NCBI GenBank assembly: GCA_964353625.1
Contig: CAYGWT010000078.1
Coordinates: forward strand, 1 to 41,059
Direction of reading: 5' to 3'
DNA length: 41,059 nt
DNA from: an uncultured Candidatus Bathyarchaeia archaeon
GTDB taxonomy: Archaea; Thermoproteota; Bathyarchaeia; 40CM-2-53-6
The position numbers and the translations under genes were made by a program. This document shows, one piece after another, positions 1 to 41,059 of the stretch. The notes beneath the pieces were generated by a model. The model was not told the DNA's origin. It made no database searches and saw only the letters and a program-made list of their open reading frames with translations. Numbering within the stretch: the first letter of the stretch is position 1; each line of letters opens with the position of its first letter.

Positions 1-403
1 TAGGCTTTGTCACGATCCCTCGTTAGGAATTCAATAACTATGGTTTCCATTGGTACGATACGTCCAGCCTTTTCTCATTCTGTCTTATCAATTGGCAATC
101 CAAGAAACGTCTGTCATAGATAGCGCCGAGTAGCGTTAGTAAGATAATCGGTTAGCGCGAATAGCCTCTTAATCAAGCGGCCTAGCTTTCTTCGTTTTAC
201 TCAGATGACCCCGCTCGGCTTAGCTGCGGATTCGTTCTAGATCTGATACCTTACCCTCAAGAGTCCGGATGTCGTTAGCCACGAGAGCTATCCTGTAGTC
301 CAAAGCCTCATTCACTACTCTTTTTTGGGGTCTGTCTCTTGTCCGACTCCGACAAAACTATCTCGATTTACCTCGACCCAGGCCCATAGGGTTTGGTGAA
401 AAG

Positions 404-581
404 TGCGGGGGGTGGGATTCGAACCCACGAAGGCCTACGCCACAGGGTCTCCCAGATCCTCGGTGGTCCCGAAGGATCACCTAAGCTTGGCACCACGCGA
501 CTTCGAAGTCGCAGAGTCCTGCCCCTTAAACCTGGTTCCCGCCTGGTTCGTTCAACTCGCCAGAGCCTCGGGTACCCCCGC
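404..581 (-). tRNA. tRNA-Leu(UAG), type II, interrupted by three 31-nt introns
   Basis: Read on the minus strand. Acceptor GCGGGGG/CCCCCGC with discriminator A. T-arm GTGGG-TTCGAAT-CCCAC. Long variable arm TGGCGTAGGCCTTC. Removing introns at 536-566, 487-517 and 449-479 gives D-arm CCC-GAGCCAGGTTTAA-GGG and a perfect anticodon arm CAGGG-CTTAGGA-CCCTG (anticodon TAG at 481-483). The mature product is 85 nt and CCA is not encoded. Confidence 0.85.
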
Positions 582-612
582 TCATCAGCTCCTGTCTCTA
601 CTCGCTCAGCAC

Positions 613-620
613 AATATTAT
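613..620 (-). promoter_or_regulatory. TATA-like box upstream of tRNA-Leu
   Basis: Minus-strand ATAATATT lies roughly 30-35 nt upstream of the tRNA 5' end at 581. Confidence 0.3.
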
Positions 621-759
621 CTCTTCGAAGCTGGCTTCGCGATCGGCAGCCATCCATTCGTTCCGTCGGCGCAGGAACCAGAGTAGTTCTGCGAAGGCCT
701 TCGGAATGTGAACTCTGTTGTATTCTCGTTTGGTGTGTTAGGGTACTATTGTTCGTCTG

Positions 760-1219
760 TTGAACGCAGGTTCTTCACGTAGCCACTATTTCATCTCGAA
801 TTCTCGGCACGTCGGCGGCGACGGATACCAAATTGGAGGAGGCTCCTCGCCTGCTGAAGTAATGATTCTAACTATGCGATTGAGGGATCCCCCCTGGGGA
901 AGGTCGATAACCGGTTCTCGTGGGTTGCCTAACACGCGGATTCTCTCGAAAGGCAACTTGTGGGGGGATTGTTCCGCTGATCATGAAACATTCAATGAAC
1001 GAAAGGCTCATACGATATCCTAAGCGAGGAGATTCGCCAATTCTCGGCGGCTACCGTATCTTTCATAATCATATGTGTTCACACGTTACATTAGACGACA
1101 AGACCCCAGCCGACGCATGCGGAATCCAAGTTCAAGGCCCAAACAAATGGCTGACCCTTATCCAAAACGCGAGCCGTCACCCGACGGTTAACAGGAACCT
1201 GAATCGCCCACGAACTTAA
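760..1219 (+). pseudogene. Degraded DDE transposase (IS remnant); C-terminal part only, frameshifted
   Basis: The 760-1023 frame ends ...ADHETFNERKAHTIS*. The overlapping 920-1219 frame continues ...ILGGYRIFHNHMCSHVTLDDKTPADACGIQVQGPNKWLTLIQNA. That tail resembles the C-terminus of archaeal IS6-like/rve-type transposases (NxER ... YN..RPH..L..KTPA..GI...NKW). The frame is broken near 1000-1020 and there is no intact N-terminal catalytic region. Confidence 0.5.
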
Positions 1220-1286
1220 CAGAACCTGACTGAGAAATAGATATTAGTGGCAGTCTGGGTGAGCCTATGACTTCGCCGAGTGAAGA

Positions 1287-1802
1287 GTGTTGAAAGGTCG
1301 CAACTACAGGACGCCTCGCGGTCAGCCGTACACGCGCCACAAGTACATTCACGGCTCACCCGCACTGCGAATCTCCAAGTTCACCATGGGTGACACGAAG
1401 TCGAGCTTTGACTATCAGGTCAGCCTGGTTGTTCAGGCTCCAATCCAGATTCGTCACAATGCGCTTGAGGCAGCCCGTGTCGCTGCGAACAAGGTTCTCT
1501 TCGACACACTTGGCGAGACAGGTTACATTGTCCGCCTTAGACCATACCCGCATATTATCCTCAGAGAGAACCGTATGATAGCCACAGCAGGCGCCGACCG
1601 ACTCCAGGAAGGGATGCGAAGAGCTTTCGGAAAACCAACCAGCCGAGCAGCCCGTATGCGAGCCGGACAGTCGATTCTGGACCTCTACGTCAATCAATCC
1701 CATATCGATCTTGCGAAAGAAGCTCTCAGAGTGAGTTCGAGCAAACTCGCCGCTACCTGCAGGGTCGTGGTGGAGCGAGCTGTGCCTCAGCCGGCCGCCT
1801 AG
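1287..1802 (+). CDS. rpl10e: 50S ribosomal protein uL16 (L10e)
   Basis: 171-aa ORF with a GTG start. N-terminus ...RTPRGQPYTRHKYIHGSPALRISKFTMGD is typical of archaeal L10e. Confidence 0.85.
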   Translation: MLKGRNYRTPRGQPYTRHKYIHGSPALRISKFTMGDTKSSFDYQVSLVVQAPIQIRHNALEAARVAANKVLFDTLGETGYIVRLRPYPHIILRENRMIATAGADRLQEGMRRAFGKPTSRAARMRAGQSILDLYVNQSHIDLAKEALRVSSSKLAATCRVVVERAVPQPAA

Positions 1803-1967
1803 ACCTAGACAAGGACTAGACATTAGTCAGGGGTCTTGGTAAGGACGAGTCAATACTAGGCTCTTATCGCGGGTTTCTTCGGCCCCCTCAATTGTTGTCC
1901 TATCAATCGGTCTCGGATGTGATGATTTATTAGCGATGCAGATGGAAATTCAGGGACGGTGCAATGA

Positions 1968-4325
1968 GTGGCGCCCTCCAACAAGCAAACGGCGCTGGTG
2001 CTTTGGTTCAATGAGGTTACGAAAGAGGACGTTCCCCTAGTGGGCGGCAAGTCCGCAAGTCTAGGTGAGATGACGTCAAAGACGAAAGTTCCAGTCCCTT
2101 ACGGTTTTGCGCTCACAGCTGAGGCCTACAGACTGTTCGTCAGAAAGAACGGACTCGACAAGAAAATAGTTGACGCGCTGGAACCTCTGAATGATTCGAA
2201 TGACACCGTGATGCTCCAGAAGGTTGGCGCTGAACTCAGGAAGATGGTTAATTCGGCTCAAATGCCGAAAGAGCTTGAAAGAGTCATCGTTGATGCCTAT
2301 CACGACTTAGCCACGCATGAGAAGGTCAAGAATCCGTTCGTCGCAATCAGAAGCTCCGCTACCACGGAGGATCTACCCGACGCGAGTTTTGCTGGTCAAC
2401 AGGAAAGTTACCTGAACATCACAGGGGCGAACGATGTGGTTGCCAAAGTGCGGGAATGTTATGCTAGTTTGTTCACCGATCGTGCAATCTTCTATAGAGT
2501 ACAGAAAGGATTCGACCACCTTGACATCGCTCTATCGGCGATCGTTCAGATGATGTGCTACGCCGAATCCAGCGGAGTAATGTTCTCAATTGATCCCACG
2601 GACGGCGACGATTCGGTGGTAATGATAGAAGCGAACTATGGGCTGGGCGAGTACGTGGTCCAGGGTCGAGTGACTCCAGATGCCTACTATGTAGATAAGG
2701 AGACGCTTAAGATCGTTCGCAAGAATATCCCAACCAAAACTGTCATGCTCATACCGAAACCTGAAGGCGGAACAGAGGATAGACAGGTTCCAGATTCGCT
2801 GAAGAATCGCCAAGTCATCGGTGACGAACAAGTGATAGAGCTCGCGAAGTATGCCCTCATGATAGAGCAGCACTATGGTCGACCAATGGACATCGAGTGG
2901 GGATTCGATAAGCAAACCGGCAAACTGCTGATACTGCAAGCACGGCCTGAAACCGTTTGGTCCTTCAAGAAACGCCCGACGGAGAATGTGGCAACTTTCA
3001 CGACAGAGAGAAAGATCCTCGTCAAAGGTCTACCCGCCTCACCAGGGGTCATTGCAGGCAAAGTTCATCTAATCCCGTCAGCAGAACATGTGAGCGAGTT
3101 CCAAGCTGGCGAGGTCCTCGTAACTGAGATGACTGCGCCCGATTGGGTTCCGGCGATGAAGAAGGCGAAGGCGATCATTACGGACAGCGGTGGTATGACT
3201 TGTCACGCCGCAATCGTTAGTAGAGAACTCGGAATCCCATGTATCGTAGGATCTAAGAATGGTACCAAGGTGCTTGCAACAGGAATGGATGTTACCGTGG
3301 ACGCGAAAAGAGGAGTCGTATACGAGGGAATAATGAAGGAAGCTGTAGCCCCTCAAGCTCAGCAGGCGTCAGCTTCTGGCTCGGCAGGATTCTATGAGGC
3401 GCCAGTGACCGGAACAAAGATATTCGTCAACCTCGGCGAGCCGGAACTTGCGGAGAAGGTAGCTCAGCTCCCATCCGATGGTGTCGGTCTTTTGCGCATG
3501 GAATTCATCGTCAACGACCACATCAAAAAGCATCCGATGTGGCTGATTGAGAATAAGCATCCCGAGGAGTTTGTCGACAAACTCGCGGAAGGGCTCGCCA
3601 TGTTCTGCAGAGCCTTCCATCCGCGACCGGTAGTGCTCAGATTCAGCGACTTCAAAACAAACGAGTACGCCAAGTTGGAAGGCGGAGAGAAATTCGAAAG
3701 CGGAATAAAGGAAGCCAATCCGCTGCTCGGCTTCAGGGGAGCCTGCCGCTATACCGATCCAAAGTTCGAGCCAGCATTCAGGCTCGAGATCGCTGCTGTG
3801 AAGAAAGTCAGAAACGAGATGGGCCTCAAGAACCTCTGGTGCATGATCCCATTCAACAGGACAGTCGAGGAGTTCGTGAAGATCCGCGAGCTGCTTCAAC
3901 GCGAAGGTCTCCGACAAGATGAGGACTTCAAACTCTGGATCATGGCGGAGGTACCAAGCAATATACTTCTAGCCGACGAATTCTGCAAGGCAGGCGTCGA
4001 CGGCTTCTCGATCGGTAGCAACGATCTCACCATGCTCATACTTGGCGCGGACAGAGACAATGAGATTCTGGCGCCCCTTTTTGACGAGAGAAACCTCGCA
4101 GTCAAGCGGGCCATCAAGAGTCTGATAGAGACAGCTCACCAGTATGGTAAGACAGTCAGCATCTGCGGACAGGCTCCGAGCGTATACTCAGAGTTCACGA
4201 GATTTCTAGTCGAAGCAGGCATTGATAGTGTATCCGTCAACCCCGACGCCGTGGTGCAGACTAGGAAGCTTGTGGCACAGGTCGAGCAGAGAATCCTCCT
4301 TGAGAGAGTAACCCGGCAACGCTGA
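1968..4325 (+). CDS. ppsA: Phosphoenolpyruvate synthase (pyruvate, water dikinase)
   Basis: 785-aa ORF. N-terminal VLWFNEVTKEDVPLVGGKSASLGE. Phosphohistidine swivel motif GGMTCHAAIVSRELGIPCIVG. C-terminal PEP-utilizing domain with SIGSNDLTM. Confidence 0.92.
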   Translation: MAPSNKQTALVLWFNEVTKEDVPLVGGKSASLGEMTSKTKVPVPYGFALTAEAYRLFVRKNGLDKKIVDALEPLNDSNDTVMLQKVGAELRKMVNSAQMPKELERVIVDAYHDLATHEKVKNPFVAIRSSATTEDLPDASFAGQQESYLNITGANDVVAKVRECYASLFTDRAIFYRVQKGFDHLDIALSAIVQMMCYAESSGVMFSIDPTDGDDSVVMIEANYGLGEYVVQGRVTPDAYYVDKETLKIVRKNIPTKTVMLIPKPEGGTEDRQVPDSLKNRQVIGDEQVIELAKYALMIEQHYGRPMDIEWGFDKQTGKLLILQARPETVWSFKKRPTENVATFTTERKILVKGLPASPGVIAGKVHLIPSAEHVSEFQAGEVLVTEMTAPDWVPAMKKAKAIITDSGGMTCHAAIVSRELGIPCIVGSKNGTKVLATGMDVTVDAKRGVVYEGIMKEAVAPQAQQASASGSAGFYEAPVTGTKIFVNLGEPELAEKVAQLPSDGVGLLRMEFIVNDHIKKHPMWLIENKHPEEFVDKLAEGLAMFCRAFHPRPVVLRFSDFKTNEYAKLEGGEKFESGIKEANPLLGFRGACRYTDPKFEPAFRLEIAAVKKVRNEMGLKNLWCMIPFNRTVEEFVKIRELLQREGLRQDEDFKLWIMAEVPSNILLADEFCKAGVDGFSIGSNDLTMLILGADRDNEILAPLFDERNLAVKRAIKSLIETAHQYGKTVSICGQAPSVYSEFTRFLVEAGIDSVSVNPDAVVQTRKLVAQVEQRILLERVTRQR

Positions 4326-4526
4326 AGACAGCCCCAACAATGGGCCTCCGTGTACACGATAGCCGCTTGGAGGGTACTTCTTCTGGGGAGGGGGTTAGGC
4401 AAACGAGAATTGCATTTTAGGGGCTAATCCACACGGGCTAGTTCTGGCCTGAGGTGATCGCGGCGCCATATTACTAGTCCATATGGCTCGTGCACACGAG
4501 ATTCTGGTCACATAGGGCCAGCGTGT

Positions 4527-4889
4527 TCAGGTCGGCTCCAAGAAACGGTCGAGCACGTTCCTGATATCCTGCTTTGCAACCGCTCCGACGATGCGTTCAA
4601 CTTCGGTCCCCCCCTGCAGTAACAGGAGTGTTGGGATGCCCATAATCCCAAAGCGTTCGGTCGTTGCAGGGTTCTCGTCAGTGTTTAGTTTTCCAAAGAT
4701 GACTCTGTCTGCATATTCTTCTGCGAGTTCTTCGATGACAGGAGCCATCGCCATGCATGGGCCGCACCAAGGTGCCCAAAAATCCACCACCATCAGATCG
4801 TATCGTTCAACGACCGGGTCGAATCCATCATCAGCGAGAGTGATCAGCTGTGCGGTGCTTTGCTCTGACTCCATGCGCAATGCCTCCAC
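4527..4889 (-). CDS. trxA: Thioredoxin
   Basis: WAPWCGPC active site and thioredoxin-fold length. The start is GTG at 4889, or the internal ATG at 4874. Confidence 0.9.
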   Translation of the reverse strand: MEALRMESEQSTAQLITLADDGFDPVVERYDLMVVDFWAPWCGPCMAMAPVIEELAEEYADRVIFGKLNTDENPATTERFGIMGIPTLLLLQGGTEVERIVGAVAKQDIRNVLDRFLEPT

Positions 4890-5141
4890 GATGCATTCGT
4901 ACGGTGCTTGGCACCTGAATAAAAGAAGATCGTCACGATCATGATTCTTGTCGAGTGATCAATCAATCCAATCATCTAATCTCACTCGTGTCCAACGTCG
5001 AACGAAGGTTCCACGAGCGGGGCATAGTTCCGTTTCTTCAGAGGACAATCGTGAAGTTGACAGTTTCGGTTCTGATACATGCTTGGCATTTGCACGGCAG
5101 TTACACAACACCTTATTCACGTGCGATCCATAGAAGTGATC

Positions 5142-5540
5142 ATGCCGATCAAGTACTTTCCCGCCTCCGACGTTAAAGAATTGACAGATCAATTGATTGA
5201 GGAACTGGGTTTCGTTCACATCCCCAAGGAAAGGGTCATCTGCATCAGGAGTGTCGGATCAAAATCCAGAGGGACCATCGCAAGAGTGCATTCTTTCCCG
5301 AAAGTCTGGCAGCGGGGGCTTAGCATGAAATCTCATTATGCAATTGAGGTTATCTCAGAACACTTCGATGACCTCTCGATGGCAGAACAAGAGAAGGTCA
5401 TCATCCACGAGTTGCTTCATGTACCGAAGAGTTTTGGTGGTGGATTTCGTCACCATAGAGACTGGGTCACCAGGCATAGGGTCGATCGGCTTCATGCTGC
5501 CCTAGTTGCGGATCGCCTCATAGACTCAAGCAACGGTTAA
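5142..5540 (+). CDS. Predicted zinc metalloprotease-like protein (HExxH)
   Basis: HELLH motif followed by VPKSFGGGFRHH, as in small archaeal SprT/Wss1-like putative metallopeptidases. The ATG at 5142 is in frame with the longer track ORF that starts at 5079. Confidence 0.5.
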   Translation: MPIKYFPASDVKELTDQLIEELGFVHIPKERVICIRSVGSKSRGTIARVHSFPKVWQRGLSMKSHYAIEVISEHFDDLSMAEQEKVIIHELLHVPKSFGGGFRHHRDWVTRHRVDRLHAALVADRLIDSSNG

Positions 5541-5576
5541 TTCGAGGACAGCTCGTGCGTTAGCCCTCGTAGTCCC

Positions 5577-6617
5577 ATGTACGATCTCGAAGAGGCCCGC
5601 CTAATCGAGGATATCAAGAGGCGATCGCCTCGCCGCGTCCTGCTTCAGTTACCCGAGGGACTGAAACCGCAAGCCGCCAAACTTGCTGAAAGACTTCAGA
5701 ACGCGAGCGGAGCCGAAATATTCGTCTCGGGAGATCCATGCTACGGTGCTTGCGATCTTGCATTAAATCAAATGAAGGAGTTGCACGCGGACCTCTTGAT
5801 CCACGTTGGCCACGCGGAGATACCAAACGGCAGCGCCAGCGATGGCATCATCTACGTTGAGGCAAGATCAGATCAGAAGATCGAGAAACCACTCGCTGAG
5901 GCTCTCAAACTCTTGAAGGATGAAAAATGCATTGGATTGGCTGCATCGGTGCAGCATTTGCACTTGCTCAAGCAGGCAAAGGAGTCGCTTGAACATGCGG
6001 GGAAGGTTGTGTTCATAGGCAAAGCATCGGGAAGGCTCGGACATGAGGGTCAACTCTTGGGATGCGACTACGGAAGTGTCCTGTCCATAGCGAGCAATGT
6101 TGAAGCGTTTCTCGTGATCGTCGCAGGAGATTTCCACGCTCTCGGTGTATCACTTTCCACAGGCAAGAGAACGATCGTGGCCGACCCATACCAACAGACG
6201 GCACGAGACATTGCCGGTCTCGTCGGGAAGATACTGCGGCAGCGATACGCAACGATCTTGAAGTTCAAGGAGGCAAAGAGGATCGGGATTATTGTGGGGC
6301 TCAAGAGCGGCCAGATCAATCTGGCTATCGCTAGGAGGTTGAAGACCCTCCTAGAACAGAATGGGAAGCAGTGCACGCTGATCGCTTCCTCGGAATTCAT
6401 TCCGGAATCAATAGAATCATTCACAGATCTGGATGGGCTTGTGGAAACCGCCTGTCCAAGAGTTGCGATCGATGACCGAAGTCGCTATCACAAACCTCTG
6501 GTCAATTCGGAAGAGGCACTGATCGCGATCGGCAAGAAAGGCTGGGAAGAGTACGGCAAGCATACCGAAGAAACATGGGATCGAACGCCTGCTACAACAG
6601 ATGAGGCCCAATCCTAG
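5577..6617 (+). CDS. dph2: Diphthamide biosynthesis enzyme Dph2 (2-(3-amino-3-carboxypropyl)histidine synthase)
   Basis: 346 aa. Has RRVLLQLPEGLKPQA, GDPCYGACD, and conserved Cys positions LGCDYG and ETACPRVAIDD. It sits in the conserved dph2 / methylase / csl4 / rpoL neighbourhood. Confidence 0.85.
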   Translation: MYDLEEARLIEDIKRRSPRRVLLQLPEGLKPQAAKLAERLQNASGAEIFVSGDPCYGACDLALNQMKELHADLLIHVGHAEIPNGSASDGIIYVEARSDQKIEKPLAEALKLLKDEKCIGLAASVQHLHLLKQAKESLEHAGKVVFIGKASGRLGHEGQLLGCDYGSVLSIASNVEAFLVIVAGDFHALGVSLSTGKRTIVADPYQQTARDIAGLVGKILRQRYATILKFKEAKRIGIIVGLKSGQINLAIARRLKTLLEQNGKQCTLIASSEFIPESIESFTDLDGLVETACPRVAIDDRSRYHKPLVNSEEALIAIGKKGWEEYGKHTEETWDRTPATTDEAQS

Positions 6618-7179
6618 CCCTAGGATACGGCTTGAGCAGTATACGATTCCTGCAAATATTGCAGCGGACATTCTTTTCCTTGCCACCGCCGTGTACCGAG
6701 ACATCGTCGGCAAGAACGTGGTTGATCTCGGAACGGGTACCGGCAGACTCGCGATAGGTGCATCTCACATGGGAGCGAGTCGTGTAGCCGCGATAGACAT
6801 TGATCCTGAGGCGATCAGAGTTGCACGCGAGAACTCTCGGGCCGCAATGATCGAAGTGGATTGGATAGTCGGCGATCTGAGTGCAATTCGCGGAATTTTC
6901 GATACAGTTATAATGAATCCGCCATTCGGAACGAAGCAGAAACATGTTGACAAGGTTTTCTTGAGCAAAGCCATCCAGATTGGACGTGTTGTCTACTCGA
7001 TCCACAAGTCAGCCACCCGAGAGCATATCCTACAATACTTGAAGCGGCTCGGATGCAGGGTGGACGCGATTCACGAATACACGTTGGATATTCCAAGGAT
7101 GTTCGAACATCACAAGAAAAGGAAGCATCCTGTCAGGGTTGACTGCTACAGGGTAGAGACAGGAGGAGGCTCACAATAA
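6601..7179 (+). CDS. SAM-dependent N6-adenine RNA methyltransferase (COG2263/METTL5-like)
   Basis: LEQYTIPANIAA, SAM motif VVDLGTGTGRLAIGA and catalytic NPPFG. Overlaps the dph2 3' end by 17 nt. Confidence 0.75.
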   Translation: MRPNPSPRIRLEQYTIPANIAADILFLATAVYRDIVGKNVVDLGTGTGRLAIGASHMGASRVAAIDIDPEAIRVARENSRAAMIEVDWIVGDLSAIRGIFDTVIMNPPFGTKQKHVDKVFLSKAIQIGRVVYSIHKSATREHILQYLKRLGCRVDAIHEYTLDIPRMFEHHKKRKHPVRVDCYRVETGGGSQ

Positions 7180-7293
7180 CCAGTGCGAGCAAAGATTATC
7201 CCTGCTTATATACGGCCGTTCTCATTATGGAAGAAAGCTTCGGTCGAGCTACCCTCTCCAAAGTTCCATGAAACAAGTAAGGTTCAATCAGAA

Positions 7294-7869
7294 ATGCCTG
7301 TAAGAGATTTCCGTAAGCCACAGCTCGTCGTTCCCGGAGAGGATCTATGTGTTGCCGAGGAATTCTCACCGGGTCCCGGTACATACGAACGTGGTGGCGT
7401 AGTCTATTCGCACCTTATTGGTGAGAGAGTGGCGGATCTCAAAGAAAGAAAAGTGAAGGTTGTCGCGAAAGCCCGGACTCCAACAATGCCTACGGATGGC
7501 TCAACGGTGATCGGCCAAGTCGCAAGCGCTCATGAAAAGTCGGCCATAATCAGCATATACAAGGTAGACGCGAAAGCCCTCGGAAGACCGTTCACAGGTA
7601 TCCTCCACATCTCATCATCAAGCCCGAGGTACGAGCGAAACATGAATGACGTCTGCAAGACAGGCGACCTAGTCAAAGCCAGAGTGTTCAATGACAAGAG
7701 CAGGATCCCAGAACTTACCACAGCCGGGAGAGGACTTGGGGTGATCCGAGCGTATTGTTCCAGGTGCGGGGGTCTGCTTGTCATGACAAACCGTAGGTTG
7801 CAGTGTGGTCTATGCGGCAATGTCGAGCACAGGCGCTTGGCCGATGAATTCGAAGTAGCAACGAGGTAG
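7294..7869 (+). CDS. csl4: Exosome complex RNA-binding protein Csl4
   Basis: LVVPGEDLCVAEEFSPGPGTY N-terminus, a central S1-like region and a C-terminal zinc ribbon CSRCGG...CGLCG. The track ORF starts at GTG 7183, but the conserved region begins just after ATG 7294. Confidence 0.8.
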   Translation: MPVRDFRKPQLVVPGEDLCVAEEFSPGPGTYERGGVVYSHLIGERVADLKERKVKVVAKARTPTMPTDGSTVIGQVASAHEKSAIISIYKVDAKALGRPFTGILHISSSSPRYERNMNDVCKTGDLVKARVFNDKSRIPELTTAGRGLGVIRAYCSRCGGLLVMTNRRLQCGLCGNVEHRRLADEFEVATR

Positions 7870-7874
7870 TACTG

Positions 7875-8159
7875 TTGAATCTTAAGGTTCTAACGAAATC
7901 GAAGAACGAGTTGAAACTAGAGCTTCAGGGGGAGGGGCACACTTTCTGCAATTTGCTCCAGTGGGTATTACTCCAGGACAAGAGCGTTGAGATGGCAGGA
8001 TACGACGTTCCACATCCTCTGCTTCCGAGCGCAATCCTGTACATTCGGACGAAACGGGAGTCGTCTCCCGAGAAAGCACTCACGCGAGCCCTAGCAAAGG
8101 TAGGCGAGATGAGCAACGAGTTCTTGGAAAAGCTCGACAAAGCCGTCGTTCCAAGCTGA
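7875..8159 (+). CDS. rpoL: DNA-directed RNA polymerase subunit L
   Basis: 94 aa with a TTG start. NELKLELQGEGHTFCNLLQ matches the RpoL/Rpb11 signature. Confidence 0.85.
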   Translation: MNLKVLTKSKNELKLELQGEGHTFCNLLQWVLLQDKSVEMAGYDVPHPLLPSAILYIRTKRESSPEKALTRALAKVGEMSNEFLEKLDKAVVPS

Positions 8160-8244
8160 TCCAGATACGCCACAGCTGAAATCTGTTCTTGCTGATTCGA
8201 AACTGGCCAAACTTGGAGATGCATACATAAACTTCGTCTTCTCG

Positions 8245-8541
8245 TTGGGCAGATCGAGAATCCTTGGAGAACCTCAGGGCATCAAAGTCAGTGATAGGAT
8301 GCTTGCGGAAGCTCTCAGAAAATCAGGACTGAGGCAAGAGCTACCGCATCGTACGACCCGTCAGGACTGCGCGAACGCAGTTGAAGCGCTTCTCGTGTAC
8401 GGGTACCTGAACAAGCTGGTTTCGCTAGCGGATTCAGTTGAACAAATAGCCGCTGCGCCGGATTCGCCCATCGACGGTTTAGTTCAGCTGATCAAGACGG
8501 TAGCGAACAAGATTGAAGAGCGGAAGTCAAACACCGCATGA
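8245..8541 (+). CDS. Small RNase III-fold-like protein (tentative); 5' end unresolved
   Basis: ANAVEALLVYGYL resembles the second RNase III motif. The in-frame upstream sequence 8185-8244 encodes VLADSKLAKLGDAYINFVFS, resembling the first motif (..LGDA). The frame is open from 8113, but no ATG/GTG/TTG occurs before 8245. Confidence 0.4.
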   Translation: MGRSRILGEPQGIKVSDRMLAEALRKSGLRQELPHRTTRQDCANAVEALLVYGYLNKLVSLADSVEQIAAAPDSPIDGLVQLIKTVANKIEERKSNTA

Positions 8542-9110
8542 TCAAGAAAGAGATACGCGTTCTCGGAGTAGCTCGCGTTTCGCCTCACCCAAATAATGCG
8601 ACTTCCACCCAAGTTGTGGGTATGGTGTACAGAGGAAACCGTTGGCTCGAGGGCGTGATGCGAGCCGTCATACCACGAGACGTGATGAATCTCACTCGTA
8701 GGATCATTGAGATGACTGTCAAATCCCCTCATTATCTCCAGCTCAGAGTCATCGTACTGGACGAGTTGATCGCCAAATCCGGGAGCTACATCGACATTCG
8801 CGTCCTCAACAAGAAAACGAGACTCCCAGTGGTTGTTGCCCTGCGTCGAAAGATACCCATCAAGCGTCTGCAAGAGAGTCGAATGGTGCACCGACGCGTG
8901 GTGAGAATATTTTCTGACTTGCCCTATGTGAAGTGGAGACGCGCAGCAAAGACGTTCTTCGTCTACTTCGCCGGGCTGAGAGGGGTCGATCTCAATGAGC
9001 TTCTCGAAGTCTGTGCTTCTAGGGAAGGGGTTCCAGAAGCGGCTAGGGTTGCTAGGATCACGTGTTCCTCCCTTGAAGCTACTATCCGGGCGCGAGCCCC
9101 AGCGAGATGA
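8538..9110 (+). CDS. UPF0215/DUF99 family protein (endonuclease V-like fold)
   Basis: MIKKEIRVLGVA... N-terminus and a length (190 aa) typical of archaeal DUF99. ATGA overlap with the upstream ORF. Confidence 0.6.
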   Translation: MIKKEIRVLGVARVSPHPNNATSTQVVGMVYRGNRWLEGVMRAVIPRDVMNLTRRIIEMTVKSPHYLQLRVIVLDELIAKSGSYIDIRVLNKKTRLPVVVALRRKIPIKRLQESRMVHRRVVRIFSDLPYVKWRRAAKTFFVYFAGLRGVDLNELLEVCASREGVPEAARVARITCSSLEATIRARAPAR

Positions 9111-9161
9111 TCTGAACCTGACCGCTATCCACGTCTTCCTCTGAATGTTTTAATAGAGATA

Positions 9162-9515
9162 GTGAGCCTCTCGGTGGCGGATCGGCGAAAATTGAGATTC
9201 TGTCCAAAATGTGGATCAAGGCTTGTACCCGTACAGAAGGCTAAGTCGATCGTCTTGAGCTGCCCGGGTTGCGAATACGAGACCAGAAAACCCGAAAGGA
9301 GCATTCAGCCGGTGAAACCCGAGAAGGAGAACATTATCGTCATCGGTAGAGAAGAGCAGAAGATCAGGACCTTGCCCAAGATGAAAGTCGAATGCCCCAA
9401 GTGCCGCCACATGGAAGCCTTCTACTGGCTCGTGCAAACTCGAGGCGCGGACGAGTCATCAACTCAGTTCTTTCGATGCGCAAGCTGCGGAGCCACCTGG
9501 CGAGAGACTTCATAG
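9162..9515 (+). CDS. tfs: Transcription factor S (TFS / RpoM-like)
   Basis: N-terminal zinc ribbon FCPKCGSRL...CPGCEY and C-terminal TFIIS-type ribbon CPKCRH...QTRGADESSTQFFRCASCGATWRE. An alternative in-frame TTG start lies at 9192. Confidence 0.9.
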   Translation: MSLSVADRRKLRFCPKCGSRLVPVQKAKSIVLSCPGCEYETRKPERSIQPVKPEKENIIVIGREEQKIRTLPKMKVECPKCRHMEAFYWLVQTRGADESSTQFFRCASCGATWRETS

Positions 9516-9651
9516 AACCATGACTCCACAAGGAAAATTAGGTGATCCGATCGTTAGTAAGGCCTCCGGCCCCTCGATGCTTAATAACTTAACAAAAACT
9601 GAGAGTTAAGCATAAGTTACCACCAACGCACGTTAGGGCAGGGAACGCAAA

Positions 9652-10407
9652 GTGTTCAAAGCATCCGTGAGTGACGCGAAACTCTGGAAGAACCTCCTTG
9701 CCGCCATATCGACCCTGATCGAAGAAGCAGACTTCAACGCTACCCCCGACGGAATCAAATTGAGATCAATGGATCCTTCTCATGTGGCAATGGTTGATTT
9801 TGAATGGCGGAAGACTGCCTTTGAGGAATACACTTGCCAAGAACCAACCAAGATACGCGTTAACATAGCGTCAATGTTGAGACTGCTGAAACGTGTCAGC
9901 AGCGATGAGATTCTGGAGATGCTCTATGATGAGAAAACGCGGAAGCTAAATCTAACGCTCAAGGGAAAGATGATGCGCAAGTTCACGATACCTACGCTTG
10001 ATCCTGCACAGGAAGAGGTGCCGACTCCAAAGATCACGTTCAATTCCAAGGTCAAATTGACTACTTCGACATTTAGGGACATCATTGACGATGTGCAGGC
10101 TGTCAGCGACAATGTTAGACTTGAAACCACACCTGAGAAGCTGATTGCTGCCGCAACAACTGAGCTCAGTAGCGCCGTCATCGAGCTTGAGAAGGCAAGT
10201 GATATGTTGATTGAACTCGATGTGAGAGAGCCTTCGAAGGCGACCTACAATTTGAACTATCTCTCAGAGATAACGAAGGCTGGGGCCTCGACTTCTGAGA
10301 TCGTCACGGTCGAATTCTCTAGCAATATGCCGATCAGGCTGGAGTTCGATATCCCCCAACAGGGTCGGCTCTCGTACTATCTGGCTCCCAGGATTGAGGC
10401 TGAGTAA
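9652..10407 (+). CDS. pcn: DNA polymerase sliding clamp PCNA
   Basis: 251 aa. MFKASVSDAKLWKNLLAAISTLIEEADFNATPDGIKLRSMDPSHVAMV is a typical PCNA N-terminus. Confidence 0.9.
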   Translation: MFKASVSDAKLWKNLLAAISTLIEEADFNATPDGIKLRSMDPSHVAMVDFEWRKTAFEEYTCQEPTKIRVNIASMLRLLKRVSSDEILEMLYDEKTRKLNLTLKGKMMRKFTIPTLDPAQEEVPTPKITFNSKVKLTTSTFRDIIDDVQAVSDNVRLETTPEKLIAAATTELSSAVIELEKASDMLIELDVREPSKATYNLNYLSEITKAGASTSEIVTVEFSSNMPIRLEFDIPQQGRLSYYLAPRIEAE

Positions 10408-10410
10408 GGT

Positions 10411-10584
10411 TCAGGCGCGTTTTCGATCCTTGGATTGCGTCTGGAGCTTTCCACATCTTGGGCAGATCGTATCATTTCGGGAGATCATCGCACCGCAAGA
10501 TCTGCACTTGTACCACTTCACTAACTTTCGTGCAACGTCCTCAACCGTCTTCGATGATCTCAATAGATCATCCGGCCCAGGCAT
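10411..10584 (-). CDS. 57-aa zinc-ribbon protein, ribosomal protein eL40-like (below the ORF-track length cutoff)
   Basis: My manual minus-strand translation is MPGPDDLLRSSKTVEDVARKLVKWYKCRSCGAMISRNDTICPRCGKLQTQSKDRKRA. CxxC-x12-CxxC with a basic tail resembles archaeal L40e (..KKvCRKCgA.N...A.kCRrC...). ATG at 10584, TGA at 10411-10413. A TTTATA box lies upstream. Confidence 0.5.
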   Translation of the reverse strand: MPGPDDLLRSSKTVEDVARKLVKWYKCRSCGAMISRNDTICPRCGKLQTQSKDRKRA

Positions 10585-10636
10585 TCGCCGGTCGGTTCCT
10601 GTGTCCTCTTATGGACACAACACACAGAATAGCGTC

Positions 10637-10642
10637 TATAAA
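10637..10642 (-). promoter_or_regulatory. TATA-like box for the small zinc-ribbon gene
   Basis: Minus-strand TTTATA lies about 53 nt upstream of the ATG at 10584, with a GAGGA purine tract in between. Confidence 0.3.
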
Positions 10643-10715
10643 CTCGTTGTGTGACTAACGTGGCCAGCTTGGCGACAACAACGACCCGAGAGAGTGCGGA
10701 AACGGACAATCTAGA

Positions 10716-11894
10716 ATGGCGGAATGCAAGTGCCATTACGCACCATGCTGTCTGGAGGCGAGTTGCCGAGCGAGCTGGTGGACCCACTTAATCGCGGTCT
10801 TGACGAAGCTGGATCATGCGAAGTATCCATTCACTAACGAGGCCGCCGAATACGCCAAGAACCTAAACATTGACCTAAACGACCTTGCCAGTGGAGAGTT
10901 CTCTGTCATACTAGATCTAGCGGAGAAGAGAATCATTGACGCTCTAACGGTTGGAAGGATCGATCCAGAACCTCAAGGCGAACCCGAAATACTGGCATAT
11001 CCGGCTGCGCTGATGTTGATCGCGCTGGCAGGCGACGAAAGGGCTCGTAGGAGATATGCTCTGGGCGAATCAAAGCGAGCCTACGAGTTGCTTAGGCAAG
11101 AGTCGCCAGATCTACTGATGCAGATTGCTGAACACACATTTGCCTGGAACGCCAAAATCATGGACAAAGAAATCGGCGAAACCCTCTATGAATTTGGATT
11201 ATCCTATCCTGACTACCTAAGGAATGCAGTAAAGATACGCGATCCTGATTGGAAGCTCACTAACAGGGTATTGGCGCAGGGGTACATCTACTGCGACAAA
11301 GACGAGTTTGCGAGGCTGCTCAAAGAAGAAGTTGAAGCCAGAGTTCTCTCAAGAATCTCAGGCTACTACGGCGCCACTCCCGATGCTATCGCCCCACGAG
11401 TTGAAAGAATCAAGAAACTTGTGCTTGCTAGAACACAATTGTACGGAATTGAAGAAGCTCCAAAGGCTATTTTGGCTGCTGCGATGCCTCCATGCATGAA
11501 GGCTCTTCTCTCAAGCCTCAGTAGCGGAAAACACATTTCCCACATTGGGAGGTTCGCGATCACGGCGTTCCTGAGCAACATTGGAGTCACCGATGAGGAT
11601 ATCCTCAAGATGTTTCACACGCAGAGTGATTTTAGCGAGAGGATAGCAAGATATCAGGTCCAACACATATCAGGCGCCAGAGGCGGCAAGAAGAAATACA
11701 CCGCTGCCAGCTGCAAGACGATGAAAACGTGGGGTCTGTGCGTCAATCAGGATGAGATTTGTGCTACGATATCACATCCTCTCTCATACTACAGAAAGAA
11801 AGCAAGAATGATGGCAGCGACATCACGGAGACAAGGATCGGTAGAGGTGCCGAGGCCGGTTATCTCAGAGCCTAGCAAGCAGGACTTGACCTAG
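10716..11894 (+). CDS. priL: DNA primase large subunit PriL
   Basis: AKYPFTNEAAEYAK near the N-terminus. C-terminal Fe-S domain with PPCMKAL...HIGRFAITAFL...YTAASCKTMKTWGLC. The true start is probably the in-frame TTG at 10800, because the first 28 codons look non-conserved. Confidence 0.85.
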   Translation: MAECKCHYAPCCLEASCRASWWTHLIAVLTKLDHAKYPFTNEAAEYAKNLNIDLNDLASGEFSVILDLAEKRIIDALTVGRIDPEPQGEPEILAYPAALMLIALAGDERARRRYALGESKRAYELLRQESPDLLMQIAEHTFAWNAKIMDKEIGETLYEFGLSYPDYLRNAVKIRDPDWKLTNRVLAQGYIYCDKDEFARLLKEEVEARVLSRISGYYGATPDAIAPRVERIKKLVLARTQLYGIEEAPKAILAAAMPPCMKALLSSLSSGKHISHIGRFAITAFLSNIGVTDEDILKMFHTQSDFSERIARYQVQHISGARGGKKKYTAASCKTMKTWGLCVNQDEICATISHPLSYYRKKARMMAATSRRQGSVEVPRPVISEPSKQDLT

Positions 11895-11919
11895 CTTTCA
11901 CGATGATTAGTGATCACAT

Positions 11920-14355
11920 TTGATGCGAAACTTACTCAGTGCAGCCTTCTTGGTTCTGATTCTGCTATTCCCCGTTGCGTACCTCACTCTTAATGATGAA
12001 GCCCATCTCGCGGTCTCGAAGTCGATTGATCCATTCCTGTTCCTAGGTAGACATTCAGCGAGCAGCACGAATGCGGGAATGGTCAAGGTGCTAGTCACCT
12101 CACCTAACCCACTGACATCGTCTCAACGAACGATGCTTGGTTCACTTGGTGTGATCACGGGGTATATGGGAAGAGTGACAACCATTCAATTGCCCTTGAC
12201 CGCCGTTGAAGAAGTTGCAAAGCTTGATTTCGTTTCTGGGCTGTTCGCTCCGAGGAGCTATCGTCCCACACTCGATTTAAGCGCACCCGACCTCGGCGCT
12301 ACCTATGTCTGGCAAAACGTTACAGATACGCGCGGAAAACCAATTGATGGATCTGGAGTCCTAGTTGGCATAATCGATACGGGGGTGGATTTGTCTCATC
12401 CAGATCTCAAGTTTCCGAACGGAACGTCGAAGGTCGTGTATCTTTGGGATCAGACGGTATCAGGGAAGCCACCGGGAGGCTTCACGTACGGGGTCGAATG
12501 CTCATCGAGTGAGATCAACAATGGAAAGTGCACAGAAAGAGACACATTCGGCCATGGCACACACGTAGCATCAATAGTCGCAAGCTCGGGCAATGCGTCA
12601 GGCAAGTATCGCGGGATCGCTCCTGGCGCCTCTCTCATAGTTGTGAAGAGCGGGGCTCCAATATGCGGGGGCGAAAGTTGGACCTTTGAAGACAATGCCA
12701 TCGTAGACGGCCTGCAGTATCTTGTGGACAGGGCTCGTGCGCTCGGGCGAAAGCTCGTGATCAACTTGAGTCTTGGAGGGAACATCGGTGGCCATGACGA
12801 TACGAGCCCTTTCGAACTCATTCTTAACGATCTTAGTGCACAGGGGGTCGTTGTGGTTGTTGCGGCTGGAAACGAAGCGAACACTGACATTCATGTGACA
12901 GGCTCCCTGGGCCGCAATAATTCCTCGCTTGTTGGTTGGGCCCCCTCCGACCAAACTCACAGCGCGGTCGTTGACGTGTGGTATCAAAGTGATAGAACCA
13001 TTTCAGCAACTCTCGTTACGCCTTCCGGGGAAACCGTATCGGGACCAACAAGATCCAGTGGAACAAAGACCACGGATGGTTTGGTCAGCATCGTTTCAGC
13101 AACGACAGCCAAGGGCAAGGAGCTCACGATCTCAGTCGACACTAATAGCACTCTGCGAACCTCTAGGTGGAACGTGATACTGAAGGCCATAGATAGCGGC
13201 CCAGACCTGAACTGGGATGCTTGGGTGGACAGCGATAGTTGCTCCTACCCAGCCGCGTCTTTTCTGACCGGCGATGGTTACAGGATCGACGTGAGTGGAA
13301 CGGTCACGGTTCCCGGCACGGCAAGCGGCGTGATTACGGTTGGAGCCTACGTCAGCAAGAACTCTTGGACAGACCTCTCGGGAAAAGATGTCTTCGCCCA
13401 AGGTTATCGTGTCGGCGAGGTCGCGGATTTCACTTCAAGAGGCCCAACAAGGGATGGACGCACAAAGCCTGACGTATCCGCTCCTGGAATATTCATCGCT
13501 GCGGCCCGCTCGTCGGATGTTTCTCCTGGTGATAACGATCCTGATCGGTATCATCGCGTTCTTGCTGGGACGAGCATGGCAGCTCCTCACGTTGCAGGCG
13601 TGGCTGCGTTGATGCTTCAGTACAGCCCCCAGCTCACGCCGAGGGAAATCAGATCTGCTATGGTTGAGGGAACGACCCTTGATGACTTCACAGGTTTCAT
13701 CGATCCGTCAAAAGGATCAAACGAATGGGGGTGGGGAAAGGTCGACGCGAGAACCGTAACCTCGCTCTTCAGAGTATCCTCTACAATAAAATCGCTCCCT
13801 CCAACATTCGCTGTTGACTTGGTCGTCGACGGGCAGCATCACGAACCCATCCACGGAGGGGAGGCCATCACAATGCGGTTCTTGTCCGGCACCACTCACT
13901 CGTTTGTTGTAGCAGACGAAGCGTTCACAGCAAACTCGACTCGATACTTCATCAATCAATATGCTGCTGCTTTCTCCGCCAATAGTGTCTTCACACCGAA
14001 TGCGAGAGTTCAGTATCTGCTCTCGCTAGAGTCCCCAGTCGGAGCGGCCGAGGGTGGCGGATGGTACGACGCAGGTAGCTATGCCAACTTCACCGTCAGG
14101 CTGCCCGAGGTTTTGAAAGGCTTCGGTCGGCTTCTAGGTGTAGATTTTTCCTTTGACCATTGGGTTGACGAGCATGGTAACAGAGTATTGTCGGGCTTTC
14201 TACGAATGGATTCACCTCACACGCTCAGAGCCTCTTGGGGTGTTCGCGTTGCAGATTGGCGGCCCCTCCTTGCTTTGGTCACGCTAACTCTTGTTTTGGC
14301 GTTAGTTTTCGAATCAAGACGAAGAAGACTGCAAAAAGGACAACAACACGGTTGA
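11920..14355 (+). CDS. Secreted/membrane-anchored subtilisin-like serine protease (S8 family)
   Basis: N-terminal hydrophobic signal. Catalytic triad motifs GIIDTGVD, HGTHVASI and GTSMAAPHVAG. C-terminal TM helix followed by RRRR. Ends in three tandem in-frame TGA codons. Confidence 0.9.
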   Translation: MMRNLLSAAFLVLILLFPVAYLTLNDEAHLAVSKSIDPFLFLGRHSASSTNAGMVKVLVTSPNPLTSSQRTMLGSLGVITGYMGRVTTIQLPLTAVEEVAKLDFVSGLFAPRSYRPTLDLSAPDLGATYVWQNVTDTRGKPIDGSGVLVGIIDTGVDLSHPDLKFPNGTSKVVYLWDQTVSGKPPGGFTYGVECSSSEINNGKCTERDTFGHGTHVASIVASSGNASGKYRGIAPGASLIVVKSGAPICGGESWTFEDNAIVDGLQYLVDRARALGRKLVINLSLGGNIGGHDDTSPFELILNDLSAQGVVVVVAAGNEANTDIHVTGSLGRNNSSLVGWAPSDQTHSAVVDVWYQSDRTISATLVTPSGETVSGPTRSSGTKTTDGLVSIVSATTAKGKELTISVDTNSTLRTSRWNVILKAIDSGPDLNWDAWVDSDSCSYPAASFLTGDGYRIDVSGTVTVPGTASGVITVGAYVSKNSWTDLSGKDVFAQGYRVGEVADFTSRGPTRDGRTKPDVSAPGIFIAAARSSDVSPGDNDPDRYHRVLAGTSMAAPHVAGVAALMLQYSPQLTPREIRSAMVEGTTLDDFTGFIDPSKGSNEWGWGKVDARTVTSLFRVSSTIKSLPPTFAVDLVVDGQHHEPIHGGEAITMRFLSGTTHSFVVADEAFTANSTRYFINQYAAAFSANSVFTPNARVQYLLSLESPVGAAEGGGWYDAGSYANFTVRLPEVLKGFGRLLGVDFSFDHWVDEHGNRVLSGFLRMDSPHTLRASWGVRVADWRPLLALVTLTLVLALVFESRRRRLQKGQQHG

Positions 14356-14415
14356 TGATGATTTGACGTTCGGTCGAGCGAGACCCGACGAGGCAAGAAC
14401 ACATTTGTCTTCGCG

Positions 14416-15711
14416 GTGATGGTGAGCCTGCAAGAAAAAGGGGAATGCGAGACGGCCTCAACCAGCGCTCGGGACACGGATCGGATCAGTTTCATCAAGA
14501 AGGCCTTCTTGCAGTACTACACCCAGCGAAGCAGCAGGGTCGCTCTGCCCCCGGACTTTCGATCTAGAGAATTCGCATTTCTCGCATTTGGCGAGAAATT
14601 CATGACGCGACACAAAGCAATTGGATCACAAGAAGAACTAGCCAATACGATTCGAATGCTAGTCCCGTCGGACGTCTACTATTCAACGGCCTACTACTCG
14701 AAACCTGCGGAACAGATGGAGCGCAAAGGTTGGCTCGGATCCGATCTCGTCTTCGATGTTGACGCCGACCACATACTGACTTCATGCAAAGCAAATCATG
14801 ACAAGTGGCGCTGTAACAATTGCGGATTCTCAAAACAAGGAAAGTCTCCTACTCAATGCCCCAACTGTGGGCGAGCAAAGTTCGAAGAGCGTACTTGGCT
14901 CTGTGATGACTGTCTCAAAGCGGCGAAAAATGAAGTCTTCAAACTCACTGACTTCCTGGCAAACGATTTTGGAATATCAGAACAAGCGATGCACGTCTTC
15001 TTTTCCGGTCACAGAGGATATCACCTCCATGTGAGAACAGAAGAGGTTCGCAAACTGGATGAGTCGCAGAGAAAGGAGATAGTTGACTACGTTCTGGGTT
15101 TGGGATTGGATGCCTTCTTTCAGGGGCTCTACAAGAAGCCCAAGGATGTGATCGTAGGGCCGCAGCGAGACGATCCAGGATGGCGTGGTCGCTTCGCCCG
15201 GGAGATCTACCGACTCATCATGCATGGAACCGAGGAAGAACTGGTGGACTTGGGTTTCTCGACCCGTCGAGCGCGATTGATCATGCAAGAAAGACCAGAG
15301 AGAGAAGAGCGTTGGCAGAAAGAGATTCTGTGGAGCGAGTTCGAAGATAGGTTCCACGTCAAGGACACAACTTGGCGTGCGACATTTGAGCGGGCAATCT
15401 CAAAAGGCGCCCTGCCCGCAGAGATCGACACCGTAGTAACCACGGATATTCACAGATTGATACGTCTGCCCGAGACGCTCAACGGAAAGACAGGCCTTAG
15501 AGCAATGGCGGTTTCAAACTTGAACACCTTTGATCCATTTGTTGATCCAATAGCTTTTGAAGGAGAAGAAACAATTCGAGTCAGCGACGCACCAGCTTTC
15601 AGAATGGGAAACAGGAACTATGGGCCATACGTCAATGAGGAAGTGACGCTACCCGCTGCAGCCGCGATGCTCCTACTCTGCAAAGGTGTGGGTGGTCTAA
15701 TACAGAAATGA
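14416..15711 (+). CDS. priS: DNA primase small (catalytic) subunit PriS
   Basis: DLVFDVDADH, zinc motif CNNCGF...CPNCG, FFSGHRGYHLHV and TDIHRLIRLPETLNGKTG. Confidence 0.9.
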   Translation: MMVSLQEKGECETASTSARDTDRISFIKKAFLQYYTQRSSRVALPPDFRSREFAFLAFGEKFMTRHKAIGSQEELANTIRMLVPSDVYYSTAYYSKPAEQMERKGWLGSDLVFDVDADHILTSCKANHDKWRCNNCGFSKQGKSPTQCPNCGRAKFEERTWLCDDCLKAAKNEVFKLTDFLANDFGISEQAMHVFFSGHRGYHLHVRTEEVRKLDESQRKEIVDYVLGLGLDAFFQGLYKKPKDVIVGPQRDDPGWRGRFAREIYRLIMHGTEEELVDLGFSTRRARLIMQERPEREERWQKEILWSEFEDRFHVKDTTWRATFERAISKGALPAEIDTVVTTDIHRLIRLPETLNGKTGLRAMAVSNLNTFDPFVDPIAFEGEETIRVSDAPAFRMGNRNYGPYVNEEVTLPAAAAMLLLCKGVGGLIQK

Positions 15712-16301
15712 ACCGTGAGGAACTCTACCGAATTTGGAAAGCCGAGAAGAGCGAGATAACGCTCAAAAAGCTCGACCCATCTTTCTACGCAGAGGTCAGG
15801 GAGCTGCTGAACGATTGCATGGCGGCTTCAGTAGCAACCGACCAAGACCGAACTCAGAAGGCAATCACCGAGAAGGAGCTCATGATACTACGGCGGCTGA
15901 GCACCGAGATCGCCATGACGCGAATGAAGAAGATTATTGACGCAGCACTTACCGGACTCAACGTTGGAACTGAAGTGCTTGCCCAAGAAGAAGGAGAGTT
16001 TACGAGGATAATTGCAGCGCATATAGGGGACTACAGACGTTTCATCGACGAATTAGGATTAGGCAGTTTGTCTTCCGTGGAAAAAGCTCCGGACAAGCCA
16101 GTTAGATCCGTGTTAGAGGTCGTGCGATTCCTCTCAGACTTTCCAGCAATAATAGGCGTGGACCTGAGAACCTATGGCCCCTTCAAATCCGAGGATATCG
16201 CCACATTGCCAGCTGAGAATACTTCTGCACTCATCAGCCAAGGGGTCGTGAGGCAGGTTCGTTTCTCCGAAGGGATAACATCCGCTCCGCAGTCTGCATG
16301 A
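15708..16301 (+). CDS. GINS subunit-like protein (Gins51/15 type), tentative
   Basis: 197 aa with an ATGA overlap with priS. Gins15 is known to be operonic with priS in Sulfolobus. The N-terminal pattern ELYRIWKAEKSE..L.KLDPSFY is GINS A-domain-like. Confidence 0.45.
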   Translation: MNREELYRIWKAEKSEITLKKLDPSFYAEVRELLNDCMAASVATDQDRTQKAITEKELMILRRLSTEIAMTRMKKIIDAALTGLNVGTEVLAQEEGEFTRIIAAHIGDYRRFIDELGLGSLSSVEKAPDKPVRSVLEVVRFLSDFPAIIGVDLRTYGPFKSEDIATLPAENTSALISQGVVRQVRFSEGITSAPQSA

Positions 16302-16344
16302 ATTTTCGGGACGGAGGCTAGGGCCTAATTAGGGCTAGATACGT

Positions 16345-16782
16345 CTAGCGTCTAGGCTTCTCCTTCTTGCCTTTGAGCAGAGCATCGAGAGAAACGCCGT
16401 TGCACGCGTATACTTTGAATCGGATTCCCGGAATGTCCCCCATGCTCTTACCTTCGGCGCCACCTATGCCTTCTATCAGGACCTCGTCGTGCTCATCAAT
16501 GAAGTTCATGGCACCGTCGCCAGGCAGGAACGCAGTGAGGACCTTCCCATTCTTTATCAACTGAACTCGAACACACTTGCGCACAGCGCTATTTGGCTGA
16601 CGACATTCGACGCCAACTTTCTCAAGAACTATGCCGCGGCCCTGCGGGGCTCCCTGAAGAGGGTCTGCTTTGTAATCCAGCCCAAGCATACGACGTTTGT
16701 AGGGTGGATAATGCCATCGGAACCGCTTATGCCTACGTTTCAACTTGCGTGCTCCCAGTAGGCCCCGTGATGATTTGCCCAT
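16345..16782 (-). CDS. rps12: 30S ribosomal protein uS12
   Basis: [47 protein letters not shown] is a canonical archaeal S12 core. Confidence 0.92.
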
Positions 16783-16907
16783 TATGACACCCGTATCCTG
16801 AAACTCCTCGTGCTAGACTTTGGCCCGCCTTATATGTTGTGCGTAATTCGCGGCACGAATACGGAAGGCTTGAAAGCAATGTGTTGTGAACATCATTCGA
16901 GTCGCCC

Positions 16908-17993
16908 ATGCGAAAGAGCATCCTCGACGACAGAGTCGCGACGACCAAGATTGATCGAGAGAACATGCTCAGGATTCTCGAGAAGACTCCAACAGCCTAC
17001 GAGGAAGCATACGAATCCGCATTGCGTTCTGGTAATCTCCCGCAGACCCCTTCGACTCCCCCAGCGTATTTGGCATTTGTAGGAATGGGCGGTTCAGCGA
17101 TAGCGGCCGACATACTGAAAGAATGGTTCTTCGACGCTAAAACATCAATTGAAGTCCTGAGGGGGCCTAAGCTGCCGGGCTCAGTCGGTGCTGGCACATG
17201 TGTCATCGTTGCCAGCTACTCAGGTCAGACCGCCGAGGCGCTGGAAGCCTTGAGCGAGGCTCGGAGGCGTGGTGCTCAGATTTCTTGTATCAGTTCAGGA
17301 GGAAGGTTGCTTGAGCTTTGTCGAGAAAACAGAATTCCTCACGTGGAAGTCATACCTGGATTGCAGCCCCGTGAGGCATTGCCCCATCTCCTGTGCGCTT
17401 CCCTTGTGATACTTGAGAGGTGGGCCATCGGCGACCATCAAGCAATTGGTGTTGAATTGAGCACTTTGAAGGGGCAACTGGAAGAGCTTAGGAAAAGGGT
17501 TGGATTCAAACAGCCTCAGGTTAAGAACCCAGCGAAGCAGTTGGCCATTGCACTCAACGGAACAATTCCGTTCATCTACACATCCCAACATCTAGCGCCG
17601 GCCGGCAGGAGATTCAAGAATCAACTCAACGAGAACTCAAAAGTACTTGCGAAGTTCGAGATTCTTCCGGAAATGCTCCATAACGAAGTTCAGGGATGGC
17701 ACATGTTGGAGGCCGGATTCGCTGATTCCGTATCGTTCGTCTTGCTCAGAGACCATGAAAACGAAGAGGACGCCGAACAATTCAGAAGATTGAAGCGATT
17801 GATCCGCAAGCGGGGAGGCAAGAAGATACACGAAATCCATCTGAAAGCTCCAACGTCGCCTGCCGCAATTCTCACAACGATCTACTATTGTGACTTTGTT
17901 TCATTCTATCTGGCGTTGGCACGTGGTGTAGACCCGACCCCTGTCAGAACCATTCAATTACTGAAACGTCCGAGGGAACTTTTGCGGCCATAG
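16908..17993 (+). CDS. Bifunctional phosphoglucose/phosphomannose isomerase (SIS domain)
   Basis: FVGMGGSAIAADIL and VIVASYSGQTAEAL SIS motifs. The length and C-terminal domain resemble crenarchaeal PGI/PMI. Confidence 0.7.
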   Translation: MRKSILDDRVATTKIDRENMLRILEKTPTAYEEAYESALRSGNLPQTPSTPPAYLAFVGMGGSAIAADILKEWFFDAKTSIEVLRGPKLPGSVGAGTCVIVASYSGQTAEALEALSEARRRGAQISCISSGGRLLELCRENRIPHVEVIPGLQPREALPHLLCASLVILERWAIGDHQAIGVELSTLKGQLEELRKRVGFKQPQVKNPAKQLAIALNGTIPFIYTSQHLAPAGRRFKNQLNENSKVLAKFEILPEMLHNEVQGWHMLEAGFADSVSFVLLRDHENEEDAEQFRRLKRLIRKRGGKKIHEIHLKAPTSPAAILTTIYYCDFVSFYLALARGVDPTPVRTIQLLKRPRELLRP

Positions 17994-18091
17994 GCCCAAC
18001 CGCCCGTTTCCTGCAGTCAGAATGCAAAAGCCTACTAGCCAGCGCGGTCCGATGGGTTTCGATCTAGCACTATCACGGGAGAGCGAATTGG

Positions 18092-18553
18092 TTGTCGTAC
18101 GAGGAACATGCAAAAGCAATTGGAATTGAGATCCCGCCTGCTGCAACTCCTGTTGGGGCATACCTGCTCGCGGTTCAGAGCGGTACTTTGCTTTTTACGG
18201 CAGGTCAAGGGCCTGTGAAAGATGGTGTTCCCGTTTTCAGAGGCAAAGTTGGACGTGACATCACGGTTGAGGACGCGTATGAAGCCGCGAAACTTTCCGC
18301 GTTGAATTGCCTGGCCGCGGCGAAATCACTCTTGGGAACGCTCGACAGAATCGAACGTGTCGTGAAGGTGAACGGGTACGTCAACAGTGCATCGGGGTTC
18401 ACTGAGCAGGCAAAAGTCATGAACGGCGCTTCCGATATTTTGGCGCAGATCTTTGGAGAGAAGGGACGTCATGCTAGGACATCGGTTGGGGTGAGCGAGC
18501 TTCCTCAAAACATAGCCGTGGAAGTCGACCTTGTCCTGGCTTGCATGTCCTGA
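18092..18553 (+). CDS. RidA/YjgF/L-PSP family protein
   Basis: LLFTAGQGPV and ARTSVGVSELPQNIAVEVDLV motifs; 153 aa. Confidence 0.8.
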   Translation: MSYEEHAKAIGIEIPPAATPVGAYLLAVQSGTLLFTAGQGPVKDGVPVFRGKVGRDITVEDAYEAAKLSALNCLAAAKSLLGTLDRIERVVKVNGYVNSASGFTEQAKVMNGASDILAQIFGEKGRHARTSVGVSELPQNIAVEVDLVLACMS

Positions 18554-18584
18554 TCGCGAGTTCATTCCGTCGAGCTTCAATAAG

Positions 18585-19697
18585 CTATTGAGGAGGCAAG
18601 GGAGGCTGCCTTGCGCCACAGTGAGGGCAAAAAACCGCCAGAATGACGAGTTGCGCTCCACAGTTTACACAGTTCTTGATACCCCGTGGAGGTTTATGAG
18701 TTGGTGCCGGAGGTTCCGGAGTTTTGGGAGCGGAAACGACTGGGACTCCGGAGGGGCCTGCAAAAGTCCGTAGGCTATGTGCCTTGTCTGCATAGATGAA
18801 GAACAACAGTAAGGTAAAGAATGCTGAGAGTAAGGCGGAAATCATTGAATAAGCAACATTACTCGCTCTGAGCATCATCTCTAGTAGGCGAACACTATCT
18901 GTGTAGATCGCTGGGTTACTTAGTTCCAAGTACGAGATGCCCGGCCACATGAAGGACGTAACCAAGGATGCTAACAGCCAAGCGATTCCTGATATGACAA
19001 TGTAGCCTATCATCGTTGCGAGGTTACTTCGCACGAAAACGAAGCTTAACTTTATCGATTTCATTATTCCAAGATCATCCATTACTAGAGCCTGCATCCA
19101 TGGGACAAGGAAGATGTAGAGAACGAGTTCAATCAATGCAACCACGAATACAATGCCGAGCAATGCGAAAACGATTGGGGCAAGCAAGTTGAAGATAGTC
19201 GCGGGTGTGAGCTCTCCCGGAGTAGTCATCTGCCCTAGATTGAGCGTAAGAATACTCGCCACCGCAGCTGCCGTTCCAATAGCCACCGGGAGAACAAAGA
19301 ATATCGCGACCAGCAACCGGCCGCCAAGGATCCGGAGGAAATACTTCCTGGATCCAACCAACAGATCAGCAAACTCTGTTCGTCCGTCGACGACAGCACG
19401 CTTGTTCATGTATACCCAGCCAGCGGTTAGGAACGTGTCAACAAGGAAGATTCCCACGAAGAGGAGCACGCCACCCACGACGATCGGGGTGAGGCTCTCA
19501 ATATCTGCGGTCAGTCCGAATGCTATCAGTAGCGGAAAGAGCGTGAAGGACGCTATCGTCAAGAAGGCGAGCGGTACAATCGCCTGAATCAGGATCGGCG
19601 GCACTATCAATATCCAGTTGTTTCTTATTCGCGCTGCACATTTGCTGATCAACGCTCCGAGATCCATTTGTATCACCGTGACAACCGACTTCATCAA
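18585..19697 (-). CDS. Multi-pass membrane protein with a Pro-rich linker and a C-terminal zinc ribbon
   Basis: Several long hydrophobic segments are followed by PKTPEPPAPTHKPP and then CVNCGAQL...CPHCG. Confidence 0.6.
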   Translation of the reverse strand: MMKSVVTVIQMDLGALISKCAARIRNNWILIVPPILIQAIVPLAFLTIASFTLFPLLIAFGLTADIESLTPIVVGGVLLFVGIFLVDTFLTAGWVYMNKRAVVDGRTEFADLLVGSRKYFLRILGGRLLVAIFFVLPVAIGTAAAVASILTLNLGQMTTPGELTPATIFNLLAPIVFALLGIVFVVALIELVLYIFLVPWMQALVMDDLGIMKSIKLSFVFVRSNLATMIGYIVISGIAWLLASLVTSFMWPGISYLELSNPAIYTDSVRLLEMMLRASNVAYSMISALLSAFFTLLLFFIYADKAHSLRTFAGPSGVPVVSAPKTPEPPAPTHKPPRGIKNCVNCGAQLVILAVFCPHCGARQPPLPPQ

Positions 19698-19747
19698 GCT
19701 TCGAGAGTGAATTCGGAATTTAAGTGCGGCGTTGAGGGGGTCAGCGC

Positions 19748-20197
19748 TTAGGGTCTGAGGTCTCGCACATAGTTGCCTGCGTCATGATCAAAGGGTATCT
19801 TGCGACCCTCACACAATGCAGCGAGATTCTCGACAAGTCCCTTCCAGTAGAACGTTACAGATTTGTGATCCTCCTCGCTTTCGTACGCGTTAAAGTGATC
19901 AAAAACCAGCAGCATGGTTTCGCCTGCACTTTTCTCCACGAAGCTCCAGATACCGAACCCAGGTACGACATCGCTGTATCGATGCACAGTCATGTGATTT
20001 TGCACCAATGCTACAATTTCTGCGCTAGGGTAGTTGTCCCCTACGAGTCTGCCTCCCACGACGAATCTTCCGATGCGACATCGTGGATCGTACCAGATCC
20101 TCAAAGTCCGCGTCTGCTGGAAACACTTGTACACTCGAGCAACAGAAGCTTTGATTCTCTTTTCGATGTGAATGGTGCCTGCCAATTTGCCCAACAC
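19748..20197 (-). CDS. SRPBCC/AHSA1-like small protein (tentative)
   Basis: 149 aa. The IHIEKRIKASVARVYKCF start is typical of START/AHSA1-type ligand-binding folds. No stronger motif was found. Confidence 0.4.
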   Translation of the reverse strand: MLGKLAGTIHIEKRIKASVARVYKCFQQTRTLRIWYDPRCRIGRFVVGGRLVGDNYPSAEIVALVQNHMTVHRYSDVVPGFGIWSFVEKSAGETMLLVFDHFNAYESEEDHKSVTFYWKGLVENLAALCEGRKIPFDHDAGNYVRDLRP

Positions 20198-20327
20198 CCA
20201 ACGATGAATGAACTCATCATGAACTGAATCCTATTCTTAACAAGTGTGCGCATAAGTATTTCCGAAACCAATGATCGAGAAGAGCATTACAGATGGCTTG
20301 TTGTGCTTTCGATAACTTATGTCATGC

Positions 20328-20334
20328 TTAAATA
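20328..20334 (+). promoter_or_regulatory. TATA-like box upstream of the HTH regulator gene
   Basis: TTAAATA is centred about 37 nt upstream of the TTG start at 20368. Confidence 0.3.
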
Positions 20335-20367
20335 GACGCCGTCGGGCTCCGTTGGTCGGTCACCGCG

Positions 20368-20745
20368 TTGTTGCTCCCTGATGAGATTGCCTCAAAGTCT
20401 GTCATTCCTGCGATCCGTGCGATGGTTGTTCGCAGACTTGTGGATGAGTACGGGATGACTCAGCAGCAGGCTGCATGTCTCTTGGGAATCACTCAACCAG
20501 CCGTGAGCAAGTACATGCACAACAAACGAGGGATTGCGATAAGGCTGGATGGCATCGATCGAGTGAACGAGGCGGCGAGCAAGATCGCTGCCATGCTCGT
20601 ATCGGGAAAGGCCGGGCAGGTTCAGATAATGAGTAAACTCAATGACGTCTCCGTGCAAGTTAGGAAGAGTAGACTCATGTGCGATCTTCACAGGCGCCTT
20701 GAACCTGGCTTAAACCTAGGTGGATGCCGGATATGCGAAGCCTAA
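20368..20745 (+). CDS. HTH transcriptional regulator (COG2522-like) with a C-terminal Cys motif
   Basis: GMTQQQAACLLGITQPAVSKYMHNKRG helix-turn-helix. C-terminal MCDLH...GGCRICE. Confidence 0.65.
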   Translation: MLLPDEIASKSVIPAIRAMVVRRLVDEYGMTQQQAACLLGITQPAVSKYMHNKRGIAIRLDGIDRVNEAASKIAAMLVSGKAGQVQIMSKLNDVSVQVRKSRLMCDLHRRLEPGLNLGGCRICEA

Positions 20746-20752
20746 CTGATCT

Positions 20753-20930
20753 GTAGCGTAGAGGTGTTCTATCCCCCAACATCTGTCAGCCTGTTCAGAT
20801 GTCTGACTCATGATCTTTATTCTCCTTTGCAGACTGCTATCCACACTGCCACTTCAATCCCTGCACGCCTCGCTACCAAACGCTCTTATCACTGACACAT
20901 CTGGGGGATAGAACATCCGTAGCTTAGAGG
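20753..20930. mobile_element. MITE-like element: imperfect terminal inverted repeats flanked by 12-nt direct repeats
   Basis: Left arm GTTCTATCCCCCAACATCTGTCAG (20766-20789). Right arm CTGACACATCTGGGGGATAGAAC (20892-20914). The outer 13 nt and the inner 6 nt are perfectly complementary. Flanked by GTAGCGTAGAGG (20753-20764) and GTAGCTTAGAGG (20919-20930). Confidence 0.4.
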
Positions 20931-20961
20931 ATAAGCAATGATCTGCAGGATGATATGAACA

Positions 20962-21522
20962 ATGGCAGCAGATAACCCCGCAGAAGAGTCTCAAACCTCG
21001 CATCCATATCCTATCTCGAGTGAGTCTCCAGGTTTCTGGGTTGGGAATCTCAGAGACTTTGTGGAAAAGGTCGTTGGCTGGGGTCCCGTGAAGTCCTTGA
21101 TCAACTGGAGTCGTATCTACTCCCTCTGGCCGGTTCACCTGATGACTGCTTGTTGCGGGGCTGAATTCGGCGCAATGATGAGCGGGAGATACGACCCTGA
21201 AAGATTCGGAATGCAGGCTGCGACTGGGTCGATGCGTCAGAGTGACCTTCTGATAATAGAGGGAACGGTGACAAAAAAAATGTTGAAGAGGGCTAAGGTG
21301 ACTTGGGAGCAAATGCCCAATCCAAAGTACGCGATTGCGATGGGCGACTGTGCATGCTCCGGTGGCCTCTTCCACGACTCGTATAGCATAATCAACGAGA
21401 TCGAAAAGGCCATTCCAATTGATGTCTTTGTTCCAGGATGCCCTCCTAGGCCTGAAGCGCTTCTAAATGCCGTGATTAAGTTGAGAGAGAAGATCCGACG
21501 AGAGGAGGTCTACACGAAATGA
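20962..21522 (+). CDS. nuoB: NADH-quinone oxidoreductase subunit B (NuoB)
   Basis: LWPVHLMTACCGAEF, AMGDCACSGG and VPGCPPRPEA (cluster N2 ligands). Confidence 0.9.
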   Translation: MAADNPAEESQTSHPYPISSESPGFWVGNLRDFVEKVVGWGPVKSLINWSRIYSLWPVHLMTACCGAEFGAMMSGRYDPERFGMQAATGSMRQSDLLIIEGTVTKKMLKRAKVTWEQMPNPKYAIAMGDCACSGGLFHDSYSIINEIEKAIPIDVFVPGCPPRPEALLNAVIKLREKIRREEVYTK

Positions 21523-22004
21523 CCGCTGTGCCCTCAACTTCAGAGGATCACATTGCGAACGCCATCAGGGAACACCTAGGTGCTGCAGTGGAGAATGTGG
21601 TGGTCATCCGCGAGAGCCGTATATCAGTCGTAGCCCGCGCGGAAGCAGTCAGAGAAGTTGCGACATGGCTGCAAGCTTTCGGATTCGACCATACGCTCGC
21701 AGTTTCTGGAGTTGATTACCCACCGGAGAATCGCATCGACGTTGTGTATTTCGTCTCATCTTACTCGCGTGACGATCTCAAGGGTGTAGTAGTATTGCTT
21801 ACAATCCACCTTGGACGAGAGAATCCTGTGCTTCCTTCGTTAACCCCAATCTGGGAGAGTGCTAACTTCTTCGAGCGTGAGACTTACGAAATGTTCGGAG
21901 TGAATTTTGAAGGTCACCCAAACCTGAAGAAGTTGTTGCTTCAGGACAACTGGGATGGGCCGCCTCCATTGAGAAAGGATCTGAAAATCCCGGAGATGGC
22001 ATAG
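21519..22004 (+). CDS. nuoC: NADH-quinone oxidoreductase subunit C (NuoC)
   Basis: WESANFFERETYEMFGVNFEGHPN motif. ATGA overlap with nuoB. Confidence 0.88.
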   Translation: MTAVPSTSEDHIANAIREHLGAAVENVVVIRESRISVVARAEAVREVATWLQAFGFDHTLAVSGVDYPPENRIDVVYFVSSYSRDDLKGVVVLLTIHLGRENPVLPSLTPIWESANFFERETYEMFGVNFEGHPNLKKLLLQDNWDGPPPLRKDLKIPEMA

Positions 22005-22005
22005 G

Positions 22006-23088
22006 TTGTCAACGCTCGATCTGAATGTTGGGCCTCAGCATCCTGGGTCTGGCCACATGCGAATCATGGTCAAAACAGATGGTGACTTCATAGTTGAGGC
22101 AACGCCAGATATCGGCTACGTTCACCGGGGATGCGAGAAGATAGCGGAGTCGAGGAATATCATAAAGAACATCCCTATGCTTGAGCGCCCCAACATTGTA
22201 GACTCATCAAACCTAAACTGGTCCTATATCCAACCAATCGAAGAGCTCCAGAGGGTCGAAGTCCCAGAACGTGCTGACTACATTCGCACAATACTTTGCG
22301 AGATCAACAGAATAGCAAGTCACCTTTATGGAATGGCGATATTGGCAGGGATATTTTCGGGACATACTACGATGTACATGTTTGGTTTTGGAGACCGGGA
22401 ACTACTCTTGGACCTGGCTGAGATGCTCACAGGAGCTAGACTGACATTCTCCTTCTTCGTGCCCGGAGGTGTTCGAAGAGACCTTCCAAAGGGTTTCAAG
22501 GAGCGGCTTCTAGAGACGCTCGACTATGTGGAACGTCGCCTCCCCGTGATTGACAGGATATTCGTGAGCAACCCTCTCTTCATCGAACGTGCGAAGGGCA
22601 TAGGAGTCCTCAACAGGGAAGATGCGATCAGGCTTGGTGTCGTCGGCCCGGTCGTGAGGGGTTCCGGTGTTCGATGCGACGTGAGAAAAGACGCGCCCTA
22701 TGGAGTCTACGACAAGGTAGACTTCGACATTCCTAACTTCAAGGAAGGGGACAGCCTCTCACGTTGGTTGGTCAGATTCGAGGAGATAAGACAAAGCATC
22801 TCGATCTTGCGGCAAGCGATTCGAGATATTCCCAAGGGGCCGATCTCTAGGAAGAGCCCCATCGTGGTTCCTCGTGGAGAGGCCATCGGCAGGGTCGAAT
22901 CTTCCCGCGGAGAGACAAACCATTACATCGTCGGGGATGGAGGCGACAGACCATACCGAGTCAAGATGAACACAGGTTCATTCAAGAACCTGCTGGCACT
23001 TCCGTTCTTGTTGAAAGGCGTTCGCATCGGTGACATGCCGATAGTCTACGGCAGCTTGGACTACTGGCCCGTGGAAGCGGACCGGTAG
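22006..23088 (+). CDS. nuoD: NADH-quinone oxidoreductase subunit D (NuoD)
   Basis: LNVGPQHPGSGHMRI, GYVHRGCEKIAE and C-terminal GSLDYWPVEADR. The N-terminal motif is the NuoD type (GPQHP), not the RxCGxC of [NiFe] hydrogenase large subunits. Confidence 0.88.
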   Translation: MSTLDLNVGPQHPGSGHMRIMVKTDGDFIVEATPDIGYVHRGCEKIAESRNIIKNIPMLERPNIVDSSNLNWSYIQPIEELQRVEVPERADYIRTILCEINRIASHLYGMAILAGIFSGHTTMYMFGFGDRELLLDLAEMLTGARLTFSFFVPGGVRRDLPKGFKERLLETLDYVERRLPVIDRIFVSNPLFIERAKGIGVLNREDAIRLGVVGPVVRGSGVRCDVRKDAPYGVYDKVDFDIPNFKEGDSLSRWLVRFEEIRQSISILRQAIRDIPKGPISRKSPIVVPRGEAIGRVESSRGETNHYIVGDGGDRPYRVKMNTGSFKNLLALPFLLKGVRIGDMPIVYGSLDYWPVEADR

Positions 23089-23091
23089 GAG

Positions 23092-23565
23092 ATGAGAGCG
23101 ATGTCGGTAGCTGTAGCATTCCTGGAAGCCGTGAAGCACATGTTCAAGAAAACTTTCACACTGAAGCATCCTTACCAAAGACATGAATTCCCGGACGGGT
23201 ATCGCGGGAGGCATCTGCTCTACATGGACCGATGTACTGGATGCGGAATATGCTCGTGGATTTGCCCAGAGAAATGCATCACGATGGTTCACACTACTGA
23301 CCAGAAAACGTATCCGCAAAACCCGTACAAGCGATTCCCTCAGTACTGGTACATCCGTTGTTGCTTCTGCCATTTCTGCACCGACTATTGCCCCAGTGGA
23401 GCTCTGGATTACACAAGCGACTATGATCTTGCCGAGTACGAGAAGGAACTAATCATTTGGAGCCCCGAAAGACTATCGAGAGTTCCCGAAGCATACGAAG
23501 GATACCGCACGAAGTTTCACGGCTCAGCTGGCGTTGACCACGTGCTCTCCGCTGAAGAGTCGTGA
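23092..23565 (+). CDS. nuoI: NuoI-like 2x[4Fe-4S] ferredoxin subunit
   Basis: CTGCGICSWICPEKCI and CCFCHFCTDYCPSGAL cluster motifs. Lies directly after nuoD. Confidence 0.8.
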   Translation: MRAMSVAVAFLEAVKHMFKKTFTLKHPYQRHEFPDGYRGRHLLYMDRCTGCGICSWICPEKCITMVHTTDQKTYPQNPYKRFPQYWYIRCCFCHFCTDYCPSGALDYTSDYDLAEYEKELIIWSPERLSRVPEAYEGYRTKFHGSAGVDHVLSAEES

Positions 23566-23828
23566 GACATGGAATGAGCCATATACAAGACTCCATCATT
23601 CGGAAGATAAACCGGCGTAAGAAATCTCGTGAACGAACTCGCGGGCCCTATCGAAAGTCATCGAGGGCCGGGCTGCCCGTCGCCAGTTCATAATGTGTTT
23701 GTGCCGGAGCCGAACCAAATGAGAAAGCATGATCAGATCTGTAGAGGGTTGGCACAAAGTCAAAGTATGACGTATGTTATCTTCGCCAAGAAACCCACAG
23801 ATAGGCTGACTGATCAGGGGAGAAAATA

Positions 23829-25058
23829 ATGGCGCTGAATGTGACCAAGTTACGTGCAGATTTTCCCATTTTGAAGAGGAAGATAGGTGGGAGACCTCTC
23901 GTCTATTTGGACAGTGCCGCGACCTCACAGAAGCCGAAAGCAGTAATCAACGCAATAAGCCGATACTACCGCGTATACAACGCGAATGTTCACAGAGGCA
24001 TCTATCGAATCAGCGAAGAAGCAACTATTGCGTTCGAGCAATCGAGGGAGAAGTTCGCTCGCTTCATCGGTGCAAAGACTCCGAAGGAGATTATATTTGT
24101 TCGAAATACAACAGAAGCCATAAACTTGGTAGCGTTCAGCTGGGCAAGAGCGAATCTCAAGACCGGAGATCATATTCTTCTCACCGAGACTGAGCACCAC
24201 AGCAACATAGTCCCATGGCAGATGCTAGCAAAAGAAAAAGGCCTCAGGCTCGACTATGTCAAGATGCAGGACGACGGAATACTCGACTGGGAGAGCTTCC
24301 AAGAGCTGATCAAACAAAGCCCAAGAATCCTGAGCCTTGCTCACGTCTCAAACGCATTAGGGACAATCAACCCGATCAAACACATGGCTCGAGAAGCGCA
24401 CAAAGCAGGCGCGATCGTCATCATCGACGGGGCGCAGTCCGTTCCACATATGCCGTTAGACGTTACTGATCTTGATTGCGATTTCATGGCGGCATCAGGC
24501 CACAAGATGTTGGCGCCCACCGGAATAGGGATGCTCTATGGAAGACAAGATCTTCTGGAACACATGGAGCCGCTGATGGGCGGCGGAGAAATGATCAAGG
24601 AAGTCCATCTCCAAAACTCTCGATGGAACGACCTCCCATGGAAATTCGAGGCGGGAACTCCGAATGTTGAAGGAGTCATCGGACTTGGGGCAGCAGTTGA
24701 CTACCTTTCGAAGTTGGGAATGGATAACGTTAGACAACATGAGAAGGATATCACAAGATATGCGCTTGACAGACTTGGGCGCGTCAAAGGCTTGGTTCTG
24801 TATGGCTCAAGGGATGTGGAGAAGCGCGGGGCGGTAATCTCGTTCAACCTAGAGGGCATACATGCCCATGACCTAGCCACAGTGCTGGACACTCAGGGGA
24901 TAGCGATAAGGTCCGGACACCATTGTGCTCAGCCACTAATGGACCGATTAGGCGTGTCAGCGACGTCTCGCGCTAGTTTCTACATTTACAACACGCCACG
25001 AGAAGTTGACTTTCTTATCAGGGCACTTGAAAGGGCAAGGAAGATGTTCAAGATATGA
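23829..25058 (+). CDS. sufS: Cysteine desulfurase, SufS type
   Basis: 409 aa. HHSNIVPWQ, PLP-lysine region SGHKM and the active-site loop RSGHHCAQP. Confidence 0.9.
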   Translation: MALNVTKLRADFPILKRKIGGRPLVYLDSAATSQKPKAVINAISRYYRVYNANVHRGIYRISEEATIAFEQSREKFARFIGAKTPKEIIFVRNTTEAINLVAFSWARANLKTGDHILLTETEHHSNIVPWQMLAKEKGLRLDYVKMQDDGILDWESFQELIKQSPRILSLAHVSNALGTINPIKHMAREAHKAGAIVIIDGAQSVPHMPLDVTDLDCDFMAASGHKMLAPTGIGMLYGRQDLLEHMEPLMGGGEMIKEVHLQNSRWNDLPWKFEAGTPNVEGVIGLGAAVDYLSKLGMDNVRQHEKDITRYALDRLGRVKGLVLYGSRDVEKRGAVISFNLEGIHAHDLATVLDTQGIAIRSGHHCAQPLMDRLGVSATSRASFYIYNTPREVDFLIRALERARKMFKI

Positions 25059-25456
25059 CACCAGATATCTACAGAGAGACGATCTTGGACCACTACAGGC
25101 ATCCTAGAAACTACGGAGACCTGCCAAATGCAAACACCCATGCGAGAGACTCGAACGTTCTATGCGGCGACGTAGTCGAGATACAGCTAAGAATCAACGC
25201 AAACAAGATTGAAGAGGCACGTTTCAGAGGAGAAGGATGCGCAATAAGCATAGCAACGGCTTCGATGCTCACGGAATTCTCCAAAGGCAAGTCAATCTCA
25301 GAGATCAAGGGCCTCGGAAACAAGGAACTCATTAAGCTCCTCGGGACGGACCCTGGACCGGCGAGGATTGAATGTGCGATACTTGGCCTGAAAGTCATGA
25401 AGGCGGCAATTAACAAGCGGCAAAATGTCAAGGCTTCCGAGGAAATCGGCTGCTAG
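25055..25456 (+). CDS. sufU: SufU/IscU-like Fe-S scaffold or sulfur acceptor
   Basis: ILDHYRHPRN, LCGDVVE, GEGCAIS and RIECAILG conserved Cys/Asp motifs. ATGA overlap with sufS. Confidence 0.85.
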   Translation: MTPDIYRETILDHYRHPRNYGDLPNANTHARDSNVLCGDVVEIQLRINANKIEEARFRGEGCAISIATASMLTEFSKGKSISEIKGLGNKELIKLLGTDPGPARIECAILGLKVMKAAINKRQNVKASEEIGC

Positions 25457-25674
25457 TCATTCCAATCACGATAAGGCAGCAGGGAAATGTTGAATTAGAA
25501 GTAATCTAATCTAGCGCAACATCCTGAAGGTAGGTGCCCAGTCGCTCCCCTTGGTACGTCCGTATTCGAGTAATGTAGGGTTAGAACCAAAGGGGTTCCT
25601 TACGTTTACCCTTATTAGGGCGTCCTTCTGTGCTGAGGAGGAGTTGCGTTAGGGTTCCCAATTTTCAGGGCCTA

Positions 25675-25998
25675 ATGAGCATTTGGATATTGGAGAGAGA
25701 CGATCATTTGAAGGATGAGGAGAATAAAATAGCTATTGACGTTTTCGAAAATCAGCTTGTTCCGAAACATGAGATTGTGCCCAGGCGCGAGGCTGAGGCA
25801 CTGCTCGAACGCCTGCACATCAAGGCGCATCAACTGCCTTACCTAAAAGCTGATGATCCAGCCGCGCGACAGATAGGTGCCAAGCCGTGGGATGTAGTAA
25901 AGATCACGCGTAAGAGTCCCACAGCCGGAGTGGTTGTAGTATACAGATACGTTATTGAGAGTTCAGCTGGAGGGGGAAAACCTGATCAGTCAAGTTGA
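25675..25998 (+). CDS. rpoH: DNA-directed RNA polymerase subunit H
   Basis: FENQLVPKHEIVPRREAEALLERLHIKAHQLPYLKADDPAARQIGAKPWDVVKITRKSPTAG is an Rpb5 C-domain. ATG 25675 is in frame with the track ORF that starts at GTG 25630. Confidence 0.88.
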   Translation: MSIWILERDDHLKDEENKIAIDVFENQLVPKHEIVPRREAEALLERLHIKAHQLPYLKADDPAARQIGAKPWDVVKITRKSPTAGVVVVYRYVIESSAGGGKPDQSS

Positions 25999-26005
25999 AC
26001 CGCAG

Positions 26006-29000
26006 ATGTGGGGACTGATCAAGGAATTCTTCCGCGAGAAGGGCCTTGTCAGGCAGCACATCGATTCATACAACGAATTTATTGAAACAGGATTGCAGGC
26101 GATCATAGACGAGGTCGGATCAATCCCAATAGAAATCGAAGAGTATCCGTTGAAGATCAAGCTCGGGAAGATTGAGATCGGCACACCTAGGGTAACAGAG
26201 GTTGATGGATCTGAAAGATCCATTTATCCTACGGAAGCTCGGATACGCAATCTCACATATGCCGCGCCATTGCACCTTGAAATGACGCCTGTAATCGGGG
26301 AACGTGAAGGCCAGACAGAGATCGTCTACATGGGGGACTTTCCCGTCATGCTCCGTTCGAAGATATGCCCTCTCTCGAGGCTGACTCTCGATGAGATGAC
26401 CAATATCGGCGAGGATTCCATTGATCCTGGCGGATACTTCATCGTCAATGGTGCTGAACGTGTGGTGGTTGCACTTGAGGATCTGGCAGCGAACAAGATC
26501 CTCATTGACACAGAGAAAACGGGAGTCAACCCCGTCTACAAGGCCAAGATTTTCTCTACAACCTTAGGTTTCCGGGCAAGAACTGAAGTCACCATGAAGT
26601 CCGACGGCGCGATCTTTATCATGGTCCCGGGGGTGCCAGCGGAGATTCCTTTAGTCGTGCTCATGAAAGCGCTTGGCATTCAGGAAGACCTGAAGATCGC
26701 CGAGCTGATCTCTGATGATGAGATCATCCAGAACCAATTGGAAGGTTCATTCGAGAAAGCGCAGGGCATCCTTTCGGTGAAGGATGCACTCCTATATGTT
26801 GGTAACCGTCTCGCGCCCGGACAGGTTGAGGATTACCGTGCCAAGAAGGCTGAAACGGTTGTCGATCGTAACTTTCTTCCACATATCGGGCGAACGCCAG
26901 CCGAAAGGAAAGAGAAAGCGTATTTCCTAGCCGAGATCACAACAAGGATTATTGAGCTGAAGCTTGGCAGGCGGGGCCCAGACGACAAGGATCACTACGC
27001 GAACAAGCGACTCAAGCTTGCAGGAACCTTGATGGGCGACCTCTTCAGGATCACATTTCGAAATCTTATCCGTGATTTGAAATATCAACTTGAGCGCATC
27101 ACGATCAGAAGACACCAGGAACTTTCGATTACGAACGCAATTAGGCCTGGCATAATCAGTGAACGAATACAGCACGCGGTTTCGACAGGCAACTGGGTTC
27201 GAGGAAGGGTTGGGGTAACACAACTTCTCGATCGAACGAACTATTCCGCGACATTAAGCCACCTGAGGCGGCTTCAATCTCCCTTGAGCAGAAGCCAACC
27301 CAACTTGGAGGCGCGCGATCTGCATGCGACGCATTGGGGCAGACTATGCCCGAATGAAACCCCTGAAGGATCGAATTGCGGTCTCGTGAAGAACTTAGCA
27401 TTATCCTCCATCCTGTCAACAGGGGTCGACTCAAGAGAGTTCGTGCTCAAGCTACGAATGATAGGGGTCGTACCAATTGGGGAAACGGAGAGCAAGTCAG
27501 CAACTCCGAGTGTCATCGTCATAGTTGACGGTCTAATTGCAGGCGTCACGCGGGCACCTAACGAGCTTGTGCAGGAACTAATACGTATGCGTCGCGCCGG
27601 CGAAATCAGCTCCGAAGTGAACGCCGCGTATTTCCCTCCAGAAAGAGAGAACGTGCGGGGATGCATCTACGTGAATTGTGACGGCGGCAGAGTGCGGAGA
27701 CCGCTAATCATAGTGGAAGATGGCGTTCCGAAACTGACGCGGGAGCATGTAGAAACCATTCAGAGACGCGAAATGCGTTGGGAGGAACTCGTTGAGAAAG
27801 GAGTCATAGAATACCTAGACTCCGACGAGGAGGAGAGTGCTCTCGTGGCGCTCGACCTTTCCAAGGTCTCGAAGGATACCACACATCTAGAGCTTGCTTC
27901 TTACACGATGCTGGGCATCTGCGCTTCAGTAATCCCGTATTCTGAGCACAACCAGTCTCCAAGGAACGCCTACGAGTCAGCCATGGCGAAACAAGCGCTT
28001 GGAGTTTCCTGCACCAACTTCTTCAACCGAACCGATTCTAGATCACATCTACTACACTACCCGCAGATGCCTCTCGTTAGGACGAAACCAATGGAAGTCA
28101 TTAACTACGATGACAGGCCTGCAGGTCAGAACTGTGTTTTGGCCGTACTTTCGTTCCAAGGCTACAATATGGAAGACGCCGTAGTCTTCAACCGATCATC
28201 TGTGGATCGTGGGTTTGGCCGTTCTACATTCTTCCGAATCTACGAAGGTGAATGTAGACAGTACCTCGGGGGGCTCCGCGACAAGTTCGAAATCCCAGAA
28301 GCAGGGACTAGAGGATACAGAGGTGACCGATACTATCGCTTTCTTGAGGAAGATGGAATTATCTCGGCTGAGGCGGACGTGAGCGGAAACACAGTTCTTG
28401 TAGGCAGAACAAGTCCCCCTAGATTCTTAGAAGAGTACCGTGAATTTGAAGTTAAAGGACCCACAAAACGTGACTCATCTGTAGGAATGCGCCCTTCAGA
28501 GGTCGGAGTAGTCGACACCATTTTCGTTACTGAATCAATCGAAGGCAGTAAGCTCGTGAAGGTGAAAGTCAGAGACACACGTGTTCCAGAACTTGGGGAC
28601 AAGTTCGCCTCAAGGCACGGGCAGAAAGGCGTCATCGGCCTCCTTGTTCCACAGCAAGACATGCCCTTCACCCAGGATGGCGTCGTCCCAGATGTCATCA
28701 TCAACCCTCATGCATTCCCATCCCGTATGACAATCGGACAATTCGTGGAATCCTTAGCTGGCAAAGTCGCTTCGTTGAGAGGGGAACCAGTTGACGGAAC
28801 TCCTTTCAGTAACGAACGCCCAGAGCAACTTCGCGATACCTTGCTGAAGCTTGGGTTCACTCAAAGCGGAAGCGAAGTTTTCTACAACGGCATCGACGGA
28901 AAGAAGTTCGTAGCCGATGTGTATGTTGGAGTCATATACTATCAGAAACTTCACCACATGGTTGCAGACAAGATGCACGCACGGGCACGCGGTCAAGTAC

Positions 29001-29332
29001 AGATGCTGACACGACAGCCCACCGAAGGAAGGGCCCGAGGAGGAGGCCTAAGATTCGGGGAGATGGAACGCGACTGTCTAATCGGGCACGGAGCGTCTGC
29101 GCTGCTTAGAGACAGACTCCTCGAAGAATCTGACAAGTACACCGTCATGGTTTGTGAAGTATGCGGCTTGCTCGGTTACCATGATATCAAACAGAACAAG
29201 TACGTGTGCCGTATCTGCGGCGAGCGGGCAGTAATCTCCCCCGTCGCACTTTCCTACGCCTTCAAACTACTCCTCCAAGAATTGATGGCGCTCGGTGTGG
29301 CTCCCAGACTTAACATTTCGGAGCGTGCATAA
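26006..29332 (+). CDS. rpoB: DNA-directed RNA polymerase subunit B (unsplit)
   Basis: About 1108 aa from ATG 26006, which is 7 nt after the rpoH stop. GLVRQHIDSYNEF N-terminus, FASRHGQKGV, GEMERDC and a C-terminal zinc ribbon CEVCG...CRICG. One continuous ORF. Confidence 0.95.
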   Translation: MWGLIKEFFREKGLVRQHIDSYNEFIETGLQAIIDEVGSIPIEIEEYPLKIKLGKIEIGTPRVTEVDGSERSIYPTEARIRNLTYAAPLHLEMTPVIGEREGQTEIVYMGDFPVMLRSKICPLSRLTLDEMTNIGEDSIDPGGYFIVNGAERVVVALEDLAANKILIDTEKTGVNPVYKAKIFSTTLGFRARTEVTMKSDGAIFIMVPGVPAEIPLVVLMKALGIQEDLKIAELISDDEIIQNQLEGSFEKAQGILSVKDALLYVGNRLAPGQVEDYRAKKAETVVDRNFLPHIGRTPAERKEKAYFLAEITTRIIELKLGRRGPDDKDHYANKRLKLAGTLMGDLFRITFRNLIRDLKYQLERITIRRHQELSITNAIRPGIISERIQHAVSTGNWVRGRVGVTQLLDRTNYSATLSHLRRLQSPLSRSQPNLEARDLHATHWGRLCPNETPEGSNCGLVKNLALSSILSTGVDSREFVLKLRMIGVVPIGETESKSATPSVIVIVDGLIAGVTRAPNELVQELIRMRRAGEISSEVNAAYFPPERENVRGCIYVNCDGGRVRRPLIIVEDGVPKLTREHVETIQRREMRWEELVEKGVIEYLDSDEEESALVALDLSKVSKDTTHLELASYTMLGICASVIPYSEHNQSPRNAYESAMAKQALGVSCTNFFNRTDSRSHLLHYPQMPLVRTKPMEVINYDDRPAGQNCVLAVLSFQGYNMEDAVVFNRSSVDRGFGRSTFFRIYEGECRQYLGGLRDKFEIPEAGTRGYRGDRYYRFLEEDGIISAEADVSGNTVLVGRTSPPRFLEEYREFEVKGPTKRDSSVGMRPSEVGVVDTIFVTESIEGSKLVKVKVRDTRVPELGDKFASRHGQKGVIGLLVPQQDMPFTQDGVVPDVIINPHAFPSRMTIGQFVESLAGKVASLRGEPVDGTPFSNERPEQLRDTLLKLGFTQSGSEVFYNGIDGKKFVADVYVGVIYYQKLHHMVADKMHARARGQVQMLTRQPTEGRARGGGLRFGEMERDCLIGHGASALLRDRLLEESDKYTVMVCEVCGLLGYHDIKQNKYVCRICGERAVISPVALSYAFKLLLQELMALGVAPRLNISERA

Positions 29333-29333
29333 G

Positions 29334-32300
29334 ATGGCGATGTTGGAAGAAGCAACTAAAATCATCGGCAGCATCAGGTTCTCACTTCTCTCCCCGAATG
29401 AAATACGTCGTCTGTCAGCAGTTGAAGTCCAGACAGCGGACACATACGACGAAGACGGCGTCCCCATAGTATCAGGTCTAATGGACGGAAGACTGGGAAC
29501 ACTCGAACCTAGGCAGAAGTGCAAGACCTGCGGAAACACGGCTGTAAGCTGCCCAGGTCACTCCGGGCACATAGAACTTGCGGAGCCTGCGGTCCATGTG
29601 GCCTTTGCCAAACTCATACACAAACTCCTGTCCATCACATGTCGCAACTGCGGCAGGATCCTCATGTCGAATGAAAAGATTGAGAACTACAACGCAAGGA
29701 TAGCGGAAGAAAAGATACGCCTCAACGAGGTGCCCACGACTTTCTTCGACGCTATTATGAAGGACGCGAAGAAAGTTCAAGAGTGTCCACACTGCGGAAC
29801 GCGACAACACACAATCGAACATCAGAAACCCACAACATTCATAGACGAGACCGGGGCCCGGCTCACGCCCAGCGCAATCAGAGAAATGCTTGAACGTATT
29901 CCTGATGATGATCTCCGCATTGTGGGTATGGATCCAACCGCTGCAAGACCTGAATGGACGGTCCTGCAGGTCCTGCCCGTCCCGCCAGTTACGGTGCGAC
30001 CATCTATTACACTCGAGTCAGGCATTCGATCAGAAGACGATCTGACTCACAAACTCGTTGACATAATTCGAATCAACCAGAAGCTGCATGAAGCACTCGA
30101 ATCCGGCGTTCCAGTTAACATCATTCAAGAACTACATGACCTGCTTCAGTATCATGTTACTACGTACTTTGATAATGAGGTTTCCGGCCTACCGCCTGCT
30201 CGTCACCGATCAGGAAGAGCGTTGAGAACGATCTGTCAACGATTAAAAGGCAAGGAAGGCAGGTTCCGAGGCAACCTGTCTGGAAAGCGAGTTGACTTCT
30301 CAGCTAGGACTGTAATTTCTCCTGACCCTAACATAGACATCAGCGAGGTAGGCGTTCCAGTTGACATAGCAGCACGACTAACTATTCCAGAACGTGTTAC
30401 ACAATGGAACATCGAAGAGATGAAACGGCTCATCAGAAACGGCCCTGACCAGTACCCAGGCGCTCTCTATATCGTGCGCCCGGACCAAAGGCGAGTCAGA
30501 CTAGAGTTCGTTACCGAACGAGATAGTCTCGCAGACGCAATCGAATCAGGTTTCGTCGTCGAACGCCACATCAGAGATGGGGATATTGTGCTCTTCAATA
30601 GACAACCCTCACTTCACAGAATGTCAATCATGGCCCACACAGTTAGAGTACTTCCATACAAGACCTTCAGACTGAACCCATGCGTCTGCCCACCATACAA
30701 CGCGGACTTTGACGGCGATGAGATGAACCTGCATGTACCGCAGGGTGAGGAAGCGAGAACCGAAGCAAGGCTTCTCATGCAAGTACAAGATCAGATACTC
30801 TCTCCTCGCTACGGAGGACCAATCATCGGTGCTAAGACGGATCTTATCAGCGCAGCCTATCTGCTCACCCGCAAATCCACAGTCCTCACAAAAGATGAGG
30901 TTTGTAGGCTCCTTGCAGCTGCCGGGTACACGGGCGAAGTTCCCGAGCCAGCGATCAAGCGTCCTGTCGAACTTTGGACCGGGAAACAGATCTTCAGCCT
31001 CTTCCTGCCGAAGGGTTTCAGCTTCACCACCAGATCCAGCATGGTGACAAAGGACGACAAAGAACACGTCATAATACGTAACGGCATACTTGAAGAAGGA
31101 GTCATCGACAAGAACTCGATCGGCGCCGAACGCTCGGAGACGCTCTTCCACCGAATTGTGAAGGATCAAGGATCTGAGACCGGGCGTCAGTTTCTCAATC
31201 ACCTCGCGAAGTTGCTAGACCGTTTCGTTTTGATGAAAGGCTTCTCATACTCAATCAAGGAACTTGACGTACTTCCGAGTGTCAAGGAAAAGATTGACAA
31301 GGGCATAAGGAAAGCCGAAGAGCGTGTCTACACACTTATCGAGAGCTACAACCAAGGAACTCTTGAACGGCTGCCGGGCCAATCCCTTGCGGAATCACTC
31401 GAGATTCGAATAATGGACGAACTCTCCAAAGCTCGTGACGGTGCTGGCGCGTATGCCGACGCGAACTTGGACGAAAGAAACAGCGGCGTAATCATGACTA
31501 GAACAGGAGCAAGAGGTTCGTCGCTAAACATTGCACAGATGATAGCATGCGTGGGTCAGCAATCAATTCGTGGTCAAAGAATCCGCAGAGGATACAGAGA
31601 CAGAGTGCTGTCATTCTTCCGACCTGGAGACGCAGGTCCTGAAGCAAAAGGGTTCGTTTACGCCTCGTATCGTGACGGTCTCAACCCGATCGAGTTCTTC
31701 TTCCATGCAATGGGTGGACGTGAAGGACTAGTGGACACTGCGGTCAGGACCCAACAAAGCGGATACATGCAAAGAAGACTGATCAATGCACTCGAACATC
31801 TCAGAGTGGAATACGACTCAACCGTGAGGGACTCGCGAGGAGACATCATTCAATTCAGATACGGGGAAGACGGTGTGGACACTGCGAAAAGCGATCATGG
31901 CAAGGCAGTAAACTCTGAACGCCTAATCGAACGTGTACGGCTCACCGCGGAAAAAGGCGCGAAGGCCACCAACAAGTACGTCGAAACTAAGGTTCGAGAA
32001 GTGACCGACCGACTTTCTCCCCTCCTAGCAGATGAGTTGAAGCGAGATCTCCTGAAGGCTAAAATGTCACGGCGCGGCGTCGACGAAGTCGTTGGCCAAG
32101 CCGTCGAAAACTACGGCAGATCGCTCATCGAACCCGGTGAAGCTGCAGGAATTGTATCAGCTCAATCCATTGGAGAGCCTGGCACGCAGATGACACTGAG
32201 AACCTTCCACTTTGCAGGTGTGAGGGAGCAGAACGTCACCCTTGGCCTTCCTAGACTGATCGAGATTGTCGACGCAAGGAAGATCCCGTCGACGCCGACG

Positions 32301-33119
32301 ATGACGGTGTTCCTTGACGAGAAACATAGGACGAGCAAGGAGAAGGCCGAGGACGTCGCCACCCTCCTCACGCACACTACACTCGCAGACATCGCCTCTA
32401 GTATCGAGTCAGACATAACTAGGATGAGGATCGTGGTTAAACTTGACACTGCAGCTATGCGCGAGAAGTCCGTCACGATGAAAGACATGAAATCAGCGAT
32501 CCAAGTACCTCGAGGAGAAACGAAGATCGAAAAAGACGAAGTAGAAATTACCGCTCAGGACATGGACATTCCACAGTTCAGGCGTCTCGAGTCCCGTGTC
32601 GCCGGAATGCACGTGAAAGGAATCCCCGCGGTGAAGCGAGCTCTTGTCATGGAGGAAAACCACGAGTGGATCATCAGAACGGAGGGATCGAACCTCGAAC
32701 TTGCACTCACGACGCCGGGTATCGATCCGACCAGAACAGTATCCAACAACATGCACGAGGTGGCGGCCGTGCTCGGAATCGAAGCAGCGCGCAACGTAAT
32801 AGTCAAAGAGGCGAAAGCCGTCCTCGAAGAGCAAGGTCTTGACGTCGACATAAGACATGTGATGCTCGTCGCAGATGCGATGACCGCGTCGGGCGAAGTC
32901 CTTCAAGTAGGTAGGCATGGTGTAAGCGGCGAGAAATCGAGCACACTTGCGAAAGCAGCCTTTGAGATCACGATCCCAACGATCGTCGACGCGGCCGTTC
33001 GCGGAACAAAGGATCACCTGCGTGGAGTCGCGGAAAACGTGATAGTCGGACAACAGGTGCCAATGGGTACAGGCCTCATCGAGGTTTTCATGGCAATGTC
33101 CGAGAGGAGGGAGAAATAG
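29334..33119 (+). CDS. rpoA: DNA-directed RNA polymerase subunit A, with A' and A'' portions in one ORF
   Basis: ATG 29334 lies 1 nt after the rpoB stop. N-terminal zinc motifs and catalytic NADFDGDEMN belong to A'. The ORF then continues without a stop through ...FRYGEDGVD... into the A'' hallmark LIEPGEAAGIVSAQSIGEPGTQMTLRTFHFAGV (near 32120). Confidence 0.92.
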   Translation: MAMLEEATKIIGSIRFSLLSPNEIRRLSAVEVQTADTYDEDGVPIVSGLMDGRLGTLEPRQKCKTCGNTAVSCPGHSGHIELAEPAVHVAFAKLIHKLLSITCRNCGRILMSNEKIENYNARIAEEKIRLNEVPTTFFDAIMKDAKKVQECPHCGTRQHTIEHQKPTTFIDETGARLTPSAIREMLERIPDDDLRIVGMDPTAARPEWTVLQVLPVPPVTVRPSITLESGIRSEDDLTHKLVDIIRINQKLHEALESGVPVNIIQELHDLLQYHVTTYFDNEVSGLPPARHRSGRALRTICQRLKGKEGRFRGNLSGKRVDFSARTVISPDPNIDISEVGVPVDIAARLTIPERVTQWNIEEMKRLIRNGPDQYPGALYIVRPDQRRVRLEFVTERDSLADAIESGFVVERHIRDGDIVLFNRQPSLHRMSIMAHTVRVLPYKTFRLNPCVCPPYNADFDGDEMNLHVPQGEEARTEARLLMQVQDQILSPRYGGPIIGAKTDLISAAYLLTRKSTVLTKDEVCRLLAAAGYTGEVPEPAIKRPVELWTGKQIFSLFLPKGFSFTTRSSMVTKDDKEHVIIRNGILEEGVIDKNSIGAERSETLFHRIVKDQGSETGRQFLNHLAKLLDRFVLMKGFSYSIKELDVLPSVKEKIDKGIRKAEERVYTLIESYNQGTLERLPGQSLAESLEIRIMDELSKARDGAGAYADANLDERNSGVIMTRTGARGSSLNIAQMIACVGQQSIRGQRIRRGYRDRVLSFFRPGDAGPEAKGFVYASYRDGLNPIEFFFHAMGGREGLVDTAVRTQQSGYMQRRLINALEHLRVEYDSTVRDSRGDIIQFRYGEDGVDTAKSDHGKAVNSERLIERVRLTAEKGAKATNKYVETKVREVTDRLSPLLADELKRDLLKAKMSRRGVDEVVGQAVENYGRSLIEPGEAAGIVSAQSIGEPGTQMTLRTFHFAGVREQNVTLGLPRLIEIVDARKIPSTPTMTVFLDEKHRTSKEKAEDVATLLTHTTLADIASSIESDITRMRIVVKLDTAAMREKSVTMKDMKSAIQVPRGETKIEKDEVEITAQDMDIPQFRRLESRVAGMHVKGIPAVKRALVMEENHEWIIRTEGSNLELALTTPGIDPTRTVSNNMHEVAAVLGIEAARNVIVKEAKAVLEEQGLDVDIRHVMLVADAMTASGEVLQVGRHGVSGEKSSTLAKAAFEITIPTIVDAAVRGTKDHLRGVAENVIVGQQVPMGTGLIEVFMAMSERREK

Positions 33120-33418
33120 TGGACCTTAACAAACAGATCAACATGGCCGTCAAAACCGGGAAGATTAAGCTAGGCTGCAGTGAGGCAACAGATGCTGCCA
33201 AGACAGGAAAGGCACGTCTGATCATCATCGCCTCAAACTGTCCTGAGCCACAGAAATCTAGCATACTCTACAACGCAAAGCTCTCGGAGGTTCCCGTATA
33301 CGTCTACTCGGGCACCAGCATGGACTTGAGCGCTGCATGTGAAAAGCCATTTCTAGTCGCCGCTCTTACAGTGAAGGAACCCGGAGACTCTGAAATCCTA
33401 AAGTTGGCTGAAAGCTGA
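33119..33418 (+). CDS. rpl30e: 50S ribosomal protein eL30
   Basis: 99 aa. KTGKIKLGCSEATDAAKTGKARLIIIASNCPE. The GTG start overlaps the rpoA stop. Canonical position after rpoA. Confidence 0.88.
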   Translation: MDLNKQINMAVKTGKIKLGCSEATDAAKTGKARLIIIASNCPEPQKSSILYNAKLSEVPVYVYSGTSMDLSAACEKPFLVAALTVKEPGDSEILKLAES

Positions 33419-33420
33419 AG

Positions 33421-33858
33421 ATGTCCTCAACAAAGATCCGCTTAGGCAGCGATGAGATACGTTACATTGCCCTGTTTGAGAACATAACCGGCGCAACCGC
33501 AAATGACTGCCTAATCGACTCCTCAAGCGACCGGATCATATTCATTGCCAAACCAGGACAGATGGGTCTGGCGATCGGAAAGGCAGGGAAGAACATCAAC
33601 ACCCTCCGGAGAATGACCGGCAAACCAGTGGAAGTCGTTGAGGCGTCGGACAGCGTAGAGGGTTTGATAAGGAACTCTCTCGCGCCGGCGAAGATCAAAG
33701 AGATCCGAGTCACCGAACGTCCTGACAAGAAGATAGTGGTCGTAGAAGTTGACCCAAGAGACAAAGCCTTAGCAATCGGAAAGAACGGCAGAACAATCGA
33801 TAAGACTCGCATACTAGCCAAGAGATACTTCCAAGTCGATCACGTGCAAGTCGTCTAG
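33421..33858 (+). CDS. nusA: Archaeal NusA-like transcription termination/antitermination protein (two KH domains)
   Basis: IALFENITGA, KPGQMGLAIGKAGKNINTLRRMTGKPVEVVE and a second KH motif ALAIGKNGRTIDK. Confidence 0.88.
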   Translation: MSSTKIRLGSDEIRYIALFENITGATANDCLIDSSSDRIIFIAKPGQMGLAIGKAGKNINTLRRMTGKPVEVVEASDSVEGLIRNSLAPAKIKEIRVTERPDKKIVVVEVDPRDKALAIGKNGRTIDKTRILAKRYFQVDHVQVV

Positions 33859-34020
33859 GAAGAGAAATGGGCAGCCCCATCGACAAATGGGAGGATGTTG
33901 CAGCGAGCATTCTACAAATAGAATGCCAGCACACTATCCACATGATCTTGACAGCCACGATCACCCCTGCCACCGGTTGCCTCTTTCGAAGATGCTCATG
34001 GCTACGAAGAGTATCAGATG

Positions 34021-34932
34021 TCAAAGGCCCAACTGGCGCATCACGGATGCGACAATAATCATGTCCGCTATCTCAGCAGACGCCCCGTCGATTATCATAT
34101 GATCTAATCTTCCTCCACGCATGACTGGGAAGTGCACGTAAGGAACGTAGTATTGCACCAACTCTTCGATATGGAAGCTGTTGCCTAGGATCTGCTTGGA
34201 TGTTTCCGGCATTCTGACAAGTCTTTCTTGGAATCTCTGCAAGACTGTCTCCTTGGTGTCCTTCGACGTAGCGATTCTTGCTATCGTTCCTTCGACATTT
34301 AGATGCGTGATATCGAATACTCGTTGGGTCTTCCATGCACGAGGTAGTGCCTCATCTAGCGCATCTCTTTCTCGTCCGTCAGAGGTCACGTACATCTCAG
34401 CCTCCTTCTGCTCCACCGCTAGTTCGGTCACATGGCTGAGATTGAAGTATCTGCGCTCACCCGTAAGAAACCTAGAGAATCGTTTCAGTGTGCGCTTGAA
34501 CGTTTCTGGGATGAGATTCGTTTCTTGCTCCTCTATCATGAGGTCGCGCGTCTCTCCATCCACCTCTACCGCAACTACATCTTTATCCACTCTAATCTGG
34601 TAGTTTGTTTCCCTTAGATAGACGCACTCATGGTGCCCCTTCACATACCATAAAGGGAAATAGACTACAGTAGGGGCTCCAGCGAGCCTCGATATTGCAG
34701 ATGCCGGTCTGAAGGAGTCCGCCACACGCTGCAAAATTCCCGGTCTAATCGCTCTCCTTACGAGCCTATCAAGCGGCTGCGCAACGACTCTCATTCTAGT
34801 CTCGACAATCTTCGAAGGATCCCAACCGTTTCCCTCACGCAAACCGGGCATTTCTTCGGCCAACTTGTCGAGTGTGTCCAGCTTCTCGAGCCTAGAGGCT
34901 ATCTGACCTCGGATGTCTTCGCGCCCGGCCAA
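34021..34932 (-). CDS. Hypothetical protein, 303 aa, no recognised domain
   Basis: Long uninterrupted ORF with a plausible amino-acid composition and no TM segments. The N-terminal charged helical region (RLEKLDTLDKLAEE) matches no motif I can assign. Confidence 0.55.
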   Translation of the reverse strand: MAGREDIRGQIASRLEKLDTLDKLAEEMPGLREGNGWDPSKIVETRMRVVAQPLDRLVRRAIRPGILQRVADSFRPASAISRLAGAPTVVYFPLWYVKGHHECVYLRETNYQIRVDKDVVAVEVDGETRDLMIEEQETNLIPETFKRTLKRFSRFLTGERRYFNLSHVTELAVEQKEAEMYVTSDGRERDALDEALPRAWKTQRVFDITHLNVEGTIARIATSKDTKETVLQRFQERLVRMPETSKQILGNSFHIEELVQYYVPYVHFPVMRGGRLDHMIIDGASAEIADMIIVASVMRQLGL

Positions 34933-35133
34933 ACGAACTGTCCTCCATTATTGATTTAGGATTCGAAATCTCAGATTGCTATGCGATCAGATGTAGTACC
35001 CAGAGATAAGTCTGCCACAGACAAACCCGTGAGTTCGCCTGGCCGTTCTCATTTCACGCTCAGGATACTGGAATTTTCGTCGTTGTTAGGCACTCAAAAA
35101 TAGCCGATAAGATGAGCATGATTCTCGAGGGAG

Positions 35134-35871
35134 ATGATGGTTCGCGATTCGGAACCTCGCTTCGTGTTCATCCACGGCGCAGGGGGAACCCATAGAGTCT
35201 GGCGTTATCAGACATCCGCATTTCCGAGCAGTATAGCGTTAGACTTACCCGGCCATCCAATAGGGAAAGGATACAGTACAATCTCGGAATATGCCCAGTT
35301 TGTGACCCAGGTGATTGAGGAACGAGAACTTGGCCAAGCGATACTGGTGGGTCACTCGATGGGCGGTGCGATTACGATCGAGATCGCTCTTGCTCATCCG
35401 AAGTTCCTCATTGGAATCGTGCTCATCGGTTCGGGCGCCCGGTTGCGAGTGGCTCCCATCATCAAAGACGAAGTGAAGCGTGACTACATGCATGCGGCAG
35501 AAGTGATTGCCGAGTGGGCCTACTCTCCGAAGAGTGATGCGAAGCTCAGGAAGGGCGCGGTTCAAGAGCTGCTGGGGGTACCGGCCGAGGTAACGTATGG
35601 TGACTTTCAGGCCTGTGATCATTTCGACAGGATGAATGAGATCGGTGGCATCGATTTGCCTACTATGGTTGTGTGCGGAGAAGATGATCTGCTCACGCCA
35701 GTCAAGTATTCGCAGTATCTTAAAGAGAAAATTAGAGATGCTCTGAGCGTAGTCATTCCCGATGCAGGTCACTCAGTCATGCTAGAGAAACCAGGAGAAC
35801 TCAACCATGCACTGCGATCATTTCGAGCAAAGCTTTACAGTCATTCCGAATTCTCCGACCGAATTCCCTAG
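35134..35871 (+). CDS. Alpha/beta-fold hydrolase
   Basis: FVFIHGAGG, nucleophile elbow GHSMGG and C-terminal DAGHSVMLEKP. Confidence 0.8.
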   Translation: MMVRDSEPRFVFIHGAGGTHRVWRYQTSAFPSSIALDLPGHPIGKGYSTISEYAQFVTQVIEERELGQAILVGHSMGGAITIEIALAHPKFLIGIVLIGSGARLRVAPIIKDEVKRDYMHAAEVIAEWAYSPKSDAKLRKGAVQELLGVPAEVTYGDFQACDHFDRMNEIGGIDLPTMVVCGEDDLLTPVKYSQYLKEKIRDALSVVIPDAGHSVMLEKPGELNHALRSFRAKLYSHSEFSDRIP

Positions 35872-35872
35872 C

Positions 35873-37027
35873 TCAGGATGGCCTGGCGTATCCTGATTTC
35901 CCAGAGTCTCTTGCGTAGACAGAGCGTCTTGGAAGTCTCATGCTATTGATGCTTGCCACAGTAGCCGCAAACAGCTCACCTAGGTTCTCACCCGTGAGAG
36001 CGCTGATGGCAACGATTTTTGTCCCAATAAATTCTCCCCGGATCGCCTCGAGGGCGTCCGCAAGTTTCTCAGGGTTAACCAGATCGACTTTGTTGGCGCA
36101 GACAACGACTTCCCCGTCTATGCCAATTTCTGGCAGGATCTTATTCATAGACGAGCAGCGCCGACCGATGATGTGAATCTCTTCGCTTGCGTCCACGAAC
36201 AACAATATCACGTCTGAATGCGCGATTTCGCCTAGTGTGGCAGTGAATGCCTTCACGATCGTGGGATGCATGTCTTCTATGAAGCCGATTGAGTCGATCA
36301 GTAGGAACTCCGAATCGCGTGAGGCTGCGACTCTGACTTTTCTTGTGAAGGTGGATAAAGTCGTGAATGGTCCGAGTCCTACTGTCTTAGTTTCAGTGGC
36401 TAGGCGATTGAACAGTGTCGTCTTTCCGGCCTGCGTGTATCCTGCTAGTGCCACTATCGGGAATCCAAGCTCACGGCGTCTTCGCCTAGTGATCTCCTTC
36501 TTGCGATCCAGGTCCCGAAGTTGTGCCTCCAAACGACTTATTCTGCTACGTGCGGCACGGGTGTATTCTTGAAATGGGTAGTCGCCTGGACCCATCCAGC
36601 CAACCTGCTCACCCATTATCCCTCTTAGCTTGATGAACTCACGACCCCAAGACAGGGTGTACTTCAACTTGGCGAGCCTGATCTGGAGTTTTGCTTCCTT
36701 AGTCATCGCGCGTTTGTCGAAAACCTCTAAGATCAGCAGGTTTCTATCGATGACCCGAACGTCCCCGCCTAGGCGCTGTTGAAGCTTGAAGACTTGACTG
36801 CTTGGGAGCGTATTCGCGAATATCACGGTTTCAACTTCGTTCAAATCAACGATTTCTTTGAGTTCCTCGACCTTGCCTGGACCTATGAAGTATGAGTGGT
36901 GGTCGCTGTTTCGCTTCTGAACAACAACATCGACGACGTCATATCCTATGTTTTCTGCCATCGCTCTCGCTTCTTCAGCTCGTGGCGGCAGCGATGGCAA
37001 CTTACATTCCACCACCACAGCACGCAT
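35873..37027 (-). CDS. hflX: GTPase HflX
   Basis: HflX N-terminal domain (IFANTLPSSQVFKLQQRLG, LQIRLAKLKY). G1 motif GYTQAGKTTLFN, G3 motif DSIGFI and NKVD. Confidence 0.88.
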   Translation of the reverse strand: MRAVVVECKLPSLPPRAEEARAMAENIGYDVVDVVVQKRNSDHHSYFIGPGKVEELKEIVDLNEVETVIFANTLPSSQVFKLQQRLGGDVRVIDRNLLILEVFDKRAMTKEAKLQIRLAKLKYTLSWGREFIKLRGIMGEQVGWMGPGDYPFQEYTRAARSRISRLEAQLRDLDRKKEITRRRRRELGFPIVALAGYTQAGKTTLFNRLATETKTVGLGPFTTLSTFTRKVRVAASRDSEFLLIDSIGFIEDMHPTIVKAFTATLGEIAHSDVILLFVDASEEIHIIGRRCSSMNKILPEIGIDGEVVVCANKVDLVNPEKLADALEAIRGEFIGTKIVAISALTGENLGELFAATVASINSMRLPRRSVYARDSGKSGYARPS

Positions 37028-37184
37028 GAATGGTCTCGCCTCGAGTTTTTCCTTAACATTTCACTCTTGATCAATGTGCTATTTAGGCTGGCATGAGGAA
37101 TCGATTCGTGATCTATCAGGATGAGACAAGAATAGATGTCAAGCCTCAGTCCGGATCTGTCGCACTGGGGGGACGAGAGACGGC

Positions 37185-39449
37185 CTACGAAAGCGAGTAT
37201 ATTGCCCTCTTCTCTATCGTGCGCTTCTTGCCCTCAGGCCACAACGCGACAGGTATGTAGGTAGATGATGACCGTCCATATTGTCCAACATTATCAGATG
37301 CGCACGAACTGCAACTTGTAACCAATCCTGCGATAACTCGATTACAATTCCTGCAAAACGAGTAAGCTCTGGAATAAGTCATGAACCGGATGCCGCTGGC
37401 AGCTGCTTCGTGCGAAACCGATAAGAGTGCTTCCGTGGTTGCCTTCGAGTCCACAGAAATCACGGCCAAATGGCCTCCCGGAGTCAGAGTCTGAAGCATC
37501 CCTTCGATAGCTAGCCTTTCACTGAGAGGAACCTTTGATGTCAAAGGAACACCTGGCATATCTGTGTAGAACGGGGAGTTCCTGCCACCTTGGGCAGACA
37601 CCGTGCTCTTGCCGTAATGTTCAACATCGAGTTCGGCCAGTCTTGAGGCTGCTTCATCTCCGGGTCTTTCCGACAGTACCACGCGCATCCCTAGGTTCTC
37701 TGATGCGGCCTCGGTTTGCTTTCGCAACTCTTGGAGGATCTTCTCTCCGAAAACTAGTGAGTCTTTCTTCAACTCGCTACCGGTATGGGCAAGGCAAGCC
37801 TCGTTCAGTCCCAAGATCGCCACTGCATAGGTAGCTACTTTCTCACGGAAGTACGGGGTGCCTTGACCTGATCCGAAGAGCAGCGGGAGTGCAGTTTGTT
37901 TTAGTCTATCAACCATGAACTTCCGCTTGATCTTGAAGGCCTCTAATGCCAAAGTAAGTGAATCTGTCATTGATTTGAAGAATCTATCATCGTCTCTTCG
38001 TGCTTCATAAGCAAGTCTAGGCAAGTTGAGAAAGACCGTTGTCATACAACCTGTCCTATAGCAGTCGGACTCCCATTGCTTGCCCCAATCGTCCGAAAGT
38101 CTCAGACCCGTGGCTGTGTAGCAGTCGGGTGAGCCGTCTCGAAGAAACGCAATGTACGGTAGCGCCCGAGATGCCGCTAGTTCGTGAGTTTTGAGAACGC
38201 GAGATCGAGTTTCATCTTTTCTCTCGGCCGAGTCCCGAATCTTGAAGATCAACCTGGGGCTCGCCAACAGGTTGGTCGATGTTACTCGTGAAGTCGCATC
38301 AAGTAGATCATCAAGAACCACCCTCGTCTCCTCGTGGTAGTCACCGTAAACTCCCATCGTTCTACCTCCTGGCCCGATGGCCTCAACACTCTCTAGGAAC
38401 TCAGGCACTCCATATTCGAGCCCAAGAGAAAGTCCGGGCTGAGGGGACCCCAGTGGCAGGTCGCGTTCTATGGATGAAAGAAAGAGCGCAAGCGATTCCC
38501 TGACCGAGTCCTCAGAGGTATTCTTAACGTAGGGTGCTAGGAAGACATTGAATAGGTCAAAACTTTGTTCGCCTGATATCTCTGTAATTCCGAGACGGTA
38601 GACGCTCTGGATCAATGCCAAAGCTGCGTTGAGGCTTTGTGGTGGTTTCAATCCAACGAGCCCGTTTTTCAGGAAATATCGGAGATCATGTTGGATTTCG
38701 CTCGGCTTTAGGGGCCAGCTCTCAAGGTCGGATATGTGGATTTGGCCTGAGATGTGCGCGTCTGCGATCTCACGTGGCAAGCACTCCAGCAGGACATACT
38801 CTCCCAAGACAGAAGCTCCTGCGGTCCTCTGAACGTAGTCAGTTGTCAACCCGAGTTCTCCGGTCGAATGGAGAAGCTGAGTGACATCGTATACCGGCAT
38901 TCCAACACGCGTCAGCTTATGCCTGTATTCTTCGAGTTTCTTTTCGATGAGAATCGCATTAACAAACTCGCGGATCAAGGCCGAAGTCAGGTACGAAGTT
39001 CTAAGCTTGATTAGCCGGTCTTCTGCTTCTGCCGCTATTTCGTCCGCAAGTTCCTGGGGAACGCCTGCTTCAACAACCAGTGACTTCGCTATCTTGCTTC
39101 TGTGGAAGTCCTCGATCGCTAGCCGCGAGGTTCTAACGAATAATTTGCCGCGTTTCACACTGACGTATTCTTCTAGGTCTCTCGCGAAATGTATTACCAT
39201 ATCTCCCAGTTCAGTTATCTCGTACTTCTTTGCGCGCTTATCCGAACTGATTAGTCCGGCTTCAGTCAGACTTCTTAGGTGGTATACGAATTTTCCAGCG
39301 TCACGGACAGGATCCAGCTTCAGAGCCGACATGATCTCGGTATATGGCAACGCGCCTTTCGTGGAGAGAAGTCGGAGTACTTGCATGCGAAGCGGAGCGG
39401 ATGCAGCGTCGAATATGGCCGCTCCAAGTTTCTCGAAGGAACGCAGCAT
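37185..39449 (-). CDS. Winged-helix / ATP-cone / class III (anaerobic) ribonucleotide reductase-like protein
   Basis: N-terminal ArsR-like wHTH (LRMQVLRLLSTKGALPYTEIMSAL...YHLRSLTEAGLI). ATP-cone-like segment (LFVRTSRLAIEDFHRSKIAKSL...). NrdD-type motifs AHISGQIHISDL, GEQSFDLFNVFLAPYV and TTVFLNLPRLA. C-terminal CxxC...CxxC ribbon. The expected RxxGY glycyl-radical motif reads RSSSTY. Confidence 0.7.
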   Translation of the reverse strand: MLRSFEKLGAAIFDAASAPLRMQVLRLLSTKGALPYTEIMSALKLDPVRDAGKFVYHLRSLTEAGLISSDKRAKKYEITELGDMVIHFARDLEEYVSVKRGKLFVRTSRLAIEDFHRSKIAKSLVVEAGVPQELADEIAAEAEDRLIKLRTSYLTSALIREFVNAILIEKKLEEYRHKLTRVGMPVYDVTQLLHSTGELGLTTDYVQRTAGASVLGEYVLLECLPREIADAHISGQIHISDLESWPLKPSEIQHDLRYFLKNGLVGLKPPQSLNAALALIQSVYRLGITEISGEQSFDLFNVFLAPYVKNTSEDSVRESLALFLSSIERDLPLGSPQPGLSLGLEYGVPEFLESVEAIGPGGRTMGVYGDYHEETRVVLDDLLDATSRVTSTNLLASPRLIFKIRDSAERKDETRSRVLKTHELAASRALPYIAFLRDGSPDCYTATGLRLSDDWGKQWESDCYRTGCMTTVFLNLPRLAYEARRDDDRFFKSMTDSLTLALEAFKIKRKFMVDRLKQTALPLLFGSGQGTPYFREKVATYAVAILGLNEACLAHTGSELKKDSLVFGEKILQELRKQTEAASENLGMRVVLSERPGDEAASRLAELDVEHYGKSTVSAQGGRNSPFYTDMPGVPLTSKVPLSERLAIEGMLQTLTPGGHLAVISVDSKATTEALLSVSHEAAASGIRFMTYSRAYSFCRNCNRVIAGLVTSCSSCASDNVGQYGRSSSTYIPVALWPEGKKRTIEKRAIYSLS

Positions 39450-39640
39450 ACTGCAGGCATTGTGCGGAGTACTCTAAAAAAGTGTACTGATACCTCTGGT
39501 CGCTAGATTGGATATTCAGAACCCTGGAGATCGGTCACGTGTAGTGGAATCAACTGCACAGCTCGAGCTATTCTGAGAACGCCAGATGTCGACGAACGCT
39601 TTTATCCCGTAGCTTTCCACGACTAGGCAAGCGTCGAAGA

Positions 39641-40558
39641 ATGAATGAAAGACTAGTTTCCACTGCTCGCCCTCAATCAGCTGAAGGAGTACAGTACCAC
39701 ATTTCAGCGAAGCGAGGACAGGTAGGTGACTATGTCTTTCTGCCTGGCGATCCGGATCGCGTGCCGAAGATAGCTAAGTTCTGGGACTCAGCTCACGAAG
39801 TATCTTCTCACAGAGAATACCGAATATGGTCTGGAATGGTCAGCGGAACGATGGTGTCGGCCTGTTCTACGGGCATTGGTTGTCCAGCCACGGCCATTGC
39901 AATCGAAGAGCTGGGCAGAATCGGCGCGAAGACATTCATTCGAGTTGGTTCCTGCGGATCACTGCTGCCGGACCTGGAATGTGGAGACCTAGGAATATTC
40001 ACTGCCGCCGTTCGTCTTGATGGTACCGGCGAGCAATATGTCACCGCTGCATATCCCGTCGCTGCAAGCCACGAAGTGGTCCTCGCACTTATCGAGGCTG
40101 CCGAGAAACTGGGCAAGAAGTACAGAGCAGGGTATACCGCGTCAACCGACAGCTTCTATGCGGGCCAAGGTCGGCCCGGCATTGAAGATTATCTGCCTAC
40201 AGATGCTGAGACGCTCATTGAGAGGCTTCGAAGACAGCGTGTGATCACAATGGCAAAGGAAGCTTCTGTGATCTTCACCTTGGCGGGCATCTATGGATTC
40301 CGCAGCGGCTGCGTACTCGCGGTGTACGTGAACAGAACCACGAACAAGTTTGAGGCCAAAGGGGAAGAGGCCGCATGCAAAGTTGCAGTGGAAGCGGTTC
40401 GAATCCTAATCAAATGGGACCTGGATCGTCAAAGAGCCGGGAAAAGATACCTGGTCACCAAGCCTCAGCTACTGATATGTGCCCCAGTTACATGGTGGGG
40501 CGGCGTTTTCTCTTGGACTCTCGATCAGGCCATGACATGGCTGACAGGAGCGCCGTAG
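39641..40558 (+). CDS. Nucleoside phosphorylase, uridine phosphorylase-like (PNP_UDP_1 family)
   Basis: FLPGDPDRVPKIA, SSHREYRIWSG, STGIGCPATAIAIEELGRIGAKTFIRVGSCGS. Confidence 0.78.
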   Translation: MNERLVSTARPQSAEGVQYHISAKRGQVGDYVFLPGDPDRVPKIAKFWDSAHEVSSHREYRIWSGMVSGTMVSACSTGIGCPATAIAIEELGRIGAKTFIRVGSCGSLLPDLECGDLGIFTAAVRLDGTGEQYVTAAYPVAASHEVVLALIEAAEKLGKKYRAGYTASTDSFYAGQGRPGIEDYLPTDAETLIERLRRQRVITMAKEASVIFTLAGIYGFRSGCVLAVYVNRTTNKFEAKGEEAACKVAVEAVRILIKWDLDRQRAGKRYLVTKPQLLICAPVTWWGGVFSWTLDQAMTWLTGAP

Positions 40559-40594
40559 GGCCTAGTCTCGGCAAGCGCCTCGACGAGCAAAGAG

Positions 40595-40601
40595 CTTAAA
40601 G
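40595..40601 (+). promoter_or_regulatory. TATA-like box upstream of tRNA-Glu
   Basis: CTTAAAG is centred about 30 nt upstream of the tRNA 5' end at 40628. Confidence 0.4.
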
Positions 40602-40627
40602 ACTCATCTGCTCGCTTTCGCCGTGGT

Positions 40628-40795
40628 GCTCCGGTGGTGTAGCCCGGTTAGCGCCGAGGCCGAGAGCATAGCGGCCTTATCCACTGGTGAGCCAGTGGAG
40701 GCCACTCGAGCCGTTGATCGCGGGAGATCGTTCGCAAGCGATCCGCGAATTCGAAAACGAGGCCTCTCTCGTCGCAAGTCCCGCCCGGAGCACCA
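40628..40795 (+). tRNA. tRNA-Glu(UUC) with four intervening sequences and an encoded CCA
   Basis: Acceptor GCTCCGG/CCGGAGC, A73 and CCA. Removing 40651-40664, 40679-40705, 40725-40749 and 40756-40778 gives D-arm GTGT-AGCCCGGTTAA-GCAT, anticodon arm GCGGC-CTTTCGA-GCCGT, variable loop TGATC and T-arm GCGGG-TTCGAAT-CCCGC. Confidence 0.8.
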
Positions 40796-40927
40796 ATACA
40801 AGAATCGGTAGCCGTCTTAGTCTCGAGCCTCAGTTCTTTGAGGCAACGGCTTCAACGTCGAGGGCCTCACGACACAAACCTTTTGGTCACTTGAATCCAT
40901 ATGGGAAAGAGACGAGTGGTCCGGCTC

Positions 40928-41059
40928 ATGCAACTTGGTGAACTGCATCTCGTAGAAGATATCAGAGTGAACGATAGTGATGCGCTTATCATTGTGGACT
41001 TGCAGAACGACTTCATGCCGTCTGGTGCTCTCTCGGTCAAGAATGGAGATGAAATCGTT
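40928..41059 (+). CDS. pncA: Nicotinamidase/pyrazinamidase (isochorismatase family), 5' fragment truncated by the window end
   Basis: My manual translation is MQLGELHLVEDIRVNDSDALIIVDLQNDFMPSGALSVKNGDEIV. ALIIVDLQNDF..GAL is the PncA N-terminal signature. Confidence 0.7.
   Translation, partial: MQLGELHLVEDIRVNDSDALIIVDLQNDFMPSGALSVKNGDEIV

Follow-up and report, generated by a model that had tools for sequence, protein, structure and literature searches.

A Bathyarchaeia tRNA-Leu(UAG) gene with three predicted BHB introns of 31 nt each and a 7-nt anticodon micro-exon

It is established that tRNA genes of archaea can be interrupted by as many as three BHB introns, at arbitrary positions (PMC8450103, PMC4033280). 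In the Thermoproteales, of which Pyrobaculum calidifontis is an example, multiple-intron tRNA genes were identified by the use of SPLITS and tRNAscan-SE (Sugahara et al. 2007/2008; PMC8450103; PMC4033280). Further, most tRNA genes of the soil Asgard archaea Atabeyarchaeia and Freyarchaeia contain introns, which are often non-canonical and multiple (bioRxiv 10.1101/2023.11.21.568159), and the Thaumarchaeota/Nitrososphaeria are a TACK lineage rich in non-canonical BHB introns (PMC8450103). A literature search found no paper on multi-intron tRNA genes in Bathyarchaeia; automated tools may already predict such genes. The gene presented here is located in a window of 41,059 nt, the whole stretch of DNA that was analysed, which belongs to contig CAYGWT010000078.1 of an uncultured Candidatus Bathyarchaeia archaeon (assembly GCA_964353625.1). 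It is interpreted as a functional gene for tRNA-Leu(UAG), located on the chromosome and interrupted by three BHB introns, at 15/16, 30/31 and 37/38, whose transcript would be processed in a defined order by enzymes of the EndA/RtcB type and whose common intron length of 31 nt would be an inherited state. Judged from sequence comparisons, this interpretation is given a probability of about 90%. With introns at these three positions, two of them non-canonical, the gene falls among the multiple-intron tRNA genes.

The gene occupies positions 404 to 581 on the minus strand (178 nt), with G1 at 581 and the discriminator A73 at 404, and it does not encode the CCA end. All of its parts are on this strand and are described in the direction of reading, with 581 first and 404 last. 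Exon 1 (567-581, 15 nt, GCGGGGGTACCCGAG) provides the 5′ strand of the acceptor stem, U8 and A9, the 5′ strand of the D stem, and A14 and G15. Intron 1 (536-566, 31 nt) interrupts the D-loop at 15/16 and is followed by exon 2 (518-535, 18 nt, CCAGGTTTAAGGGGCAGG), which contains the remaining D-loop, the 3′ strand of the D stem, G26 and positions 27-30. Intron 2 (487-517, 31 nt) interrupts the anticodon stem at 30/31, and intron 3 (449-479, 31 nt) lies at the canonical 37/38 position. Between them is exon 3 (480-486), a 7-nt micro-exon, GCTTAGG, that comprises positions 31-37 with the anticodon UAG; the anticodon loop is flanked by two introns, as the first-pass annotation of this DNA had noted. 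Exon 4 (404-448, 45 nt), which begins with ACCCTG and ends with CCCCCGCA, supplies A38, the 3′ strand of the anticodon stem, the long variable arm, the T arm, the 3′ strand of the acceptor stem and A73.

When the four exons (15+18+7+45 nt) are joined, the product is an 85-nt type II tRNA that ARAGORN calls tRNA-Leu(tag). In this 85-mer the acceptor stem has 7 bp and the D stem 3 bp, the D-loop contains A14 G15 and G18 G19, and the anticodon stem CAGGG/CCCTG closes the loop CTTAGGA. The variable arm is long, the T arm reads GTGGG/TTCGAAT/CCCAC, the discriminator is A, and the energy of the cloverleaf is -39.9 kcal/mol as compared with an MFE of -42.8 kcal/mol. The call requires the excision of all three segments, and partial excisions did not produce it. 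On coordinates, strand, the 178-nt gene, the three 31-nt segments and the 85-nt type II product, the sequence and ARAGORN agree with what had been proposed. From the unspliced window neither ARAGORN nor Rfam returned a tRNA, including partial matches at E≤10, and the calls made by ARAGORN in intron mode on the same unspliced sequence were discarded as spurious. A search for T-loop motifs found one true match and two others that fall inside coding ORFs. Because the four exons follow one another in order within 178 nt, the gene is neither split nor permuted. Self-splicing group I/II introns were also ruled out, given that the introns measure 31 nt against a ribozyme size of >200 nt and match no Rfam intron family.

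All three introns display the geometry of a BHB motif, in which a 4-bp central helix is accompanied by two 3-nt bulges and the cut falls after the second bulge nucleotide, which puts both junctions of a pair 2 nt 3′ of the 4-bp helix. The helices and bulges that the first-pass annotation had listed were present in every case. In intron 1, CCCG in the exon pairs with CGGG in the intron, with the bulges AGG and AAC. This intron has no exon-side (outer) helix and is of the relaxed HBh′ type instead of the strict hBHBh′, and its inner helix is formed by C:G, U:R, one bulged C and then 4 bp. A shifted register of this inner helix, with a 4-nt 5′ bulge, was tried and replaced, given that it is 88.0% paired across orthologues as against 95.4% for the strict register, in which G:C and A:U pairs are swapped. 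Intron 2 has the central helix GGCA/TGCC, the bulges GGA and AAG, an inner helix of 9 bp with one mismatch (h′ 2+6 bp) and a short outer helix (h 3 bp) formed by the 3′ side of the D-arm with exon 3; each of its bulges is closed by at least 2 bp on the exon and the intron side, as in the strict hBHBh′ form. Intron 3 combines the central helix CTTA/TGGG, which includes two G-U pairs, with the bulges GGT and AGA and a 7-bp inner helix that includes GATCC/GGATC. The anticodon stem acts as its outer helix and cannot be complete before intron 2 has been excised, after which the motif is a canonical hBHBh′.

The BHBs are absent from the unconstrained fold of the precursor, whose MFE is -80.7 kcal/mol. 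Forcing all three of them gives -71.2 kcal/mol, at a cost of ~9.5 kcal/mol, and forcing those of introns 1 and 2 gives -76.3 kcal/mol. The local MFE of intron 3 prefers a CUU/GAG register over CUUA/UGGG; orthologues with an AA bulge cannot form CUU/GAG. A scan of the gene region for lax BHB motifs produced 30 hits compared with 38 ± 9 in shuffled sequences and was not accepted as evidence on its own. The significance of the BHBs comes instead from their coincidence with junctions that homology and conservation fix independently.

Orthologues of the gene were collected from related genomes and from metagenomes. RpoB of the window has 78% identity to its counterpart in two Bathyarchaeia MAGs and uL16 has 94% identity to that of MAG MFD10007.bin.2.103, and the tRNA-Leu gene adjoins uL16 in five Bathyarchaeia MAGs. 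A search with a 17-mer that crosses the intron 2/exon 3/intron 3 boundaries recovered ~45 further complete copies from metagenomes. The contigs Ga0315276_10604274 and Ga0315286_10140379 almost match the window in the sequence where they overlap it. MAG and metagenome copies together amount to 40 distinct sequences, of which 36 were aligned. The search pattern fixes gene positions 88-104 (window 494-478), so that part of the invariance at the 3′ end of intron 2 and in exon 3 is due to ascertainment. A scan with an exact 3′-end pattern gave at least 120 archaeal tRNA-Leu genes, with close relatives not among the matches listed.

A second tRNA gene in the window, a tRNA-Glu gene at 40628-40795 on the plus strand with an encoded CCA, apparently needs four excisions. 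The first (40651-40664, plus strand, ~14 nt) would lie in the D-loop and has a weak motif. The second (40679-40705, plus strand, 27 nt) has a perfect GGCC/GGCC BHB and cuts at 34/35, inside the anticodon, and for this reason the product would be UUC and not CUC. The third (40725-40749, plus strand, 25 nt) is placed at 53/54, and the fourth (40756-40778, plus strand, 23 nt), at 59/60, leaves a 6-nt exon, TTCGAA. The resulting 79-mer is called tRNA-Glu(ttc) by ARAGORN. If true, four introns in one gene would exceed the ‘up to three’ of PMC8450103 and PMC4033280. In ~291 kb of clade contigs, a scan for other tRNA genes whose T arm and acceptor stem are intact found none.

The equal length of the three tRNA-Leu introns, which the first-pass annotation had called striking, is real and somewhat unusual. 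From the lengths of ~48 other introns sampled, none of which is 31 nt (median 21 nt), three equal lengths are expected in ~0.5% of three-intron genes, a figure for a pattern noticed after the fact in a single gene lineage. The lengths of introns 1/2/3 are 31/31/31 in 31 of the 40 distinct orthologues, 31/31/32 in four, 31/31/33 in two and 32/31/33 in three. Introns 1 and 2 share 15 of 31 ungapped positions (shuffle p ~0.004), or 14 of 31 in the clade consensus (p ~0.02). Together, the rarity of the pattern, its retention in most orthologues and this similarity could be read as a sign that the 31-nt length is meaningful, either because a single mobile intron gave rise to the others by copying within the gene or because the processing machinery of the lineage favours a 31-nt unit, and intron transposition has been documented in Thermoproteales (PMC4033280, which cites Fujishima 2010). 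Such a meaning is nevertheless improbable. The length drifts among orthologues, intron 3 is unlike either of the other two, and the resemblance between introns 1 and 2 is partly a shared constraint (a GC-rich helix strand and an AA bulge), with a CTCTG part that is specific to the sublineage of the window; it gives a weak indication of a common origin of these two introns. The comparison with other genes leads to the same result. In the tRNA-Glu gene of the window the lengths are ~14/27/25/23 nt, and in the soil MAG ‘Crenarchaeota archaeon 13_1_40CM_3_52_17’ (L100) a 161-nt tRNA-Leu(UAA) gene on the minus strand has introns of 33, 26 and 17 nt at the same 15/16, 30/31 and 37/38 positions. Other Bathyarchaeia tRNA-Leu genes contain one to three introns of ~14-30 nt. 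The notion of 31 nt as a preferred unit, which the first-pass annotation had raised, found no support in this comparison, and the equal length looks like a clade-specific, drifting inherited state and not a genome-wide or mechanistic unit. The tRNA-Leu(UAA) gene further suggests, at the level of gene sequences, that the three-site architecture may be common to leucine isoacceptors and older than the clade of the window.

The location of the junctions was addressed by spliced alignment of the genomic region to 18 intron-less archaeal tRNA-Leu(UAG) genes, using an aligner blind to BHB motifs. The best-scoring references (L011, L045, L006, L031 and L078) put the gaps at 566-536, 517-487 and 480-450 or 479-449, and reference L118 placed them within 1 nt of the same three junction pairs. 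With the intron-less gene of L011 (Culexmicrobium), the spliced product shows 92% identity. Against a profile HMM built from 56 intron-less archaeal tRNA-Leu genes, the proposed spliced RNA scored 77.5 bits over its full length, the highest among the variants scored; same-length shifts of intron 1 scored 75.0-75.8 bits, and the unspliced gene scored 40.4 bits through its 3′ exon only. Among same-length shifts of intron 2, the anticodon stem reaches five Watson-Crick pairs (CAGGG/CCCTG) at zero shift only, which bears out the earlier statement that the perfect stem is tied to the BHB junction. Intron 3 has a 1-nt ambiguity in the window, where 480-450 yields an identical mature RNA. Its last base, at position 449, is G or A among orthologues, and the 37/38 cut is favoured because it is the only one that keeps G37 invariant. 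For intron 1 the cloverleaf alone is not decisive, and the 15/16 position was selected because both the BHB and the HMM point to it.

A gene that is real but has some junctions elsewhere, with intron 1 at 563-533 (also 31 nt) or intron 3 cut at 36/37, is very improbable. The 563-533 variant would give the D-loop AGGCUGG instead of AGCCAGG and, like many other D-loop variants, it is still accepted by ARAGORN as tRNA-Leu(tag); in addition, the D-loop gap is shifted by 3 nt in three better-scoring intron-less references (L026, L065 and L055-type), and the shift of intron 3 leaves the RNA of the window unchanged. Contrary to this, 563-533 has no geometry of a 4-bp helix with 3-nt bulges, the CCCG/CGGG that frames 566-536 is invariant in the 36 aligned orthologues and lies outside the search pattern, and the HMM favours 566-536 by the scores given above. 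A 36/37 cut would in turn make position 37 variable. The first-pass annotation had allowed that alternative junctions might produce an equal or better cloverleaf. For intron 2 they do not among same-length shifts, as judged from the stem; for intron 3 the 1-nt shift leaves the mature RNA as it is, and G37 favours the 37/38 cut; for intron 1, D-loop variants are still called tRNA, and the BHB and the HMM favour the proposed junctions. The reading retained has introns at 15/16, 30/31 and 37/38.

The distribution of variation among orthologues follows these junctions. In the 36 aligned orthologues, and with the pattern-fixed columns excluded, one of 78 exon columns is variable compared with 63 of 87 intron columns (Fisher p=3e-24), and the mean pairwise identity is 99.9% in exons and 78.9% in introns. 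The sole variable exon column is a T/C in the D-loop, in exon 2; exons 1 and 4 are invariant. The proposed intron helices remain 94-95% paired across orthologues versus ≤47% in slid controls, and double changes affect 8-9 pairs and 43-44 cells, as against 3.5-4.2 pairs in shuffles (0 of 500). In intron 2 a compensatory series runs from CTCT/GTGG through CCGT/ACGG to CCAC/GTGG; in intron 3 the inner helix changes from GATCC/GGATC to GGTCC/GGACC (A:U to G:C and the reverse) and a G-U pair of the central helix becomes A-U. Spliced alignment, HMM, the 40 orthologues and the compensatory changes all point to what had originally been claimed, a tRNA-Leu(UAG) gene with three introns of BHB type.

Possible transcription signals are found on both sides of the gene. 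The promoter-like element TTCGAAGAGATAATATT (613-629, minus strand), predicted to be BRE/TATA-like, ends 32 nt upstream of G1, and TTCGAAGRGRTAATATT or a close variant with the core TAATAT occurs at a fixed upstream distance in those orthologues that have enough upstream sequence, in the midst of a flank that varies. Directly 3′ of the discriminator, a CTTTTC tract (398-403, minus strand) is likely to be an oligo-T termination signal, and CTTTT follows the discriminator in most orthologues. The conserved upstream box, the 3′ CTTTT and the conservation pattern indicate, as far as comparison of genomes can, that this would be a transcribed and selected gene. That it is instead a decaying pseudogene or relic, whose inserts are junk never removed, is scarcely credible: standard tRNA finders and Rfam are blank at the locus and one MAG copy, missing 45 nt including the D-loop, demonstrates that the gene can be damaged, but across the 40 distinct orthologues the exons hardly change whereas the inserts have diverged to ~79% mean identity, the inserts sit exactly in BHB geometry with helices maintained by compensatory changes, the promoter-like box is conserved upstream, and a contig with a flank identical to that of the damaged copy carries the full gene.

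The damaged copy belongs to MAG SPRUCE 265 (L202:2687-3077, L284). There, GCGGGGGTACCCG is joined directly to GGCAGG, and the 45 missing nt comprise A14, G15, intron 1 and what remains of the D-loop and D stem, with the promoter and introns 2 and 3 intact. The metagenome contig with the identical upstream flank and the full gene is L359. A recent deletion or an artefact of assembly would account for the loss.

The genes that surround the tRNA-Leu gene are core chromosomal (uL16, PpsA, PCNA, primase, GINS, S12, Nuo, RpoH/B/A′ and NusA). Amid these housekeeping genes, an ORF at 5079-5540 on the plus strand matches the Pfam family ‘putative phage metallopeptidase’ (PF18894, E=3.6e-22). The spacer between the tRNA-Leu gene and uL16 (582-1286) is 705 nt long in the window, ~1.5 kb in the closest MAG (L201) and 165-187 nt in L203-L205. 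It contains no convincing ORF and no Rfam match, and its middle part (~882-1220) has almost no match in the fetched loci, save a weak 95-nt hit (L308). Opposite the tRNA gene, at 393-711 on the plus strand, are two antisense ORFs of 97 and 102 aa, which are almost certainly spurious. From ~15 nt downstream of the tRNA onwards, the 3′ flank differs between close orthologues (e.g. L310, L299 and L311, compared with window 1-403), and a short CTTTT..AACCC stretch recurs in the 3′ flanks of orthologues. The diverging 3′ flanks could reflect the integration of elements at the 3′ end of the tRNA.

Processing of the gene can be proposed as follows. A 178-nt primary transcript would be made from the conserved TATA-like promoter, EndA would cut 2 nt 3′ of each strand of the three 4-bp helices, and the exons would be joined by an RtcB-type ligase. 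CCA, which is not encoded, would be added afterwards. Since intron 1 has no outer helix and two introns are at non-canonical positions, a broad-specificity endonuclease would be required, for example of the (alpha-beta)2 form. This form is found mainly in TACK archaea, including Bathyarchaeota, and tolerates relaxed BHBs and varied bulge lengths (PMC7714728), and its tolerance of varied BHBs is also described in PMC4090602. Neither EndA nor RtcB was found among 20 mid-size ORFs of the window screened against Pfam. The 7-nt exon 3 is contested between the outer helix of intron 2 and the central helix of intron 3, and the exonic partners of these competing helices are all invariant in orthologues. 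Because the two helices compete, and because the outer helix of intron 3 needs the prior removal of intron 2, splicing would probably be ordered, with intron 2 (and intron 1) removed before intron 3. Sequential removal may be required for closely spaced archaeal introns (PMC8450103).

Regarding its type, the three-intron tRNA-Leu gene is of a known archaeal kind and reveals no new mechanism. The tRNA genes of this clade may be fragmented beyond existing descriptions, through a micro-exon with mutually exclusive BHBs that force an order, introns 1 and 2 (perhaps all three) derived from one intron, and a tRNA-Glu gene with four excisions; this is put forward tentatively and regarded as rather doubtful. 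The practical consequence concerns annotation. Standard finders miss an essential tRNA, and the MAGs of a clade that is widespread in soil and sediment would seem to be without tRNA-Leu(UAG), an apparent absence that would bias inferences on completeness and codon usage. The gene also adds a mesophilic TACK lineage to those with heavy tRNA-gene fragmentation, which is well documented in Thermoproteales and Thaumarchaeota and has lately been described in soil Asgard archaea, and its 40 natural variants constitute a comparative data set on the recognition rules of relaxed BHBs and on ordered splicing around a micro-exon.

Among the described systems, split and permuted tRNA genes (Nanoarchaeum, Caldivirga, Cyanidioschyzon; PMC3218864, PMC3728597) share with this gene the logic of BHB-dependent processing. 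They differ in that the exons here are collinear in one 178-nt transcription unit, with no trans-splicing or permutation. The resemblance to Thaumarchaeota/Nitrososphaeria lies in the one to three introns carried by related tRNA-Leu genes in the sample, whereas intron positions and lengths (mostly 13-36 nt) are different there. Like Atabeyarchaeia and Freyarchaeia, the host belongs to the wetland and soil archaea with multi-intron tRNA genes; those lineages are from another phylum, equal intron length is not claimed for them, and the likeness is one of description. The multiple-intron genes of Thermoproteales have in common with this gene the relaxed motifs (HBh′/hBH), the failure of ordinary tRNA finders to detect them and the sequential removal of close introns. 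In contrast to those genes, the host is a mesophilic soil or sediment member of the Bathyarchaeia and not a hyperthermophilic crenarchaeon, the introns are of equal length in most of the clade, and a 7-nt anticodon micro-exon stands between two of them.

Follow-up and report, generated by a model that had tools for sequence, protein, structure and literature searches.

Apart from the family described here, the ATP-cone is essentially confined to ribonucleotide reductases (RNRs) and to the regulator NrdR (PMC9110341, PMC11226230), which is rare in archaea (PMC9110341). The stretch of DNA analysed here (the window, 41,059 nt, from a Bathyarchaeia archaeon) contains a gene for a 754-aa protein that resembles NrdR in several respects. 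An ATP-cone is joined to a predicted DNA-binding module, there is genomic linkage to RNR genes, and a conserved element lies over the core promoter of both the RNR gene and the regulator's own gene; repression dependent on the nucleotide pool and on the oligomeric state is a further likeness that we propose. The two differ in that NrdR (~150 aa) carries an N-terminal Zn-ribbon directly before the cone, whereas the 754-aa protein begins with an ArsR/SmtB winged helix (wHTH), continues into an NrdD body of ~550 residues, apparently dead and absent from NrdR, and has as its sole zinc ribbon the C-terminal one of NrdD. Further, no NrdR model of NCBIfam or Pfam matched the protein. The likeness to NrdR is convergent and not homologous, the cone excepted, and the protein is not a member of the NrdR family.

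With class III NrdD (T4, E. coli, Thermotoga maritima, P. copri and S. thermophilus), by contrast, the relationship is one of homology: the barrel fold, the ATP-cone, the NLPR motif and the C-terminal four-Cys ribbon are the same, while the 754-aa protein shows Gly to Ser, thiyl Cys to Leu, second Cys to Glu and HxHD to HISD replacements and has gained an N-terminal wHTH. Its N-terminal ~100 residues share fold and topology with the ArsR/SmtB repressors (CzrA, CadC, HlyU, SrnR). Those, however, are stand-alone dimers of ~100–120 aa, usually sensing metals or redox state, whereas here the domain is fused to a 650-aa relic of a nucleotide enzyme.

That a DNA-binding regulator can draw its ligand-sensing or oligomerisation part from an enzyme fold is familiar from BirA, PutA and NadR, and the same principle would hold here, although regulators of that type are mostly still catalytic and the enzyme part of the 754-aa protein is predicted to be dead. 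In the literature, we found neither a precedent for a transcription regulator derived from a glycyl-radical enzyme nor a published description of the present family, whose members are referred to below as dead copies.

Domain architecture and conservation of the 754-aa protein

The features of the locus are collected in Table 1. Pfam assigned residues 11–87 to DUF7347/HTH_20, 105–175 to the ATP-cone and 213–751 to NRDD. The 754-aa open reading frame and every motif quoted in a preliminary description of this DNA, made from the sequence alone, were located in the translation, namely GQIHISDL (residues 235–242), GEQSFDLFNVFLAPYV (293–308), DCYTATGLRL (442–451), VFLNLPRLA (472–480), CRNC-x10-CSSC (699–716) and YGRSSSTYIPVALWPEGKK (724–742).

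Table 1. Coordinates of the features discussed in the text (window numbering).
Feature	Position	Strand	Basis
Gene for wHTH / ATP-cone / putatively dead NrdD protein, 754 aa	37185..39449	(-)	ORF with ATG start; Pfam domains; dN/dS 0.085
ArsR/SmtB-type wHTH, residues ~11-99, alpha1-alpha2-alpha3-alphaR-beta-beta-alpha5	39153..39419	(-)	Pfam, AF2, Foldseek
ATP-cone, residues ~103-180, beta-hairpin 104-114 plus helical bundle, VRTSR motif at start	38910..39143	(-)	Pfam, AF2, Foldseek
NrdD-like alpha/beta-barrel body without radical machinery, residues ~201-695	37365..38849	(-)	Pfam NRDD 238 bits; Foldseek
Ser240 replacing second His of HxHD (reads HISD, H238-I-S240-D241)	38730..38732	(-)	Alignment to P. 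copri NrdD IHIHD
Glu251 at position of T4 NrdD Cys79	38697..38699	(-)	Profile alignment, T4 N-C79-C over n-e-i
Leu449 at position of finger-loop thiyl-radical Cys (T4 Cys290)	38103..38105	(-)	Family tGlr over MGCR of T4 and S. thermophilus
Degenerate glycyl-radical motif YGRSSSTYIPVALWPEGKK, Ser729 for radical Gly, Thr730 for conserved Tyr	37224..37280	(-)	Alignment
C-terminal zinc ribbon, kept, Cys699/702/713/716	37302..37355	(-)	Invariant in family alignment
Conserved promoter/operator-like element AGTACACTTTTTTAGAGTACT	39468..39488	(-)	Single window match, 0.04 expected; no binding data
PNP_UDP_1 nucleoside phosphorylase, divergent neighbour	39641..40558	(+)	Pfam; context, close clade only
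Isochorismatase/nicotinamidase family ORF, truncated	about 40901 to window end		Pfam-verified orthologue in L004

For the wHTH, two Pfam models exceeded their cut-offs (HTH_20 with 27.6 against 27.0 bits and DUF7347 with 32.1 against 27.6 bits), while HTH_5 (15.9 against 22) and the NCBIfam model HTH_metalloreg (29.3 against 55) did not. The AF2 model of the N-terminus, with pLDDT values of 92–96, places a winged helix before an ATP-cone, and Foldseek matched the former to HlyU, CzrA, CadC, SrnR, ArsR and PagR (TM 0.62–0.74, rmsd 1.6–3.0 Å). By AF2 secondary structure and Foldseek TM, the domain qualifies as an ArsR/SmtB winged-helix fold. The order of an ArsR-like winged helix and an ATP-cone-like segment had been proposed in the preliminary description, and here the confident AF2 model, Foldseek and Pfam agree on it.

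The ATP-cone barely exceeded its Pfam cut-off (26.1 against 25.8 bits); in the family member L038 it reached 31.6 bits. Foldseek matched it to the cones of NrdR (9a6n, 7p37, 9fvr), NrdD, NrdB and NrdA, and by Pfam, AF2 topology and Foldseek the segment qualifies as an ATP-cone of the kind found in NrdR. When PDB sequences were searched with phmmer for matches to the isolated cone segment, nothing meaningful emerged because the cone is too divergent for a pairwise sequence search; its identity as a cone rests on Pfam and on the modelled fold. It carries T-S where canonical cones carry K-R, as do the genuine NrdDs of the same genomes, with which the dead copies have the cone signature in common and in which it is less well conserved. 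Both DNA binding by the wHTH and nucleotide sensing by the cone are inferences without experimental evidence.

The gene is under strong purifying selection. Compared with the 97%-identical orthologue L001, dN/dS was 0.085 overall; values were 0.07–0.10 in the body and 0.01–0.05 in the N-terminal module, where the cone plus linker formed the most strongly conserved segment (omega about 0.01). The N-terminal module is also far better conserved than the body in terms of identity (e.g., 77% vs. 46% in the same pair). Since dN/dS is ~0.08, the gene encodes a maintained protein and is not decaying. The wHTH, cone and NrdD architecture was found in 76 of the best 150 cluster representatives at 50% identity, from Bathyarchaeia, Thermoprotei and Nitrososphaerota. 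A decaying pseudogene, or an artefact of assembly or annotation, for which only the copies split by frameshifts in L026 and L027 would speak, is refuted by these 76 divergent representatives, by dN/dS values of 0.05–0.10 and by a reading frame that is unbroken both here and in over 100 homologues. The sequence also occurs in at least 20 independent metagenomes from sediment and groundwater.

Catalytic positions of the NrdD body

The body satisfies the description of the ten-stranded barrel of NrdD and other glycyl-radical enzymes by both Pfam NRDD and Foldseek, with TM values of 0.72–0.77 to the NrdDs of T4, T. maritima and P. copri (1h78, 4coj, 8p2s). Among its relatives, the 754-aa protein is closest to genuine NrdDs from the same archaeal genomes, at about 30% identity. 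The genuine NrdDs of L022 and L038 scored 543 and 523 bits with Pfam NRDD, as against 238 and 201 bits for dead copies. With the NCBIfam equivalog model for NrdD (TIGR02487), the 754-aa protein reached 260.1 bits, under the cut-off of 326.35.

To set the residue register, a profile of 27 family members was aligned to solved NrdDs. T. maritima RIVGYLVPV aligned over rssatllPl (the P. copri motif reads RITGYLVG), which brings the radical Gly onto Ser729, encoded by TCT at 37263-37265. Across the family, the glycyl-radical motif was absent or truncated in 45 of 76 wHTH representatives, and only 7 of the 31 that could be aligned have Gly. At the finger loop, where the 754-aa protein has Leu449, the sequence is SQCCR in genuine paralogues from the same genomes. 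Of the 75 alignable wHTH representatives, none has Cys at the position of T4 Cys79, the second active-site Cys, which is present in the genuine bathyarchaeal paralogues; NrdD subclasses differ in the use of this residue. The HxHD motif, which in NrdD binds the substrate triphosphate (PMC11226230), is variable among dead copies and reads IHIHD/E in genuine copies, and the active-site motif TPAE varies among dead copies as well. The NLPR motif is retained in the 754-aa protein, and all representatives covering the zinc ribbon have its four Cys, with the sole exception of P0164 (CCCG). T4 Asn311 was rejected as a discriminating residue, as it aligns to Ser or Cys both in dead copies and in genuine bathyarchaeal NrdDs (alignment and L022 sequence).

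These alignments bear out what had been read from the single sequence, i.e., NrdD hallmarks with a C-terminal CxxC-x10-CxxC ribbon (Pfam NRDD, Foldseek and the Cys positions), Ser at the position of the radical Gly (register and codon) and, in DCYTATGLRL, a departure from the Cys-rich finger loop. The preliminary description had itself named two grounds for abandoning the idea: a conserved Gly and intact catalytic Cys in a proper alignment, together with an nrdG elsewhere in the genome, or an N-terminal region without a DNA-binding fold. Neither the Gly nor the catalytic Cys is present, whether judged family-wide or against same-genome paralogues, and the N-terminal region is modelled with confidence as a winged helix.

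Judging from these residues, and with no activity data, the 754-aa protein is a non-catalytic NrdD paralogue that is predicted to be unable to carry out glycyl-radical chemistry. The databases annotate the family, with hundreds of proteins, as anaerobic ribonucleoside-triphosphate reductase, and the NrdD fold and NLPR motif that it retains could be taken to indicate a working ribonucleotide reductase, or another enzyme, that employs an unconventional radical or catalytic route. However, other residues stand in place of the radical Gly, the thiyl Cys and the second Cys, with no convergent alternative in the family, many members lack the entire glycyl-radical tail, HxHD and TPAE are degenerate, the score stays under the NrdD equivalog cut-off, and every one of these residues is intact in genuine NrdD paralogues from the same genomes. 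We regard a working enzyme as very improbable.

Genomic context and the promoter element

Among the Bathyarchaeia loci that have a genuine nrdD with at least 5 kb of upstream sequence, 24 of 29 carry a wHTH dead copy directly upstream of nrdD on the same strand. In the clade of the window, a pattern-based and therefore not exhaustive search detected no genuine nrdD near the gene or in the same MAGs. The tandem placement in most Bathyarchaeia and the promoter element shared by both genes, described below, are new points.

The adjacency to genuine nrdD also speaks for an alternative in which the dead paralogue acts at the protein level, forming hetero-oligomers with genuine NrdD or another nucleotide enzyme and tuning its activity, with the wHTH as a protein–protein or oligomerisation module. 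NrdD dimerises, with changes in its oligomeric state driven by the ATP-cone (PMC11226230), and the dead copies have kept the NrdD fold. Against this, the family persists where nrdD is neither adjacent nor detected, the clade of the window included; the wHTH has the canonical ArsR/SmtB DNA-binding fold and lies in the most conserved part of the protein; and a cis-element common to both promoters fits a DNA-binding role better. A purely protein-level regulator is, in our assessment, unlikely.

The surroundings of the gene in the window had been described as a divergent nucleoside phosphorylase and a nearby pncA. Both are present; the link, however, holds only within the close (genus-level) clade, where a PNP/UDP phosphorylase, a pncA-like gene and an ABC transporter of the Bmp/PnrA type lie around the gene and where synteny with the phosphorylase is limited to L001–L004 and L006–L008. 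In a distant clade the neighbours are pyrB/pyrI. On the phosphorylase side of the intergenic region the promoter element was not found, nor did the neighbouring salvage genes show an operator. The phosphorylase, pncA, the Bmp transporter and pyrBI were rejected as regulon members, as they have no common element and their synteny is clade-specific, and they are retained as weak context only.

The reported absence of an NrdG-type activase also stands, in that Pfam scans of 29 further open reading frames found no NrdG, radical-SAM protein or second RNR in the 41-kb window, whose sole CxxxCxxC motif lies in an antisense shadow ORF. As evidence, however, the absence of a nearby nrdG is uninformative, because genuine bathyarchaeal nrdD genes likewise have no adjacent nrdG.

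Upstream of the gene, related loci have one copy, always at the same position, of the promoter/operator-like element, with the family consensus ACTACAnTTTTTTAAAC. In the window, the TATA-like run begins 33 nt ahead of the ATG, a spacing compatible with a leaderless mRNA; RNA-seq runs were sought in order to map the transcription start, but only DNA metagenomes turned up. The combination of ACTACAR with a TATA-like T-run occurred 29 times in 1.24 Mb, compared to about 1 expected by chance and 0–3 in shuffles, and all 29 occurrences precede a dead-copy gene or a genuine nrdD and no other type of gene. NrdR binds paired NrdR boxes at RNR promoters in a manner dependent on ATP/dATP; the ACTACAR/T-run element is no more than an analogue of these boxes, a predicted binding site. 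A generic BRE of these genomes was ruled out, as the ACTACA element is found at no other gene in the 1.24 Mb. The overlap of the element with the TATA-like box means that basal promoter function accounts for some of its conservation. Further, the common element could have been inherited from the duplication and be bound by another factor.

A palindromic operator for an ArsR dimer was also considered and rejected. In the window, AGTAC-N11-GTACT surrounds the T-run, but its arms are not conserved in other clades and therefore no palindrome is claimed. The nrdD promoters contain two copies of TACAG, 12 nt apart, which is suggestive only. A scan of GTDB species genomes with ACTACARRWTTTTATACA, the nrdD-type operator block, gained no further regulon members among the 80 matches listed. 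It was dominated by chance matches in AT-rich bacteria, and of the five listed matches from Bathyarchaeia, four are nrdD promoters already included here and the fifth (L116) is too truncated. An Rfam scan of the conserved nrdD leader returned no family.

The neighbourhoods and the element are relevant to a second alternative, namely that the protein is a wHTH transcription factor that does not sense nucleotides through its cone, with the body serving as a dimerisation scaffold or as a sensor of another ligand, and with nucleoside salvage or pyrimidine synthesis, not RNR, as its regulon. Such a regulon would agree with the salvage genes of the close clade and with pyrB/pyrI of the distant one, the variation of HxHD and TPAE suggests that NTP binding at the old active site has probably been lost, and the cone score is borderline. 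Yet it is the cone plus linker that is most strongly conserved, the salvage and pyr neighbourhoods differ by clade, and the cis-element is common only to nrdD and the gene itself. This alternative is also on the unlikely side, although it deserves marginally more credit than regulation at the protein level.

A proposed role in the control of nrdD

Taken at its core, our interpretation is that a dead NrdD paralogue now serves as a transcription factor that senses nucleotides and controls nrdD together with its own gene. We assign this a probability of roughly 0.6, and the function is inferred. The central hypothesis of the preliminary description, a catalytically dead RNR scaffold acting as a nucleotide-sensing, NrdR-like transcription factor, thus gains support from the catalytic loss, the model of the wHTH and cone, the tandem arrangement and the promoter element, with binding and sensing remaining inferences.

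In mechanistic terms, the family would have arisen when nrdD was duplicated in tandem and a copy was subsequently fused to a wHTH. The protein may form dimers or higher oligomers through its NrdD body, as NrdD does, and the ATP-cone would read the ATP/dATP pool and alter the oligomeric state or the position of the wHTH. By binding the ACTACAR/TATA element, the wHTH would then block the access of TBP/TFB, such that nrdD and the gene itself would be repressed when dNTPs are plentiful. The logic would match that of NrdR in bacteria, though with other components. In the lineage of the window, without an adjacent nrdD, autoregulation at least would be expected, perhaps along with control of other nucleotide genes.

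A broader proposal, which we advance only tentatively and for which the odds are slightly unfavourable, is that this widespread dead-RNR family of Thermoproteota is the missing archaeal counterpart of NrdR. The dNTP pools would be read by ancestral allostery (the cone, possibly the specificity site, and oligomer switching), and the fused wHTH, sitting at an operator that overlaps the TATA box, would repress nrdD and its own gene. Where nrdD is not adjacent, the protein would have been kept and possibly rewired to other nucleotide-metabolism genes.

For metabolic reconstructions of Bathyarchaeia and related uncultured archaea, the practical consequence is that those counting dead copies as class III RNR, and hence as evidence of anaerobic dNTP synthesis, are probably wrong for genomes such as that of the window. 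The transcriptional control of RNR genes in archaea is largely unknown, and the family offers a concrete candidate with a predicted operator. If the proposed role is true, this would be the first pseudoenzyme derived from a glycyl-radical enzyme or an RNR to have a regulatory role, and, as the ancestor (genuine nrdD) and its derivative still lie side by side in many genomes, it would provide a clear case of the passage from enzyme to transcription factor.

Catalytic residues and fold of the window protein

Residues were compared by aligning a 27-sequence family profile to solved NrdDs, i.e., anaerobic class III ribonucleotide reductases (RNRs), and residue numbers were checked. The preliminary description had proposed a Ser at the radical Gly position and a C-terminal four-Cys zinc ribbon, and both assignments held in the profile alignment (Table). 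Among the altered positions is the HxHD motif, which has a role with the substrate triphosphate (PMC11226230). Since none of the four defining catalytic features tested was met, we regard the window protein as a homologue but not a functional member of NrdD, and the rival view that it is a residual enzyme has these losses against it and the retained fold and NLPR motif in its favour. With 260 bits, the match to the NCBIfam NrdD equivalog model fell short of the 326-bit cut-off.

The full-length AlphaFold2 model (pLDDT 80 overall, 85-95 across the body) matched solved class III RNRs with TM values of 0.72-0.77, and other glycyl-radical enzymes matched far more weakly. When modelled separately, residues 1-200 were predicted to form a winged helix arranged alpha1-alpha2-alpha3-alphaR-beta-beta-alpha5 (pLDDT 92-96), together with a beta-hairpin and helical bundle (pLDDT 75-94). 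Fold matches of this segment fell into two groups: the ArsR/SmtB repressors HlyU, CzrA, CadC, SrnR, ArsR and PagR (TM 0.62-0.74) and the ATP-cones of NrdR, NrdD, NrdB and NrdA. An N-terminus without a DNA-binding type of fold would have refuted the earlier proposal; because of this model and its ArsR/SmtB matches, that refutation did not materialize.

Features of the window, its protein product and related loci
Feature	Location	Canonical NrdD	Window protein or detail
Window gene	37185-39449 (-)		intact ORF, 754 codons
Winged helix, DUF7347	residues 11-87		Pfam 32.1 bits, curated cut-off 27.6
Winged helix, HTH_20	residues 11-87		Pfam 27.6 bits, curated cut-off 27.0
ATP-cone	residues 105-175		Pfam 26.1 bits, curated cut-off 25.8
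NRDD	residues 213-751		Pfam 238 bits, curated cut-off 26.2
Substrate-triphosphate motif		HxHD	H-I-S-D
Second Cys (T4 C79)	residue 251	N-C79-C in T4	Glu251
Thiyl-radical Cys (T4 C290)	residue 449	MGCR in T4 and S. thermophilus	Leu449 (family tGlr)
NLPR motif		present	present
Zinc ribbon	residues 699, 702, 713, 716	four Cys	four Cys, invariant
Radical Gly	residue 729, codon 37263-37265	RIVGYLVPV in T. maritima, RITGY in P. copri	Ser729
Tyr after radical Gly	residue 730	conserved Tyr	Thr730
Upstream element	39468-39488		AGTACACTTTTTTAGAGTACT, upstream of the window gene
TATA-like box of phosphorylase	39597-39607 (+)		CGCTTTTATCC
Endo_dU endonuclease gene	8538-9110 (+)		PF01949
Putative phage metallopeptidase family match	5079-5540 (+)		PF18894
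Split wHTH-NrdD-like genes	L026:10001-12269, L027:10001-12242		2-3 reading frames
Paired NrdD paralogues without winged helix	L060:2435-6936, L061:3560-8031, L076:6004-11694
Two conserved genes before pyrB	L013:12267-13525
Conserved nrdD upstream region	L038:5790-5990

The wHTH-bearing NrdD family

When 1.84 billion cluster representatives were searched exhaustively with the profile, 745 matches fell below 1e-30, and residues were counted in those of the best 150 that bear a winged helix (wHTH), 76 in all. Among these, Cys was absent at the C79 position from all 75 covering that site, any Cys in the finger-loop window was found in 8 of 67, and 7 of the 31 alignable representatives had Gly at the radical site (Gly-Tyr in one only), with no alignable Gly motif in the other 45 of 76. 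Representatives without a winged helix were mostly canonical (C...GCR/QCCR...RITGY...WNxGK). Judged from sequence, loss of the catalytic residues is a family trait and not the oddity of a single protein. Named members come from MAGs of Bathyarchaeota, "Thermoprotei" and Nitrososphaerota/Thaumarchaeota, variously labelled anaerobic RNR, ArsR-family regulator, HTH protein or hypothetical.

Ten NrdD-like representatives without a wHTH match (P0173, P0190, P0195, P0214, P0221, P0231, P0233, P0249, P0252 and P0261) are likewise missing the catalytic Cys, the Gly or both; in many, the profile match begins at about residue 84, leaving some 80 N-terminal residues unassigned. They may be additional lineages of dead NrdD whose N-terminal domain is of another kind or has diverged.

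That the gene is an artefact was also considered. It is an intact ORF in a core chromosomal archaeal region (RNA polymerase B and A, NusA-KH, PCNA, both primase subunits, GINS and diphthamide synthase), it is 97% identical to a gene in a Candidatus Bathyarchaeota MAG, all 27 related loci come from Bathyarchaeia-type MAGs, and at least 20 independent metagenomes, from sediment and groundwater, contain its sequence. Comparison with the orthologue in the related locus L001 gave a dN/dS of 0.085 (dS 0.13); at larger distances, with dS saturated, the values were 0.07-0.10 for the NrdD body and 0.01-0.05 for wHTH plus cone. The N-terminal module is far better conserved than the body (77% vs. 46% identity in one pair). 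By these substitution patterns, the gene is not decaying. Two long-read MAGs have the related gene in split form, which could reflect assembly frameshift errors or real pseudogenisation in those lineages. The endonuclease gene and the metallopeptidase-family match (Table) lie amid the core informational genes.

Pairing with genuine nrdD and upstream sequences

At L022, a related MAG locus, a second NrdD-like gene (NRDD 543 bits) lies directly downstream of the wHTH copy and retains QCCR, CxxC...CxxC and SRITGYY...GWNAGK. With this genuine NrdD as query, 73 archaeal nrdD loci were recovered. Of the Bathyarchaeia loci, 29 extend far enough upstream to be judged; in 24 of them genuine nrdD is directly preceded, on its own strand and at 200-400 nt, by a gene combining wHTH, cone and NrdD-like body. 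Five lacked such a gene, and four more loci were too short to judge. At L038, a locus from a complete chromosome, Pfam confirmed that the upstream gene carries DUF7347, an ATP-cone (31.6 bits) and NRDD (201 bits) and the downstream one NRDD at 523 bits, with no NrdG near the pair. Apart from L022's, no MAG with a window-type gene appeared in the nrdD search; as that search matched peptide patterns exactly, it is no proof that the gene is absent.

As a within-genome control, 20 dead/genuine pairs were aligned. Genuine copies showed IHIHD/E at HxH(D/E), RPFCQEHDL in the C79 region, SQCCRL in the finger loop, QTPAES at the TPAE motif and SRITGYY...GWNAGK at the Gly motif, whereas in wHTH copies the first was lost or variable, the next two lacked Cys, TPAE was lost or changed, and the Gly motif was degenerate, its entire tail often absent; NLPR and the zinc ribbon were kept in both. 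An unusual cone signature, VRTS[R/K]...E.F...[K/R]I...PLIRE...YTRLG.P, is common to both and better conserved in the dead copies. The simplest history inferred is tandem duplication of nrdD, then winged-helix fusion and loss of chemistry. Pairs of NrdD paralogues lying near each other, without a winged helix, occur in Altiarchaeota and one Woesearchaeota MAG (Table); at L060 and L061 both paralogues have an ATP-cone.

Each locus has a single copy of a 17-mer, ACTACAnTTTTTTAAAC, directly upstream of the window-type gene and at constant position. In the close clade it stands 33-34 nt before the ATG, a spacing that would suit a leaderless transcript; in the distant clade the gap is about 60 nt. 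The intergenic sequence ahead of genuine nrdD contains the conserved block ACTACAGAATTTTATACAGTTCTTTCTAAAAATTTTAAGT. A joint pattern (ACTACAR, 0-3 nt, T-run), scanned over the window and 1.24 Mb of retrieved loci, gave 29 matches, all on the coding strand, 19 before the wHTH dead copy, 10 before genuine nrdD and none before any other gene; shuffled sequence gave 0-3. A generic promoter consensus of these genomes was therefore ruled out. The element overlaps the TATA-like box, a common site of action for archaeal repressors. The gene pairing would also suit a rival, less favoured reading, regulation of NrdD at the protein level, but the element shared by both promoters fits DNA binding better.

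At genuine bathyarchaeal nrdD, about 150-200 nt of upstream region and leader are conserved (L038, with equivalents in L035, L042, L044, L046-L049 and L053); this stretch includes the ACTACAG block, preceded by TGTCAATTTC and followed by TGAAAgtTCTAAG and TGCTGCGGGGGTTTT. As no Rfam family matched, the stretch could represent an RNA element of the leader or additional sites for protein binding.

The suggested link to a divergent nucleoside phosphorylase and pncA stood only in part: the PNP_UDP_1 and pncA-like isochorismatase genes are conserved in the close clade only (L001-L004, L006-L008), most of whose loci also have a downstream Bmp/PnrA-type ABC transporter, which the window and L001 lack. 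In the 52-55%-identity clade the gene is instead preceded by a HEAT-repeat gene and followed by pyrB and pyrI. Nucleotide metabolism is the common theme; since neighbours differ by clade and share no operator, this is weak context only. On its side of the shared intergenic region, the phosphorylase has its own conserved TATA-like box about 30 nt before its ATG, and so both divergent genes may be leaderless with separate core promoters. In the distant clade (L009-L021, L026-L027), two conserved genes of unknown function (about 160 aa with a HEYLH motif, and about 250 aa), neither with a Pfam match, invariably separate the wHTH-NrdD-like gene from pyrB.

A proposed regulator built from an enzyme relic

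The best-supported reading, with function inferred, is a nucleotide-responsive transcription factor made from dead NrdD. A transcription factor sensing something other than nucleotides is a rival. According to the literature, ATP-cones are essentially restricted to RNRs and NrdR (PMC9110341, PMC11226230), and NrdR is rare in archaea (PMC9110341). Although the proposed mode of action of the nucleotide-responsive factor resembles NrdR's, the window protein is not an NrdR member, because its DNA-binding domain differs, much of it is a body that NrdR lacks, and it matched none of the NrdR models. Full-text literature searches, and papers that included a 2026 glycyl-radical enzyme review, a 2022 RNR phylogeny and work on NrdR and P. 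copri NrdD, gave no account of an NrdD that is fused to a wHTH or catalytically dead.

In practice, the label of functional class III RNR is widely and wrongly given to wHTH dead NrdDs. We propose that the window protein is a ligand-sensing regulator, its function inferred, that was made out of an enzyme relic and follows NrdR-like logic.

Follow-up and report, generated by a model that had tools for sequence, protein, structure and literature searches.

A Bathyarchaeia tRNA-Glu(UUC) gene predicted to carry four short bulge-helix-bulge introns

Can a tRNA gene be divided into five pieces, one of them 6 nt long, and still encode a canonical tRNA? The question is raised by a 168-nt segment near the end of the 41,059-nucleotide stretch of DNA from an uncultured Candidatus Bathyarchaeia archaeon that was analysed here (the window). 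A first-pass annotation, made from the letters of this stretch, had read the segment as a tRNA-Glu gene with a perfect acceptor stem and an encoded CCA that folds into a cloverleaf only after four insertions are removed. Our analysis bears this out. The 79-nt sequence spliced in silico is called tRNA-Glu(ttc) by ARAGORN, while the unspliced gene is missed by both ARAGORN and Rfam (gathering thresholds and E ≤ 10, in the window and in the region), where the weak Rfam matches are chance miRNA or snoRNA hits only. We consider it very probable that the locus is a functional Bathyarchaeia (TACK/Thermoproteota) tRNA-Glu(UUC) gene with four short bulge-helix-bulge (BHB) introns cut by the splicing endonuclease. 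The gene and its predicted exons, in standard tRNA numbering, are as follows.

40628–40795, forward strand: whole tRNA-Glu(UUC) gene, 168 nt, with five exons, four introns and an encoded CCA
40628–40650, forward strand: exon 1, 23 nt; acceptor 5′ strand, U8, G9, D-stem 5′ strand and D-loop to position 20b
40665–40678, forward strand: exon 2, 14 nt; A21, D-stem 3′ strand, position 26, anticodon-stem 5′ strand, C32, U33 and U34
40706–40724, forward strand: exon 3, 19 nt; U35, C36, G37, A38, anticodon-stem 3′ strand, variable loop and T-stem 5′ strand
40750–40755, forward strand: exon 4, 6 nt (UUCGAA); T-loop positions 54–59
40779–40795, forward strand: exon 5, 17 nt; U60, T-stem 3′ strand, acceptor 3′ strand, A73 and CCA

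The acceptor stem, GCTCCGG/CCGGAGC, has 7 bp and is followed by discriminator A and the encoded CCA. The spliced product has a D-stem GUGU/GCAU, an anticodon loop CUUUCGA and a T-loop UUCGAAU, the two loops being those first proposed, and it contains U8, A14, G18, G19, A21, U33, T54–A58, C61 and A73, all of which are conserved tRNA nucleotides. All coordinates and sequences originally given for the gene proved correct. Compared to intronless orthologues, which score 60–67 bits on Rfam tRNA, the spliced tRNA is identical at 70–71 of 76 positions (92–93%).

The gene is intergenic: the PNP-family gene before it ends at 40558, and a short ORF begins after it at 40901. The window as a whole is an archaeal chromosomal housekeeping region (GC ~51%) encoding RpoH, RpoB, RpoA, PCNA, both primase subunits, GINS and ribosomal proteins. 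Scanning it for an acceptor stem with CCA gave no further tRNA gene, only false positives in coding sequence. Several genes in it have features of their own. RNA polymerase subunit A is one unsplit ORF of 1274 aa (29295–33119, forward strand) with Rpb1 domains 1–5, not A′ plus A″, and it follows RpoH and an unsplit RpoB (25630–25998 and 25955–29332, both forward strand). Thaumarchaeota-related lineages characteristically have an unsplit rpoA, which presumably fits the Bathyarchaeia assignment. NrdD (37185–39449, reverse strand) has an N-terminal winged-helix/HTH region (DUF7347, HTH_20) before the ATP-cone, that is, a DNA-binding-type domain fused to an anaerobic ribonucleotide reductase. An ORF with a 'putative phage metallopeptidase' domain (5079–5540, forward strand; PF18894, E=3.6e-22) sits amid the housekeeping genes, between thioredoxin and diphthamide synthase.

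Orthologues and intron subsets

Orthologues were collected in two scans. The genome scan, for which the query was the gene's initial 20 nt, covered a single genome for each GTDB species and gave at least 119 loci; in the metagenome scan the query was exon 3 extended by two bases into intron c, and 94 contigs matched. Among the genome matches listed, most are ordinary 74–76-nt tRNA-Glu genes of Archaeoglobi, Nitrososphaeria, Bathyarchaeia and others, and 51 of 112 scored loci carry at least one insertion, a count among the matches listed that does not represent population frequencies. The gap-tolerant aligner merged introns around short exons, and such loci (L028, L090, L081 and similar) were counted by hand. 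Chance matches were set aside: a deltaproteobacterial locus (L082) with no tRNA there, and about 20 of the 94 metagenome matches (15 distinct sequences) inside GC-rich bacterial coding sequence.

A MAG labelled Candidatus Bathyarchaeia (L051) shares all four insertions and their positions, with identical exons and different hairpin sequences, and a complete four-intron tRNA-Glu(UUC) gene is present in 58 of the 94 metagenome contigs. A 1.69-Mb contig of the clade, Ga0315314_1000001, has the gene at ~517–518 kb. Apart from the chance matches, the remaining contigs carry c+d or b+c+d, and several genes end at the contig edge. The window, L051 and the 58 contigs make up 60 loci with 50 distinct sequences, which form two subgroups by gene length (164–173 nt and 174–180 nt). 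Synteny is kept, with NrdD, the PNP-like gene and then the tRNA, and the flanks are 72–96% identical to the window.

Other relatives, nearly all of them MAGs labelled Bathyarchaeia or Bathyarchaeota, carry subsets of the introns. These are a+b (L035, labelled Nitrososphaeria, L038 and L095), c+d (L081, labelled only 'bacterium'), b+c+d (L090), b and d together with an intron at ~39/40 (L015, L023, L028, L073, L074, L093 and L118), and a with other introns (L034, L068 and L085). Every predicted exon–exon junction is uninterrupted in some relative, among genes that have a+b, c+d, b+c+d or none. Intron a is absent from L010, L031 and L042, where the predicted junction GGTTAAGCAT is found, whereas L034, L068, L085 and L095 have an intron of different sequence there. 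The intron b junction GGCCTT^TCGAGCC (^ marks the splice site here and below) is uninterrupted in L155, L159, L179 and L189, and intron c is absent from L035, L038 and L095, in which the T-arm is continuous. This distribution shows that the four predicted introns are independent of one another.

The seven genes with the ~39/40 intron come from Bathyarchaeota soil and sediment MAGs and have a second three-intron tRNA-Glu(UUC) architecture (34/35, ~39/40 and 59/60), in which 5–6 exon nucleotides (UCGAG/C) lie between the first two introns as another micro-exon. In Thaumarchaeota/Nitrososphaerota MAGs, two tRNA-Glu(CUC) genes (L087, gene from 5617, and L105, minus strand) combine D-loop insertions of 33–43 nt at ~17/17a with an anticodon-loop insertion of 44–47 nt, an intron set that differs from that of the Bathyarchaeia genes. 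Archaeal-type tRNA-Glu genes were also found in two bacterial bins, a Thermotogaceae MAG (L021) and the 'bacterium' MAG (L081), one of them with introns c and d; binning contamination is the most likely source.

Geometry of the splice junctions

Each strand of a BHB motif, as Marck and Grosjean reportedly laid out in 2003, runs 5′ to 3′ through an outer helix, a 4-nt strand of the central helix H, a 3-nt bulge and an outer helix again, and is said to be cut after the second bulge nucleotide. In the strict hBHBh′ form, the outer helices h and h′ each have at least 2 bp (PMC7714728). The cut rule was applied without alignment to the 50 distinct genes. In the window and 50 distinct orthologues, each splice site falls 2 nt 3′ of one strand of a 4-bp helix. 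The canonical 37/38 intron of an Archaeoglobus gene (L006), read by hand, follows the same cut geometry. The predicted introns and their helices are as follows.

40651–40664, forward strand: intron a, 14 nt, at 20b/21; H 40645–40648 (CGGT) with 40659–40662 (GCCG); bulges UA^G and AG^A
40679–40705, forward strand: intron b, 27 nt, at 34/35, within the anticodon; H 40673–40676 (GGCC) with 40700–40703 (GGCC)
40680–40687 with 40692–40699, forward strand: hairpin of intron b, 8 bp; bulges UU^A and AC^U
40725–40749, forward strand: intron c, 25 nt, at 53/54; H 40719–40722 (CGCG) with 40744–40747 (CGCG)
40726–40732 with 40737–40743, forward strand: hairpin of intron c, 7 bp; bulges GG^A and AA^U
40756–40778, forward strand: intron d, 23 nt, at 59/60; H 40750–40753 (UUCG) with 40773–40776 (CGCA)
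40757–40761 with 40768–40772, forward strand: hairpin of intron d, 5 bp; bulges AA^A and AG^U; outer helix formed by the T-stem

All four introns have a central helix flanked by two bulges, which are 3 nt long throughout, and cuts placed symmetrically after the second bulge nucleotide are the only ones predicted to give a canonical tRNA. The first-pass annotation had claimed a 4-bp helix beside a 3-nt bulge at every junction. The geometry recurs in 50 of 50 orthologues, and the claim needs amending for intron d, whose H is mismatched.

Intron b is located at 34/35 with a GGCC/GGCC central helix and an 8-bp hairpin, as first described. Its H is fully paired in 50 of 50 genes (GGUC in 2), the second bulge is AC^U or AA^U, and the hairpin has 5–8 bp across orthologues, with two pairs altered on both sides. 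Sliding the intron by −1, which would give the anticodon CUC in the window, was rejected; it yields nonsense in orthologues with an AA^T bulge and violates the symmetric cut rule. In intron c, the central helix is CGCG/CGCG and fully paired in all 50 genes, the bulges GGA and AAT are invariant, and the hairpin has 5–9 bp with one exception, three of its pairs being altered on both sides. The helix and bulges of intron c are thus those initially reported; its position is the boundary of T-stem and T-loop, not strictly within the loop as had been thought.

For intron d, the inner hairpin and the use of the T-stem as outer helix hold, and H in the window carries one mismatch, U55·C. Three of the four pairs of this helix form in 28 of 50 genes (the window and 27 others) and all four in the other 22, with bulges AA^N and AN^U. 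The inner helix mostly has 5–11 bp, and in 10 of 50 genes a simple count of the stem is interrupted at its outermost pair. Exon and intron covary here: A57 stands opposite U in 15 of 15 genes, and G57 stands opposite C, or opposite U in three.

The strict hBHBh′ form is not reached by introns a, b and c, in which the exon-side h is absent; they are therefore relaxed (HBh′-type) BHB motifs, which favors a broad-specificity endonuclease and is no argument against their being introns. The h of intron d is the T-stem, available only while the intron c helix is unformed. By its predicted pairing, intron d alone comes near strict hBHBh′, and just when the T-stem has formed. In the subgroup-1 alignment, 96.8% of the cells at paired positions are standard pairs, compared to 34–46% when the partners are slid by 1–3 columns, and the conformation with T-stem and intron d has 94.1% of alignment cells paired. 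Six hairpin pairs are changed on both sides in this alignment; the covariation is modest because the sequences are closely related.

Intron a remains the weakest case, as it was judged at the outset. Its inner helix has 0–2 bp (1–2 bp in the window) around a 5–7-nt loop, an exon-side outer helix is lacking, and the minimum free energy (MFE) fold pairs the region differently. On these grounds, introns b, c and d alone might be spliced and the 14-nt segment kept as an enlarged D-loop, or else not be an endonuclease substrate at all. We find this improbable in the extreme. In 50 of 50 genes, the bulges UA^G and AG^A flank a conserved CGGT/GCCG helix with 4 of 4 pairs, including 3 with ACCG instead of GCCG and a change from U·G to U-A; if retained in the tRNA, this helix would sequester G18 and G19. 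We know of no 25-nt D-loop in elongator tRNAs. Exact removal of 14 nt recreates the D-loop of the intronless L010, L031 and L042, and other lineages have a 12–16-nt insert of different sequence in the same place, ending GCCGAN, or none. The symmetric cut rule, together with the D-loop AGCCCGGTTAA of those three intronless genes, also makes the 14-nt solution a better one than the 15-nt solution, both of which had been considered for intron a.

Exon constraint and order of intron removal

Exons and introns evolve very differently. Among 32 distinct subgroup-1 genes, 1 of 79 exon columns and 57 of 94 intron columns are variable, and any two of these genes are on average 99.9% identical in their exons and 79.6% identical in their introns. 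Exon 1 has 1 variable column of 23 (32 group-1 orthologues). Exons 2 and 5, both free in either search pattern, are invariant in 50 of 50 sequences, and exon 4 reads TTCGAA in 35 and TTCAAA in 15. The sole exon changes among the 50 sequences are one U20a→C, one U→C in the 3′ strand of the anticodon stem, and G57/A57 in the T-loop. The queries fixed the first 20 nt of exon 1 in the genome scan and exon 3 in the metagenome scan; part of the exon invariance is therefore ascertainment, and the invariance of exon 3 among the metagenome sequences is uninformative. Exons 2, 4 and 5 (37 columns) were not set by the queries and are invariant in subgroup 1. Purifying selection thus acts on the exons and not on the introns, and the introns are variably present among orthologues.

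Constraint extends upstream of the gene, to the following element.

40587–40603, forward strand: candidate promoter, GCAAAGAGCTTAAAGAC, a purine-rich BRE (GCAAAGA) followed by a TATA box (GCTTAAAGAC)

The candidate BRE/TATA element is centered ~30 nt upstream of G1, the mature 5′ end, a spacing that we take to fit an archaeal promoter whose transcript begins with a leader only a few nucleotides long. In 27 orthologous loci, drawn from both subgroups, the motif G(C/G)AAA(G/T/A)A(G/A)CTTAAAG keeps this distance from the gene, and the sequence farther upstream diverges. From this pattern we infer that the element acts as promoter. Separately, an 18-nt spacer between TATA box and tRNA 5′ end (40610–40627, forward strand; GCTCGCTTTCGCCGTGGT) is conserved nearly to exon level in subgroup 1 although it is expected to be just the initiation region and leader; the same is seen in L120, L165, L167, L172 and others.

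That ARAGORN and Rfam fail to see the locus could suggest a decaying or silent pseudogene, the work being done by another intact tRNA-Glu(UUC) gene. We give this even less credence than the retention of intron a. The exons are invariant while introns and flanks diverge (flanks to ~72% identity), a contrast that a neutral locus would not produce and that contradicts decay. In addition, the helices are maintained through compensatory changes, the promoter motif is conserved across orthologous loci, and the acceptor stem and CCA are perfect. The idea that the insertions are assembly or chimera artefacts has a negligible chance of being right, refuted as it is by the recurrence of the four-intron structure in 59 independent assemblies from many samples and projects, far beyond chance.

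In both the MFE and the centroid structure of the 168-nt precursor, introns b and c form their BHB motifs unforced (z-score −2.8). Helix H of intron d and the intron a BHB are missing from the MFE folds, and RNAalifold on the unspliced alignment gave no useful consensus, with mature and precursor helices mixed. The helix H of intron c consists of nucleotides 48–51 and overlaps the 5′ strand of the T-stem (49–53). When intron c is removed in silico, the T-stem GCGGG/CCCGC and the intron d hairpin appear in the fold. The T-stem serves intron d as its outer helix and cannot form in the conformation that presents intron c; we therefore infer that intron c would leave before intron d. The H cores of c and d, which do not overlap, could in principle coexist and do not by themselves dictate this order. 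Dependent introns that are removed successively are known in two- and three-intron genes, as described in the tRNAscan-SE 2.0 paper (PMC8450103).

These observations suggest the following pathway. Transcription would start from the BRE/TATA promoter ~30 nt upstream. The 3′ part of each intron pairs with four upstream-exon nucleotides located 2 nt before the junction, giving a 4-bp helix between two 3-nt bulges, as sequence, conservation and covariation show. The splicing endonuclease would then cut both strands after the second bulge nucleotide, and an RtcB-type ligase would join the exons, cleavage and ligation being taken from the established archaeal pathway. By phylogeny, the enzyme is expected to be the broad-specificity (αβ)2 EndA of TACK archaea, a form that is widespread in that group and accepts relaxed motifs (PMC5829648, PMC7714728). 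Pfam scans of 39 ORFs in the 41-kb window revealed no EndA gene. With intron c out and exons 3 and 4 ligated first, the T-stem could form and present intron d; this order would keep the 6-nt exon 4 covalently attached and never free. The product would be a 76-nt tRNA with its encoded CCA.

A stronger proposal, which we advance tentatively and consider somewhat doubtful, is that quadruple splicing is obligatorily ordered throughout the clade and that all four introns are kept by selection rather than tolerance. If so, the precursor must refold once c has been excised and exons 3 and 4 ligated, as the c helix and the T-stem are mutually exclusive, and ordered splicing would be what saves the 6-nt exon from loss. 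Retention of four introns despite protein-coding flanks at ~70% identity would then reflect selection for the introns, possibly for protection of the tRNA gene from integrating elements or for a folding or modification checkpoint.

Relation to known multi-intron tRNA genes

tRNA genes that combine several non-canonical BHB introns are a familiar finding in the Thaumarchaeota, among other lineages. Such genes have also been described in Thermoproteales (Pyrobaculum, Thermofilum, Caldivirga) and Caldiarchaeum subterraneum (Sugahara et al. 2007/2008; PMC3293823; PMC8450103). The genes of Thermoproteales and Caldiarchaeum share with the present one short BHB or relaxed-BHB introns at non-canonical positions in the D-arm, anticodon arm and T-arm, their occurrence in TACK archaea and their being missed by ordinary tRNA finders. 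They differ in having at most three introns, compared to four here in Bathyarchaeia, clade-wide, with a 6-nt exon between the T-arm introns. In the nuclear tRNA genes of Cyanidioschyzon merolae, which likewise contain multiple ectopic BHB-type introns, including in the D-loop and T-loop, RT-PCR showed that the order of removal follows BHB stability; these genes belong to a eukaryotic nucleus, have at most three introns and are in some cases permuted (PMC3728597).

Three introns are the stated maximum per tRNA gene in reviews to 2021 and in the tRNAscan-SE 2.0 paper (PMC4033280, PMC3293823, PMC8450103), in line with the limit quoted in the first-pass annotation. That limit is exceeded in Supplementary Data 4 of Valentin-Alvarado et al. 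2024 (PMC11291895), which lists four-intron tRNA genes of Asgard archaea. Freyarchaeia Arg-TCT and Ile2-CAT have four predicted and four observed introns there, and Freyarchaeia Leu-GAG and Atabeyarchaeia Trp-CCA have three predicted and four observed; the main text reports multiple introns in over half of the genes and nothing more specific (PMC11291895). The Asgard genes, predicted by tRNAscan-SE and R2DT, match the present gene in having four introns in one archaeal tRNA gene and differ in phylum and isoacceptors, the tRNA-Glu genes listed there having at most two introns (PMC11291895). The four-intron Asgard genes appear in the supplement only, and the accessible text gives no junction structures or conservation analysis for them (PMC11291895). 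Full-text literature searches returned no four-intron archaeal tRNA beyond the Asgard supplement and nothing on Bathyarchaeia tRNA introns.

Since four-intron Asgard genes are already listed, the present gene ties the record and does not break it, and its mechanism is a known one. It had been called unusual for its four introns and for the anticodon split at 34/35. Four introns do match the highest number listed; an intron at 34/35 is common in Bathyarchaeia tRNA-Glu genes, and the literature searches found no published list of intron positions by which its rarity could be gauged. On sequence grounds, the four-intron extreme is extended from Asgard archaea to the TACK class Bathyarchaeia. What sets this case apart is its clade-wide conservation, the 6-nt exon, the intron within the anticodon, the predicted conformational dependence of introns c and d, and its being missed by ARAGORN and Rfam.

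Surveys of MAGs with such tools would score tRNA-Glu(UUC) as missing and so misjudge genome completeness or decoding capacity. The 50 distinct sequences and the relatives with intron subsets provide a comparative series for intron gain and loss, of a kind that the accessible part of the Asgard report does not present. With its 6-nt exon, its intron at 34/35 and the overlap of the c helix with the T-stem, the gene may serve as a compact natural substrate for EndA and RtcB, on which substrate breadth, cut order and exon retention could be approached.
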